Positions 1 through 64,000 of a stretch of DNA of 64,000 bases are shown here, one piece after another (position 1 is the stretch's first letter; the number at the start of each line of letters is the position of its first letter). A model generated the notes under the pieces. It searched no databases and was not told the origin of the DNA. It worked only from the letters and a program-made list of their open reading frames with translations. The stretch is taken from positions 682,001 to 746,000 of the forward strand of contig OY253684.1 of NCBI GenBank assembly GCA_958009085.1. Direction: 5' to 3'. The translations under genes and the position numbers were made by a program. Source of the stretch: Protoeuglena noctilucae. Its lineage: Eukaryota.

Positions 1-1206
1 ACGACTTTCTTGCACCGCTCCACGGTTTCCCGCAGAAATGGGAGGGCCAGGATGGTGTCCAGCGACGGTCGCCTCTGCGGGGGCGGTATGAGGGCGGTTG
101 CGCCGCCGTCGAGCCACGCGGCAGCGCAGTGACCACGCTTAGAAAACGCACCTCCGGGTCGCGCTCGAGCATCGAGGATATCAAGTCCTGGAGGTCTGCC
201 GAGTACTTGCTCCCAATGGGTCGCGTCTGGCCATGCAGGATCATGTTCATGAGCGTGTGCAAGTCCGAGGCTTCAAATGGGTGAGTCCTGCGAAGATCAA
301 GCCGACCATGACGGTCGCCTGTAGCGCGGGCGCCTTCCACGGCAAGGCTACGGCGACACAGTGGCCGTCAACGAAACGGATGCAGCGTGGAGGTCCCCCT
401 GCGACGCACCTGGTGGTCATCTCGTACAGCACGCATCCCAGGGACCAGACGTCCGACTTGAAGTCGTAAGGGCGCGACTGGATGATCTCGGGCGACATGT
501 AGTACGGCGTCCCAATGACGGTCTGGGCCAGTTCCTCCGGCGATGTGAGGACCCGCGCAATGCCGAAGTCGCCGAGCTTCACGTCGCCGTCCTTCGTCAA
601 GAAGATGTTCTGCGGTGGCGGACGCAGCCCGGTTCGATGCGGGAATGCGCCGCAGACACCTCTCGCATTGCAGACCGCGCAGCACCTGCGTCTTCAGGTC
701 TCGGTGCAGGACGTTGCGGTCGTGGACGTATTTGATGGCGAGGCAGATCTGGGCGAACCAGTCGAGGACCTGCTCCTCCGGGAGCGGCTCGGTTTGCTTC
801 TTGAGCAGGTGGCACAAGTCCCCCGCCTCGCAGAACTCCGTGACGATGCAGAGCTTGCCCTTGTGTTCGAAGCTGTCCACGTAGCCCAGAATGAGAGGGT
901 GGTCCAGCTCCGACAGCAGCTTGACCTCCTGGTGCGCGGCGGCCTGCTGCTTGGGCGCCATCGCGCTGAGCTCCACCTTCTTGAGGACATACCGGCGACC
1001 ATCATCGCTCTGCGCTCGGCGGGGGAACGATAAGAGTGCCAAGCGTCACGCGAGAGCGGCGAGGGGACCGGCAAGGCCCCGGGGACGCGGCGCGGTCCGC
1101 GCTTCGCACGCGATGCCACTTCGGTCCCGCCCCGCGTCACCTGGACCAGGTAAGCCGTCCCGCACGTCCCGGTGCCTATCTTGAGAATCACGCTGTACTT
1201 GTCCAT
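1..1206 (-). CDS. NIMA-related (NEK) Ser/Thr kinase, 3' end outside window; exons ~1206-1141, 1009-686, 609-410, 287-152, 74-<1
   Basis: Spliced protein [21 protein letters not shown]...YVLKK...[28 protein letters not shown]...[13 protein letters not shown]...[14 protein letters not shown]...HPFEA; GT-AG introns keep the frame. Confidence 0.93.
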
Positions 1207-1526
1207 CGCCGTTCACGACGCTTTCGCCCGAGTCACGGCATACTGGAAAGAACGCTGGGTCCACGGTTGACGCGGGGCGCCTCCCTTCTCACCAGCGCTA
1301 TGTATCGTTCCTGGAAAACGATGAGACGTGAGTGCCTAAACGACGGCCCAACAGGTGTCAGGACCCGACACCGCGCGGGTCAAAATCACGCTGCAGGACC
1401 AAAGTTGGTGCTGGCTTCGCGCATGGTGGTGCGCATTCGGTCCCTGTTGCAGTCCCCGCGCTCTTGGTGGCGACCTCACGTCTCGGGCGAGCAGAGTTTC
1501 TTTTGGAGAGCGTCGCTACGCTGCCA

Positions 1527-2127
1527 ATGACGTCCGAGGCGTCCGTGCTCGAGATACACCGGAGAGAGTTGTTGACGGCTATCAAGCATCTCGAGGTGAG
1601 CGTGCGTGGCTGCGCTCGTGGGCTGCTCGGTCCTCTCCGACGCTGGACGCCGCAGTCATTTGGCCGACGCGGCACGCATGGACGTTGCCAGCGTCAGGGA
1701 GAGCTGTTCGCATCTCGAGACTTGCCTAAAACGCGACAAACCCCCCAATCCGCCGCAGCGCTCGATTCGGGAGCTCCAGGAGGCCGCCGCGACGGACCCT
1801 GACCCCGAGTTCCGCGACGCCATCAGCGAGAACATTGTTGCGATTGCGAGGAAGAAGGCGCAGGTGGAGGCGCTCGACGAGGAGATTGCGCGCTCCCGGG
1901 GGGACCTCCCGAGCCCCTCCGTGGCACCGGCTGCCAGCCTCCCCGTCCCAGGGGGGCCGCCACCTCCACAGCTGCCTCCCGAGGTCTTCGAGTTCATTCC
2001 CGCCCGCTCTTCCCGGCAGCCTGCGCCGGTGGCACGCCCTCAGGAGCAGGAGCACGCTCAGGAGCAGGGGCAGGAGCAGGACCAGCCGATGCACGACGCA
2101 GCAGCGGCACCCGGCTTATACCTCTGA
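1527..2127 (+). CDS. Small coiled-coil hypothetical protein (2 exons: 1527-1595, 1759-2127)
   Basis: MTSEASVLEIHRRELLTAIKHLE|RSIRELQEAAATDPDPEFRDAISENIVAIARKKAQVEALDEEI...PGLYL*; clean phase-0 GTGAGC..CCGCAG intron; resembles a small eukaryotic family ending in G-x-Y-L (recollection, not searched). Confidence 0.75.
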
Positions 2128-2175
2128 CGACCTGGACCTTGGCCGCTCCGCCCCTCTCCGCCCGTCTGCGCCACC

Positions 2176-3663
2176 ATGTCGCAGGAGCTCGTCAACCTCG
2201 GGGCAGCCACTCGGTCGCAGCGGCCGTCGTTCTTCGAGCTCCTGGCCGCCGAACGCCTGACCGCCGCGGTCCAGGCAGCCATCAGCTACTCCCTCGGTGA
2301 GTCTCGCTGCTGTCTGTTCGCGCCCGATGACCTGCCGTGCGGTAATTGCTGAGCTCCGACGCGCGCCGTGGCCCCTGCAGCATCGGCCGGGTCCCGCACG
2401 CGCCTGGGGCAGATGCTGTCCGAGGGGGCGCCCGAGCTGACCTGCCTCGCCATGCTCATCATCAATCGACAGGCCCTCATCCAGAACGACTGCTCTTTTG
2501 CGGAGCTGCTCTACGGGCTGCACCGCGTGGCCCCTGCTCGTCCACGCCCGGGGGTGGAGCCGAGAAGGGAGCCTCCCGGCGTGCCTGCCCCTCTCCAGCG
2601 CCCGCTGTCGTCGCCCGTCCGAGAAATGGAGCCGGCCCAGCGCGCCGCTGCCCTGCTGGTCCTCGTCTATGCGCCGTACGTCCGGTCCAAGCTCGACGAG
2701 CTCCACCAGACGCTGTCCCAAGACCGAGACATCGAGCGGATGCTGCCTGAGGCCCAGCGGAGGGCACTGCAGCCGCAGAGCTTGGCGGGGCGAGCCGCGA
2801 AGCTCGCGAAGGAGGCCTTCGTGGCATGCTATCCGGTGCGTGCGGGGTGAAGAGGACTGGCGTAAATGTGTGCGTTCCTGTGCATTATGCTTTGCAGCTT
2901 TCAGTGCGGGAAACTCCTTCCTGTGGAACGCACGAGTTTTTTCTCGCCCCCGCAGGTCGCCAAGACGGCGCTCGACGCCCTTCGCCTGGCCTACCAGCTG
3001 GCGTACTTGTTGGACCTTACAGACTGGTGGTCCCCGGAGCTGCATGCGATGGGTCTCGTGGTCAAACGCACGACTCAGGACGAGGCCAAGAACCTGCGGG
3101 ACAGGCTGGAGGGCCACAGGCAGACGCTCCTCGATTCGTGGGGCGGCGACCCCGCGCAGGGACCCGCAGCCGCCCTCCGCCGCGTCCTGCTGCGCGCCAC
3201 CTTCCTAACGTCCGACTGGGCCCGATCGGGCGTCGCGCTCGCCGTGTTCGGCTTCAAGCTGCTGGAGTGGTGGTACACGACGGGGGAGGAGCAGCTGCCA
3301 CACCGCAAGACCCCCGTGCCGCCGCCCCCGCCAGGACCTCCCCCTCCCAGGCGAGTCATCCGTGCCCACCGCTTTCAAGCCCACCTGCTGCGCCGAGCTA
3401 CCTGGCGCGCCGCTGTGTCTGACGCACCCGTGAAACGCCAGCACCTGTCTGGTCGTCGCAGCCAGTGGGGCGTGGGTGTCCCGAAGGACCCGTCGCTCTG
3501 CCCGCTGTGCAAGGGTGCGAGGGCGAACAGCGCGGTCCTGACAGTTTCTGGCTACGTCTTCTGTGAGGCATGCATCGCCAGGCACGTGGCCCGGACGGGA
3601 CGCTGCCCGGTGACCCTCATCCCGGCCAGGGCGGGCCACGTCCGCAAGCTCTTCCTCGAATAG
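2176..3663 (+). CDS. PEX12: Peroxin-12, RING-finger peroxisome biogenesis protein
   Basis: N-terminal RPSFFELLAAERL, SFAELLYGL, FKLLEWWY, PPPPP, and C-terminal degenerate RING CPLC...SGYVFCEACI...CPVT...RKLF. Confidence 0.92.
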
Positions 3664-3763
3664 CGCATGCTATGATCGGCTTGCCCCAGCTTGACGTGCG
3701 GGCTAGGCTACAGCTGCTTGCAGACACATGCGTCAGTCGCTTTCAACGTTGTTGCGGTACCGG

Positions 3764-5317
3764 CTATGCCCTTCTGAGCCTGTCGACCGCGATGACAGCA
3801 TCCTCGTCCAACTGTTGGGGAATGCGGATGCAGACGACGAACACGTGGTCCCCCACCGTCACGCTTTGCTCGGACCTGCGTTCATTCGACGCCCCACAGC
3901 GGATGATGGCAGCACTTCAGGCGCGGCGCCGCTCGCGCTCGCTTTGGACTACGCAACGCCCGAATTACGACGGCTCGACCGGGCTTGCCCTCCAGCGCAG
4001 CACCCGAACTCACCGCTCCTCCACTCCCGCTCCCTTCACCGCCAATCGGTCGCCGTGCTGCGTGCCTGGTGGGACCGAGAGCACGCGCCACCCCGACATC
4101 GTCTCCACATGCGCCTCGCATCCGAGCAACGCGTCCCATACGGAGACTTCCAAAGGCGACTCGAGGTCACAGCCCTTCCGCGTGAGACCCGGCAACGTCC
4201 CCACCACGCTGGGCGCACGCGGACGACAAAAAGGCCTTGCCACCTTGCCACGCAGATGCGCGGCGTGTTTGATTGTATCTGTGCGCGGGCAGCATGCCTT
4301 ACCACTTCACATACAAATCGCCGGCCGTTCCTCCGGCCACACCCTCGTGCCCCATGCCCCGGACGCGCACCCACGACCCCGGTGCCACCCCAGGGGGCAC
4401 CATGACCTGCATCGTCCTCATCTCCACGACCCTACCGCCACCCTGGCACCCCTGCGACGCCAAGGGCCCGCCGGATATGCATGTAACGTTGCGTGCCACC
4501 ACGTGTCTCGCCCGCCATTCCCAGCAAGCAGCGTGCGCCCAAGTCACCTTGCAGTCCTCCACGATGAAGGACCCCGCGCCGGAGCAGCCGGGGCAGGACT
4601 GCCACCTTCCCTCCCTCGGGGCCTGGCAAGGCGCACTCGATAAGGCAGGCTCTTGCGAAACCGAGGGGGCGGTGGCGCTGTAGAATGGGCTCGACGGGTA
4701 CACGAGGGCGCGGCCGGAACCCCCGCAGATGCCGCAGAGCTCGAGGCCTTGCCCCAGAGATGCGCCCACGCCGTCGCAGGACGGGCAAGCTGCCAGGCGA
4801 TCGTACGAGACCGCCAGGGACGCGCCCCGTAGGCTCTGCACGAGACCCATATGCACCACTGTGCGAACGTCGCCGCCGCGCTCCGGGCGGTCCCGCGGCT
4901 TGCGCGCACGTTGATGCGGCGAGTCTCGGGACCACGTGGCATCTACACGTAGCGACTTCGCGCGGCCCCGGCCGATCCAGTCGACGCACGGTCCTATTCC
5001 TCGCGTCCACGTCCTGGGCGACCGCCGCATCACCGGGTGTCGGCACGAGCACGAACACGCTGCGACCACCCACTGCCGGTCCAGTGCCGCCCCAGTGCCC
5101 TTGCCAGCCTCCGACCGCACCGACACCCAGGGCGAAGGCGCTACCATGGAAAGCGCTGCGCCACTCGCCCCTGGCAAATGGCCGCTGGGCTTGAGGATGC
5201 GAGAAAAGCTGGCTGGAACTCACCGGGCAAGCAACGCAATCGACAGGGGATCGCAGCGTGTGTGTTACTAGAGCTAAACATGCAGCGCGCTGTGCCAGCC
5301 GGTGTCTCAACATGCAT
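3764..5317 (-). CDS. DnaJ-like protein with zinc-finger and C-terminal domains but no recognisable J domain
   Basis: Four CxxCxGxG repeats (CPSCDGVG, CGICGGSG, CPGCSGAG, CK|GCQGGG) followed by VPPGV...GDLYV...DALLG...VPPGTQHGDRL...GDHVFVV; no HPD seen; start codon uncertain. Confidence 0.8.
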
Positions 5318-5521
5318 TGCGAGAAGTGCGACAGGGTGTTTCCGCTGGCGTGCCGGCGAAACCACCATTTGACGTGCTTGCCTAAGACACGGGGCTACGC
5401 ATCTGACGAGAAAATCATCCGCGGAGAGGGACGCGAAACGCTCGGTGCTGTGAGAGGGGATTGGGCCGTCGCGTGGCCGAGGCAGTCTGCGAGTCTGGGA
5501 CCCACAGTCGGGCTCAACTCA

Positions 5522-6909
5522 ATGGCCTTGGTGGCAGGGCCAGCCGAGCTGCTGGCATACGTCAGGTGCCCATTGCATCCCGTGCTCATAGCGACGGCTG
5601 GAGGCGGAGGATCAGGGGCTCCATGGGGCGCTGCGAGCTTCGCGCCTGCTGTGCACGGTAAGGCCCGCGGCTCCCGAGGAGCCCGGCGAACCGCCGACGC
5701 CAACGCCCCGCAGGACTCCCGAGAATGAGAGGAAGGTGACGGAGCCCCTCCGCGGGGTGCTGATCGAGGTGGCGAATCGGGGCGTCATCCGGCACCCGTG
5801 GGTCCTCATGAAGGTCCTCGTGCGCGACATGGTGTGCCAGGCGCTGCGATCCTTCGTGGATTCGGGGGCGGGCGACGAGGAGATGGTCGGGCCGAGCTCA
5901 TCGTGGCACGTCGAGGAGTCCATTCGCCGCATCTCGGCGCTCTTGGACGACACGCAGGATGAGGCGCCCTACACGCTGCAGCGTCTCTGGTGAGCGGCCG
6001 GCCCGGGCGCCATGCCGACGTCGGAGCTGTCATGCGAGCCGGGCGATGTGATACGAATTGGACCTGCCGTGGCCCACGCAGCGAGCTCGTCCTGGAGCCC
6101 CGCAAGCAGTACAAGCGGCTGCACAAGCTGGCCTATGCGGTCGAGAAGCTCCTCTGCGTGACGACGACGGTCCCGCACGCCCGCAATCCACCCGAGAGAC
6201 CTACCGTTGCCTCGCTGGGCGCCGTCAACGATCCGCACCTGGCAGCCAACGGTGAAGGGCCGTCCGCCAACGGGGGTATCAAGGGCATCAGATCCAGCCC
6301 TCGAAAGGTGCGGCTGTGTCCCGTCCGCGCGCACTTCTCGTCCCGTAGCCCACAAAAGACTGCACAGCCGTGCGCTGGTGGTCCCTTCACCGCCTTCTCT
6401 TGTGTCACCCGCAGGAGTCTTCCCACCACGACATGGGGCTGGCGGGAATCGCTCTCCAGGCGCCCGACACGGTGGACATCGGGCCTCATCGGGACGAACT
6501 TCTGCAGCAGGCCGCCAAGCGTGCCCGCAGCCTCTCCCCTCCGGCATCCCCACGCGGCAGCTCGCCCGCCCGTCACGTGTCTACGTCCCCGAGCCCACCA
6601 AGGCGAGTCCCGAGTCGCGCGCACGTCCGCGTTGCGTGCTGTCGACTGCCCGGACTCAGGCCGCAGTGCGGCTCCTGCAGGAATCTGAGCCCTGGGAGGG
6701 AGTCGCCCGGCAGGGAGATGGGGCATGCACGGCACATTAACGGGCCCAGCCACCCGAGGCGGGAAGGGGTGGTGGAGGCAGGCCAACCCACGCCGGGGCG
6801 CGTGTCGGGGGCGAACGGGGCACCCTCCCAGGACAGGGGTCCCTACGTGCCGGCAGAGGGCGGCGGCACGTGGGTGCAGCCGGGCGGTGGTGGCAGCGGC
6901 GGCACCTGA
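5522..6909 (+). CDS. PP4R2: Protein phosphatase 4 regulatory subunit 2-like
   Basis: Spliced EAPYTLQRLCELVLEPRKQYKRLHKLAYAVEKLLCVTTT matches the PPP4R2 signature; low-complexity C-terminus. Confidence 0.85.
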
Positions 6910-7186
6910 GGGCAGTGGCAATTGGCTGCGCTTGCTTTGACACAACATATTGTTGAAGCGTTTCTTGCACACTTGCTCGCGCTCGTCAGAATTGTGGCCT
7001 TTGAGTTGCTCCGCTCATCCATGGGCATCGCTGGGCAAGTTTGACACACTTGGCACCGCGGAGAACATCACATCGCGCCGCCCTCCATCTCACACTGCCC
7101 TGGAGCCCGAGTCCCTTGCAACTTGCTTGTCCCGTCACACGAGTCGCTGATATCGCCCATCCAGACGCCTCTTGGCTTTGCGATGC

Positions 7187-7191
7187 TGTAA
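7187..7191 (+). promoter_or_regulatory. Chlorophyte-type polyadenylation signal TGTAA
   Basis: TGTAA downstream of the PP4R2 stop. The motif also overlaps the stops of RBM39 (26838-26842, +) and the epimerase (36873-36877, -), and lies at 58212-58216 (-). Confidence 0.5.
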
Positions 7192-7374
7192 ATGATCGAC
7201 TGTGGAAGCTGGCGGATGTGAGGTGCGATGGGCGCTGTGCAGCAGCCATTTCAAAGACACGGAGCCACCGTCCTTCGTCTCCGGCGCGTCTGCCGCATTT
7301 TCAAGTGCTCTGATACCGCGCATTCTCTGTCGTCATGAGCTGCAGGCCACCACCGCGGTGGTAGAGGGGCGGGC

Positions 7375-9004
7375 ATGGCCAATGCGGGGGGACATCAGGG
7401 GAACGTGCCAGCCCCTGGGAGCCTGGGCGACCAGGCCATTGCGCGGGCTTTGCAGCCAGTGCCGGTGTACCTGAAGGAGTTCATGGCCGGTGCGCTCACG
7501 GGGGCTTTTGGGAAGACCATCGTGGCACCGCTCGAGCGACTGAAGATCCTCTACCAGGTGCGAAAAGGGCCCTCGAACGTGCGAACGGCGTCTGCGCGTG
7601 CATATAAGCGCAGAGAGACGCACGCATACATGTTTCCTACCGCCGGAGATCAGCGCAGTCCCCATCAATTGCCCGCAGACGGGGCGCTTTCGCCAGGTAC
7701 CCACGCTCCGGGCCCTGGCGGAGATTTACCGGCTGGAGGGGGTCCGTGGCCTCTTCAAGGGCAACACGGCGGCTGTGGCGCGCATCGCGCCGTACTCGGC
7801 CATCCACTTCGGGGCTTTCGAGGTGTACCGCCGCGCCCTGTCGGGGGCCGTGGGCGCCGCTCAGACCGCCTGGGGCCGCGCGCATGGCGTGGCGCCGAGC
7901 TCGCTCGCGCCCGCCCAGGCCAAGTCCCGCACTCGCCACGCGGCTGTCGACCTCGCCGCGGGGTCGGCCGCCGGCGCCACAGCGGTGCTGGCCACCTACC
8001 CCCTGGACCTCGTCCGCACCCGCCTCGCCTTCATCATCGAAGCCCAGGGAGCCTCCGCTGCGGCGGGCGTGCGCGTGAACCCGTCCACTCCGCGCGCGCC
8101 CCTCCTCGCCCCCGCCTCTCCGCCCACGGCCCAGGCGTCGCTGCCAGCGCAGCGCAAGACCATACGAGGAATGCTGCGCATCATCCTGGAGCGCGAGGGG
8201 GTCCGCGGCCTGTACCACGGCCTCGGGCCCACGATGCTGGGCATCCTGCCCTACACCGGCCTCAAGTTTTTGATCTACGAGGGCACCAAGCGCGAGTACC
8301 TGGCCCTCTATGGGGCGGCCTCCCCCGGCACCGCCCACGCTGCGGCGCGCCATGCTGACGCGGCAGGGGGGCCGGGCAGTCGTGGAGAGCGGGGCGTCGA
8401 TGGCGATGCACCCGTCTCGACTGGGGTGGTGAACCGGTGGGTGTCGGCGCTGTATGCGCGCATGTGGGCCGTGGACGGAGGCGTCCCAGTTCCCATGCTG
8501 CTGCTCTTCGGCGCAATCGCGGGCGTGGTGTCCCAGACGGTCACGTACCCTCTGGACGTGGTGCGGAGGCGCATGCAAGTGCAGAACTCTACGGCTGGGC
8601 GACTGCAGCGGTACAAGAGTCCCAAGGCGACGAGGCTTGTGCGCCCGATTGCGTTTGCTGACTAGCATTGTCTACATGCAAGCGCGTTCTGCTCAGGGTC
8701 AGCACTGTGGCGCAGTTTGGGTTGGATGTGTCTGCCACACGGACTGGCCTCAAAACTGCCTCTGGTGGTCCTTGCCCCGCAGAGCAACAGCCTGCAGTTC
8801 GACCTCGAAGACGGCCGCATGCGCTCGACGTGGCACGGTCTGCAGATGATCTACCGTCGATACGGAGTGCGTGCCCTGTTCAGCGGCCTGTGGGTCAACT
8901 ACATCAAGGTCGTCCCGTCCACCGCGATCGGTTTCGTCACTTACGACCTCGTCAAGGAGCTCCTCGGCGTGCCGCCCAAGCATCGCTCTAGCCATGATCC
9001 GTAA
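7375..9004 (+). CDS. Mitochondrial carrier family protein (CoA-carrier / SLC25A42-like)
   Basis: Three carrier signatures APLERLKILYQ, YPLDLVRTRL, YPLDVVRRRMQ; also FKGNTAAVARIAPYSAIHF and NYIKVVPSTAIGF. Confidence 0.9.
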
Positions 9005-9155
9005 TAGCTCCGCGCGCTCTTCACTGGCGCACAGCGCCTGGCCATGCCAACTTGGGCGAACGCCGGCCCAGGCCTGCAGAGCGACAGCATACCGTCGACA
9101 CGAGGTGCTGCGCTCTGACGGCATGTGTGCCTCCAACAGCACCTGAACTGGGCAA

Positions 9156-11149
9156 CTAGAAACCCCCTTGCAGGTACACATACACGGCCCCTGGCTCAGA
9201 CTCCTGCCACTTCCAGCCCACCTCCTGGAGGAAGCCTTGGACCCCTGCGCGCAACCAAGTCACATCAGTTGTCAGCTAGAACTGGCTGAATGTTACACAT
9301 CGCATCATGTCGACGTGCATCCAAGAACTCGCCTGCCGCAAGCCCCTCGCTGTGCCGGCCCTGCGTGTGGTGCTGCGTGCCCACGAGCAGCGTGATCCCC
9401 CGGAGACCCATCGCCTGTGCGGCGGGCAACTCGGAGCCGAGGATCTCCCGTGCCTCCGCCACGTGCAGCCCGTGCAGGTCCAGCGTAGGCGGAATCTCTG
9501 CGACAGACGACGAAGTCGCAAAGATGCTTCCGTGAAAATGTCTCTCCTGCACATCTACATCGCCGCGGGCCAGCCGCCGCGGACCTACGGGTGCATGGTG
9601 CACGCGGGTCGCCGCCCAGCCCGCGTTCCGCTTGCCGAACAGCGCCGTCGCCGCCTCTCGGTGCGCCTGGAACATCTGCTGCTCGATTGCGCGGGCCTGG
9701 TCGCTCAAGGACTGCGAAGGCAACGCAGCGGAGGGTGTTGGCCCTGCACGGGGCGGCTCTCTGTAGACGTCGCTCCCATGCACACCAAGCCCCGCACCTT
9801 TGCGGCTGCGCCGTCGCCCTGCTTGTAAGCGTTCTGGGCGGCATCGTACAACCGGTTGCGCTGGCTCGCCAGCTCTTTGGCCTTCTGCCGCTCCTTCTCG
9901 TAGTGGACGGCGACCGCGCGGCCCGTCTCCACCCACTGCGCGGGCGGGTCCGGCGGGCGGACCGGGCGGCCGGCGCCCGGCATGCCCGACATCATCCAGG
10001 GCGGCACAGGCTGGCCCGAAGGGCGAGGGCCCGCGGGCGCCGACGGCGGCGGGGCCGGAGCGGGCCGGGAGGCCATGTCCGCGAAGGATGTGCCCCATGG
10101 CCGGGCCGGGCCCGTGGCCATCGAGGGGGCGGCGCGGGGCATCAGGGGCGCGGAGACCGGGGCGGGAGGGGCGTCCGTGCGCCACGAATCCGGCATCGTG
10201 TCACCCAGGTGCGCAGGAGGGGCGCCCGCCATCGCCACGCCCAGCGCAGGGAAGTCCCCGGCCTGCGGCGGCGGGGGCCGCGCGCGGCTCCTGGCCGCGA
10301 CGGCCTGCCTCTGGCGGGCTGCGAGCGCCTGGGCCTGCTGCTCCAGGTTGGAGATGAGGGCGTGGGCCGCTGCGTCGTCGCCTCCCGTCAGGTCTAGCAC
10401 CTCCGCCAGCGCCGGTGCGGAGTAGGATGGGAACGCAGCGGCCAGCCGCGCAAACGCCTGCGGGCGCGGACTCGGTGCAAGCATGGCAACTGCACGGGGA
10501 GCCCGAAGCGGATACCGAGTGGCCTGGCAGCAACTCAGCGTCGTTCCGCACCTCGCCCCCTTGATATCCACCTTCTGCGTCCCATCCTTCCCAATACTCG
10601 TCGCCGCCGGGGCTCTCCTCTTCACCATACCCCTCGTATCCGGCATGAGCACCTCCGCCCCCGCCTGCCCCGCGCGCGGGCGCGGCCGTCGGCCCGCTCC
10701 ATAAAGTGGCCCCGGGATTGAGACCTCCCGGCTGCGTCGGACCGGGCCTGAAAGGTGCCCCGTGCGTCGAGGCCGACGCCCCTCCCGCGGAATCGAGGGG
10801 CACCTCCCAGTCGTCCTCCCGCAGCACGTCGTTCTCGCGGAACTCGTCCGTGTACGCGGCCTCATCCTGCACAAAGTCCTCCCACCACTCCTTCTGGCCT
10901 GCGGCGCGGGCGCGGCCCACTTGCCAACGTCACGGCGCAGCGACCGGTTCCGCGGCAGCGCCGCGCTCCCGCCGCCCGCCAGTGCTTCATAAAAGTGCAT
11001 CGGTATTCGCAGTATCGTCAGCAGACGCGACATGCGAAGATGCTGACGGAGGGGAACGGAGGGCTGCCCGAACAAATGGACCGCCTCCGGGGGGCACCTG
11101 TCGACGATCTCAGCGCGTCAGCGACTTCCTTCTCCCATTTCCCCTCCAT
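9156..11149 (-). CDS. Smr/DUF1771 domain protein with CUE-like region (CID7/N4BP2-like)
   Basis: WVETGRAVAVHYEKERQKA...AAQNAYKQGDGAAAK...LDLHGLHVAEA...LLVGTQHHTQG...VQGFLQEVGWKWQESEPGAVYVYL; CUE-like LAAAFPSYSAPALAEVL; start uncertain. Confidence 0.85.
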
Positions 11150-11380
11150 GCTTGCCACAGAGACGGCGCCGTGCCGGCGGAGAGCGATGCCCGGCTTATA
11201 TTCGATGTGCACAGTTGAAAGTCGTGCCGACTCCAAAGCACAGTCGTGCCAGCGGGCGCGGGATGCGCGGCCGTTGGCTTTGATGTACCCCAGTGCAGGT
11301 TGTGGCAGGGTCGAGGCGCAGCGGGGGAAGATCATGCTTCAAGCTGCAAGCTGGTTCCGACGTGGCTCTTCCAGCCACTG

Positions 11381-12589
11381 TCACTCTCCGTCTTGTTCCA
11401 TCTGATCCCCGTCCGCTTGCACTTCCGCCTGCGCCCACCAGCTGACCAGCCCCAAACCATCTCCGCAAATTTCCCCCACAACTCGCATGGGGACGTACGG
11501 GTTCGTCGCCGTCCCAACTGCGCCCGTGTTCCCCTCCAGCCGCGCCTGATGCAGCTCTAGAGGCGTGGGCCGGGGCAAGAATGTCACCTCCCGCACGCAC
11601 ACACGAATGGGCTCCCCGGCATCTGCGGCGCAGGGACCGTGGGGCTGTGTGCACATCGTTGGTGCCATGGTGGGACCGTTGGAGTAAAGAGAAAGCTTCG
11701 TCCACTCCAACCCGTTCGCTGCACTGTCTGCCGTGACATCAGTGCAAGCGGGTGGGGCATTTGACGCAGCAAAGCCCACGCAGCAAAGCAAGCGCAGGGA
11801 GTCTCACAGTCACACAGGGGCCGAGAGTCTGCCGGCCTCACCCATGAACATTTGCGTCCCGTCGAAGTCCCACCGCCACACCGACTGCCCCTGCTCCTGA
11901 TCGTCGACGTATGCGCTGGGCTGCTGCAGGAAATGCTCCGGGATGAACACGTCGTGGAAAAAGCCCAGCGAAACGTGCAACCCTTCCGGGACGCTCTGCG
12001 AAGACCGGGGTTGCCAAGGTGCAGCGAGCAGTGGCCATTACGCACGTGCAGCGTGCGCAAGTCACACCGGCTCGGCACAGTGTACACTGCATTCTGCCAC
12101 GGACCTTGGCTACCGTGCCCGTGATGACTTCGCCTTCTGCGGGCCTGAAGACCACCAGACGGAAGACCACCTGCGGCGAGAAGGGCAACACGAGACCGTC
12201 GGCCGGGCCAACGGCGCCTGACGAGGGATAGCAGTCCCCTCCGAGCTCAGAGGGCATCGAGCGGGCACCTGGAAGGTTGCAGACCCCTCGCTGTGGTATA
12301 TCTGCCCGTCCCCGATGGAAAGGATGTCGTAAAGCGTGATTACGAGACCCTGAAACGCGAGGGGACCGCGGAGGAAGGTGTAGCAGCGCCGGCAAGTTGC
12401 CGCGGCGCGCGCGGTTCGGCAGCAGAGCGAATCCGCTGCAGCCATCCGTCGCCAGCCACGCACCACGTCTGCGATGACTTTGTCGAGGTACAGCTTCTCC
12501 AGCACGGCGCTGATGGCCTGCGCCCGTGGCTTCCCCAGGTCCGACGGGTGCACTTTGATGTCGTCTTGAAGCTTGACCACCACAAACAT
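11381..12589 (-). CDS. RPC25: RNA polymerase III subunit RPC25/RPC8 (POLR3H)
   Basis: MFVVVKLQDDIKVHPSDL...YLDKVIADVGLVITLYDI...VFRLVVFRPAEGEVITG...GFFHDVFIP...PMRVVGEICGDGLGLVSWW. Confidence 0.93.
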
Positions 12590-12991
12590 GCTCCAGCGCT
12601 GACGGCCTAAGAATGCATGCCAGCGCCACTCAAAGCAGTCGCCGCGGAAAGGGACGCGAGAGACGGCAGGGGCAAGAGGGGCCTGGGGCGAGCCTGGGGG
12701 CTACGCGCACGCAGTCCGAGACATGGACTGGACATCAGCTAGCAATCGCGCATGCCCAGCCTCGATGATATGCACGCGCGCGCCTTCCAACAACTGGCGA
12801 AACGGCGTCAGTGACGGGGCCTCCCTCCGCGTCTCCCCCGTCTCCCCGCGTGGGCCACGGCCAGACCGCGCGCATTGCATCTAGTGCAGCGCATCCGGTT
12901 ACATCAGTAGGCGCGGGAGGCCTCGGTTGGTTGTTCCCGAGACCTGGGCCCGTGCTATGCGGCACGAAACGCTATTGTTTCTGCCGGCGAC

Positions 12992-15900
12992 ATGAGGGTA
13001 AGGGCTCTGCTCCTTACGGCGGCCGCGGCCCTGCTGCTGGGGGCTTTGGGACCCGTTTCCGCCGTGTCGCGGAGCCTGGACCAGGTCGCGACCGGATACA
13101 CGCGCTTGAAGACGTTCACGTACACGGACCCGCTGTTCAGGTGAGCCCAGACGCCCGCAGCGCAACGCCCTGGGGCCGACATGACGACGGGCATTCAGGG
13201 GCCCGCGTTGCGCGACGCCGGCTCTTCGGGCAATGCGGCTCGTTGTCGCGATTCGTTTCTTTGTATTGTATGTCTGCGCCGGCGCGCACGACCCCTGGGA
13301 TCCGGGTTGCGCCGGAGAAGCTGGCCTGCCAGAGTTTGGCGAATGCGGCCCCCCCGGGACCCCGCGACGGCCCGTAGATGCTGCACCGCTTTCATCGCGC
13401 TAGTTACGGCCGTGGCACGGACCCGCCGGGTTTCCGGGACGCGGGGGGGGGCGCAGCGAACCTCCTGCACTTTTTGCCACCGCTGCGCTCGCTCGCCCGC
13501 TCCCCGCCCTCGCTTAATGGTTCCCTTGGCCCCTGTGCAGTGATGACTACTCCTGCTACACGACGACGCTGCCCAGCGGGCGCACCAAGTACGTCCCACG
13601 CGGGGTGCCCAAGACATGTGGGCTCGGATGCCAATACGCCAAGAGCGTGTCGACGAACGACACCCAGGCAACAAGCATGGACGCCATGACGGGGCCGCCG
13701 GACTTCTGGCCCCAGTCCGGTGACAGGTGAGCGCGGCGCATGTGCCGCAGGGGTCGACACCGTCGGGGCTCCCACCCGCCGCCAAGCTTCTCCAATGAGC
13801 CAAGTGGTCCCACAGCGTCTTCTCTCCTCTCCGCCTCGCCCAGCCCCAAGGCGTTCAAGCCCTCCAGCTCCAACCAGGCCCCGGCCGGCGCGAGCTACCT
13901 GACGGTGGATGTGACCGTCAACTCCAAGATCTACGTGAGCAAGGTCCGCGTCTACGAGACGGATCATCCCGGGGCCATCGTCAAGATCAGCGGCTTCACG
14001 GACTCGACGTCTGGCCTGGAGTACGTGCTGTGGGAAGCCCCCAAGGGAACCAACGGCAAGTACACCGTCTACATCCCCGCGGGGTCCTCGCAGGCGAGTT
14101 CCGATGACGATGAGTGATACGAGTAGAAAAGGGGTGCTGTGCCATAGTTTGCTGGGAGGCCGCTCGTCAAGGCCGGTGGCCGATGCTTCAAGGCGCGGAG
14201 GCTCGTGAGCCGCGGCCCTGGACGGCGTTTGGAAATGCGTGGTCGCGTGCCCCGCCCCCGCAGTACGACCCTGTCAAGAACGTGCTGACGACGGCGTCGC
14301 GCATCTTCGAGCCCCCGGTCAAGGCCCCGAGGGACGTGCAGCTGTCCATCATCCGCCTGTACATGGACGTGGCGCAGGTCGACGGCACCAACGCCCTGGA
14401 CGCAATCGAGGTCTGGGGCGATGACGCCACCGGCGTCCCTGTCGAGGACTACGGCACCGTGTGCGCCAACGAGGCCGCCATCAACTGCTGGCATGCCTGC
14501 CGCACCGGCGACCTCGTCACGACCGCGCGGGCGTCGGCGGCCGAGACGGTGCTGTCCGACGCGGCCCAGTGGCTCATGACGGCCCTCACGGTTCCCACGG
14601 CCGGGTCGTCCCCGCTGACGGTGGCGCTCGACCCCGCCAACCAGGGCGACCTCCCCTGCGACGACGTCCCGCTGCCGCCCTACTTCCAGAACCCGGGGCT
14701 GTACGCCGCGGGGCTCCTGGTGGTCCCGACCCTGCGCCCCGACCGCGTCCCGGTCAAGGCCTACCCCTGCCGGCCCACCAACCGCGCGCTGGTCGCCGGC
14801 TCGCGCCCCACCGCCATCCGGGTCAACATCGTGCCGGGCTTCGCGGAGGCGGCGCTCAAACAGGACGCGGCGGAGCGCGGCACGCGGCTGCGGCGCGCGG
14901 CGGCCGATGCCGTGCTGCACGAGATGTACAAGGCCCTCGGGTGGGGCTGGGACTCGACGTCCGTGACGGCCCGCAACGCGGCGCTCAAGAAGCACCTCGG
15001 CGCAGACATGATCTCGTACCAGTCCACCACAACGTGTACGTCGTTCGTCGACTGCGCCAGCGACTTTGCCAACCGCTACCTGATCAAGAACACGGCCCCG
15101 GCCATCCTGTCCCAGGCCCGCACGCACTTCGCGAGCTCCTCGATGCTGTTCGTGGAGATGGAGACCAACTACGGCGACGGCCTCTACGCCGTCGGGGCCG
15201 ACCCCGACTGCATGACGGACCAGGCCCAGGCCACCTTCAACTTCCTGCCGTCGGTGAGTGTCAGAACTGAGCTTAAGCCCCAGGGCCTCCCGCCGCAACC
15301 CCTTGGCAAGACGCAAGCGACCGCTCATGTGACCCTTCGCCCCCGCAGAAGTGCAACCCGGGTCTCCTCCTGGAGCACCGCATCTTCCTCGGGGAGCTCA
15401 TGACGACCGCCATGTACTCCAAGCTCGCCTACTTCGACACGGTCGCGGCGTCGTGGGTTTTCCAGACGGGGCCGGAGGTCAAGGGCTCGACCCGCACGGG
15501 CATCTCCCTGGCCATGTTCGACGACTTGGGCTACTTCAAGCCCGACTACAGCGCTTCCGAGCTCCTCACGTACGGACACGGCATGGGCGACGCCTTCGGT
15601 GAGAGCCGCCCCACCGACCCTTGTCCACATGTGTCACGCCCGACCCTTGCATCTGCCTCTACGTCCGCCCAGCAAATATCCACCATGGCGCTCTCCTTCC
15701 CTCCCGCAGTGAGCCAGTCGTGCGTGGACTGGCCCACGGCCGCGCAGAGGTACCTCTGTCCCATCCAGGGCCAGGGCTTCACGGGCAACGACAACATTGC
15801 GTGCTCGCCCCAGCGCACCCACAAGGGCCGGTGCCTGCTCACCAACTGGACCAATCCGCCCACGCCATACCGGTACGGCTCCAACACCCTCGGCCTGTCG

Positions 15901-18900
15901 GCCGCCCTCGACTACTGCCCCGTGGTCGCACCGGGCGGCTACGTGAGGACGAGCGGCAACGCGCCCACGGCCGACCCTACCAAGGTCGGTGGCCAGACGG
16001 TGGCCTCTAACGCCTGGACGGCCTGCAACGTCCCGCGCCAGGAGCCCACACCCGCGTCCAGCAACACCCTGAACGAGGAGACGGGGCCCCCGTCCCGCTG
16101 CTTCAGCGTCACGCAGACGGGGTCAGGTGAGGCCACTGCCCGAGCGGTGCCAGAACAGCTGGGGGGATTGAGGGTTGCATTCTTTGAGGCAGATTGTCGT
16201 GATGATAGCGGGTTGCGAGAATGACGTGCACTAGCATGGGAGATGAGAGTCAGTTGGTACCAACACCGACCCTTCACGCGCCTCCCTTGGTCGCAGCGAG
16301 CGCGGGGTGCTACAAGATGCACTGCGACGGCAACACGCTGTACATCAAGATGCTCGGGACTTGGAAGGCTTGCGTGGCCACGAACGTGTACTTCGAGAGC
16401 ACACCACCCGGGTCGGGCGTCACAGTCACGTGCCCCACGGCCAGCGAGGTCTGCAGTACGTTCCAGCAGCTCACGGGGCCCTTCGTGGAGGTGTACGGCC
16501 TGCCCGACCCGCAGACGACATCGACGGCCGTGAGCTCGCCCACCAACCTCATCCTCATCCAGGCCTCGACCGTCAAGGTCACGGTCGAGACGGGCACGTT
16601 CCGCGTGGGCGTGGACGGCAACGTGCTGCAGGTGCTCGTGGGCGGCGGGATCATCGCGACCTTTTCGGACCCCTGGCCCAACAACACGGACGGCTCCATC
16701 GCCCTGAGCTACGCCTACACGGTCAAGGGCCTGCCGGCCACGCCGTCGACGGGCTCGACGCTCGTCTTCCAGCTCGTCGACAAGTACGGCGCCGTGCAGA
16801 GCGCCCAGACCTTCTACGTGTACGTGCAGCACACGGGGATCACCCAGGGCGTGACGCAGACCGTCACGGGGTCGTCGCAGTACACCCCGTTCGACCCCAA
16901 CAACAACCTCAACCCCGCCAAGCGCCCCTTCACGGGCGTGGCCGAGACCAACTACCCCACGACCATCACGCCCAGCGTCATGGGCGACTCAACGGACGCC
17001 TGGGCCCCGCAGTCGGCGGGCGGCCGCACGCTCGACGGCGTGCCCCTGTCGTGGCTGACGAACCAGTGGATCTACGAGGAGTACCTGGACGTCAAGGTCA
17101 CGCACGCGGTCATCCCGACGCAGGTCACCGTCTACGAGAACCTGGCGCCGGGGAGCCTCGTGCGGGTGCAGAGCGCCGTGACGACCAACAGCGTCACCAC
17201 GTACGTGCCCGCCTGGGAGCGCCTGCGCCCGGCGCGCTCGTCCATGACGACCCCGGCGATCGGGGCCAACGTGCAGAAGACCGTGTACCAGCTGCGCACG
17301 GTGGGCGACAACACGCCCGAGCTGTCCGACACCTTCCGCCTCTCGTGGGGCCTGAAGCGCACCTCCTGGCCCGAGGTGGCCTCCATCGGCATCACGGGCG
17401 ACGCCGCCGAGATGCCCCACGTGGCCGACGACCCCAGGGGCCTCCCCGCGGAGGCTATCGTGGGCTTGCCGGACAAGGCCACCGCGACGGTGCAGTTCAC
17501 GCTCGACACGACCGCCACCCTTGTGTGGTCCACCCCCACGTACCTGCGCCTCATCGACGAGAACTGCGCCCCCACGGGCGGCTCCTCGTGCGTCGACTCG
17601 GCGCTGGACCTCCAGTGGGGCCGCGTCATCAACCAGTCCGGGGTCGCGTTCGGGCCCGGCACCGTGTCAGTCGGGGTGGCCATCGACACGTCCCTCATGT
17701 CCCGCGCCGACGCCCGGCGGTGGATGGCCGGCGGGGCAGAGGGCTACGTGGTCCTGTACAACGCCCTCTTCCCCACCAACGCCCAGCCCACGGGGTGGCC
17801 GGTCGCGCGGCCCGTCGTGGCCACGCGCCGCGTCACGGACGGCATCACCCTCCGCGGCCCCGCCTGCGCCCACGGCGTCGTCTACCGCACCGGGCCCCTC
17901 GACTCCGGGGAGTGCCAGTGCTTCCCGGGTGCGTACGGCCCTGCCTGCGAGTTCCTCTCGTGCCCCGCCGGCTGCGCCAAGGACGGCGTCCCCGCGGGCG
18001 TGTGCGACCACTCGACCGGCACGTGCCTGTGCCTGGACGGCCACTACGGCGTCGACTGCTCGGGCGTCGTGGGCACGTGCGTGCTGTCGTACGACGGCAG
18101 CTGCCCGGCGGGCTACAAGGAGGGCACGTACACGATCAACGCGGAGGACGACAACAACCTCAACCGCGCGATCGGCACGGTCCCCGAGTCGATGCAGTGC
18201 GGGAGCAGCAGCTCCAAGACCAACGCCTTCGACTGCACGGCCCTGATCGACATGGACCTCTGCTGCAGGCCCAGCGCCAACGCGGGGTGCCCCTTCGCGT
18301 CCGGGTCCGACCCCTGCACGAGCTCCTCCTGCCCCTCGAGCTCCTCGCCCACGCCCACGTCCCAGCTGCAGTCGGTGCTGCAGTCGGACTCCACCGGCGG
18401 CTGGCGGGCCCCCAAGTGCCTCGCGGTGGTGCAGCACTACTGCTTCTACCACCCGGAGGACGCAGCCTGCCACGCCTTCGCGCCCATCCCGATCCCGGCC
18501 GACTTCGCCTGCCCCACCAACCTCGCCGCCAGGTTCTGCGCCGCCAACCGCGACGACCCCGACTGCGCCGCCTTCGTCGCCTGGCGCACCTGCGGGTTCG
18601 CCCCGGCCTCCGGCATCTGCCAGGGGTCCGCCTGCAAGGACTCCACGGGCAACTACGACTTCACCAGCCAGGCCTGCCGCGCGGCCGTTATGACCTACTG
18701 CGCCAGCGCCACCGACCCCGCGTGCAACCTCCAGGGGTTCGGGAGCGGGTGCCTGTTCGCGGCCGGGTCGCCGCCCTGCGAGGCGGTGGCCTGCCAGATG
18801 GAGTACTACCAGGTCGGGCCGTGCAAGGCGGTCGTGGACAGCTACTGCGGGTCGGCGGCCGGGCCCAACGACCCCCAGTGCCTCGTGCTGGGCTACGGGG

Positions 18901-19481
18901 GCCTCACGGCCAATGAGGCGCCCTATGCGATGCCGCTGCCGCAGAGCACGTGCCCCCTGGCGCTCGCGCAGAAGCAGTGCAACCTGATGCCGCTCGACGC
19001 GACGTGCGTCATGCTGGCGCAGTACGGCCTCATCGCGGCCGCGGCGCCCCTCCCGGCCCTGCAGCCGCCGTCCGCGCTGCAGAGCGCCGCGAGCGCCGAC
19101 ACGCGGCCGGCGCTGCAGCTGCTCAAGTCCGCCGCCCTGGCCGCCGATGTGCTCCGGCAGCAGGACGTGTCGAGGCAAGCCATGTACCGCGAGCTCTTCG
19201 ACTTCGCGGACGGGGATGCCGACGGTCTCCTGGTCGCCGAGGAGGTCGCCCTGGCCCTCAACGTCATTAAGTCGTGGCGGCTGTCGGGCAACGCGATCCC
19301 CGCGAGCCGGGGCTTCCTGTCGGCCATCGACGACGCGACGCTGGCGACCGGCCTGGCCCTCAGCACGGACCCCTCGGCCAGCAGCGGCAACCACTTTACG
19401 CGGAGCGACTTCTACACTGCCATGGAGACGCTTTACCTCAACTGGGTGGACGCCCACGGCGCTCCGAACCTCTGGGGCTGA
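12992..19481 (+). CDS. Secreted ~1,808-aa mosaic protein: signal peptide, scarf/discoidin-like domain, leishmanolysin (peptidase M8)-like domain with degenerate Zn site, second scarf-like domain, EGF-like, Apextrin-C-like, Cys-rich repeats, EF-hand
   Basis: Exons 12992-13140, 13541-13726, 13844-14093, 14264-15253, 15349-15598, 15710-16126, 16297-19481 join in frame (5,427 nt). Signal-like MRVRALLLTAAAALLLGALG; M8 motifs VLHEMYKALGW, EHRIFLGELMT, ISLAMFDDLGYFKPDYS...YGHGMGDAFVSQSC, ALDYCP, GPPSRCF, GCYKMHC. Confidence 0.85.
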
Positions 19482-19954
19482 GGCGCGAGGTGGGAGGGGT
19501 CGGGTGGAGCAGCGAGGAGAGAATGGGAGAGCGCTGAGCGCGCTGCGGGGAACCTCGATAGCTAGAGGGTGGATCAGAGGGAATCAGAGGGGGTGGGGGT
19601 GGGGGCATGCGCGGGTGACCCGATGCATGCCGAATAGAGAAGCGAAAACATAGTGATTTGTGATATTTGTGCGCGGGAACGGGGTTGTACCGTGGTTCGT
19701 GATCTGAGATAGCGAGGAGGGAGAGCTGGGATCGGGGGTTAGCTAGGGATTTGTCATGGTGTTTGCTGGGCTAGGGATGGCCGTGCAACCCTGGTGGGTG
19801 GCTGTCACCCGGTCGCAAGGGGTGGCACTCTTGGCGCATCGGTCTCGCGCGCAATCTATGACATCAGCGGAGACTTGAATGAGACGCCGCCTGGCCTCCC
19901 GTAAGGGTCGCAGCAACACATAGACGCCGTTGACACACAAGGATAGGCACAACC

Positions 19955-22900
19955 TCATTGCAAAGATAGGCGCGACATGCCGCCCAGGGCCTTGCGGATG
20001 GGATCGGGGCCAGCGCCCAATCCCAGCAGCGCCGCCCCGTCGTCCCCTATTGCCTCGAGGACCGATGCCGTGTCCCTCGCAAGCTGAGCGTGACGTGCCA
20101 TGCACGCCGATGCCAGTGCCCGGCACTGCTCGTCAGAGTCGCGGTTCGCGGCCGTCTCGGCCCATTCTCTGCGGTGGTACAAGAGAGAGAGCAATGCAAG
20201 CCCGGCGATCCTAGTCGCAGGCATTCAGCACACACAAGCCCATCCAGCTTGATGAGTTCCATTCCATGCGTGCAGCAAGCAGTGAGTGCCGTAGATGGCG
20301 CAGGTGAGACAGCCGCTGCCGAAAACGCTCACCGTGCCCAGACCACGCCGTCCCTAATGGCAGAGGGTCCCTGGGACACTAGGGCGCCTGCCACGGCCGC
20401 CGGGGGCAGCGATCCCAGGGCCTGCACCACGGACAAGAGCGCCATGCGCCGCACGAAGGGCTGTGCGTGCTGGGAGATGGCAGGGGCGCGGAGGGCCGTG
20501 AGAAGCGCTGCTGTCACAGCCACCCCCTCGTCGTGTGGTGCAGCACACTCCGCCAAGGATCCTAGCGCTGCCAGGCTCCTCCCGAGGACCACAAAGTCAC
20601 GCCCCATGGGCTCCAGCGACACGGACCGGGACCCAATGCCCTGCGAAGATTCGGGTCTCTATGAGAAGAGGCACGTGGGGATGACAGTCAGCTTCGTCCA
20701 GCCGATTGCTGTCGCCACATGGTTCCCAACGGGCTGCTCAACGTCACAGATGCCTTTTAACTGCTTCGTGTTAACTTACCTGTAGGATCTCATGAGCCCA
20801 TTGGCGCACCACAGGGGCCAGGCGGTTGCGCCACTGCCGCGGCCGGGGTTTGTCCCGAGCAGCCAGCGCGCGGTGACCCCACACCCGCGTGCGGCCCGCC
20901 TTGCCCTCCCGCCGCACGAAAGTCGACGAGGACGCTTCCGCTGTCTCATTCTCGGGTCCGCCAGCCGACGTCGCACCCCGGGTCTCGCCCCTGCTGGCAT
21001 TGTCGCCGCCGTCCCGTGTCGCCCCAGCCACGCCTGCATGCTGCCCGCCCCGTCCCTCTCCTCCCTTCCCAGGCAACGCCCCTCCGGCCGCGCCGCCACC
21101 CAAGCCACGTCCCCCGGAGGCAGGACCTGGGCCCGCGAGCTCCCGGGCAGCCATAACGACCGCGTCCAGGGCTGATAGCCTCTGAGCCATGTCCATGCCC
21201 TCAGCGAACGCCGACCGCAGCAGCCCGACCCCCGACAGCGCCGGCGTGGCGACCACCACGGCCACCAGAGCCCCCATCCGCTCCTGCTCCCCCGTGGGAC
21301 CCTGGCTGGGCCTGCCTGCCTCCGCCAGCACTTTCGTCGACGCGCCTGCGATAGGGCAAACATTGCACGCGTGACAGCCACTGACTTGTAGAGTGGTCCA
21401 CGGCTGTCCATTCGCAACAAGGCCGCTAGCACCATCGCAAGTGACCAAGCTGGGCTCTGAGTAAGCAGGGCGTCGCTTGCCATTCGCATGGTGCGAGGAC
21501 AGCGCCAAAGCGTCACCTCGTTCGCCCCTGCGGTGCGTGCCGTCCGCCCACTCTGGCACGTGCGTGTGTGCGAGAACGTGCGTCAGCTCGGCCGCGTAGA
21601 TGGGCAGCTCCTCGACCCCACCCCTGCACGAAACGCATCGCGGCGCCTTGGAACTTAACTTCCATAACATGCCTTTTCCAAGAATGCGCTTGGCCTCAGG
21701 TAGTCACCGCACCTAATCAGTTCCTCTGCCACCCCCAGCGCGTCCACCACGGCGACTGAATCCTCGCCCCCCGACCGCAGCTGCTTGACCAGCGCGCCGA
21801 GACTGTCGGGGAGCGGGTTGCCCGTCACTCCCACCGCATCCGCCTCTTCCGACATATCAAACGCAGCCAGCGAGTCCTCAGAAACACTGGCATCGTCTGC
21901 CCCGCCCTCATCGTCGCTGTCGGGACACGCCTGCATCGACCAAACACAAGCAAATGAGGCCCTGCTTGGTGGGGTTTGCATCCAGTGACACCCCGTTGCA
22001 AGCCTGGCTCCAGCGCTGCCTCAACAATGCCCCTGCCCTTCCCATCGCTCGCACCTCTGCCATGTCAACGGTCCACTTGCCGCTCTCTGACGCGTCCACC
22101 TTCCCAGGCGCCCCTGCGGAGCCATCCTGAACCCCAGCGCCTCTGCGCACACTCCGCCCGTCGCGTGCCGGCGCCGCGCCCACCTCCCCGGAGCCCCTGG
22201 CACCCCGTTCCACGCCCCTCCCCGCGCCTCTGACCGATGCCTGCGAGTCGCCCCACATGCCCGGCCACCGCTCCTCCCGCGTGAAGTCGTCCACAGCCAC
22301 ATGCTCAAACAGAGCTTTCTGGCTCGGACTGTCCCCGGTAGCATCCGGTCCCATCGCATGCGTGTCCTCCGCAAGCCCCGTCGCAGGCTCCCCCGCGCCC
22401 CACTGGCGGGGCGGGGCGGGGCACAGCGCCGCGAACGCGTTGCCAACGCGCATGGCCTGCCGCCGCACGGCAGGGATGGGGCTGCCGAGACGCGTCGACA
22501 CCCCATTCAGAACCGAAGGGACCAGGCCTGGGACAGCGGGGGTCCCGCCAGGACCCAGCAGGCGAAGCAACGCCAAAAACGCCTCCGTGGAGAAGGCCAT
22601 CGTGGGCACGGGCGTGCCAGAGACCGCGTCCGGAGCCGCCCAGATCCGAGCGGCGTGACGGGCGAGGGCCGACAGCCAGGCGGGTGTGTCGGTGGGGAGC
22701 GCTGGGTTCGCTGCGGGGCGAGGCTCGTTGCAGAGGATGCGGAGGGCGCTCACAAGGACGGCGAGGGCGGGGAGCGGCCGGGCGTGGGCGCAGAAGAGCT
22801 TCTGGAGGGCGAGGGTGCATGCCGGGCCATCGACGTGCTCACGCAGCAGCACCGCGCACGCCCGCGCCGCCCATCCTGGCACGGCGCTCGTGTCAGAAAC

Positions 22901-24302
22901 CGAGCCCGAGCGACGGGGGAGGTCGACGCCCGAAGAGAGCTCTCGTGCACAGGCCTGCGCATGGGACGTCGGTGCGTGGCATTTGACGAGCCACACGCGC
23001 CCACCATGCCCTGCCACGTTAATGCCTCTCAAGCAACATGGCAGGTTTCGTGATCCAAGCACACCACTCACCGCCAGCAGCCGCTCCATGTCCCCGACGG
23101 TGTCGAGCCAGCCCAGTAGGGCGGCCCACAATGTCTGGAAACCCTCTGGGCTTGGTACCTCATCACATCCCGCGTGCTCTTCGCACGTTCCCGGATCTGC
23201 CACTGCTCCTGACGTCCCAGCGGAGAGGACCAGGGCGCCTCTTGCCCACGGGACGAGTGTGGAGGTGACGGGTGCCGCGTGCCCCCGCCGCACCAAGCGT
23301 TGCAGGAGCTCACGGGCGATGTCCGAGTGCGCCGCTCCCACGCTCGACCCACACGCTAGCGCGCAGACCCGTCGCAGCACGTCCGGCAGCGCTCCCGGCA
23401 CACTCTCAGCAACGCTCGCCAGGTGCCCCGCGATGCGGGCGGGGGGCAGGGAACCCTCAGACACGCGAGCTGCGACGTCTTGGAACCCCCCCGAGGCTGG
23501 ATCCAGGAATCGTTGCCGGATCGCGGACCAGGCGGCGTCGGCTGACGCCAGCTGCACGCGGGCTTGGCCGGGCACGGCGGGGGTCGCGCCCAAGGCCGTC
23601 AGCTGCGCCGCGGCGACCTCGAGCAGCGCGTCCGCGGGTGCGTCCACCAGGAGCGCATCGATAAGTGTCGCGAGGGGGGGGTCTCGGCCGCTGTTTCCGG
23701 CGGCATCAAGCGGGGCGCTGGCGAACAGTGCGTCGAGGAAACTCGGGAGAGCTTCGGAGCGCGCGAGGGCTGCTCGCGCGGCAGCGCAAGCGTCCCCGCT
23801 GCAGCTCCTGCATGCTGAGTATACGTCAGAAGCGAGGGACGCCAGCGCCTGGAGGTCCTCGGCGCCGGGCCCAGCGCCGAGAGACTTTCCAGCCCCCTCC
23901 TGGCTCGAACCCGAGCCTCCACCGTACAGCAGATCGTACGCTGCGTACGAAGGACCCAACAGCAAGATCGGATGGATGTTGGGTGAACAATGCCGCACAC
24001 CGACCGCGAAGGCGGGGCCAGCGCAACTTGGGACGACAGAGCTCCCTCCTCGCCGCCTCACCGATCCCCAGAAGAGCCGCGGTGCTTTCCTCGGATAGAG
24101 AACGACCCAGGGCGCTACATAGAAAGCCTACAAACCTCGCCAGCCGGCGGTCCAGGTCTGCGTCCTGCGGGGGGGACCGCACACGTGCTGTGGAGCACCT
24201 GTGAGGCCACAGCCAGCTCCCCGCGGCGAGGGGTCTGCCCTGACCACTGTCAACGCACCTGCGGCTGCATATCCGGCTGCGGCCAGCGACGGCGCCTAGC
24301 AT
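19955..24302 (-). CDS. TEL2: Telomere length regulation protein TEL2 (TELO2, TTT complex)
   Basis: VLNGVSTRLGSPIPAVRRQAMRVG, DSDDE...SLAAFDMSEE, ALGVAEELIR, AQRLSALDAVVMAARELA, GRTRVWG, WRNRLAP, GRDFVVLGR, HAQPFVRRMAL, DSDEQCR; start approximate. Confidence 0.85.
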
Positions 24303-24610
24303 CAGCACCGGGCGTCACTGCGTGCTGGCCATGCGCCGACGACACGCCCGGCGCATTTGGTACGCAGGCAACATGACGTATTTGCGCTGTCTGCCCCGAT
24401 CGTGCCTTCTGACACTTCGCTGCCAGTCCGTCGTTTGCCGTTGAGAACTCCCGCCCACATCCTCAGCATTTCGTCGCTCCCCGCCCGTATCCTGCTTCCG
24501 CTGGGTCGTCCGGAGCTTGCCATTTCGCTGGGATCGCTTAAGTCGCTCGCCTTTCGGCGCCCCTCTCGTACCCGTCCACGCGAGCACGCGCGGGAGGTAA
24601 TTTCGGTGCC

Positions 24611-26842
24611 ATGAGCAGGGAGGAGCAGTACGAGGGCGCGCCGGACGCGCAGGCGGCGTCCGGGGCCCAGAACGGAGGTGAGCGGGGGCACACGGGCGAG
24701 CAGACGACAGCGTGGCGCTCTGTGCGCTTGGGGCTGGGGGACGGGGCCCGTCTGGCCGCGGAAGCCGACGCGCGCTGGCCCCTGTTCGTACCCGCCGCAG
24801 CCGAGGCCAAGGGTGAGCGCGAGAACGGCGCCACGGAGGGGCGTGAAGCGAGGGAGAACGGTTCTGGAGCCGAGAGGAAGGGCGGCCGCGAGGGCACGTC
24901 CGAGAGGGCGCGCAGCGGGACCCGGGAGCGCGAGCGCAGCCGCGACAGAGATCGGGAGCGCAGCCGCGACAGGGACAGGGGTCGGGAGCGCAGGCCGGAC
25001 AGGGACCGGGAGCGCAGCCGCGACAGGGACCGGGACAGGGACCGGGACCGGGAGAGGGATTGGGAGATGAGCAAGGGCCGCAGCGACCGGGAGCGCAGCC
25101 GCGACCGAGGCCGCGAGCGGTCTCGGGACCGAGAGCGATCGAGGGACACGGGATACGATTGGGGCTACGACCGCGGGCGTGACCGGGCGCGCTACCGGGA
25201 CCGCGACGACGACCGCTACCGCAGCTATGGTCGGAGGCACGCCTCGCCGCCCCCGCGGCACCGCGGCGGGTACGCTCCTCGCGAGCCCACGCCGCCCGAA
25301 GTGCGGGAGGAGAGGGAGAGGGCGAAGGAGATGGAGCGCCTGGAGCGGGATGCCCGCACCATCTTCGCCTACAACCTCCCGCTCCTTGCCAACGAGCAAG
25401 ATCTCTTTCCGTTTTTCAGCCAAGTCGGCACGGTCACCGACATGCGCATCATCCGGTGCGCGACGGGTGGGGCGGGCCATGCGATGGCCATGCGCTTGAG
25501 CCGCGTGCCGCGCCAGCGTTGATGCGTTGGCTGTCGACCTGGTCCGAGCCCGCTTGCCCGCAGGGACAAGGGCAGCGTCAAGTCCAAGGGAGTTGCGTAC
25601 ATTGAGTTCGAGACACTGGACATGGTGCCGAACGCCATGACGCTCAACGGGGCCATGTTTATGAACCAGACCATCGGCGTCAGGCCTTCCGAGGCTGAGA
25701 AGGTGGGTCCCGCGGCGCCTTCCAGCTCAACGTATGTGATGAAAAGCCGCCGGAACTGCAGATGGTCCCCGTTGGAAAGGGCTGCGGCGATTCCACAGAA
25801 CAACGTTACGCGGTGCCCGCAGAACCTGGCTTGGGAGCTCGAGCAGCAGGCAAAGAAGGCGGGCTTGCCTCCGCCCACGCTGCTCAACCAGGTCAAGGCA
25901 GGGGGCGACAACGCTCCCAAGAGCGTCCAGCTCGTCATCACCAACCTGCACCCGCTCATCGCGGAGGCGGACGTGCGGGCCATGTTCGAGGTAAGATGCT
26001 GCGTGCTTTGTTGTCGGCACAGCGTGCCCTCGTGTATGGGGTGTGTGAGCAGGGCAGGAAGATGTGCTGTTTGACTCCCCGCCTCTCTTTGCTGGTCGCG
26101 CACAGGCGTGAACCCTCACATTTCAGCTCGTGACTCGTCCCCGCAGCATTTCGGCCCCGTGGAGGAGGTGCTGGTGAAGAAGGACCCCAACCCCCGTACG
26201 CCGGGGCAGGCGTACGTGACCTTCACGGAGGTCGCGCACGGCACCGCGGCGACGCAGATGGGCGGGGTCAAGATCATGGAGCTGCCCATCACCGTCAAAG
26301 TGTGGAGCTACCTGCCCAGGAAGGGTCCCCCGGGCGAGGGCGTCATCGGGGGGCAGCGCGACCTGGACCTGGTGGCCCACGACACGATCACGATCGGCAA
26401 GCAGCAGCAGGCGGCCCTGATGGCGGCGCGGGCGGCCGAGGCGGGGATCGCGGTGCTGCAAACGACCCCGCAGCCGGCGACGCAGCCGGCCGCCCCCCCA
26501 CCCCACCCCATGCGCCACTTGCAGGGGCTGCTCGGCCCCGCTAGCCCCATCCCGACTGAGTCGCTCCTCATCAAGAACATGTTCGACCCGAACGACGAGC
26601 AGGGCGCCGAGTGGGACATTGAGATCGCCGAGGACGTGCGCGAGGAGTGCCAGGCCAAGTACGGCCCGGTCGAACACGTCTTTGTCGACCGCAACAGCCC
26701 CGGGTTTGTCTATGTGCGCTTCAAGACGGTGCCCGCTTGCAAGCTCGCGCAGGAGGGACTCCAGGACCGCAACTTCGGGGGCCGCCGGCTCTTCACCGAG
26801 TTCGCCTTCTCCGCCACCTACAAGAACCACTTCAAGCTGTAA
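24611..26842 (+). CDS. RBM39: RBM39/CAPER (CC1-like) splicing factor: RS/RD region, two RRMs, C-terminal UHM
   Basis: ERDARTIFAYNL, KSKGVAYIEF, VRPSEAEKN, LVITNLHP, LLIKNMFDPNDE...WDIEIAEDVREEC...GFVYVRF...RNFGGR. Confidence 0.92.
24925..25145 (+). repeat. Coding imperfect tandem repeats (GAGCGCAGCCGCGAC.. and GACCGG) encoding ERSRDRDR
   Basis: Repeated gagcgcagccgcgac units inside the RS/RD domain of RBM39. Confidence 0.8.
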
Positions 26843-27277
26843 AAGCATGCGGGGGCGGGTGGCCGGCGCAACGGAGCAGCCCCGCTCCCTCGACGCAGAT
26901 GGCCGGCCGCTGGGCGCCCCTGGCGGCGCCCCTGGGTTCGCTGTTTCTGTTGCTGACCCTGCCGTCTGTGCGCTGTGCTGCAGGGTGGCAAGTCTGCGAT
27001 CCGCGGGGTCGCCTCGGGGTGCGTGTAGCTCGCCTCTTCTCTGGTTGAAACATCAGATTTCAGTAGCCGCATTCTTGCAGGGCGGTCTGTGCCTACCGAG
27101 GAACGGCGCAGCTCCCAGCATAGGTGCCCAAGTGCAAGTCCGGCCTCCTGCGGGATCCTTGCGCGCCAGGTGACAGCCGTTTCCAGTTGGCAGGGCCAGC
27201 GAGGGCCATGTCAGCAACGGCGGCGTTCGCGTGCAATCAGAAGGGTGCTCTCATAACCACAAATGGCCGCCAAATCC

Positions 27278-28298
27278 CTACAAGGCGGACGCCTTGCGGG
27301 CCCACTCGTCCTTCTGCTCAGATGAGAGCCTGGCCCACGCCTCGGCTGCGTCCTTGATCAGACCTCCCCTGCAGAGTCAGACTCGAGGGAATCGCGTCGG
27401 GCCCGGCAGAGCGTCTCAGGGCGCTGGGACGGGCACGGGCGCAGCGCGGACGCACCGGATGTGTGCTAGCTGCGACTTGCGCTCCGCCGACATGTTCTTG
27501 GTGTGCTCGGACACGAAGAAGTTGTATGGCCGCACCTTTTTTTTGGATCCCGACGCGGACTGCGAGAAATGACTTTGCTGGATGAAACGCGGACCGTGAT
27601 GTGACATTCCGAACCGGCTGCATCGTCGCGCGGCCTGCGATCCGCACCTCAGTGCCCGTCGCCATGGCGCGCTGTGGGGCGCTGTCGGCGGCCGTGGGGC
27701 GCGACGCGGGGGCGCAGACGGTGGCGGGCTGCCCCAGCGCCACGGGCGGAATTAGGGGCGCAGCTGCCGTCGCGATGGCCGGTCCCGAGGCCCCGCCATC
27801 GACGAAAGGCGCCTGTGCCGCGTGATTTCGTGCTGACCGGAGGGCGACGGAGCCCGCCTGCCCCACGCGCTGCTCGAGGCCATGGGCGCACGAGTTTGCG
27901 GGGGAGACCAGCCTGCGGACAGACAAACGGGTCAGATGCGTTCATATTGGATCCATGAGGAAAGCAAAGATCCCGATAGCGACGCGTCCCTCCATGAAGG
28001 CGGACTGGGCCAGCATCGGGGCCCGTCAACTCGCGGCTACGTTTAAAGGCCTCGGGCGCTACGTGCTGCGACGCGGGAACGTCCCGACAGCCACGGCGCT
28101 GCAAAATCTCAGACACGGCTTGAAGAGCGCAGCGCCACTTTGGCCAGATACCGCAGCGGCTGGTGGCGGGGGGCCCAACCGTGTCGCAATATTAACAACG
28201 AGCAGGCGGGCACGGGCGGACCCCCGCGAGGACAACCCACCACAGAAACAATGTGTCCTTGCTCACTTGTGAAGCAAATTCACCACCGCCCTCTTCAT
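27278..28298 (-). CDS. Single HMG-box protein with long N-terminal extension
   Basis: Spliced C-terminus SGSKKKVRPYNFFVSEHTKNMSAERKSQLAHIR|GGLIKDAAEAWARLSSEQKDEWARKASAL* is an HMG box; the 5' exon (MKRAVVNLLHK) is tentative. Confidence 0.7.
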
Positions 28299-28708
28299 GA
28301 CGCGCACGACTTTTGGGTCCTCCACAGAAAGGTGGTTCTTCTGCTTCGATTAGCAAGTGCCCCTTAGCTATGAACGCTTGAAGATGCAGTGCGTGCGTGC
28401 TTCACAAAGCACGCGATTAGACTCGTCTCTTGACAGTCCAGCCCGGCTGGCAGCCGTGACACTGACTTGACTCGCCGGACCGGTGATTTTAAGGCACAGA
28501 AGCTCCCCAACGAGTAGATGGACAGACTGCAGGTTTGCGCACAAAGTGCTCAGCTGTTTTCAGCGGCTATCAGTCCCTCGTCGATCCGCATTAGCCAGGA
28601 TTTGCAGGCCGCGCTTTAACCCCGATTAGCACGTCGGTGGGCCCTCCGCTGGACCCCGGCTCCCGGCAGCCAGTTTTAGTATCTCGGATAGGCACAACAG
28701 CGGAAAGG

Positions 28709-29916
28709 ATGTCCAAGAAGGGCTACGAGCAATCGCCCTGGGTCTTTGAGGGGCGGGCGCTGTACCAGCTCCACCTGGTGAAGGCGTCCGAGGCCGCAAA
28801 ATACATCCCAGAAGGACTCAAACTCGTCCAGCTTTTCGGGTGCGCATGTCGTGACCTGAGTCGCCTCGACGGGGAGCTTCCAGGACACGGCAGACCACGG
28901 CAAGCGCGTTCCCCGACCGCAGGTACACTCTGGGCGGGCTGTTCCTGGCGCGGTACGACGACTCGCCCACGGGCAAGTTCAACGAAATGGTGGTGCTCGC
29001 CGGGCTGGCCTGGAACCCGCCCACGTCTTGTGCGTGGGCTGCCCGTGTGCTTGTGGATAGCGTGCCAGCAAGAGACCATGGGCTTCGCGCGGTGGGGCTG
29101 CCCTCGCGCATTGCGGCCTTCCGGGCCGCGCCCAAGACCGCTGTTGGCACGGGCCAGGTGCCCGGGCTCAGCTGGTGGGGCGCGCACTACAGCCCACGGG
29201 GGTTCCGGCCAGCTGCCACCCGAGCGCGCGAGGTGGGTCGCTGCGCCTCTCCCGAGCATTTTAAAACAAGCTTTGTCAATCCAACATGTCCCCCGCGCCT
29301 GCCTGCCTGTCCCAGTGCCCCCTGTGGCCCGCCAGCCCCGAGCCCCCTGCCAGCTCTCACTTCGCCAAGGGCTTGCCTGTGGAGGAGGGTGACGGCGGGG
29401 AGGTGGACGTCTTCAACATGGAGCCGGGCTCGAGGGGCCACGCTGGGCCGCTGGCGCACCTTTCCCTGCCGCCTGCCCGCCCCTGGTGGCAGTGGGCTGG
29501 GCCGCGCGTGTGCCTGCCCCTGCCCAGCTTCAGTGGGCTCACGGATGCCGTCCCGCACATGCTGCGTTACGCCTGCGACATGCACGCCAACGTCAGGCTG
29601 TGCAAGCCCATCTCAGGTGCATGGCAGCGGCTATGCGTAAACTAAGCCTCGGTCCCTGCATGGGACAGGTGTCGTGGTCCTGACACTGGAGCCCCCCGCC
29701 TCTGGCATTGCAGTGTCGCTCCCGTCACGGACGAGCAAGGACAGCGAGGAGGGCCCCGAGAGCATGGCTGGGGTTCTAAAGGGAGTGCCGATCCTCTGCA
29801 TCGCGTTTGATGAGATGCGCATGTCGGTGCAAGAGCCGGTGCGGGTGCCTGACCCGGCGACGCAGAGGGCGGTTAAGAAAGCCGTGGCCCTTGCTTCGTT
29901 GGTCAAGGCGTGCTAA
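28709..29916 (+). CDS. NXD1: NEOXANTHIN-DEFICIENT 1 homologue
   Basis: GYEQSPWVFEGRALYQLHLVK...FGYTLGGLFLARYDDSPTGKFNEMVVLAGLAWNPPTSCAWAARVLV...GLPSR, LPSFSG. Confidence 0.92.
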
Positions 29917-30078
29917 TCTGGTTCAGACAGCTAGTAGTTATTTGATGCCAAATTTTTAGCACTGAGACCTGCCCAGCTGCGCCCTCCAGCTCTCCCCGGG
30001 CTGACCTCCTGCGCCGTCTGAGTGCATCAAGTCCTCCAGCCTTTAGGTTGGAGGATCAACATTCAACCCTGTAGGACC

Positions 30079-33000
30079 CTACAAGTCCATCGTCACCACT
30101 ACGCACTCCTTGCTCACACACGCAGCGTCTGCCACCATCATCTTGCCCCTCAGCTCTCTAGCCAGCGCGCTGCCGTCACTGCTCCCGTCCGCCGCCCCCA
30201 GCTCCCGCAGTGCTTGAGTGGGAAGCCTCACCACGACGGCAGCAGCGGCATTGACCGTGGAACGAGCGGACCAGCACAGGGTGTCGTCCGCGGTGAGTTC
30301 TAGTGACAAAAGGCTCGTCACTAATAGGGTCATTGGGATCTTGCACAGCAGAGCAGGGGGCGTCGCATGCATATCCCAGGCACAAAGGTCGGCGCTTCCG
30401 GTAAAAATGTTGCTGAAAATTACGGAAACCAGAATGCCGCCGTCGCAGGTAATGGCCAACCATATGGGAACATGACTCAGCATTGTCGGTACGATTGCAG
30501 AGCGCGTGCTCCCGACCTCAAAGGTGCACAGGTTATACTTTGTGGCACTCTCCGCAGAGTCCTCATCGGGTTCCCCAACTGCCACCGCCACCGCCACCAC
30601 CCCCCACGCGCAGTCCCGAGACGTTGCTGACTTTGCTGCCTCCCACGCCCTCCCATCGGCATCGACACACCTTGTCGGCAGCACGCGCCTGGCCTGCCCA
30701 GCGACGTCCTCTTGCACCAAACTACCCTCCTCCCACACCCACAAGCGCTCCCCGTCAGGGCTCAAGAAGTCCACAGCCTCCCGCACTATCTTTGCCTGCT
30801 CGCCCGAGGATGGGCTCCAGGCATACAAGACGCCGCGGCTGAGCAAGTACAGCTTGTCCTCCCCAGCAAAGCAAAGATGCCAACCGTGCCATCTGTCTGC
30901 CCCTGGCACCTCGGTATCAGCCAGCATCTCCCCCGTTGCCATGTCCCACACTAGCGCCCAGCCGCGGTCGCGCATCAAAAAACCAGCAGCGCCCCTCTTG
31001 CGGTCAGGCGAGATTGCCATTCCCAGGACCCGTACACCCACATCCACCTTACAGATGCGCACCCCCGTCCTCGCATCCACAATGCGTGCAGTGCTTTCGT
31101 TTTCCGCTTGCACCACGAGCACGCCTCCATCGGGCGAAAGACTAGCTACATACACTTCTCGCATAGCATCAATGTCATCCCCGCCGACTATGACTGGCGA
31201 GTCCCCTTGCTGAGCCGACATATCCAACAGCCAGGTCGCAGTACCGGTCGTAACCCCTAATGTCTTACCAGTGGGGTCTACCTGTATGTCACGCAGTATA
31301 GCTTTGATCTGGAACACAGCCCAGGGGCACTCTGTGACTGCATCACGAAGGCTCAGCTCTAGTCCACCTGAGATAAGCTTCGACGTAACAATGAACGCTC
31401 CATCAGGGCTGGAATACAACCCGTGGTCTTTTGCTGATTGCCGCAGCTCTCGCCACGACTCCCTGTTGTGAAAGACCCCGCCTTCGATTTGTGTGACGAT
31501 GGTCGCCCCGTCAGGGCTGACCAGCGAGTGGCTGCCCTCCAGAAGCCCACGCTGCTTGCCCACCTTTGCGTCCCACACGAGCATCCCCCCACTGACAACC
31601 GCCATAATCCCATCGCCATCCGAGATGATCTCTCTGCTGGACGAGGTGGATGTCCCTTCCAGCTCCGCCCGCAGCTGCCCCGACTGCACGTCAAACACCC
31701 TCAAGTTGCTGTTTCTCGGCTTCATCGCCACCCACGCGCCGTCTCCACCCACCATGCCCAGCTCAATCTCCAACGCTGCCACCTCGGCGAGCGGCCCCGC
31801 AGGCACTGCCAGCTCCTCCCCACTGGGCACGCCCCACTGGCGGTAACCCCGCTCCGTGACCGCTCCCACCGTCGTCCCCCCGTTCATGAGCCCCGCATCG
31901 TGCACGTTGACAAAGACCTTGGCACCCTTGCCAGGCAGCGGCAGCAAACTGCCCGCCATGCAGTCCACAAGGTACAGCCCTTTGTTTCCCCAGACTGCCA
32001 GCGTGGCTCCGCTGGGGCTGAACTGCATGCCCCTTGCCTCAAACCCGTCGTCCGGCAGTCCGACGACCAGGGTCCTCGCCCCCGTCACGGTGTCCCAGAG
32101 ACTGACTGCTTGCTTATCCACCACCCCCAGCACGTCGCCCTCGGGCGAGAAGGCCATGGCATCTACGGGTCCAGAGGCCAGTACCTGCGCCTCCGGGAAC
32201 CCGTCCATGGTCCCCACCACCCGCACCCGGCCGTCCACGAGCCCCTCGCGCGCGCACGCGTCCCCTGCAGCATGCATCCAGGTACCCTGCGGCGCCACCA
32301 GCGCCGCATCCACGGCCACGCTGGGGTTGCTGACGAGGACAGCCGAGAAGCATCTGCGAGCGAGTCGAGATGTCGACAGGATGCAGTCAACCCCATACAG
32401 AGCAGACATCAACGAAGCTAGACAAACACGTCGCCCCCGTTTCCCTTACCTCAGCCACGCCCTCGTCTCCTGCGCGGAAGCAGCCTTGGGGTGTGACGAC
32501 GCCCTCAGCGCCTGCGCCGCCCTCGCCACGTCCCTCACCAGCCGCCCCACCTCCCCCGCCTCCGCGCACGCCCGCACGTACCCCAGGCTCGTGCACACGC
32601 CCGCAGCCACGCCCAGCTCCCCAGCCTCCACCGCGTGGTGCAGCGTGTACACGCTGGCGTACGCCCCCAGCGTCTCCACCACCGCCCCGCTCCCGCCGCC
32701 CTGCCCCAGCGCCTCCACCTTGCGCCCCCACACCACCGCGTGCAGCGCGTGGCCCACCCGCACGTCCACGTGCCACCCCGACGCCTTGTCCTCCGCCAGC
32801 CAGTCCATCACCGACCTGCATGGCGTGTGAGAGCGCACGTCAGGCTCACCGGTACGCTCCACCCGCCCCCAGCCCCACCACTTTCCCCATCGCCAGCCCC
32901 GCCGCGCCTCTGCCGCCACTCACTTGTGGAAGGGCCGTACGCGCCCGTCCGCGCCCACAGGGAACAGGCTGCCCATGGCCCCCAGCACGCGCGCGGCTGC

Positions 33001-36000
33001 CCCCGCGTCCTCGTCGCCGTGCTGGACCAGCTCCTGCAGCTCCGACAGGCTCAGCGGCTCCACCGCCGCCACCAGCGCCGGCAGCACCCGCGTCCGCACC
33101 ACCTCCACGTCCCGCTCCGCCAGCGCCCTGAACTGCCTGCAAATGCAACCGGACGCTGACATGCGCCACCCCTGTGCAAGCCAACAGTCCACGTGCCATG
33201 CAGACCTTGCGATCCACGCCCCCAACATCTGTGCACCGCCACATGACCACCCGCCCATCCCCACCTGTCGAAGTACTCCTTGTACAGCGCCCGGTGCCCC
33301 TCCGGCAGATCCCCCACCGCCATGCTCGCCACCCCGCCCTCCGCCCTCGCCCCCACCTCCCGCTGCACCATGCCCACCAGCGCCGCCACATATGCGAACA
33401 CCCCCCCGCTCTTCCCCTCCAGCGCCTCCACCACCGCGCCCCTCTCGTCCTCGCTCAGCCCCTCGCTCCTCAGGCTCCCCCGGATGTACGCCCGGATGTC
33501 CTCCCGGTTGCGCCCCTCGCTCGGCTCCAGCGTGAAGGGCTGGAACCGCGCCACCTGCCGCACGATGTACTCCTCCGGCCGCGACGTCACCAGCACCCGC
33601 ACCCACCCCGGAAGCTCCCCCACGCACCCCGACAGCATCTGTAGCACCCCGTTGCTCCGCGCATCCGCCCCTGCCTCGTCCACCGCGTCGATCACCAGCA
33701 CCACCGGCGCCTTGGCCCAAGCCACGCCCTTCGACGGGCCCACCACCAGGCTGCGGGGGCGCGGTTGACGAGAAGGCTGTTACACATGCACACTCGCATG
33801 GACACATGTTCATGCATGCCACAAAATGCGCATCCCACTCACCTCCGGAACCAGTCCATCGCCGTGCCGTTCAGGTCCAGCTCCCGCAGCCCCTCCTCCA
33901 CCGCCGTCGCCGCCTCCGGCACTGCCTCCGCCAGCTGGTACGCCAGCGACTGCGCCATCACCCTCGCGTCCGTCCTCGACTCGTCCCCCGCCCGGCAGAA
34001 GTGTCCCCCCAGCAGCCGCCCGGCCTTGTGCAGCTCCAGCGCCACGTGCGCGGTGAACGCCGTCTTGCCCATGCCTGCGGACGACCGGGGAGGGGTGCGT
34101 GGCAGTGAAACGGGCCTTCACCGCATCCCTCCACTCCATGTCAGCCCTCGCGCTCGCCAGTCGCTGTCACTCGCCTGGCAGGGACAGCAGCAGGAACATG
34201 TTGCTGGAGCGCTGCGCCTCGCTCCGCGTCGTCGCCTTCCCGTCCACCCACACCATGACCTCCTCGGCCAGCCACCCGCGCGTCCCCACCTGCGAGCCAT
34301 AGACAATGGACCTGCTTCACCCCCGACCCCATGACGTGATCACATGCGCCCCCGTGCTCGCTCACCATAAACCCCGCCTCCCGCAAGTCCGCGTCGTGCA
34401 GGAAGTCGTGGTGCTTCAGCACCCCGGCCAGCCTCTCCAGCGACCCTCCCGCCGGCTCTCCCTTCTCCCCCCTCTCCCTGCCTTGCGTCACGGCTGCCGC
34501 CAGGTTCCTGGCGCTCGCACGCTTGCCCGCCCCGCCCCGCGCCTCGCTCCTGCCCTTGCCCGCGCCGTTCACGTGCACGTACCACAGCACGTCCCGGAAC
34601 CGCACGCTGCCCCACTCCAGCTTGCCCCTGCGCTTGGCCCCCTGCGCCAGCTGGTACAGGTTGTGCGCCTGCACCCTGTCCGCCGGCGCCAGCAGCCGGT
34701 GCAGGTCCGTCCGCACGAACTCCGCCAGCTCCGGCGGCGCCAGCGTCTCCTCGTACCACCGCGCGGCCTCCTCCAGGATCGGCAGCTCCTCGTTCAGCAG
34801 CGCGATCTCAAACAACCCCCACTCCATCTCCGCCGCCACGTGCGCGAACCCCTCGTCCTCGTCCACCCACAGCCGCCGCAGCTCCCCCGGCAGCTTCTTC
34901 ACCTCCTGCGGCTCCGCGTCCAGCACCTGCCCGATCTTCCGCTCCAGCGCCTCCAAGCCCCTGTCTACGCGCTCCCCCAGCGCCGCCACCTGCTCCCCCA
35001 CGTTCTGCACCAGCCCCGCCAGCACCTGCTCCCCCGGCGCCAGCAGCCCAAACACCGCCTCCACCCTGCCCCGGTCCCCCAGCACCGCCCGCAGCTGCGC
35101 CGGTGACGCGTCCTCCAGCCGCTCCGCGCCGGCCTCCTGGGCCAGCCTCTCTGCCAGAGCCCTGCTCGAGAGCAGGCTGCCGTCCTCCACCGCCGACCGG
35201 ATCTCCTGCACCCCGCGCAAGGTCTCCACCTGCATGGCCGCCGTCAGCACCCCCACCTGCCCCAGCACCTTGCCCGCCAGCTCCTGCAGCCCGTCCGTGT
35301 CGCCCCGCGCCTGCAGGAACCGCCCCAGCCACGTCCGCGTCTCCACCTGCTGCACCAGCCCCGCCGCCTCCTCCAGCAGCCCTGCACGCGGCAGCGACAT
35401 GGCGGATTTGTAAGCTACGCTGCACGCGCCCCTCCCTCGCACGAAGCCATCTCACTCCGCCGCCGCTCTCTCCGCACCCTTCAGCTCCTCCAACGCCCGC
35501 GTGTGCTCGCTCAGCACCTCGTGCGCGCCCACCACCACCTCCATCACCCCCGCCACCACGCGCTTGAAGTCCCCCACCGCTGCCCTCACCGACACGGCCT
35601 GGGAGGCGACGGCAGGCGCGCTCGTTTGCGACGTCAGCCGGCTCGCGGCACGTGCTCCGCGCAGCCACCATCGCCCTCACCTCGGCGATGCCGGCCATGA
35701 CCCTGGACGCCACTTCCGCCAAGGGCCCCACCATGGGCGCCCTCGCCAGCACCTCCATCGCCTGCATGCCGCCCCTGGCCAGGATCCGCAGCACCTCCCC
35801 GGTCACGCTGTTCGTCTGCGGCGTCGCGCATCGAAAGCACGATAGCTCCCAAAGCATGATCGCTCACAAAGCGCTCGCGAGGCGACGCGCAGTCGGCGCC
35901 CGCGGCCGCAGCGATCACCTGCAGCAGCGTCACGATCTCCGGGGCCAGCGGCGCCACAGTGTCCCACAGCTTCTGCGCACACAAAGCAAAAGAACTCGCC

Positions 36001-36614
36001 CCTGCCCTTCCCGCATCTTAGCGGCCCGACGCTGCGCCGATCCATGGGCCCGGCATGACCCTATACGGCACTCAGCCCAGGATGCGGAGCCCAGCGTCCC
36101 AAACGGCGGACTCGGAGGCCCTGACCCAGAGACCTAACTATGTCCACACCTGCAGCTCGGCCACGCGGCCCTGCCAGCCCTCTTGCGCGGCCGCAGCACC
36201 CTCCGCGAGAGATACGTGTTCGTCATCTTTCGCCGCCGCCCCACCGGGGACCTCGCTTGTCGCGCTCGGCCGGTCCTGCACAATCAAAGCAGCTGGTTTG
36301 GCAGTGTCGCGAGGCGGGAGAGGAGTGCGGATCGCTGGCTGCTTGACATAGTATGCAGAGACTGCGCCGGGCAGATGCAGGCCACGCACCGGAGCCCCGG
36401 CGCGGCATCGGAGGAGGGCGGCATGCCCTGGCGGAGCGCATGCGCAGCGCGCCAGGGCGGCCCCGCTAGCTGCAGCGGCGCTGACCTGCGTCTTGCTCAC
36501 GTCAATGCCGCACGCATCCACCCCCGGTGCTGCCGCGTTCCCCACTCCTTCTCCGGAGGACACGGCTTTCTCCGTCGCATCTCCCGCCGCTGCCTTGCTC
36601 GCCCCGCAGCCCAT
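30079..36614 (-). CDS. NLR-like STAND NTPase (~1,780 aa, ~12 exons): MGCGAS acylation motif, MLKL/HeLo-like 4-helix bundle, NACHT, WD40-like propeller
   Basis: Spliced MGCGASK...; APMVGPLAEV...LLEEAAGLVQQVETRTWLGRFLQA; GTRGWL; Walker A SLPGMGKT; HFCR...SLAYQLA; Walker B VVLVIDAVDE; VLVTSRPE; GVFAYV; LPEG...LYKEYFDR; PFHKSVMDWL; WD-like repeats AFSPEG, QFSPSG, VSPDG, LSPDG. Confidence 0.88.
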
Positions 36615-36872
36615 GCCCGGGACCGATCGCTTGGACCTGCCAGCCACAGCTTGCTCTGCCAACCCAGCTCAAGCCTGCTTTGTGTCGCTGCCAACTCTCA
36701 ACTTGTTGTGGGGTCACAGCCAGCCAGGGCTGCATGCGTCCCAGCATATGCTGACAGCGACGGGAGCGCGCACATTGCCACGCCACCAGCATCGGCTGCT
36801 CTGTAGGTTCAAGCAGCAAGGTGGTGGGAATCTGATGCCGGAAAACTGGCATGCCAGTACGCAGGCCTGTCA

Positions 36873-38465
36873 TTACAGGTCGACCACCGAAAGGTCCATC
36901 CGCGCCCTCCAGCTCTCCCCGGGCTTGACCTCGACCGGCTTGTCGCACACGCCGCGCTCGACGCAGCAGAACTCCTTGTAGCAAGCCTCCATGGCAGTCC
37001 ACGGGCTCCACACCACCACGTCCTTCCACCCGTCGCTCGAGATGGCCACCGCCGCGCCCGTCCCGACGTCCCTGCATGCAGAACGTAGACATGGATTGCA
37101 TGCAGGCGCATGCATGCGAGTCTGCATGCCTTGGCTGCTTCGTAGGCACTCACAGCTCCACCTGGTCCCCAGCATTCAGGTACACTGAGTCCTGTGGTAC
37201 AACGGCAAGGGAGTGTGTTTTGTAACTTCATCGGCTGCTTCAGGGCATCATCTGAACCTAAACAAGCCTCGCCATCTGCACACCAGGGACAGAGACCCAC
37301 ACGACTAGCAGAGGTCGCGTGAGTGCCTGACGCTGTCACCTTGGGGCCAGAGAACGTGATCTTGTCAGCGGTCTCGGTCTTCTTCGCCGGGTTCTTCGGG
37401 TCCGCGACCTTGTCCAGGTAGGACAACCCCTTGAGGCCCCGCACGGCGGCCTTGGTGATGTCGGCCACCTCGAAGTAGCTGTGGAGCGCAGCCGTGAAGG
37501 TGAAGGGCTTGGTGTCCTCGTTGATCACACGGAAGTCCGTCTTGAGCGTCTCCCCGTGCAGGGTCTGCGAGAAGAGGGGCACGCGGTGGTTGCCTGCTCT
37601 TGCGCGGGGCGGCCCAAAACTCGCCAAATCGACCACGCAAGGAAGGCAGGTGCAACCACCGGCTGCCAGCCGTGCTAACTGCAGTTCTGACAGTGCTGCC
37701 ATACCCAGGCACCCTGGGCGACGCCATATGGTGAGGCCCCACGTTCTGCTCACCACCGTGTACACGGCCCGGAACTTGAAGGGCCACATCTTGGTCGTGT
37801 AGTCATTGGGCGTGAGCACCAGCTCGACCTCGGGGTCGCGCTCGTCGGGCTGCACGTCCGCCGACGTGCTGCCGATCGCCCAGTCGAGGTTGCGGGCGAA
37901 GCCGTGCTGCTGCATGGCGCCCGGGCCGAACTGAGGGAAGCAGTGCGGGATGCCGCCCGAGATGGGCTTGCTCTTGTCAAAGACGGCGTCAGGACGCACG
38001 TAGAGCACCTCCGAGCCGTTGGCCTGCTTCCAGGAGATGACGCAGCCGCCGAACAGGTAGACGTCCGCCGACGCGCCGCACGAGTGGGTGAGGCGCACCA
38101 TGGGGAGGCCGCCGCGGCCCTCCATGATCTGTACATGATCCTTGATGCCGAACTTCTTGTTCAGCTCCGCCACGTCCGTCGTCGTCGCCTGCGCGAGGAC
38201 GGCACGCCTGCAGGAGGCCACGCATATTTGGCATTGGATCTCGCTCCTTGGCGTCCGATCGCCGGCGCCACTGTGTCCATGGGCATGAGCAAAGCAACAG
38301 CGAGGAAGTGCGACCCGATCGCGAGGCCAGTCACCCGCCCTGCGTGTGCACAAAAGCAGATCGTCCCGCGCTCCGCCTCAGAGCGATGGCCGGCCTGCAG
38401 GGCGCTGCGCCCCGCTGCACGCTCAGCGTGCGCTGGCATGCGATACCCGCGGGAACCGCGATCAT
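36873..38465 (-). CDS. Glucose-6-phosphate 1-epimerase / aldose 1-epimerase family, probably plastid-targeted
   Basis: GRGGLPMVRL...VYLFGGCVISWK...KPISGGIPHCFPQFGPG..QQHGFARNLDW...FTAALHSYF...DVVVWSPW...FCCVE; transit-like exon 1 MIAVPAGIACQRTLSVQRGAAPCR. Confidence 0.92.
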
Positions 38466-38825
38466 CTTATCCACTCCCTGCGACGGGGACGAGTCGCTGA
38501 TCAACGCCTTGCGATCAGCACCTTGCGCGCAGGCCAATCCATGCCGAGGCCTGGTGCCAGCAGCATCAATTGATCCATCGCATCCTTCATGTGGCTTGAG
38601 AGTCGTGTTCCGTGGGCCAATGGCCGAGAACAAGCAAGCGACACCTGTGCACTGGGCCCCGCGTGACCCCAGACGACCAATTCGCCACGCCGACGCCGAC
38701 TTCGTAGTGAGAGTGGACATGAGCCACCGCAGACCCGCATGCACGCTTCCAACGGTGCATCGCTGTGCCGCACAATTGCGCGTCGGGACACCGAGCAGAA
38801 GACGGGCTCCACCCGTGGGAGGGGC

Positions 38826-38856
38826 CACGAAGAGCAAAAAGTTCTTGCTCTTCGTG
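38826..38856. repeat. Perfect 12-bp inverted repeat with 7-nt loop in a divergent intergenic region
   Basis: CACGAAGAGCAA-AAAGTTC-TTGCTCTTCGTG. Confidence 0.7.
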
Positions 38857-38981
38857 CTGAAAGAAAAGATGCCAAGCATTGTGGCATTGGCCACGCAGCT
38901 CAGAGCTGGGAGCATAGCTTACACGGCAAAATGGACCACAGAGTCCTTGGCGCACATGTGTGTGCGAGTCTCGCGCCACAC

Positions 38982-41900
38982 ATGGCGAGGCGGGCATGGC
39001 GTGGGGTGACGAGCGCCCCAGGGTTGCTGTCCGGGCTGCCTTGGCGCCCTAAGGCCGTGGGCCCCCCCCGCGCCGCGTCTTCTTACCGGCGCTCGGCGCC
39101 CGTGCGATATCGGCGTGACAGCGAGCGTACGGAATCGGGCAGCAGGGCCAGGGAGGGGGGAAACGGCTCGTCGACGGCGGAAGGGTGCGTGCAAGGGCTG
39201 CGTGCATGGGCGACAGCTCCCCGCCGTCCTCCTAGCCGCGGGAGCACGAACGCGGTTTCAAATCGTGAAAGAAGGACTCGATTTCAATGTTCAGGTGAAC
39301 GATTCCCGCGTGCCGTCTTTCGTCCCACCGCTAACGGCCCTCGTACTTTGCGCAGGAGACAGTTGGAGGAGAAACAGTCGGTGTTGGGAGTCGGGACCCA
39401 CCGAGCGGCGAGGAAGCGCGATGTCATCGAGGAGGATAGCGGCGCGACCTTTGGAGTCACGAGCAGGTGCACGGGGCTGCGTATGACGGGGCGCTCCGTG
39501 GCGCGGTGGTCGCCGCAGAGGTGAGCTCACCTCTGCGCCGTGGTCGCCTGCGACCAACCGCACTTCTTCCGTCCCGCAGCGATCTGCAATTCATCTGCTC
39601 TCGCCGAGGGAAGGACGAGGTGTACGCGTGCGGGGTGGCGGGGTCCAAGGAGCAGCTGGCGGCGCAGCTTGGGTCGTGCCTCACGTCTGGCATCCCCCAC
39701 GAGGACCCGGACGACATGAAGAGGCGCTGCGATGCTTTCGGAACGAACACTCTGCCAGAGAAGGAGGCCCTCACTTTCTGGCAGGCGCTTGCGGAGGCGT
39801 ACGACGACTTTACGCTCCAGACCCTCACGGCAGCGGGCATCGCCAGCATCGCCATCGAGCGCGCGAGCAACCCGGGCGCTCACCTCCAGGATTACATGGA
39901 GGGCCTCGCCATCCTGGGTGCCGTGGTTGTGGTGAGTAAACCCACGCTCATGCACCTGGACCCGTGTGTCCGTGTAGGCCTAGCGACATCAAGCCCCGGT
40001 CCGCCCCATCCCGCAGTGCGTGGTGGTGGTGGCGGTGAACAACTATCAGAAAGAATCTCAGTTCCGCGCCCTCAACGCGGCTGTGTCGGACCGCCCCGTC
40101 TGCGTGGTGCGGGGAGGCGAGCCTCGGGAGGTCTCGTCCACCGCGGTCGTCCCAGGCGACATCCTCTTAGTCGATGCAGGTGAGTGTCGCAGCAGCTGAG
40201 ACTCGGGCCTTCCTTCGCCGTTGCCAGTTGCTCGTTCAAGCTACCACACCGTTCAAGGCAACGCGTGACGCCTATTGTTGCCCCAGGGGACATCATGGTG
40301 GCGGATGGGGTGCTCGTGGCCGGGTCGGATGTGCGGGTGGACGAGTCGCACTTGACGGGGGAGAGCGAGGACGTGGCAAAGGACACCAAGGATCACCCGC
40401 TGATGCTGAGCGGGTCACGGGTCATGCACGGCAGCGGCAGGGTCCTGGTGCTGGCGGTGGGGTGCTCCTCCCAGCAGGGCCAGATATCGGAGCTCGTGCA
40501 GGGGAATGGCGCCCTCGACGCCCCCAAGAAGCGCTCGCACCTTGGCGAGTCCCTGGAAACCCTGGCGCGCCAGATCGGCACGGCGGGGGTCGTTGCAGCC
40601 GCCTTCTGCTTCGTCTTCCTGGCGGGGCGCGTGCTGATCGACGCGTCGGTCGCGGGGACTCCCTTACTACAGGTGGGTTCGTGGGACACGCCTGGGGTGG
40701 CGTTGAGAAGCAGCGACGAGGTCCGCTGCGACCGCTTCATAAACGCCGTGCACGCAGCCGTCTGTGCTTCACGAGCTGATGGAGGCTGTCATCATCGCCA
40801 TCACCATCCTCGTCGTGGCCATTCCGGAGGGGTTGCCACTCGGTGAGCACCGCAAGTGTGCGATGAGCGCCGCCAGCGTGCCCGCAGCACACATCCCCGC
40901 ATTCGACTGCTCCACGTGCCTGACCCCCCCATGCGCACCTGCCCTTTCGCAGCCGTCACGCTGGCGCTGGCTTACAGCGTCAAGCGGATGCTGGCAGATA
41001 ACAACCTGGTCCGACACCTGGACGCTTGTGAGACGATGGGGTGCGCCACGACCATTTGCTCGGACAAGACCGGCACGCTCACGACGAACCGGCAGACGGT
41101 CGTGCGGCTCTGGACCTCCCGTGGGGAGCATGCCATTCCAGCCTCTATGTCGGCCCCTCTCCCCCGTGACATGGACCCGGCCCAGTACAGCCCCGACCGC
41201 CATGTGCCCTCGTCTCCAGCCTCATCCCGCCACGCAGGCCCAGCGCCGGTCGTGGGGCTCCGCAGGCTGGTCGGCCCCGGGCGCACCCGCGCCCACCCCA
41301 TCGCCGCTGCAGCGGTCGAGGGAGGGGCGCTGCACACAGAGCCACTGCCGGGGCGGCCGGCGTGGGCGTCGGCGGCGCAGCGCTACGGCCTCGTCCCGAC
41401 CCTGCTCGCCTTGGCCGATGCCGGCGGCGGCCCTGAGGTTGGCGGCACTTCAGGGAGCGCAGCTGGTGCGGGTGCTGCCCCCGAGTTCCTTTCCCGGAGA
41501 GAGGGTTTGGACCCCGACCAGCTGGTGCTGGACGTGGCGTGCCAAGCCGTGATGCTCAACTCCACGGCGGTGGACCAGTTCGACAAGGCGGCCGGGAGGC
41601 GCAAGTTCTCTGGGACGAGGACCGAGGTGGCGCTCCTCAAGCTGGCACGGGGCTGCGGCTGGGGCTTCGACGCGCTGCGGGACGCGCACCGGGAGTTGCG
41701 TGTGCTGCCCTTCAGCAGCGCGCGCAAGCGTATGACGACGGTGGTGTCGGGGGCGCTCAGGGGCGGGCGCGGGGACCCGGGGCGCGCCGTGGTGCTCTGC
41801 AAGGGGGCCGCGGAGGTGGTGCTCGACAAGTGCGACCGCGTGCTGCTGCCGGGGGGCGCCGCGTGGCCTCTGGATGCGGAGACCAAGGCGAGGCTGCTGT

Positions 41901-43486
41901 CGCAGTCGTGCCGCAGCCACCTGCGCGTGCTGGCAGTGGCATTCAAGGTCCAGGACACGTCTCGCGCGACGGAGGACTCTGAAGATGAGCTCGAGTCCGG
42001 CCTGACGTTCGTGCTGTTGGCGGGCATCGAGGACCCCGTGAGGGAGGCGGTGCCGGGGGCCATCGAGCGGTGCCAGCGGGCGGGCATCGTGGTGCGGATG
42101 CTGACGGGCGACAACGCCATCACAGCCGCCAACATCGCAAGGCAGTGCGGGATCCTGCGGGAGGGCGACGTCGCGCAGCTGGGCCAGACCTCGTCGAGCG
42201 GCCGCGACGACCCTGAGGGCCCTGAGGGTGCGGGTATGCCTTCCGTTGTGACGCCGGAGGGCGTGCAGGCGCTCCAGGCGGCTGGGGTCGTCGTGGAGGG
42301 GCAGAAGTTTCGGGAGACGGTGCTGCGGCCGGTGAGAGATGAGATGGGACGGTGCTCGTGTAGCGCGTGTAATGGTGATGGTCGAGGGAAGCCCGGCCCC
42401 TCGCCGCGGCTCCGCAGGACGGCAGCGTGGACTGGCCCGCGTTTCTGGAGCTGTGGCCGAGCCTGCGCGTGATGGCGCGGTGCACGCCGCAGGACAAGCA
42501 CCTCTTGGTGACGTGCGTGCGGGCGATGGAGGAGCGCGGGGGGCTCAAGGAGGTGGTGGCGGTGACGGGCGACGGCACCAACGACGCGCCCGCGCTGCGC
42601 ACGGCCGACGTGGGCTTCGCGATGAACAGCGGCACGGCCATCGCCAAGGACGCCTCGGACATCGTGCTTCTGAACGACGACTTCCAGAGCATCGTGAGTG
42701 CGACCAAGTGGGGCCGCAACGTCTTCATCTCCGTGCGCAAGTTCCTCCAGTTCCAGCTCACGGTCAACCTGGTGGCCATCCTCACGGCCACCGTCAGCGC
42801 CGTGGCGCTGCAGACGAGCCCCCTCTCCGCCGTCCAGATGCTCTGGGTCAACCTCATCATGGACTCACTGGCATCGCTGGTGAGAGGCACTGTGCGCGCC
42901 CTTACACTGTGCGCTCCCTGTAGCTGGCGCGTCGTGGCCAACTGAATGCCACCCGGGGCTCGTGTGACGTGGGCCGCAGGCGCTGGCAACGGACGAGCCC
43001 ACGGAAGAGGTCCTCGAGCAACCGCCGTTCAGTGTCTCGGAGCCCATGGTCACGCCGGACGTGGCGAAAGGGATCCTCGGCAAGGGCCTGTACCAGCTCG
43101 CCGTCATGTACGCTCTGGTGTTCCAGGCCCCCACGGTGCTGGGCCTGGCCGAGGGCGACATCGGCAGCGTCCTGCACTGGACGATGGTCTTCAACGCCTT
43201 CGTCGTCATGCAGCTGTTCAACCAGGTCAACTGCCAGATGGGCGCGGGCGTGCGGTCGCAGGAGGACGTCCTGCGCAGCCTGACGGGGAACGGGACGTTC
43301 CTGGCCGTCGTCGGGGCCGAGCTCGCGCTGCAAGCAGGAATTGTGCAGTTCGGCGGGGCGTTGTTTCAGACGCAGCCGCTGTCGCCCCAGCAGTGGGCGG
43401 TGTGCTTTGGCTTCGGCGCGCTCTCGATGGCGCTGGCGCAGGCGCTGCGACCCTTGCGCGCCCCGGCGTGGCTGCGGTTCGGGTAG
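38982..43486 (+). CDS. P2B-type Ca2+-transporting ATPase (ACA/PMCA-like)
   Basis: VDESHLTGES, VVAIPEGLPLAVTLALAY, ACETMGCATTICSDKTGTLT, PFSSARKRM, KGAAE, MLTGDN, VAVTGDGTNDAPAL, RKFLQFQLTVN, QMLWVNLIMD; start approximate. Confidence 0.95.
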
Positions 43487-43894
43487 GCGCGTAGGCGGCG
43501 TGCGGGCGCGACCGGCGCGATGCTCGGAGCTTGAAGTGACGGACCACGAGCGCGTCCAGCGGCTGGAAGCCGATGAAAGTTGCGTGTTTCACTGGCACGC
43601 GGGGCGGGCGCCGGGGCGCGCTTCAAAGAGGACGGCACGCGAGCCGGGCCGGGCCCTCTGTACCATCTTTTTTCTTCGCCCCCCACCCCCCCACCCCCCC
43701 CGGCTGAGGAGAAGAGGTGAGGGACGGCGCGGAGGTGGCGAGGGGCGGGCGCAACGACGGCCTGGCTGCGTCGCGCGGCCCTGCGACGGCCCGAGCGATC
43801 CGCACTGTCGCTATCTCGTCGCCGTATCACGGGGCGAGTCCTGCCGCGGCTCGAGCGCACGGAGCGAGCCGAAATCGGTCCCTTCTGCCCGCAG

Positions 43895-44114
43895 ATGCGT
43901 CCGAAGTGGCGCAAGAAGCGGATGCGGCGGCTGAAGCGCCGCAGGTGAGTGTCGCGCAGCGCTCTCGGCGCTGGGGGCGCGCGGAGCGGACGGTCAGTTG
44001 CCCACAGTCTCGGGGCCTCGGCGGAGCGCCTGCGACACTGCCCGGCCATCCGGGAGGCTCACTGATGTCCTTCCCATGCCACGCAGGAGGCGGATGCGGC
44101 AGCGGTCCAAATAA
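43895..44114 (+). CDS. RPL41: 60S ribosomal protein eL41 (25 aa; exons 43895-43944, 44087-44114)
   Basis: Spliced MRPKWRKKRMRRLKRRRRRMRQRSK*; a probable 5'UTR intron (43717-43894) ends directly before the ATG. Confidence 0.95.
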
Positions 44115-44705
44115 GGCCGTGAGCGCCGCGTGGGGGTGACGGCTGTTCCAGGTCAGTCGGCTGGCCGGAGACTGCGCCCGCCCGCCGTGGCCTTGGGTCA
44201 CTCAATGCGTCTACTTGCCGGCTGCGATGCGTTGGGGTCCCTCGTGGCGCGACCAGCCGGGGACGGCGGTCGGCTTGCCGAGTGCTCCTATGTGTTGGAC
44301 CCGATGCGTCGATGGGTGATGCCAACCGATCCTTGTGCCTCCCAGGTGTGCGGCGCGGTGCCTGGCGGCCTGGGGAGCGGACGGGGAGGGCGACCTCCCG
44401 GCAGTCTGCGCGGTGGGAGGGCGGCAGGCGGGCGGAGGGGGCAGGCGCGAGTGCCGGTCGGTTGACATTGGCGGCAAGAGCGCTTGCTCTCATCGCGCGC
44501 TTTGAAGCCCGCGTTTTAGCCCCGCTAACCGCGCGAAGGGGACGACGATTCACGCCCGCCCGTCGCTAGCAGCCCTACCCCCGTCTGCTGCTCGCCTACG
44601 CATCACCGCTATCGTGCGGCAGAGACACCTGTACATGCGCGGCGTTTGGGCTGCTAAGGCTACCTACACGTGCATGGCAGCGTCTACCTACTCGCTCACG
44701 CAGCT

Positions 44706-45366
44706 CTACAAGAGCGAGAGCCCGTTGTTCCGGATGCTGTCAATGAGGGAGCCCACCCTGCAAGAAAGGAGCACGGCATGGGACTACTGCTCTTCGCCTG
44801 GCCACCAGCTGTCCTTGCGATGCCGCAGCGCCGCGGTCGGCTAGCATCTACCTCACTCACCTCTCGTGGTAGTAAGACTGACCCGGCCTCAATCGCACCT
44901 CCACACCAGCAATGCCCCTTTCTCGCGCACGCTCCGCCACCAGCTGGCCCAAGAACGCCGAGGCCTCCCTGCAAACACGTCAGGAGAAGCAGTGGGACCG
45001 AGTTAGGCGTGGCAGAGCGTCGTCGCGCAGCACCACATTCGTATCATTGCTAATGATCCCGCCGCCGCTCGTCGCTTTGCGCCCGGGCGGCGAAAGCACC
45101 CCACCTCGTGCCCGTCGACTTCCCCTGCTCTTTCAGCGCGTCCCTCACGGATTTCTCGATAGAAGACGCCGAGAAAACCACCCGATTCTCCTCCTGCGAT
45201 CCCGGGGACCCGCGACAGTTCTCATCGACGACGCAGGGGCCCGTCATCACCGTAGCGCTCGCGCACGCCCCTGGGCTCGACGCCACACCTGGCTGAAGAC
45301 CTGCGCGTACGTGTACTTGTTCGACGTGCGTATTTGCAAGTAATGGGCGCGGATACGCCACCGCAT
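44706..45366 (-). CDS. Organellar ribosomal protein uL18-like (108 aa; exons 45366-45289, 45193-45105, 44968-44861, 44757-44706)
   Basis: MRWRIRAHYLQIRTSNKYTYAQVFSQ|EENRVVFSASSIEKSVRDAL...GTR|EASAFLGQLVAERARERGIAGVEVRLRPGQSYYHER|VGSLIDSIRNNGLSLL*. Confidence 0.88.
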
Positions 45367-45620
45367 GGGCCCTCCACTGCTGAGTGGCTGGGTGTCCGGT
45401 GCAACCAGCAGCTATGATGGCTTGATTCTCAGGATCTGTTCAACCCAGCGGTGAGATAACGAGGTGACACGAGGCGGTGCACGGCCGCCCTATCAAACGA
45501 AATGCAGAGTTTCAGTCACTGGCACAGCCGCAGCGCACGGGAGCTACATGGGCGACGCGGTAGCTGCTTAGAAAACTGCCCCCTACCCCTTCCCGTTGCG
45601 GTGCCCAGCCCACCCCAGCG

Positions 45621-47624
45621 TTACTCCTCGCTGTCCCGCGGTGCCGTCACGCCCGCGAGCCCCGCGTCGGCCGTCGCCGCAGCCAACTCCTGCGCCACGC
45701 TGTTGCTGGCCACCAGCTCGTCGATGTTGTCCGCAATGCCCGCAGCGATGGTCTCCAGTGGCAAGATGCTGTACGGCTCCTCGATCTGGGGGCGCAGACT
45801 TGCAGAGGGCATCTTGTGTGGACGCTCCACGCTGCGCAGGGGCGCCGACGCTTGGCGCGACCAGTCACACCCTGTGCCGCACCTGCACCCCGATCTCGTC
45901 GATCCCAAGGAGGAAGAATGCCAGAATGAACGTCGCTGGGACCGTGCCCCATCCGAGGCTGGCCCAGAGGCTGGGGGCAGGTAAACACCAACGAGTCGCA
46001 ACGACGGGGCAGAGCATGGGGTGGCGCTGACTGGCGCATGGGAGCCGCCTGGCACGGCGGCGACTCACCCGAAAGGCAAGAAGAAGAGCCAGGAGGTGAT
46101 GAAGCGGCTGATGTGGTGCGTGCAGAAGAGCGGGACAGGTGTCTTGAGGATCTGCGGGAGGTGATGACCCGAGTTGACCTTCATGGCCTCCAGTACATAT
46201 CGCATCGCAGACAGCAGCACCCCTCGCGGGCTTGCGCTACGCACCCGCTCCATCCCACCCATCATGTCCTCCAGGCACGTCAGGTTGGACTCCATATGCA
46301 CGCGGATCATCGGGTCGAGCTTGGCCCTGGCGAGGCAGCTCGCGAGCACCTGCACGGCCGCCGTTAGGGACATCTGTCAAAACGTGCATGGGTCGGGTGC
46401 GACCAACCCAGGCCAGTGGAAAGCCATCCACCGGTGAGCTCGCCTGGAGAATGAAGTTTGGGTGGTGCTTGGCCGCGAGCACTGCGTCCAGCTCTCGTGG
46501 CGTGAGGCCGGCGCGCGCGAGCTTGGGCTTGAGCGTGGGGTCGTCGCGGAGGTGGCACTTGAGGGCGATGGGGAAAACCTTGGTCCACTTGACAGTCACC
46601 GCGGCCATATCAGGGTCCATGTACGCGAGCGACATGCGCACGATATCTCGGGAGCGGTTGACGACCTTGCCCCACTGGGCCCGTGCTTCCCACCAGCGAG
46701 AGTAGCTCGAGTTCGTCCGGAAGACGAGAAGCAGGGACAGCGCGAAGGATGTCAGTGTGAAGGGGGCCAGGGTGAGGTAGGGCGGAGGCGGGAGCCGGGG
46801 AAAGTAGAAGCGCTGGACGTCGTGGTAGGCGACCACTGCCGCAGAGAGGATCGTGAAGAACAGACACGGCCCCGCCAGGGAGCGCACGATCCCCGACCGG
46901 AGCATCGAGTAGATGTGGCGGCCGTAACGGGCGATCGAGCGATGCTCGACCCAGTCGTGGCAGGTGAAGCTGGTGCGTCTGCGAAGGCACAGGCGCAGAG
47001 ATCGACATGGATACACCCCCTCGCTACCCGCGCCACGCACTCACATCATCGGCGACGTGGGCGGGTGAGCGAGACATTGCTCGCTCATTGCCGCTGAAAG
47101 GCATGCAAGAGAGTGCAGCGCGCGCGCTCTTCTCAGACACCTGTACATGCGCATGCGGTCCCAAACATCCTGCTTCGTCCTGCCCGCCGGAGGCGGGGCG
47201 TCGAAGCCGAGGTCCGAGTTTGCCTGCGGAAGACTTGGTCCTGGCTGTCCCTCCTCGGCATCTACCGAAAGCCGCACACCCGATCTGTAGCCACGCCAGG
47301 ACGCCTGGGGCACCAGCACGCGGGCATGCGACCAGTCCTGCAAGGACGCCAAGGCGGTTGCTGGATACGCTCCGATGGCCGCATCCGACCGACCGTGCAT
47401 GTTGAGATGATTTACGAGATGCTGCAGCCGTCCCTCACCACCGATTTTCGTGCCGCAGAGCTCGGGGCATGCTTCCGTGACGAGAAAGTCCCATTGCGGC
47501 CGTTCCTCGCGTCCGCGAAAGTCAGTGACCTTTCCCTGGTGCTGGATCCCTCGCTTTCAGACTCATCGTCCGCAAAGTGAGGCCGCAAGGGTTCCGCGAG
47601 GCCTGCGGCGGCCGCGGTCGCCAT
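45621..47624 (-). CDS. Bestrophin-like anion channel (VCCN1/BST/UPF0187 family)
   Basis: FTCHDWVEHRSIARYGRH, PFTLTSFALSLLLVFRTNSSYSRWWEARAQWG, ERILKTPVP, FFLLGIDEIGVQIEEPYSILPL; start uncertain. Confidence 0.9.
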
Positions 47625-47936
47625 CGCAGTGTCACGAGATCTGTTGCAGCCCCCCGTCCGCGCCAAGCCACGTCTTCCCACAGCAGCTATCGCGAAGCAA
47701 TGAAATCCAAAGGAGCGGGTTTTTGGCAAGTGAGGGCAGGCGCATACTGGCACGCCGACTCGCACTGCGTCCAAACGATTGCGACGTAGGTACACCGGCG
47801 AGCGTTGTACGATCCGCTACGGCACGGCCGAGCTGTCGGTGTCCGAAGCCGCTCACGCGTCGCCTCAAAGCTTTAAAAGGTCAACAGCGGCAGCAGGCGG
47901 GCATGGCTCTGACCCCCAAGCGCAGGCAGCAAGGCG

Positions 47937-49568
47937 TCAGAGATGCGCAGTCTGGGGTCGCTTCTCGTACAAAGGCTCGACGAAGATGGAGGAGGGCGCG
48001 TGCGCGCGGGCCCGGTAGAGCTGGTAGTAGTAGGACGAGTGCATGGACATGGCCTGGCTCGGGCCCCCCAGCACCCTTGTCTCATAGTGCCGCCGCTCGG
48101 CCTCCTTGGTCCGGTCGAAGTTGCCGTACAGCTCGCGCATCACGGGGGCGCCGTACTCGTAGTTGCGCACGATCCCCGTCATGTGCTCCGTGGGCTGGAT
48201 CTGCGCGGGTCGACAGCAGGACAGGGACATGGAAACCGGCAGGGGCCCCGGGGATGTGAAGAGCCGACGCAAGCGCCGAGTGGTCGCGAGACGAGCCGCC
48301 GCCGTCGCAGGGTGCACGTGAACAGCCTAGCCCAGCTGCTGCCAGTTGCCGGGCCGCACCTCGCCCGGCTTGAGCTGCCGGCGCATGTTGAGGTCTGGGT
48401 CCACCTCCTGGGGGTGCATGTGCTCCCCGCGGCCCATGATGCGCGCCGTCGTCGGCACGCGGTAGCTCTTCCCGGGCAGCCCCGGCCCCCGCACTTTGCG
48501 CTCCGGGTCCTCGGGCGCCAGGTACTGGATGTTGGCCCCGCAGACCTTGTAGCCCTTCAGGTCCGGGTTCTCCGGGATCATCTTCTTGGAGAAGACGTGC
48601 GCGTTGTCCGCGTCGTCCACGCCTTGGAACCCGTGGAACCTGCGGTGGCAAGCGGGTTCGGGCCGGTCACAGGCGGGTCGCAGCCAGAGCAGCGATCCAT
48701 GATGCGTTCCCTCCGCGCACTCCCACTGGAAGCCGCGCCCGGCGCTCACCCGAGAATGTCGCGGTCGTGGACCGTGCGGAGAAGGTGCGAGTGCTCGTTC
48801 TTCCTCTTCCCCTTGCTGGCCTGAATCTCCCCCGCGTGGTCGTGCTGCGCCCCGTGCCCCCGCATCGGGAGGTCCTTACCGCCCCAGCGCTGTAGCAGCC
48901 CCGCCGCGTCGCCGGGAGGCAGCCGCTTCAGCCCCTTCATCGGCTTCTGCGACGTTAAGGGACAGCGATGGTCGGGGGACAGGACGCGCTGGGCGATGGT
49001 CTCGCACCTGCAGCGGAGGACTGCGAGCCGTGCCTCCATCCCTGGCCTACGCGTGCCTCGCCTGGGGTCCGTACGGGAAGGGACTCCGGGGCAAGAAGAT
49101 GTCCGACCGCGGGGGGATTTTCATGGACTGAGGGTACTCGGCCTCGGGCCCCATGTTGCGGAACATGTTCGGCGAGGCCGTGTACGGGCGCTGCACGTAC
49201 CCGGAGTCCGTCCCGTCATGGAGAGCGTAAGGGACTTTGGCGCTGGCCCCTGCAAGGAGTAGGCGACGGCGGACAGCGGATGGCACATGGTGGGGTTGGG
49301 CAGAGTGCGCGGGGGCGCCACACGCTCGCAACGATGGCGCCCGAGTCGGGTCCCTATCTGCAAGGAGAACTGGCCCTCACCGCTCGGGCTGCCCTCCGGC
49401 TCAAAGGAGAGCTCGCGGTGGACAGGCGCCTTCTGGTCGCTCGCCCGCGAGAACCTCTCCGCGTAGCCGCCGGGGGCTCTGCGAAGGCGAGAGAAAGAGC
49501 AAGGAGTCAAGAGTGCAGGCGGTTGCCCCGCACGAAGCAGATCGCGGCTCCCGGGGCTCCCTCCGCAT
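47937..49568 (-). CDS. Hypothetical protein (~6 exons), possibly axonemal/ciliary
   Basis: Exons join in frame via GT-AG introns: MRREPREPRSAS|APGGYAERF...QRPYTASPNMF...KGYKVCGANIQYLAPE...YYYQLYRAR...KRPQTAHL*; no known domain recognised. Confidence 0.65.
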
Positions 49569-49966
49569 CCCTTAACAAGCCCCCCGGCAGCAGCTGGCAA
49601 CGACGGCCCGGGCCACCCCTGCGCGGACGCAGCGAGCCGCCGACATCCCTCGCAAGTGTGAGCCACGGGGAGCCGCGCATCCCGGAAGGCACGCGCTGAG
49701 AAACGGGCGTGCGGCATCCACAGGCCCACGGCCCTATGCGCCGGACACGGGAGCTCAGGGCGCGGCGGAGCGGAACCGATGGCATTCTTGCATTGAATTT
49801 CGACCCGCGCCACTCACGGGCCTCGGCCTGATGCGTCCATCGCCGCCCTCCTCCGCGCACGAAGCGATGAGCCGTCCGACCTCGCCACTGTTCACTTGAC
49901 CGCACCTACGTCACTCCTGCCGCAGAGAGGCCAGCTGGAAGCGCCTGAGCTGGTGGGGCCGGTGTG

Positions 49967-52900
49967 ATGGACCGGTTGTCGCGCGAAATCAAGGGGCGCG
50001 AAGTGTGGGTGCGGACGATGAGCTTCTCTGTAGCCCCTGGGGTTGGTCCTGAAGCGAGGATCCTTCGGCCAGTTTCTGACGCGTCCTTGTCAGGTGACCT
50101 GGGCCGTATCCAGGACCCCTCCCCGCTCAGGCATTCAGATTTTGCAGTTTCGACCGCGGCACCACGTTCCGTTGTTCATCTGGATGCGTCTGCGGTCCAG
50201 GAGTCGCTTAGCCGCTGCTGCTCACCGCTCCTGGCCTCCCCGGAGGCCGCCTTTCCGGGGATCTCGTGTTCGTTGGACGGTCGTAGTGGGGGAGATGCCG
50301 AGACGCTTTGTTTGTTGACGGGGCATGCTGCCATTGGGTCACCTCCCTGTCGCCGCGTGCGCCGGATCGACTACCTGGCCCTCAGGTGCGTACTACCGTC
50401 CCTAGTGTCGTAGGCGATACGGGCAACCCGGCCCTCGAGGCCGGCGGGCCTCGGCGAGGTCCGCTCCGAGGCGCAGCCTCGTGCGGGCCCCGCCCTCTGT
50501 ATCCCGCCGGCTGGCTAGAGCCATGCTTTACCATTGAGGGGGTGTGTGCGTCTCAGCACTCGGCGCCTTCCCCCCTGGCGGCAGGGACGAGGACTCAGCC
50601 CAACACCCTGTCTGCCCCCGTGGCCGCTCTCGCAGGGCGGGCCGGGTCCCGGGGCCCTTGGCTCCCGGCGTTTCAGGACGTCAATGCTTCGTCCCATGTC
50701 ACCCGCGACTTGGGGAGGCGCGCCCCCCTCCGTCCCCGGGCCGTGAGGGGGGGGAGCTGTCCCGCGGAGGATGACGAGCACACGGAGGCGGTCTCCGATG
50801 CGGGAGCGGCTGCGGCTGCTCTGGGTGCAGAAGACAGGGCGCGCGAGGACCGGATTGCGTCCCACGCGCCCGCCTCGACTTCAGGGGGCGAATCCATCTC
50901 GAGGTCGGCTTCGATCCGGGCAGGTACGGCGCGCGTGCCCGGATCCCGCACCGTCGGGGCGCAGAGAGCATCTGACGCGGATGCATTTCGAAGTTTGGAC
51001 TGTCTCGTCGCTGGGGGCGCTGCAGCGGCAGCGGAGCGCGGCGGTGTGCAGCGGTCACGTCACGACTTGCGAGTTGTGCCCCGCGCCGCCCGCGGACGCA
51101 GGCAGGGCCGCGTCGGTGTCAATGTCCTCGGCCCAGTCGCGCACGAAGGGGGGCCCGTCGGCGCCGGACATGTTTATGTTCGGCGTGGGCGTGGCCACGG
51201 CGACGTGGGCCATCGTGCAGCTCCAGCGCGCGCTCCGCGGCAACAGCGCGGCGTACGCTGCGGCAGACAAGAAGGAGGCCGTCGAGTACTTTGAGTCGGG
51301 TGCGGTGCTGACGTAGGCGGCGGCCCGTGTGACGTCGCGGGCAATCGCGCATGCAGCGGTCTCGGCGCAGCCTTGCAAGCTTGGCGCGGTCTCGCGAGCG
51401 CCTCTCTTTCATGCAACCCCGCGCTGTCCGAATCCGCAGGGGAGACCGTGGAGTGGGTGAACATGAGTTGGCGCAAGCTGTGGCGCGTCTACCAACGGGG
51501 GCTGGAGAAGTGGCTGGGAGAGATGCTCCAAAGCGTCTTTGACATGGGTGACGACCGCTGGCATGTCCTCTCGTGTTTCTGTCCAAAGTGCAGCCCACCC
51601 GTTCGTTTGCACGCGTTCTCGCTGCACGATGCCTTTGCTGCGACCCTCCTTTCAGCGGGCCCCGCCCTGAGCCTTGCAGTGACCCTGCCGTCCCCGTGCA
51701 CTCGCCGCAGTCACCAGCGAGTACACGCCGAAGTGGATTCGCCGCATGCGGATCGCCGAGTTCACGCTCGACCACGCGGCGCCCGTTTTCCAGAACATGC
51801 GGCGGCGCACGAGCCGCAAGGACTCTGACATCTCCGGCGTCGTGGACATCCGGTACACGGGCGGGGCGCGCATGCTGCTCGTCCTGGAAATCGGCCGCGG
51901 CAGGTGGAGCTTCAAGGTTCCGGTGCAGGTGCGGGGCATAGCGACGTCCGATGGTCGTCGCAGGAGCTGCTGCTTTGCTGGGCCCGGCGAAGCGGTTGGA
52001 AAAAGCGAGATGCTTATGTTTCAAATTGCCGCTCGATCAATGCAGGTGTCCGATCTGGACGTGGAGGGGAAGCTGTGGATCAAAATTCGCCTGGCGCCCA
52101 TGCCACCGTGGATCGGCACGCTGTCTGTGGCGTTCGTCGGCCCGCCGCGCATCCGCATCCAGCTGGCTCCGTACAACCGCATCCGCCTCATGCAGGTGAG
52201 TCAGTGCTGTCCACCGCCAAGCATGGCAGCCACCCGCAGCCACTCCGCACGCCTCTGACCTGCGTCCCAGCGCTTCCCACCTCCCAGGTCCCCGTGATTC
52301 AAAATTTCCTGCGAAAGCTTCTCACCGTGGACCTCCCGTCCCTTATGGTCCTCCCCAAACGCCTCGAGATCAGCGTGCCCCCCTCCATCACCTCGCTCGC
52401 CGAGGCGGCCGTCGGGCGAGACACCATCATGCGCGCCGTGGCCTCGGCCGTGCTCGAGGCGGACGCGCTGGAGCAGGCCCTCGACAACGTGCTGCCCCTG
52501 GGCAGGCAGGGACCCGCGGGGGGCGTCGAGCTGCCGGAGTCGTTCAAGGGAGAGCTGTCCGTTTCCCTCAGGGAGGCCCGGGACCTGGACGTCCCCGCCG
52601 TGCCCTGGCAGAGCAATCCGTACTGTCGGCTCGTCCTCGGGAGCCAGGTGAGGGTTATAACGGACATGCACGCAAGTGGGCCGCTGTGCACGCTGCATGA
52701 CGTGGCGTGCGTCTGGTCGCGAGCATTGGGCCGTTCCACGCTTCGTTTCCAGCGCTTTAATCGCCAAGGGTGCCGAGCCAGATGATGCGGTCTCGTCGGC
52801 TGCGGCGCAGGTGGCGGAGAGCAAGGGCAACAACGACACGGGCGTCGACCGACCGGCCATGCACAGCAGCTGGAATCAGGACTTCGAGTTCCTCGTGGAG

Positions 52901-55900
52901 AACCACGAGACGCAGGTGCTGGAGATCTACGTCCGCGACGTGCCCATCTCGGGCCGCACGCTCCTCGGGACGGTCCGCCTGCCCCTGTCGTCCCTCCCGC
53001 CCGACCGCACCGTGTCTGTGTGGCTGCCCATCGCCCCCGCGCCCATCGCCGCGCCCGAAGCCACCGCGAGCCGTCGCGTGGGCCGCGAGCGCTCCGCGGG
53101 CGAGCTCCGGCTCGAGCTCACGTACACGCCCTTCACCGAGGACGATGCGGATTTGGGATACCGCGAGGCGGAGCGGCTGGCCCAGCTCGTGCGCGAGCAG
53201 ATCGGGGAAATCACCGACGTCAAGAGCGCGGCCTACGCGAGCTCCCGGGCGGCGGTGGCCACCAGCGCTGCGGTGAGCGATGCGCGACTGCCACGGCTGG
53301 CGTCCGCCACCGCCTCGCTCAGAGGAGGGCGTGCCTGCGAGCGATGTGTTGTCGAACATCGCTGGCGTGTTCGCGCTCGCAGGTCAGCGCCCTGGCGGCG
53401 ACGAAGGCCAAAGCGGCGCGGGCAGCGGCGAGGGCGCTGCTGAGCTCCCGCAAAGCCCAGGCTGCAGCCGCGGAGATTCGGATGCCCCGCGCGCCGCCGT
53501 CCCCGTCCGCGCCCGGCGCTCTCCCGGCCGAGATAGAGCGCATGGCCGAGTCGTATCAGAACTTCCTGCAGAGCATCTCGGAGGACCCCGACAGGGCTGG
53601 GCCTGGCATGCGGGAGGAGCTGGCCATGTACGGCGACGGGCAGGGCTGGGGCATGGCGGGGCTGGGAGAGGAGCCTCCTTCCGAGGTGACGCGCAGCGCG
53701 CGAAGTGATGCGGCGCGTTCCGCTGCTCTGGCGGGCGTAGCATGTGCACGTGCGGGGCTGAGACGACGGGCATTGCTTTGCTTGCCCCTTGGCTCGGGCT
53801 CATGATGTGGTTTGCTTATGACACGTCGTTTGCCGCGTCCCGTCCGCAGGCGGACCTTCTCCGGCGGTCGCAGCGCGGTGGTCGCAGGGCCGTCATTCCC
53901 CCATGGGTGCGCCGCCCCGGTCCGGGCGAGCTGAGCGCGTTTGGCGTCTCGGACGTCCTCCCGACGGTTCGCGTCCGACAAAACACGGACGCCTCGGACG
54001 AGGAGATCGACTCGGTGCTGCGGGACGAGATCGGAGGGGCGGCATCCTCGTCAGACCGGGCACTGCCTGAGTCGGGGCGCGACGCGTCAGAACCCACGGC
54101 AGGGGCGGGGGCTGGGGCGGGGTCGGGGTCGGGGTCAGAGGCAACGGGGGACGCGGAGGAGGCGTCCTCGAGCAGCGGCGCGAGGTGGGAGCATTCGCGG
54201 GGTGCAGCTGAGGATGCACGTCTGCCGGTGCACGCGGGGGGCACATGGGCGGGTGCGGAGCAGGGGAATGGGAACGGGGCCAAGCACGCGGGGTCGCATG
54301 GAATGAGCCACGGGGGGGTCTACGGGGCAGCGCACGGGCGGGGGCGGTCGTTAGCGGAGCGCATGGGTATGGGGCGGGGTGGGCCGGCTGGGGTGTCTGT
54401 GGGGCCTCGGATGACGGCGAGCGGCGACGAGTTTGCGGGCTGGGATGGCATGGCGGGGTCGCATCCGGGGCGGCCGGGGCCCGGGGAGCGAGAGGGAGAG
54501 GGAGAGGGAGAGGAGGCGTTGGTGGTGGCGGGGGCGTCGGGACGGACGGCGGCGGAGGGTGGGGTGGCGAGGGAGGTCTCGCGGGGTCGGGGGGCGGGGC
54601 ACGGGCGGCCTGGAGGGGGTTCATCGAGCGGCGGAGGGGACAGGGGCGCAGGGCAAGCCGAGCCGGGTGACGCGGATTCACTGGCGTTACGGGAGGAAGT
54701 GGTGGCCTCCTGGATGGCACCCGGGCCTGGCGAGCAGGGGGTGCCGAAAGAGGGCGGGAGTGACGACAAGGGCAGCGGGGGCGATGAGGAGGGTGGTTGG
54801 GCTCGGGACGACGGGCGGGCGTTTTGGGGTGTGGAGGAAGTGGGGCCTGAAGGGCTGTCTAAGAAAGTGGGGCAGAGTCCGGGGCAGCTGGAGATCACGC
54901 TGGGGAAGGAACCGGGCGGGGAGTCTCGTGTGGCAGAGGCGGCAGAGGGGCGGGGAGGGAAGGAGGGCGGGGAGGGCAAGCGCGGGGGCGGGGGGTGGCT
55001 GGGGTGGGTGGGGGCGGTGGGGAGCTGGGCGGGGGGGCTGTTCCGGCGGGGGAAGCGGGAGCGGGAGGAGGGTGGCGAGGGCGAGGGGTCTGGCAGTGAT
55101 GGGGAGGCGTCTGCGGTGGCGGGGGCGTCTGGCAAGGACGGGCGGCCCTCGCGGGGGCGGCCGGTGTCACCGGACCGGGGCCGGGGCAAGGGCGGGGACG
55201 GCGCGGCGAGCCGGGAGAAGGGCGCGGCGCCGGAGGGGGCCAGCACGGGTGGGTGGCTGCGGGGCGGGCGGTACTTGGGCGCGGCGGCTGTGCGCCTCAC
55301 GCAGCGCACTGCAACGCAGTCTGTTGTTTGTCTGTTGTCTCAGGGGTTCCTTAGGACCCCGCAGTGTCGCTGCGCATCGTGTGTAACCCCTGCGCGACAC
55401 GTCTGAGTGGTTGCAATGTGTGCTCTGCGCGTGCAGGGGCAGAGGGGCCAAGGCAGGAGGAGGAGGGTGGTCCTCTGACGCGTGTGCCCGTGCCTGACGT
55501 AAACCCGGAGGAGATTCTGCGGCAGGTCTGGCGCGTGATGACGCTCAAGGACGTGAGGGTCGAGTCGATGTGGCGGAGGTACCTGCAAGAGAGCGAGGTG
55601 AGGGAGCAGAGGCGGAAGCAAGTGGCGGTGGCATGCGCTGGGAGTGATGAGGGACAGGCACCTGCAAGAGAGCGAGGTGAGGGCAGCGTCACACGCGGGT
55701 GGTCATTCAGTGTCGGTATAACGACAGGCAGCGTCCGGTGTAGGCGGTGAGGGACCTGCAGGCTTCGATCTCACCCTTAAGCGCTTTGTGACGGCGGCCC
55801 GTGGCCCTCGGTTCGCAGAAGCCCTGGCTCCAGCTCCTGGCCTTCCTCATGGCCGTCATGATCGTGCTCCTCTGTGTCGTCGCGTACCGTTTGAAGGAGG

Positions 55901-56244
55901 CAGAGGACTTCGGGCTGATCGACTCGGAGGCGGGGCGTGGGACCATGGACCTGCTAAGAGAGACGGCGGAGAGGGAGGTGAGAGGGAGGTGGTGGGGTGC
56001 ATGTTGTGAGCTGGTGGCTGGCGGAGGGTGGGGAGGGTGGTGGGGTGCATGCTGTGCCTGTGGTTTCATTCGCATCTACCCCTGCTTGCACCGACAGAAG
56101 CTGGAGAAGGAGATGAGGAGGACCAAGGTCTCGACTACGCCAACCCGCGCGATGGGGCCTGGCCGCGACAGGGCAGGCGCGACGGAGGGTCAAGAGGCGC
56201 GGGGCCCCGAGGGCGTCCCGCCGGCGCCAAATTTGCGTGTCTGA
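49967..56244 (+). CDS. SMP + C2 domain membrane-contact-site protein, NTMC2T5 (tricalbin/synaptotagmin-like)
   Basis: ETVEWVNMSWRKLWRVYQRGLEKWL...RRTSRK...RYTGGARML...DLDVEGKLWIKIRL...LLTVDLPSLMVLPK; C2 FKGELSV...NPYCRL...WNQDFEFLV; TM segments near 51170-51225 and 55820-55885; 5' end uncertain. Confidence 0.85.
55581..55683 (+). repeat. 24-bp direct repeat containing a donor-like site
   Basis: ACCTGCAAGAGAGCGAGGTGAGGG at 55581-55604 and 55660-55683. Confidence 0.85.
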
Positions 56245-56659
56245 GGGACGACGTGGCAGTTTTTGCGTCCCAGTCTGCCACAGTGATGATGTCCCATTCC
56301 CACGTCCGGACCCTAGCACGCCGCCAGTGGCGTTTGGCCTGCATCTAGCTACTAGTGCGTCCTGCCGGTCAGTGGAGCAGGGAGTTCAAGGAACGAAGAA
56401 CACAGATGAGGGTCGATGCATGAGTTGCTTCTGATTAGCCAGAGAAAGCATCAGAATCCGGAAAAGGGCCGGCAACGTCACTTGTTTGATCTAAGCTACA
56501 AAGGGGAAGCTCCCCGCGCGTGCCCGGAGCAGCTACGGGCCGCGCGTCCGCATGCAAGTGGGGGAGAGTCCGATGAGTGTGCGAGCGTCGGCACAAGCGC
56601 GCAGGACATGCGAGACGGAAGGGTATGCCTTTATGCCCGTGCCATAAGTCCTATTCGTT

Positions 56660-57893
56660 TCACGAATAAGTCCCCCCGCGGTCGGCGTGCTCGCGGATCC
56701 CGATCGTGCGCGCCTCCTGCCCCAGCGCGAGGCTGGGGCAGCAGCACCACATCGCCACGTCCCCCAGGCGCGTGCCCCGTATGCCCAGCATCGTCCGCAG
56801 CTTGGTGCGCTGCCGCGCCGCGTAGATGGCGACACCGGCGGAGGCGGGGAGGAACATGAGCGCCAGGCTCCGCAGGGCCAGGAGGTAGTCACAGCGGGTC
56901 GGCCCACGGAAGGGCACGGGCTCTGCGAAGAAGTGATCCTCCTGCGAGCGGAAACGCGCTAGACTAGGTTGGCGAGGATAGAGGGGTGCAGGACTGTCAG
57001 GTGCACATGGGCTGAGCCCAGGCCATGGCAAAGCACATTTACTTTCTCCCTTTGCTGGGGCTGCACTTGATGCTCGATGCCTACCCTAAACGCAGTCACT
57101 CGCCTCCACGACCTGGATGGGCGGACAGACGATGCCGACGGTCGAGTAGAGGGCGCAGTGGAAGAAGCAGGTGAGGAAGACGAACAGCAGGGCCTGCATC
57201 CAGCTGCTCGACCCAAGCCGGGTGGCGTTGCGGCCAAAGGCGGCGCACGGCACGCACGCCGCGAGGTAGCAGCCAAGCGGGGCTGGCCAGCCTGCGAGGG
57301 GTGTATGCGGAACGTGATGTTTGTGAGTCTCGACACGCTCGCGCGTAGGGATGGTGTGCGTGCGGCGTCACAGGGTGCATCTGCTTTGGCAATGCACTGC
57401 CACAGCTTGCAAGCGAAGGCACGAGCTGCACACAGCACTCACCGACTTTTCGCGCCTTGGCCATCTTCCGCTCCTGCGCTGGCTGCGAGCAGTCTGGAGC
57501 GGCACAGCACGCGGCTTCCCAGTGCCCCGATCCCCACGAGCCTCCCGCCCGGCTGCGGCGGACCACCCCCCCGCAGGCCGGACAGGAGGACGAGGACTGC
57601 TTCCCGGAGGTCGGCGAGGGCCGGGACGGTACCGAGCACCGGCACCGGAAGCGCCCCTCCTGCACAACAAGTGCCCTCGACATCTCCGCTAGAGGCATTC
57701 CAGGCGCCCATCCGACAATGCTTAAGCTCGCGGACCTCGAGTGGAGGCTCTTGCTTATGGTTCGGCCAATGTGCTGCAGCCCCAACTCCACGTCGCCGCA
57801 GAGATGCGCATCTCTCGACGTCGACGGGCCCTCCGAACACAGGTCAGCGCAGATGACAGGGGCGTCATCCCTCCCGAGCCGCTGGTACCTCAT
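56660..57893 (-). CDS. PLAC8 family Cys-rich membrane protein
   Basis: GHWEAACCAAPDC...GCYLAACVPCAAFGRN...AARQRTKLRTMLGIRG...DVAMWCCCPSLALGQEART. Confidence 0.82.
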
Positions 57894-58246
57894 CGTCGCC
57901 GCGCGGGTCCAGTCACGTCACCCTCGCCTCGCCTCCGCAGCTGGCGGTCTGGGAGCAAGGCAGGAGGGCGTCAGCGTCATCTCGACATCCAAACGCACGA
58001 CGTTCTCGGCAGCACGTATCAGAATTTCATCAATTTGCGCCCCCGCGGTCAACGCGGCCCTCGTCCCCGTCGGCCCAGCGCGACTCGTGCACGGAGAAGG
58101 AATTTGCTTGGCTGAGGTGTCGTTAATTGGCGAATTGCGAGACTGACGATGGCGAAAAGGGGCGCGCAGCGATGGTCGGAGCTGGCCGACCTCGTGCCAG
58201 TGGCACTGGCCTTACATCACTGGCTTCGACAGGAGCGGGTGAACCT

Positions 58247-61200
58247 TCAACGGCGCGATGCGAGTGCCCAGAGCAACTCCGCGAGCGCCTGTTCCCGGGG
58301 CGAGAGGCGCGCCGCGAGCCACTCGAGGTCTTCCCGAGACGACCGCTGGCCGACGGAGCGGATCGCAGAGGCCAGCACATCCACCGGCAGCCACCACGCG
58401 CCCCCGCGGCGGACGTGCGTGCGCGACGCGACCGCGATGCGCATGCGGACCTTCCCAGGCGCCGCGTCGACGGCCTCCGAGTCCTTTGCCCCACCGTAGA
58501 CCACCTCGACCGCATCGCGGAGCGCAGGGTGGTTCGAGACCCCGCCCAGGACCTCGTCCACGGCGTTGGCCGCCGCGATGACGTCCGCGACGCCGCGCGC
58601 GTCGAGAGCCCCCGCGGCCTCCGCGGCAGGCACCGCCACGCCCGCCAGCACGCGCGCCTTGCGGCGGAGGCGGTTCCATCGCTCCGCCGATCCCTGGCCC
58701 TCCCCAGCGCCGACCGCGGCCGCCCATCGCGCGGCGTCCCGCGCCTCCTCGCACACGTCGCGCGCCATCGTCCCCAGCGCACGCTGCACGGCGTCGGGCG
58801 GCACTGACACGGCCCACCCGCACGCCACCCGCAGCTGCTCCTCGGCAGCCCGCACCTGCTCCCCTGCGCGACACGACGGCCTCTCTGGCTGATGAGACAC
58901 AGTTTAATTACTTGCAGCGAGACTCGCTTGATGAACAAAACAGCATGACAAACGCACCTGACACAGGCCGCCTCCCGGCCGCCAGCATCGCCGGCTGCAC
59001 CGTCCAAGGCCGCACGAGGTTCCCAATGGCCTGCAACGCCCGCACGGAGCCCCGCTTGGCGCTAGCGACCGTCTCCGCCACTGTCGCGGCCAGCTGGCTT
59101 AGTTCCTGCCGCTCTGCCTCCGATGGGGTGGGCCAGGGAGCGTCAGCCTCACCAACCCCACCCCTGCGAGCGAGCGCATGGGTCGAGGCGCTCACGACCG
59201 TCACAGCTATCGTGCAGCAATCCCTGGACAATTTATTGCAGAAAGCATCATGACGAAACAATCCACTGCAGCTCTGCGCTCCCCGGATGGTGGATACCCA
59301 ACCCCCCGTCGCTGGCCCGCGTCAGCCCCACACACCTGGTCAAGAGCGGCGAGAGGAGCCCCCCGGCGCGCAGCACGCGCAGCTTGGGGATCGTGACGGC
59401 GATTTCGGCGCACCGCTTCAAAGCCTCGAGCCTCATCGCCCCCGCAGCGTCGTCTTCCGCGCCCCGCAGCGCCAGGGTGCGCCGCAGAGACCCCAGCACC
59501 TGCCCCACGGTCCAGGCTTCGCGGAAGTCAGGCAGGGCGTTGACAGGGTCCGTCCCGGCGCCGATGGACAGCGACGCGGCCGCAGCATCCAACGTCCCTG
59601 CGTGCGACGGCGGCACCGACCCCCATGGCCGCAGCGCAACGCAGGGAGCATCGCTGGCTTTGACATTCGTCGACATCGACGACAACACTCACCCCGGGCG
59701 TTGGCGTCGAGCGCCGGCAGTGGGGTGTTCTTGGCCACGCGATATCGCGTGACGTCTCTGTGGGGAATGGGAGAAAGTACTAACTCCAGGCCTGGGGCTC
59801 CATTACGGGGCAAACAACTGCAGTCATGCAATCCAGATAACAGTCGTGCAATTCTCGATCCCGCCTATGCACCCTCTACACATCGGTGACAACGTCGTTG
59901 CTTCACGCCCAGCACCGCACCCCAAGGCCCTCTGCCACTTGCACGCCCCTCACCGCCACACGTGGCCCACAGACGCCGTCCATCTGTCCACGACCCCGCT
60001 GGTGGCGCCAGGCCCATCATGCCCACCAGAGCCGCGCCTCTCGCTCTCCCTCTCCCGCACCCGCGCCACCTCCAAGGCATGCCGCCTCCCCATAAGCTCC
60101 ACGGCCCTGTCTGAGAACGTGCCCGGGGCCGTGCGCGTCAGCAGCCGCGCCGCGAGGAGCACGGCGCCCCAGTCCGGGGCCGTCGCCACCATGCGCTCGA
60201 CGTGAGATGCGTTGACGCTTCCCACGAACGCCGCCCCGGCCACTGCGGCCTTGTGGATCACCCCTGCGAGAGATGATGAGGCGGCAGGGCTGGGTTCCGA
60301 CTTTACGAGTCGGCCAGGGCCGGGCCTGCCTGCTTCACAGTGGGCTGCGTTATGATAGGTGCATCATTGGAAGATCTTGTTAGGCCCCTCACCAGGGCCA
60401 CGCTGAAGCAGGCACGCCACGGGGAGTGCCTGGGAGAGCGCCTGGGAATCGAGGGAACGGGCGGCGTGCGACTCGCGCAGGATCTCCAAAGCTGGAGCAA
60501 GGGACGACAGTGCACCGACGTTCGTGCCCGCACACTTGCTGAGGACTTGGTGGGCCTGCAAGAACAGGGCGATTAAATTGACTCGTTCTCTTGCCTTGCT
60601 TTCATCGATTACATCGACACGGTGGCGCGTCGTGCACATCACGCAGCGCGGGGCCAAGCCACAGTGCCTGCCGCCGGTCTGGTCCCAATCCCACCCCAAG
60701 CGCAGCCACTCCACGCCGCCCCTCACCCGCCAGAACGCGAGCAGCGCCTTCGGTACCGCCTCCCGGTCCGTCGCTTGCGCCTCGTCTCCGCCGCGCACGG
60801 CCCTGGCCCTTCCTTGCAGATGCATCGCCAGCATCGCGTCCGCCTCATGAAGCACGATGGAGAGGCCCCGCACGTCCGATACCCCCGCGCCGCCCTGCCG
60901 ACGCCCCTCTCGCACATGACTATCACCACCATCGTCGCGCTTACTCGCATCGCCCGCCTCAGAGCCATGAGATGCGTCCACGCCAGACCGGGCCAGGATG
61001 CGCGCGCGGTCGGCCACTGCGCCCATCGCCTCGGCGTCCCCCGCGCCCGGCGTGCCACGGAGCGCCCGCAGCGCCGCGAGCAGCTCGCCGGACGAGCCCG
61101 CAGACGCCACGGCACCCAGCAACGCGTCCCGGAGCCCACGCTCATCCCGCGTCCCCATTGACCCCTCCAACGCCCCCTGGCCACCCAGCGCCTTGAACAG

Positions 61201-64000
61201 GGCCTGGTCTGTATCGGGGTCCGCTCCCAATCGGTGCAGAAGCATCGCGACGGCCGCGGCGGCTTCTGCAGGCAGCGGCGTGACGATCATTGCTGCACTC
61301 TCGGCGCGTAGCACCTCCAGCAACGCACCGGCCTCTGCCTGCCCCGCGCGGAGGGCACCTGCGAAGCGAAACACGTAGGATATATGGTGCAGCGACTTCA
61401 CTACGTAAGACAGATGCCATTTGCTGGGCACTGCAACATCGCGTCGTAAAGCCACCAGACCAGCGCGCGCACGCTCCGCCTCACCCGCTCCCTCAGGGCC
61501 TGTTCCCGCCGCGGCCAGGAGCAGTGGCCGCAGAATGTCCGGCGACAGCATCCCGAGCCGCTTTGTCGACCACAGCATTGATGCGGCCGTCGTGGGCGAC
61601 ATGGATGGCGCCAACTCCGCGACCCTCGCCGTCAGCGCCGAGAGAGTCTCGGCGGGTGCAGCCACGCGCGCATCGCAGAGCGCACCCAGCGCCGCGTCCA
61701 GCGACCCCGGACCGAGCCGCGGTGCTGCCGCCTGCATCGCACGCGCTACCCCTGGCGCCAGCGCCCCATCACTCGCAGCCACCCACTGCGCCCAGGCGTC
61801 CCGCCCCTTGGAGTGCCGCCACAGCGCCTCCCGCAACTGCCTCCGCTCGTCCGGTTCCAGCCCCACCGACCCGTCCGCCCTCATAGATGGGAAGGCATCC
61901 ACGGGCCCTAGGTCATCCCCCTGCTGAGGCAATGGCCACCCACTCAGCCCCGGGTCCGCCGCAACGCCAGGCTCGGTCACCAGAGACTCCGCCACCGCTG
62001 CCGACGTGCTCGGTGCAGCAGGTGGCAGCGCGAGCAGGCCCAACTCGTCACGGACGCGTTGGCACCGGGCCAAGGCCGCCAGCAGCCCTGCGAGGTCCTC
62101 CGGGACCAGCGCCGCCACCTGCCGCGCCGAGAGCGTCACGGGCGCGGAGTACCACTCCGAGAGGTCGGCCAGCAGACCACGCAGGTCGCGACCCTCTGGG
62201 GCGGTCACCGCATCCGGCGCCGCATCCAAAGCAGTGATCCCTGCGCCACTCGGCCCCGCGCCTTGCACCGCTGCCGCGATGGCGCGACGGGTCGCGTCGC
62301 TGACGGCGGGGAAGCGGCTTGCCAGGAAGGTCCGCGACTCCCGTCCCGCCCCGTCGCTCTCTCCACCCGCCACTACCCTCCCCTCCACCTCCGCCCACCG
62401 CAGCACAGCCCGCAAGTCGTCCGTCGACTCTCCCAGAGCTGCGCCGGAGGGCTGTCGGCCTCCCAAGCTGCCTCGCGCGCCGTTTGCGAGGGCGAGTGTG
62501 GCTGCCACCACCGCCTCCGCCACCAGCGGGGCGGCTCGCTGGAAGGCCAGCTGCAGGAGCTCGGGCGGCGCCGGTGCGCCCCACAGCGCGGGATCGCGCC
62601 ACCAGCCCCGCTCGGCCGCGGCCCGGTAGGGGAGGGGCACGTCGAGGAGGTCACGAAGGGCGGTAGGGCCCCGCGCTGATCTCATCCGCCTCCCCCTCGC
62701 GGCCAGCACGGTGCCGCGTTTGTCGAACCACGGCGCGGCGCACGCGTTGACGACGGCCACGCCCTCCTGCGACACCCGGGCCAGCGCGGCCGCTGCGTCC
62801 GTGTCCGCCCTTGCGGCGGCAAAGACGGAGCGATAGGCGCTGAAGACGTCGGCGCGCTGGTCGCGGGTCAGGGAGCCGAGTCGGCCGATGAGGGACTCGA
62901 CCGCGGCCACGAGCGTCGAGGCGTCGAGGGCTCCGGAGGCATGGAGCGTGCGGACGAGCCCGGTGATCACCCTGCAAGGAGGCACAACATGCGAGGGAGT
63001 CCCATCGTTGCGCGATTCATAAGCATGATGACTACCAAGGACCTGCTAGCTGTAAACGTACAGCAATAAGCGACGCGACTCACCGGGGGGGCGCGTCCGG
63101 CACGACCCAATCACTGGCAGATGCTTGCAAGTCCCGAAGCTCGTCCCTCGTAAAGGGGTGCCCCGAGGCAGGAGCGGAGGCGAGGAGCGAGACGAGGCTG
63201 TCGGGCCGCAACGTGTCGAGATCCCGCAGCGCCGTGCGAACCAGAGCGTCGACGGCGGACCGTGGCGCGGGGCTGCCAGACGCCGCTGCCGCCGCCCCCA
63301 CCCGCACCAGCCGCGCCGCCATGTCACCGTCCATGCACCCGTCCATGGCCAGACCCTCCGCGGCGTCCCACAGCCGCGCCACCCAGTCCGCGCCCCAGTC
63401 CACCGCCGCACCACCTGCCCCGTGCCCCTCGCCTGCCTCGTCACTCCCGCGCCTGTCCGCCGGGCTCCCCTCGCCCTGCGACCCCCTCTGGAGGTCCTCC
63501 AGGGCCACCATCGCCCCGCGCACCGCGACGGCCACCTCGCTGCCGTTTGGCTCCACCATGGACTGCAGCACTGCCTCCATCGCCTCCCGCACCTGCGCCC
63601 CGGACCGTGCCGTCGCCAGCGCCCGCAGCCCCTCCTCGCGACCCGGCGAGGCCGCTCCCGCGACGCCCTCGCTCCGCTGGTCGGCCCCTCTCTCCGCCAT
63701 CAGCCGGCACCGGGACAGCAGCCGCGCCGCCAAGGGCGAGAGCTCTGGGGTAGACCCAGACGCCTCCCCAGCTGCCGCCCACCGCCGCCAGAGCCCCGCA
63801 GCGACGGGGTTCGGGAGCTGATGGCCCACGAAGCGCAGAGACTCGAGGGCCGCGGCGATGGACGTCGGGCGGGGCGCAGGGCACGCGACGAGCGCGGCTG
63901 TTAGGGGTGCCACCGCACGACTCGACCGGCGCCTAGTGCCCGCCCCAGCGCCGCCCTCGCCCTCCTGTCGCCCGGCTGCGGTGTTGTCGTCCATGTAAGC
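58247..64000 (-). CDS. Large Ala/Leu-rich helical-repeat protein, possibly OPR/FASTK-like organellar RNA-binding; 5' end probably outside window
   Basis: Chain of long minus-strand ORFs separated by GT-AG introns; OPR-like segments ELAPSMSPTTAASMLWSTKRLGML and LDTLRPDSLVSLLAS. Confidence 0.55.

Follow-up and report, generated by a model that had tools for sequence, protein, structure and literature searches.

Does a green alga encode an ApeC domain, or only a part of one? A preliminary description of the stretch of Protoeuglena noctilucae DNA analysed here (64,000 nucleotides, hereafter the window) had placed a single ApeC-like lobe in an algal secreted protein, and had suggested from it microbial-glycan recognition and a wider or horizontally spread distribution of the domain. 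In the accessible text of two papers, the ApeC domain is defined by a length of about 200 residues, eight cysteines plus three copies of the DXED motif; what DXED does is stated there to be unknown, the genuine ApeC-containing proteins ACP3, ACP5 and BgACP1 also depart from it, and full animal ApeC domains bind peptidoglycan (PMC8361754, PMC9585378). The accessible text of the former gives ApeC, the present case aside, as known solely from invertebrates and bacteria (PMC8361754). Our profile comparisons indicate that the algal lobe is homologous to ApeC at the level of the repeat, and that it occurs in single copy.

The lobe stretch, 18072–18270 on the plus strand, translates to GTCVLSYDGSCPAGYKEGTYTINAEDDNNLNRAIGTVPESMQCGSSSSKTNAFDCTALIDMDLCCR, with P as the next codon, exactly as first quoted. 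Its codons lie in a 1090-codon open frame (16209–19481) and inside the seventh and final exon of the gene. The seven exons, whose boundaries are accurate to 1–3 bases, reproduce without a mismatch the 1808-residue protein P0042, which shares a 90% cluster with the window's protein. Five of the six introns start with GTGAG and one with GCGAG (14094, at the mapped edge), and all six end in AG. The gene is transcribed and spliced: two metatranscriptome contigs span 16294–18400 with zero differences once three GT..AG introns are spliced out, and RNA contigs bridge 15252/15348, 15597/15709 and 16123/16294. Since spliced contigs cover the lobe, the module is present in the mature mRNA. By eye, the N-terminus of the full-length product is a hydrophobic signal-like peptide, in agreement with the secreted location first proposed, and an M8-like region and then a pair of EGF repeats precede the lobe, with cysteine repeats and an EF-hand-like tail after it. 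The features are as follows:

12992–19481, plus strand: whole gene, seven exons; the product is an 1808-residue secreted leishmanolysin-like protein.
12992–13138, 13539–13724, 13842–14093, 14264–15253, 15349–15597, 15709–16125 and 16296–19481 (with stop), plus strand: exons, approximate.
14264–16500, plus strand: leishmanolysin (Peptidase_M8)-like region, split by introns, from Pfam Peptidase_M8 and PDB 1lml.
14918–14932, plus strand: degenerate zinc motif, HEMYK in place of HExxH; translation DAVLHEMYKALGWGW.
17886–18065, plus strand: two EGF-like repeats immediately 5′ of the lobe, from Pfam EGF_2 and EGF_laminin and teneurin EGF alignments in the PDB.
18078–18266, plus strand: ApeC-type lobe, a whole repeat unit that runs from its first cysteine to the CC doublet, with six cysteines, from hhalign and Pfam ApeC.
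18138–18164, plus strand: acidic/amide loop NAEDDNNLN, seen in the sequence itself and corresponding to the ApeC DXED..NxN.
18288–18335, plus strand: conserved cysteine tail CPF...PC...C, 3′ of the lobe.
18336–19040, plus strand: five cysteine repeats, C-x6-7-[YF]C-x5-8-D-P-x-C, read from the translation.
19185–19262, plus strand: EF-hand-like loop DGDADGLLVAEE near the C-terminus; translation YRELFDFADGDADGLLVAEEVALALN.

The segment preceding the lobe (17841–18071) belongs to the EGF-like families, with 31.1 bits for EGF_2 (E 2.9e-07; cut-off 22.1) and 27.7 bits for EGF_laminin (E 3.1e-06; cut-off 21). On the other side, the cysteine tail has C79 and P80 near-invariant and F81 in most of 16 family sequences, and finds no counterpart among ApeC repeats by hhalign. 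The five-repeat region that follows matched no Pfam family even at E up to 10; its cysteines are invariant over nine full-length family members. That the EF-hand-like loop resembles the canonical 12-residue one was judged by eye, Pfam EF-hand_6 giving just E 0.18.

Pfam ApeC (PF16977; profile length 208, gathering cut-off 26.5 bits) was the top family for the lobe stretch, though below its cut-off, with 15.4 bits (E 0.017) on the 66-residue lobe and 14.5 bits (E 0.031) on a 94-residue piece, and the match was confined to profile positions 81–121. Run on the 1090-residue frame, it gave no match, and at E<=1 it matched two of 16 family modules (best E 0.029). Each family protein contained a single significant stretch by hmmsearch, hence one lobe and not three; the flanks are the EGF repeats and unrelated cysteine repeats, and the three-lobed, roughly 200-residue build of the full domain is absent. 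The lobe has six cysteines, short of the eight of the full domain, and the cysteines of the other ApeC lobes are missing because those lobes are missing. Opposite C9 and C17 in the alignment are the first cysteine and the CP cysteine of the middle lobe of P0024, a full-length ApeC protein, and by eye the CC doublet resembles the YCCR of that lobe. A pattern of the kind cited in the preliminary description, C-x7-CPxG[FY]xxG...xED..NxN...P...CCR, likewise fits the P0024 middle lobe.

To look beyond Pfam, a two-sequence module profile was compared with 1.84 billion representatives in an exhaustive HMMER search (threshold E<=1e-3). Word-index searches for homologues had given no more than the protein itself and a single relative; the HMMER search returned 38 matches, 36 of which were scanned with Pfam: ten carried Peptidase_M8, seven were EGF-only fragments, and nine matched Pfam ApeC, eight of them above the 26.5-bit cut-off. 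These ApeC-matching proteins had library E-values of 1.7e-8 to 2.1e-4, a significance that arises because three repeats are summed; the best single-repeat scores were about 20–23 bits. In all eight bacterial-type proteins, each of the three repeats was matched by query positions of about 9–49, a few stretches scoring just 7–11 bits, and the middle repeat scored best in six of the eight and in both P0024 domains. By hhalign, the algal module profile aligned with a profile of 24 ApeC-like repeat units at 95.3% (E 2.2e-8), query positions 10–70 covering template positions 3–54 of 54, which is one whole unit. Against eight ApeC-like proteins the values were 88.4% and E 2.8e-6, and against P0024 75.5% and E 2.4e-5, with 34% identity over 38 columns that take in the first cysteine and CP. 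The lobe thus belongs with individual repeats from proteins recognised by Pfam ApeC, and the original ApeC assignment stands for one ApeC-type lobe and falls for a full ApeC domain.

The AlphaFold2 model of the lone module was middling (pLDDT 67.5, pTM 0.43), with strands at residues 5–11, 22–29 and 64–76 of the 94-residue piece, in the same order as in each repeat of the AlphaFold2 model of the ApeC-like protein P0027. A three-copy lobe complex, predicted without a family alignment, scored 0.02, which speaks neither for nor against a trimer. No usable match was found in the ESM Atlas for residues 612–705, and none by Foldseek with a three-repeat ApeC-like model; in a PDB sequence search with the EGF and lobe region, the matches were all of EGF type, from teneurin and mastigoneme proteins, and the lobe had none.

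The lobe stretch is 56% identical to a second protein, P0004, over the 94-residue piece, with nearly all motif residues retained, and the module is conserved in about 20 more proteins. Facing the NAEDDNNLN loop in the alignments are DTEDDxNxD in the bacterial-type repeats and DDEDDNNMN in P0024; E-D is retained, with N in place of the initial D of DXED, as in every algal member that keeps E-D. The pattern N-x-E-D-x-x-N-x-N is found in 17 of 28 family sequences. Six others, a Chloropicon-type clade, carry a DSGxP[ND]SVN-type sequence in its place, and therefore any function of the loop is not universal.

How far the lobe resembles ApeC, and whether it still acts, can be read in several ways. 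A convergent or chance likeness of a Cys-, Gly-, Asp- and Asn-rich stretch to the ApeC consensus, without common ancestry, would account for the shortness of the similarity (32–52 aligned columns), the biased composition and the fact that the module search also returned, with E between 1e-5 and 1e-3, seven repeat proteins that are unrelated (P0030, P0034 and others) and carry D-T-D-D-x-N-like motifs. We consider this highly improbable. The real hhalign score of 43.3 was reached by none of 200 column shuffles (mean 11.9, sd 2.6, maximum 19.7) and lies about 12 sd above their mean, and the reversed profile scored 8.8; the likeness therefore depends on residue order. Against chance, too, the match is in register over a whole repeat unit, with the strand on either side and the cysteines included, ApeC-matching proteins make up nine of the 36 scanned matches drawn from so large a library, and the reverse Pfam match lands in the same lobe. 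At the opposite extreme, the lobe could be a true ApeC pattern-recognition domain with the same role as in amphioxus and molluscs, the recognition of bacterial peptidoglycan. Bacteria surround marine algae, full ApeC domains do bind peptidoglycan, and ApeC is the leading Pfam family here; yet a sub-threshold score, one lobe out of three and the foreign flanking modules make this very unlikely.

Between these stands a relic spacer, in which an ApeC-derived lobe now serves, ligand-free, as a rigid disulfide-rich link from the EGF repeats to the cysteine-repeat stalk. Six cysteines in 66 residues suit a structural knot, the invariant columns of a 16-sequence alignment are exclusively cysteines, and the Chloropicon-type clade swaps its acidic loop while keeping the cysteines and the module. 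Retention of the loop and of the following G-x-x-P in 17 of 28 sequences from distant lineages exceeds what a spacer needs, and we regard the spacer as unlikely, if credible. The remaining alternative concerns origin: this alga could recently have taken up a fragment of ApeC from an animal or bacterium, as the likeness of its C...CP...CC pattern to the animal middle lobe and the otherwise invertebrate and bacterial range of ApeC might suggest. The family speaks against it. Four named relatives (Chloropicon roscoffensis WZN62616.1, Chloropicon primus A3770_01p07980, Pedinophyceae sp. YPF-701 CAG9462343.1 and Cymbomonas tetramitiformis KAK3266882.1) are all Chlorophyta, in keeping with the first assignment to an alga, and the M8–EGF–lobe–Cys-repeat layout is common to Pedinophyceae, Pyramimonadophyceae, Chloropicophyceae and the window's own lineage at 33–56% identity. 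A layout shared by three chlorophyte classes speaks for old vertical descent more than for a recent transfer, and the nuclear gene that holds the lobe has introns and a GC content in line with its surroundings. Recent horizontal gain is accordingly extremely unlikely, and the horizontal spread first suggested is not favoured; the sequences favour an ancient, vertical inheritance of the lobe within green algae.

The M8-like region that precedes the EGF repeats bears on what the protein does. Pfam Peptidase_M8 (PF01457) assigns P0042 to the family with 70.9 bits (E 1.2e-19; cut-off 21) and matches the open reading frame at 15277–16224 with E 1.7e-11, and the family profile aligns with leishmanolysin (PDB 1lml) at E 5.4e-30 over profile positions 247–740. 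In this alignment HEMYK faces THEMAHALGF of 1lml (family consensus h-e-l-y-r), so that the second histidine of HExxH is replaced by K/R, and in the window's protein a Leu stands opposite the third histidine ligand (GSH in 1lml). Two of the M8 fold's three zinc ligands are hence missing from the 1808-residue protein. Among 12 family proteins scanned, none has HExxH, and HE at the aligned site occurs only in P0042 and P0007. From sequence, the host protein is probably a pseudo-protease, and because the protease site looks dead, it probably acts by binding and not by cleavage.

Taken together, the best explanation, which we judge moderately probable, is a solitary ApeC-type repeat, stapled by extra disulfides, in an algal pseudo-protease that would bind a ligand through its loop. 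The 66 residues constitute one complete copy of a roughly 65-residue repeat that is tripled in animal and bacterial-type ApeC, most like the middle lobe and retained straight after the two EGF repeats as a six-cysteine module. The lobe is predicted to be a small three-stranded sheet that would display the conserved N-x-E-D-D-N-N-x-N loop. We speculate, by analogy with the peptidoglycan-binding full ApeC domain, that the loop may be a polar, possibly Ca2+-dependent site for a carbohydrate or a cell-surface or matrix partner. That the lobe itself might bind glycan or peptidoglycan, as the preliminary description supposed, we infer purely by this analogy. As each chain has a single lobe, avidity would need oligomers or the neighbouring EGF and cysteine-repeat modules.

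The implications are incremental, and no major concept is altered. Green-algal proteins with one lobe, conserved and expressed, show that the repeat unit is able to exist alone, and the known range of the unit is modestly extended to include Viridiplantae. At about 7 kDa, the lobe offers a small, tractable fragment for probing the conserved DXED..NxN loop. More broadly, the large secreted leishmanolysin-like proteins of marine picoalgae appear, from their sequences, to be probable pseudo-proteases acting by binding, which would be relevant to algal surfaces and to contact between algae and bacteria.

Compared with invertebrate ApeC proteins (apextrin; amphioxus ACP1/2/3/5; oyster CgACP1), the algal lobe shares the signature of the repeat unit: a strand, C-P-x-G-[FYW]-x-x-G, a strand, an x-E-D-x-x-N-x-N loop, G/P, and a last strand leading to C or CC. 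Both kinds of protein are extracellular and Cys-rich. They differ in that the alga has one lobe of about 66 residues with six cysteines and N-A-E-D, where the invertebrate proteins have three lobes over about 200 residues and D-x-E-D. The host, an M8-like green-algal pseudo-protease, is an architecture, in a kingdom, absent from the accessible text of PMC8361754 and PMC9585378. Searches of the literature outside the subscription journals found nothing joining 'ApeC' and 'leishmanolysin', and none of the matches listed paired 'ApeC domain' with algal terms.

The bacterial-type ApeC-like proteins (P0019, P0023, P0025–P0028, P0032 and P0037) have three tandem repeats, to one unit of which the whole algal lobe aligns with equal predicted strand order. 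Their repeats have two cysteines and DTEDD loops; the algal lobe has four extra cysteines and a longer insert ahead of the last strand. We infer that these proteins are bacterial because of their N-terminal lipoprotein-like leaders (by eye) and the literature; a search of genome contigs with P0027 as sole query found no relatives. The green-algal M8 proteins of Chloropicon, Pedinophyceae and Cymbomonas belong to the same family as the window's protein and have the same domain order, with EGF repeats, lobe and cysteine repeats. The named members are 27–37% identical to it overall, and one further relative 52%; the Chloropicon clade lacks the acidic loop, and none of the named proteins is annotated with ApeC. 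Leishmania GP63 (1lml) shares the M8 fold region, whereas the window's protein departs from it at the zinc ligands and in a C-terminal extension of roughly 1000 residues holding the EGF repeats, lobe, cysteine repeats and EF-hand-like tail.

A further comparison is with the MABP beta-prism, or P2 domain, of perforin-2 (MPEG1; PDB 6sb1, 6u23). Among the matches listed, again from literature outside the subscription journals, none linked apextrin with MABP, beta-prism or perforin-2. It is conceivable, but we think quite unlikely, that the lobe is an old, autonomous, un-triplicated unit in green algae and that three-lobed ApeC is a beta-prism related to MABP/P2. If so, the ApeC lineage would reach Viridiplantae, with green algae preserving the un-triplicated, disulfide-stapled state; apextrin (MACPF+ApeC) and MPEG1 (MACPF+MABP) would both derive from a single ancestral architecture, with the algal lobe as one face of the prism, acting alone or rebuilt through oligomerisation.

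Translation of window positions 18072–18270 (+) gives GTCVLSYDGSCPAGYKEGTYTINAEDDNNLNRAIGTVPESMQCGSSSSKTNAFDCTALIDMDLCCR, then P, identical to the string reported as an ApeC-like lobe in the preliminary description; the boundaries proposed there hold to within a few residues, with the lobe proper at 18078–18266. The module lies in an open frame of 1090 codons (16209–19481), and the upstream frames 14114–15403 and 15277–16224, the latter matching Pfam Peptidase_M8 (E 1.7e-11), are parts of the same gene. P0042, a protein of 1808 residues that clusters with the window's protein at 90% identity, falls letter-for-letter on seven pieces of the window.

Pieces of the window identical to P0042
12992–13138, + strand, piece 1
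13539–13724, + strand, piece 2
13842–14093, + strand, piece 3
14264–15253, + strand, piece 4
15349–15597, + strand, piece 5
15709–16125, + strand, piece 6
16296–19478, + strand, piece 7

Five of the six gaps between pieces start with GTGAG and one with GCGAG (at the mapped edge), and all six end in AG. RNA joins at 15252/15348, 15597/15709 and 16123/16294 (GT..AG) occur in contigs from two marine metatranscriptome runs, which are identical to the window past the last join, up to 18400. Since these spliced contigs reach 18400 without a difference, the module is part of a spliced mRNA. The unspliced form was found in a DNA-type run. Database gene calls fragment the gene (12992–19481): P0003 (1086 aa) covers the last exon only and P0041 (406 aa) continues into the following intron, whereas P0042 is a transcript-based product. 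The sequences of other lineages suggest an intron inside the lobe after G-x-L-P, absent there from the window's gene.

P0042 begins with MRVRALLLTAAAALLLGALGPVSA, by eye a signal peptide, and no transmembrane stretch was seen in it by eye.

Domain order of the protein
Signal-like N-terminus and N-terminal region without an assigned domain, first in order
14264–16500, M8 (leishmanolysin)-like region (Pfam E 1.2e-19 on P0042; family profile against 1lml, E 5.4e-30)
About 440 residues without an assigned domain, between the M8-like region and the EGF repeats
Two EGF-like repeats directly before the module (EGF_2, E 2.9e-07)
The module, then a conserved CPF..PC..C tail
18336–19040, five tandem Cys repeats, C-x6-7-[YF]C-x5-8-D-P-x-C, with G[FY]G often next
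19185–19262, canonical-looking EF-hand-like loop DGDADGLLVAEE, near the C-terminus of the secreted protein

Searched up to E 10, the Cys repeats matched no Pfam family; nine family members keep every one of their cysteines. The EF-hand-like loop reached only E 0.18 against Pfam EF-hand_6; a close relative, P0004, keeps it in part. The EGF part matched PDB 9ufe (tubular mastigoneme proteins OCM3/OCM5) at E 0.015 as a single sequence (17850–18420) and at E 2.5e-08 with the family profile, A5, a match that probably reflects EGF-type repeats in common and nothing more.

Within the M8-like region, HEMYK replaces HExxH at 14918–14932. Aligned to 1lml, the PDB structure of leishmanolysin, the family carries K or R throughout in place of the second His of HExxH, with a consensus of H-e-L-Y-R at the zinc motif; opposite the third zinc-binding His, the window's protein has Leu. 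Because zinc ligands are missing, the window's protein is probably not a metalloprotease, and this looks like an entire family of green-algal pseudo-leishmanolysins.

The Pfam ApeC search proposed in the preliminary description stayed sub-threshold: ApeC was the best Pfam family for the module, at 15.4 bits (E 0.017) or 14.5 bits (E 0.031), below the cut-off of 26.5 bits. The match extended over profile positions 81–121 of 208, Pfam ApeC at E ≤ 1 matched 2 of 16 family modules, and the whole 1090-codon frame gave no match to it. We then searched 1.84 billion representatives by HMMER (E ≤ 1e-3) with A2, a profile of the module and one close relative. This returned 38 proteins, 36 of which were Pfam-scanned once the two query proteins were set aside. 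Ten contain Peptidase_M8 and matched the whole module, seven are similar fragments with EGF as the sole family, three have no Pfam family, and nine match Pfam ApeC (eight above the cut-off); the last seven, unrelated proteins built of repeats, match weakly in many places. P0030 and P0034, long, phage tail fibre-like proteins with many GDLWIDTDDxNxLYRWxG-like units, gave a weak A2 match that is probably convergent, a D-T-D-D-x-N-like motif alone being in common.

On local re-scoring, query positions ~9–49 matched all three repeats of the eight bacterial-type ApeC-matching proteins, a few stretches scoring as low as 7–11 bits, with the top score on the middle repeat in six. In the full-length ApeC protein P0024, with two complete Pfam ApeC domains (235 bits), the top match was the middle lobe of each. 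By sequence, the algal lobe is nearest to the ApeC middle lobe. Single-repeat scores were modest (maximum 23.5 bits), and profile-profile tests were therefore made. A3, a profile of 16 algal modules, matched A4, built from eight ApeC-like proteins, with 88.4% probability (E 2.8e-6), and the 24 separate repeat units of those proteins with 95.3% (E 2.2e-8, 52 columns); A3 positions 10–70 fell on template positions 3–54 of 54, exactly one complete repeat unit. Against P0024, the alignment started at the first Cys (75.5%, E 2.4e-5, 34% identity over 38 columns). The real score of 43.3 lay above those of all 200 column-shuffled query profiles (mean 11.9, sd 2.6, max 19.7); with the query profile reversed, the score was 8.8. 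The algal stretch is thus very probably homologous to one ApeC repeat; what stands of the ApeC-like assignment is this homology, and not membership of the Pfam family.

AlphaFold2 (AF2) predicted the lone module with middling confidence (pLDDT 67.5), with strands at residues 5–11, 22–29 and 64–76, and this model had no PDB match. The three-repeat bacterial-type protein P0027 was predicted at pLDDT 78 (~90 in the domain) and pTM 0.75. The strand order of the lone module is reproduced in each P0027 repeat, as judged from both AF2 models. Foldseek with the P0027 model gave no match. The P2 domain of perforin-2 has an MABP beta-prism fold and acidic lipids as its ligands, according to the available text of PMC6753088.

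The window averages ~67% G+C and holds ordinary eukaryotic nuclear genes (mitochondrial carrier, P-type ATPase, aldose epimerase, TELO2-like protein). Local GC skew is strong at 32001–36000 (~−0.30 to −0.32) and 54001–56000 (+0.38) and flat elsewhere; large frames in these two stretches matched no Pfam family. The algal host proposed for the module fits, as every named module-bearing family member belongs to Chlorophyta, in three classes, the other records being unnamed marine metagenome or transcriptome sequences.

Named module-bearing family members
Pedinophyceae sp. YPF-701, Pedinophyceae
Cymbomonas tetramitiformis, Pyramimonadophyceae
Chloropicon roscoffensis and C. primus, Chloropicophyceae

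Precomputed annotation lists Peptidase_M8 for 9 of 13 database matches and ApeC for none. Nine full-length members share the same domain order, and all cysteines of the EGF repeats, lobe and Cys repeats are invariant. Among 28 family sequences, the loop N-x-E-D-x-x-N-x-N occurs in 17, an N-x-A-D variant in two and a DSGxP[ND]SVN-type replacement in six, which form a Chloropicon-type clade; three are divergent or outside the loop pattern. In the predicted relatives P0012, P0018, P0021, P0022 and P0029, the sequence stops or turns nonsense-looking just past the G-x-L-P of the lobe. This distribution over three classes, with its conserved domain order and cysteines, argues that the module is old and has been passed down vertically among green algae, and speaks against a recent transfer. 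Of the wider or horizontal spread suggested earlier, the horizontal one is disfavoured.

The gene encodes an expressed and secreted multidomain protein in which the protease site looks dead and a single ApeC-type lobe is present. Such a protein probably works through binding. The lobe would be a small disulfide-stapled sheet, and the conserved acidic/amide loop that it displays would form a polar site, possibly dependent on Ca2+, at which a carbohydrate or surface partner binds. This reading draws on analogy with full ApeC domains, which bind peptidoglycan, and ligand binding through the loop is a tentative proposal. Its main rival holds that the lobe is a relic with a structural role alone.

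We found no paper tying ApeC to leishmanolysin in the literature covered, which excludes subscription journals. What is new is a solitary ApeC repeat in Viridiplantae, inside an unannotated architecture. In the portions available of PMC8361754 and PMC9585378, ApeC is defined by ~200 residues, eight conserved Cys and three DXED motifs, and distant ApeC-like domains with fewer Cys are reported from bacteria. The defined ApeC domain has three lobes, whereas the algal stretch is a single one.

Follow-up and report, generated by a model that had tools for sequence, protein, structure and literature searches.

A transcribed NACHT-WD40 gene with a candidate MLKL/HeLo-like helical domain in a marine microbial eukaryote

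The window, meaning the whole 64-kb stretch of contig OY253684.1 that was analysed, carries on its minus strand a real, intact and transcribed 12-exon nuclear gene (CDS 36614..30079, rebuilt from sequence) in which a NACHT NTPase is followed by a WD40-type C-terminus. From its N-terminus the spliced product reads as an acylation motif and spacer, a putative MLKL_N/HeLo-like bundle, brace-like helices, a predicted EF-hand-like domain, the NACHT and the WD40 region, and on balance we favour a STAND/NLR-type protein with a membrane-acting receptor mechanism. It is read as an NLR-like receptor with a probable MLKL/HeLo-type effector, a variant of a design known in fungi and plants. The first-pass annotation had proposed an acylation consensus, a helical N-terminus, a NACHT and a WD40 region. 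That architecture stands, save that the separate EF-hand-like domain between bundle and NACHT had been missed, and every string quoted for it (MGCGASK, two helical stretches, GTRGWL, SLPGMGKT, VIDAVDE, VTSRPE and FHKSVMDWL) is found in the translation.

The NACHT NTPase and the WD40-like C-terminus

The NTPase begins in exon 7 (34175..34289; all exon coordinates are on the minus strand) with GTRGWL ... FLLLSLPG. Exon 8 (33843..34074) carries the Walker A residues GMGKT and then NACHT helices, and exon 9 (33265..33750) holds Walker B, sensor-1 and a helical domain. Exons 10 (32924..33136) and 11 (32450..32815), which flank intron 10, together encode the winged-helix region and a helical spacer. 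Such NTPases are recognised by a Walker A of the form GxGK[ST], a Walker B of the form hhhhDxxDE, the sensor-1 motif TSRP and the winged-helix motif FxHxS. The corresponding segments of the translation are PGMGKT, VLVIDAVDE, VLVTSRPE and FHKSVMDWL, and all are conserved in P0009, an intron-free relative of 1,119 residues. The Pfam family NPHP3_N (PF24883, cut-off 24.8 bits) matched exon 8 with 34.2 bits (E 3.6e-08) and exon 9 with 24.9 bits, and matched P0009 over the entire profile (1-164 of 164; 63.1 bits, E 4.7e-17). The NACHT family itself (PF05729) gave 19.1 bits (exon 9) and 22.2 bits, under its cut-off of 26.7, and the winged-helix region matched HTH_TANC1 weakly (E 0.073). Judged by its motifs and profile matches, the NTPase belongs to the NPHP3_N type of NACHT, with intact Walker A, Walker B, sensor-1 and winged helix; the earlier NACHT call is upheld, with NPHP3_N above the Pfam cut-off on both exons 8 and 9.

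Exon 12 (30079..32353; 757 codons plus the stop) resolves in a motif map into about 14 blades of a degenerate WD40-like kind, in which SPDG and hWD motifs recur. Its Pfam matches are Beta-prop_THOC3 (E 4.4e-07), WD40_Prp19 (2e-06) and ANAPC4_WD40 (0.006); the classic PF00400 is not listed for the window sequence. At E≤0.001 we found 46 relatives, the 43 distant ones carrying many precomputed β-propeller and WD40 Pfam families, and most of the exon 12 relatives that are named by their source are called WD40 repeat proteins. NCBIfam returned one weak β-propeller match, in exon 12, and otherwise no family match. This combination of blades and propeller-family matches identifies the C-terminus as WD40-type β-propellers, in agreement with the WD40-like region of about 750 residues claimed before.

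A predicted acylation site and an acidic spacer

Exon 1 (36486..36614, 43 residues) opens with MGCGASK (codons 36614..36594), which fits the N-myristoylation consensus (Gly2, Ser6) together with a palmitoylation consensus at Cys3. The myristoylation pattern that we checked, G-{EDRKHPFYW}-x-x-[STAGCN]-{P}, is that of PROSITE. Both family proteins with a complete N-terminus keep the acylation consensus (MGCGASS in P0009). Between this site and the helical domain lie about 100 low-complexity acidic residues, among them the acidic spacer of exon 2 (36150..36275, 42 residues), and the N-terminal half contains no transmembrane-like segment. Gly2 myristoylation and Cys3 palmitoylation are predictions from a consensus, and one that occurs at the true start codon and recurs in P0009. 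Such a site would tether the protein to a membrane.

The helical domain and its kinship with MLKL

The helical domain occupies approximately residues 104-260. Exon 4 (35681..35815, 45 residues) supplies its first helices, including the conserved hydrophobic helix APMVGPLAEVASRVMAGIAE, and is gap-free in alignment with P0009 and P0007. Exon 5 (35478..35598, 40 residues plus 1 nt) supplies the next helix; P0012, a read-through ORF from a relative 92% identical, covers this region. The start of exon 6 (35185..35381) encodes helix 3, the short helix RTWLGRFL and helix 4, and it is this part that aligns to the Pfam family MLKL_N (PF22215; exon 6 residues 2-61 on profile positions 65-124 of 142, E 0.034, 14.1 bits). 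As the window was scanned by exon pieces, helices 1-2 were judged through relatives, and the MLKL_N alignments cover helices 3-4 only.

MLKL_N was listed for six of the nine family sequences scanned, always in one register: exon 6 residue 1 falls at profile position 64-66 in all six alignments. The scores were 26.9 bits for P0006 (E 3.8e-06), 22.1 for P0011, 18.4 for P0007, 15.2 for P0009, 14.1 for exon 6 and 11.8 for P0008, none of which reaches the Pfam gathering cut-off of 27 bits. MLKL_N was the top match in exon 6, P0006, P0007 and P0011, the third in P0008 and the fourth in P0009, and the three sequences with no match are missing most of the region. When the family profile A1 was compared with 177,635 PDB sequences, seven of the 11 matches at E≤10 were MLKL. 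The top six were human MLKL N-terminal domains (E 0.008-0.06), aligned over human residues 59-116 including the N-R-S..C-R-F-L-T-A..D stretch, and mouse MLKL followed at E 0.95. We regard this kinship as marginal but specific. In a language-model atlas the P0007 domain adjoined fungal clusters at 0.93-0.94, including one in which 36% of the members carry MLKL_N.

The family appears to have a short cross helix, with the motif R-x-R-S/T-W/F-h-x-R-F/L-L, between helices 3 and 4. Both AF2 models draw a short helix here, at low confidence (pLDDT 41-74 in this part), and such a helix is common to MLKL and the HeLo-likes (PMC9815663). Structural comparison was less specific. Foldseek against the PDB gave nothing at E≤0.001 for either model, and a wide structural search with the P0007 model found generic four-helix bundles, with a best Z of 11.0 where the tool advises about 13 for helical bundles. 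No MLKL was among the best 50 rows of that search, which is no evidence against the fold because the model reaches a pLDDT of only 57-74 in the helical domain, where helices 2 and 3 are merged into a single long one. Searches of the PDB sequences by phmmer with exon 6 and with P0009 gave no match, no Pfam HeLo, HeLo-like, Goodbye or NACHT_N match was listed, and RPW8 was not listed for the window exons or the relatives. Together these data support, below threshold, homology of the second half of the helical domain to the MLKL_N/HeLo-like four-helix-bundle family. The proposal of an MLKL/HeLo-like bundle thus gains from profile matches in one register and from human MLKL ranking first in the PDB; all the profile matches lie below the Pfam cut-off, and the fold is unconfirmed since the AlphaFold models are of low confidence there and matched generic bundles only.

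These results bear on the strongest alternative, which we consider unlikely although it deserves weight: a lipid-anchored STAND scaffold without an immune role, comparable to nephrocystin-3, NWD1 or TANC, organising a signalling or flagellar/ciliary complex, with N-terminal helices that serve as a coiled coil or adaptor and form no pore. NPHP3_N is the best Pfam family of the NTPase and is followed by the weak TANC1-type winged-helix match, and human NPHP3 is itself N-myristoylated for ciliary targeting. That the gene lies alone between housekeeping genes and has no paralogue in the 64-kb window, and that the MLKL_N signal is sub-threshold and the fold unconfirmed, would also suit a scaffold. 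However, the NPHP3_N profile fits the NACHT domains of fungal NWD-type NLRs as well. In exon 6 and P0011, MLKL_N is the sole family at E≤1 for the bundle region, in P0006 and P0007 it outscores the other families listed, and both its recurrence in one register across six sequences and the first rank of human MLKL in the PDB profile search argue for a bundle of the MLKL type.

A confidently modelled middle domain

Brace-like helices lead from the helical domain to a middle domain (34558..34914, exon 6 residues 156-274) that AF2 models at pLDDT 89-97 with an EF-hand-like fold. The end of exon 6 (34366..34557; pLDDT 38-57) then provides a linker rich in Gly, Ala and Arg, together with the conserved pre-NACHT segment HHDFLHDADLREAGFM. 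The middle domain matched Cbl (6xar_A 176-264) with a VIA Z of 8.1 (rmsd 2.6, 87 residues), the only chain with Z of at least 8 among 48,161. In a second structural search the top 16 of the best 50 rows were all Cbl (Z 6.6-8.2, rmsd 2.3-3.0, 83-89 residues). Models that lack a true match typically reach a best Z of about 8 with this tool, and the language-model atlas had no usable match for the domain. This confidently modelled domain, new here, appears from its model to resemble most the EF-hand part of the Cbl TKB.

Could the N-terminal half be a Cbl-TKB-like module of bundle and EF-hand, with a partner peptide or Ca2+ as its ligand, making the protein a ligand-gated adaptor with no membrane-damaging action? 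We think this improbable. The best structural matches of the middle domain are without exception Cbl-family TKB chains, four of the 16 rows extend into the preceding Cbl helix, and in Cbl a four-helix bundle precedes the EF-hand. Against this, the Z scores lie within the background of the tool at a sequence identity of 10-11%, no Cbl_N family (including Cbl_N2) is listed at E≤1 in Pfam for the window exons and relatives, nothing SH2-like comes after the middle domain, and the family alignment shows no conservation at the canonical Ca-ligand positions. Moreover, a Cbl-like middle domain is compatible with an MLKL-like bundle upstream.

Proposed mechanism and comparison with known systems

The favoured reading, a membrane-acting receptor, allows us to hypothesise how the protein might work. 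Its acyl groups would hold the resting monomer at the membrane, and a ligand bound by the propellers would lift NACHT autoinhibition. Nucleotide-dependent oligomerisation could then cluster the N-terminal bundles, which may disturb or permeabilise the membrane and so give a cell-death or ion-flux signal. The action of the bundle is modelled by analogy on MLKL, fungal HeLo/HELL NLRs and plant CC/RPW8 resistosomes.

The closer analogues are the fungal HeLo-like/MLKL-like-NACHT-WD40 NLRs, rather than the HET-E/HNWD proteins with which the gene was first compared. Fungal NLRs with HeLo-like or MLKL-like (HELL, BaMLKL) N-termini, NACHT and WD40 have been described (Dyrka et al. 2014, PMC4986451; Wojciechowski et al. 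2022, PMC9815663; reviewed in PMC10197012). They have the same order as the predicted protein, from MLKL-type bundle through NACHT to WD40-type propellers, they have a short helix like the one that the models draw, at low confidence, after its helix 3, and fungal clusters, one partly MLKL_N, were the nearest to the P0007 domain in the atlas. In contrast to them, the window protein comes from a GC-rich marine eukaryote and adds the MGC acylation motif, the spacer and the EF-hand-like domain. The Podospora HET-E/HNWD proteins also combine NACHT and WD40 with an N-terminal death effector, but Pfam lists no HET family at E≤1 for either the window exons or eight relatives; lacking that defining domain, the protein resembles them in its effector-NACHT-WD40 layout alone.

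Animal MLKL (PDB 2msv, 6zvo, 4btf), to which A1 aligned best, has a helical brace after the bundle, as the window protein appears to have. Identity to it is low, and MLKL is switched by its pseudokinase and RIPK3 phosphorylation whereas the window protein would be switched by its predicted NACHT-WD40 module. In MLKL and HeLo the first helix stands at the very N-terminus (PMC10197012, PMC9815663), while here about 100 residues separate acyl site and bundle, which, like the lack of a transmembrane-like segment in the N-terminal half, speaks against the favoured reading.

Some plant CC-NLRs are N-acylated. The RPW8-like CC NLRs of plants place a four-helix-bundle effector ahead of a STAND NTPase, as the window protein seems to do, but use NB-ARC and LRR in place of NACHT and WD40. 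For plant CC/RPW8 NLRs (ADR1/NRG1, resistosomes) and plant MLKLs, membrane action follows oligomerisation (PMC10197012). NACHT or NB domains with C-terminal WD40 are already published for green algae and cyanobacteria (Arya and Acharya 2016, PMC4773052; Andolfo et al. 2019, PMC7145615). Those surveys, in the parts available to us, report no N-terminal effector domain, whereas the window protein has a candidate one; a later survey, in its accessible part, used TIR, RPW8, CC and Lipase_3 profiles, not MLKL_N (PMC13315243).

Bundle-NOD-repeat receptors that kill through membrane damage are known in plants (CC/RPW8) and fungi (HeLo-like), and the bundle alone in animal MLKL. A marine microbial eukaryote that transcribes an MLKL-like-NACHT-WD40 gene would carry the design into a further lineage, and the acyl motif and inserted EF-hand-like domain of the window protein are not noted for fungal or plant counterparts in the portions of the cited literature consulted. 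If true, this would also provide a specific candidate for regulated cell death in phytoplankton, whose mortality from viruses is of ecological importance. More tentatively, marine phytoplankton might carry a lipid-anchored, single-chain 'necroptosis-like' immune receptor with an MLKL-type executioner, an EF-hand-like gate and a NACHT-WD40 sensor that kills the infected cell, for example on detecting a virus, the bundle-NOD fusion having arisen or been kept outside fungi and land plants; we hold this broader idea possible, though doubtful.

Gene model and transcription

The frame runs open for 5,268 nt with no internal stop, from the ATG at 36614 to a stop codon at 30079-30081 (-). Joining in frame of about 12 exons had been anticipated correctly; the length of about 1,780 residues given with it is corrected to 1,755. 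Upstream, an in-frame stop at 36669-36671 is followed by no in-frame ATG before 36614. Intron 7 is GC-AG (donor GCGAGT) and the other ten introns are GT-AG, all 11 ending in a CAG acceptor. The locus is GC-rich and its introns short, and the gene region has a strong strand-specific GC skew (-0.23 to -0.32), far beyond chance.

RNA evidence came from contigs of marine metatranscriptomes, whose joints support introns 1, 2, 3 and 11. The joint 36275<->36486 sets the end of exon 1 at 36486, and exon 2 has joints at both ends. A short form of exon 3 (35919..35972, 18 residues) is set by the joints 35815<->35919 (two runs) and 35972<->36150 (one run). At intron 8 a joint of the same length is placed 6 nt off and is ambiguous, and at intron 9 a loose end at 33139 spells the end of exon 9 in 11 letters. 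Counting joints and loose ends, the RNA check of the exons confirms six introns (1, 2, 3, 8, 9 and 11). Introns 4, 5, 6, 7 and 10, like exon 7, have no RNA cover, which is uninformative either way, and rest on the P0009 alignment. Both halves of the gene have contig cover: exon 12 is covered without splice joints, one contig runs through the start codon on to 36780, and another (36226-36670) retains intron 1.

Residues 122-1031 of the spliced model align to the uninterrupted P0009 ORF in a single BLASTP alignment (37% identity, 965 columns, E 9e-137) that crosses eight exon junctions, six of them gap-free. The junction SLP|GMGKTAFTA is identical in the two proteins. Of the other two, junction 4/5 has a gap that opens six residues past it, and junction 5/6 is preceded, at a distance of two residues, by a gap of seven columns. 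Because P0009 has MGCGASS, helical domain, middle domain and NACHT in one ORF, the 5' exons belong with the NACHT, and the concern that they might come from a separate transcript is not borne out. An artefact of the gene model, with 5' exons from another transcript than the NACHT-WD40 exons, or a decaying pseudogene, could draw on the five introns that no RNA contig bridges, the non-canonical donor of intron 7 and the contig unspliced over intron 1, but is very hard to reconcile with a relative that encodes all these parts in one uninterrupted ORF and aligns in one piece over the junctions, with the open frame and with RNA on both halves.

Family, neighbourhood and a flanking repeat

The family has 11 representatives among 1.84 billion sequences, so testing the claim on one or two of the proteins would cost little. 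A protein search with the A1 alignment gave three matches, two of them already in the family, and a search with exon 6 restricted to longer proteins gave none at E≤0.001. Exon 6 and P0009 as single queries found no relative among metagenome contigs, and PADLOC gave no family match. Within the window the gene stands single among housekeeping genes, with no paralogue and no neighbouring gene suggestive of immunity, the latter a point against the favoured reading; a bestrophin-2-like gene is among the neighbours. Together with the GC content, the short introns with CAG acceptors and the marine source of the RNA runs, that neighbour suggests that the host is probably an alga.

A 24-bp perfect direct repeat, new here, brackets the gene. 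It extends to about 37 bp at 92% and has only these two copies in the window. An apparent RNA joint 36900<->29979 was rejected, as the contigs simply run on and had been misplaced because of this repeat. The distal copy (29979..30002, +) lies 77 bp past the stop codon, and the proximal copy (36902..36925, +) lies 288 bp ahead of the ATG, in the 3' end of a neighbouring aldose-1-epimerase-like gene.

The putative acylation motif and the helical domain

The gene lies on the minus strand (CDS 36614 to 30079) and its product begins MGCGASK. This start matches the known myristoylation pattern and leaves Cys3 free for palmitoylation, so that N-terminal acylation is predicted. No in-frame ATG is found upstream of it, and RNA runs through the start codon. 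Between the motif and the helices lies a stretch of about 100 residues, acidic and of low complexity. With exon 6 (338 aa) as the query, an exhaustive HMMER search of 1.84 billion representative sequences returned only 11 proteins at E<=0.001, including the window's own ORF, most of the relatives being ORF calls of exon size. One relative, P0009, is an uninterrupted ORF of 1,119 aa on contigs of ~3.7-4.1 kb, and encodes in that single frame an MGCGASS start, the helical and middle domains and an entire NACHT. The fit to the pattern and the recurrence of the motif in P0009 favour the MGC-type start that the first-pass annotation had proposed as an acylation site. In the alignment, P0009 residues ~20-95 form an additional helical segment of ~70 residues between MGCGASS and the helical domain, which is absent from the window protein.

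The first-pass annotation had likened the helical domain to the MLKL/HeLo four-helix bundles. Pfam MLKL_N is listed for six of nine family sequences (E 3.8e-06 to 0.17), and the other three are missing most of that region. The best score, 26.9 bits, falls short of the cut-off (27), and the window's exon 6 reaches 14.1 bits. In all six matches residue 1 of exon 6 falls at profile position 64-66, a shared register which argues against chance. When the profile of the exon-6 family was compared with all PDB sequences, seven of the 11 matches at E<=10 were MLKL, and the top six had E values of 0.008-0.06; the alignment places the family pattern V-x-x-V-R-x-R-S/T-W/F-h-x-R-F/L-L-x-A-x-x-D opposite E-K-F-S-N-R-S-N-I-C-R-F-L-T-A-S-Q-D of MLKL. 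In a protein atlas, the domain of a further relative, P0007, adjoins fungal clusters at 0.93-0.94, where scores >=0.9 arise by chance 4-10 times per 100, and in one of these clusters 36% of the members carry MLKL_N. For P0007 the AF2 model, built from a 12-row alignment, has a mean pLDDT of 69 (57-74 in the helical domain); with this low-confidence model Foldseek gave no match, and a wide structural search returned only generic bundles (Z<=11). In both AF2 models helices 3 and 4 are separated by a short helix, a trait described as common to MLKL and HeLo-like domains (PMC9815663). The first two helices were judged through P0007 and P0009. Together these data make homology with the MLKL_N/HeLo-like superfamily likely: the common register and the leading place of MLKL in the PDB search speak for the proposed kinship, whereas the Pfam scores stay below the cut-off and the models of this part have low confidence.

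The NACHT and WD40-like regions

Against Pfam NPHP3_N, exon 8 scores 34.2 bits and exon 9 scores 24.9 (cut-off 24.8), and P0009 covers the whole profile at 63.1 bits; the PF05729 NACHT profile itself falls short of its own cut-off. Walker A (GMGKT), Walker B (VLVIDAVDE), sensor 1 (VTSRPE) and the winged-helix motif (FHKSVMDWL) are intact, in agreement with the NACHT NTPase read from the sequence at first pass. The WD40-like region of ~750 aa proposed alongside it was likewise borne out. Exon 12 (757 aa) weakly matches several β-propeller families in Pfam and contains ~14 discernible SPDG/hWD units. It has 46 relatives at E<=0.001, three of them close (itself and two others at 70% and 41% identity); the remaining 43 carry numerous precomputed β-propeller or WD40 Pfam families, and those named by a source are mostly called WD40 repeat proteins.

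With MLKL, the fungal HeLo/HELL NLRs and the plant resistosomes as analogues (PMC10197012), the most likely reading of the protein is a membrane-tethered NLR-type switch. Binding of a ligand by the WD40 region would drive NACHT oligomerisation, which would cluster the N-terminal bundles, and these might then cause membrane damage or ion flux. A non-immune scaffold of the NPHP3/TANC type, to be set beside the NPHP3_N matches on one side and the MLKL_N register on the other, is unlikely. NACHT-WD40 proteins of green algae have already been published (PMC4773052, PMC7145615), and in fungi such proteins commonly bear MLKL/HeLo-type heads (PMC9815663, PMC10197012). For algae, the passages returned by full-text literature searches described no NACHT-WD40 protein with an MLKL-type head.

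The middle domain

The helical bundle is followed, ahead of the NACHT, by a conserved domain absent from the first-pass annotation (34558-34914, minus strand; exon-6 residues 156-274, aa ~344-462 of the protein), which AF2 and structural matches suggest to be EF-hand-like. In the exon-6 model, residues 161-270 reach pLDDT 89-97 with only 10 sequences and show a helix-loop/strand-helix pattern that occurs twice. The only chain with Z>=8 among 48,161 was residues 176-264 of the c-Cbl TKB domain (Z 8.1, rmsd 2.6 over 87 residues), which we take to be the EF-hand part of that domain. In a second comparison the top 16 rows were all Cbl, Cbl-b or Cbl-c (Z 6.6-8.2), with calmodulin-type EF-hands ranking behind them (Z 3.4-5.5). 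The family alignment shows no conservation at the canonical Ca-ligand positions. That the N-terminal part is instead an adaptor head like the Cbl TKB domain, a reading to be weighed with these matches, is improbable.

Gene structure and transcript support

Splice sites placed by reading the sequence join 12 exons in frame, and the final model (5,268 nt, 1,755 aa) contains every string quoted in the first-pass annotation. Four marine metatranscriptome runs were mapped to 29700-36900. RNA joints, with CT..AC ends corresponding to GT..AG on the minus strand, were found at 32353-32450, 35815-35919 (two runs), 35972-36150 and 36275-36486. For intron 8 the runs gave a joint of equal length offset by 6 nt; for intron 9, the 11 letters of a loose end at 33139 match the end of exon 9. 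The RNA set the exon 1 donor at 36486 and selected the short form of exon 3. Introns 1, 2, 3, 8, 9 and 11 are thus RNA-supported, whereas introns 4-7 and 10 lie outside the cover of the four runs and are supported by P0009.

Residues 122-1031 of the spliced model align with P0009 176-1091 in one BLASTP segment (37% identity, E 9e-137), which crosses eight exon junctions with flanking residues conserved at six; at the other two, a gap begins six residues beyond junction 4/5 and another lies two residues ahead of junction 5/6. This supports the uncovered introns, including intron 7 (34075-34174, minus strand), a GC-AG intron with donor GCGAGT, the sole non-GT donor of the gene, which is backed by P0009 homology only. 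Since a single ORF aligns in one segment, the 5' exons and the NACHT exons are parts of one gene, answering the concern that they formed a separate transcript. A gene-model artefact is therefore highly improbable, even with five introns outside RNA cover.

Intron 7 falls inside the Walker A loop, with SLPG on one side and MGKT on the other. Intron 1 (36276-36485, minus strand; 210 nt, stop-free and in frame) is unspliced in one RNA contig (36226-36670); if retained, it would lengthen the disordered N-terminal spacer by 70 residues, and the contig could alternatively represent DNA or pre-mRNA. RNA contigs at 31892-32349, 33048-33105 and 34538-34816 include versions 95-99% identical to the window (in one case with 24 differences over 458 nt). 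Many contigs of these runs continue into unlike sequence. Both observations point to another allele or strain, or a very recent paralogue, in the population sampled.

Genomic context

GC content in the window is 0.61-0.74, and the 30-36 kb stretch has a strongly negative GC skew. A 565-codon open frame at 53709-55403 (plus strand), with very strong positive skew (0.377 at 54-56 kb), matches no Pfam family and does not resemble the receptor gene, of which the 64-kb window holds no second copy. Directly upstream of the receptor gene is an aldose-1-epimerase-like gene (36812-38377, minus strand; E 1.6e-32), followed by a multi-exon P-type cation ATPase (39440-43483, plus strand) and a bestrophin-2-like gene (46068-47040, minus strand; E 7e-37). 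Further neighbours are a mitochondrial carrier, a kinase, Rpc25 and a TELO2-like gene; the neighbourhood is ordinary housekeeping, without an immune-gene cluster. A perfect 24-bp direct repeat (~37 bp at 92%), present in only two copies in the 64 kb, brackets the whole gene on the plus strand: one copy (29979-30002) lies 77 bp past the stop, the other (36902-36925) 288 bp before the ATG, within the 3' end of the epimerase-like gene. It may be the footprint of a gene insertion or duplication, or a substrate for presence/absence deletion.
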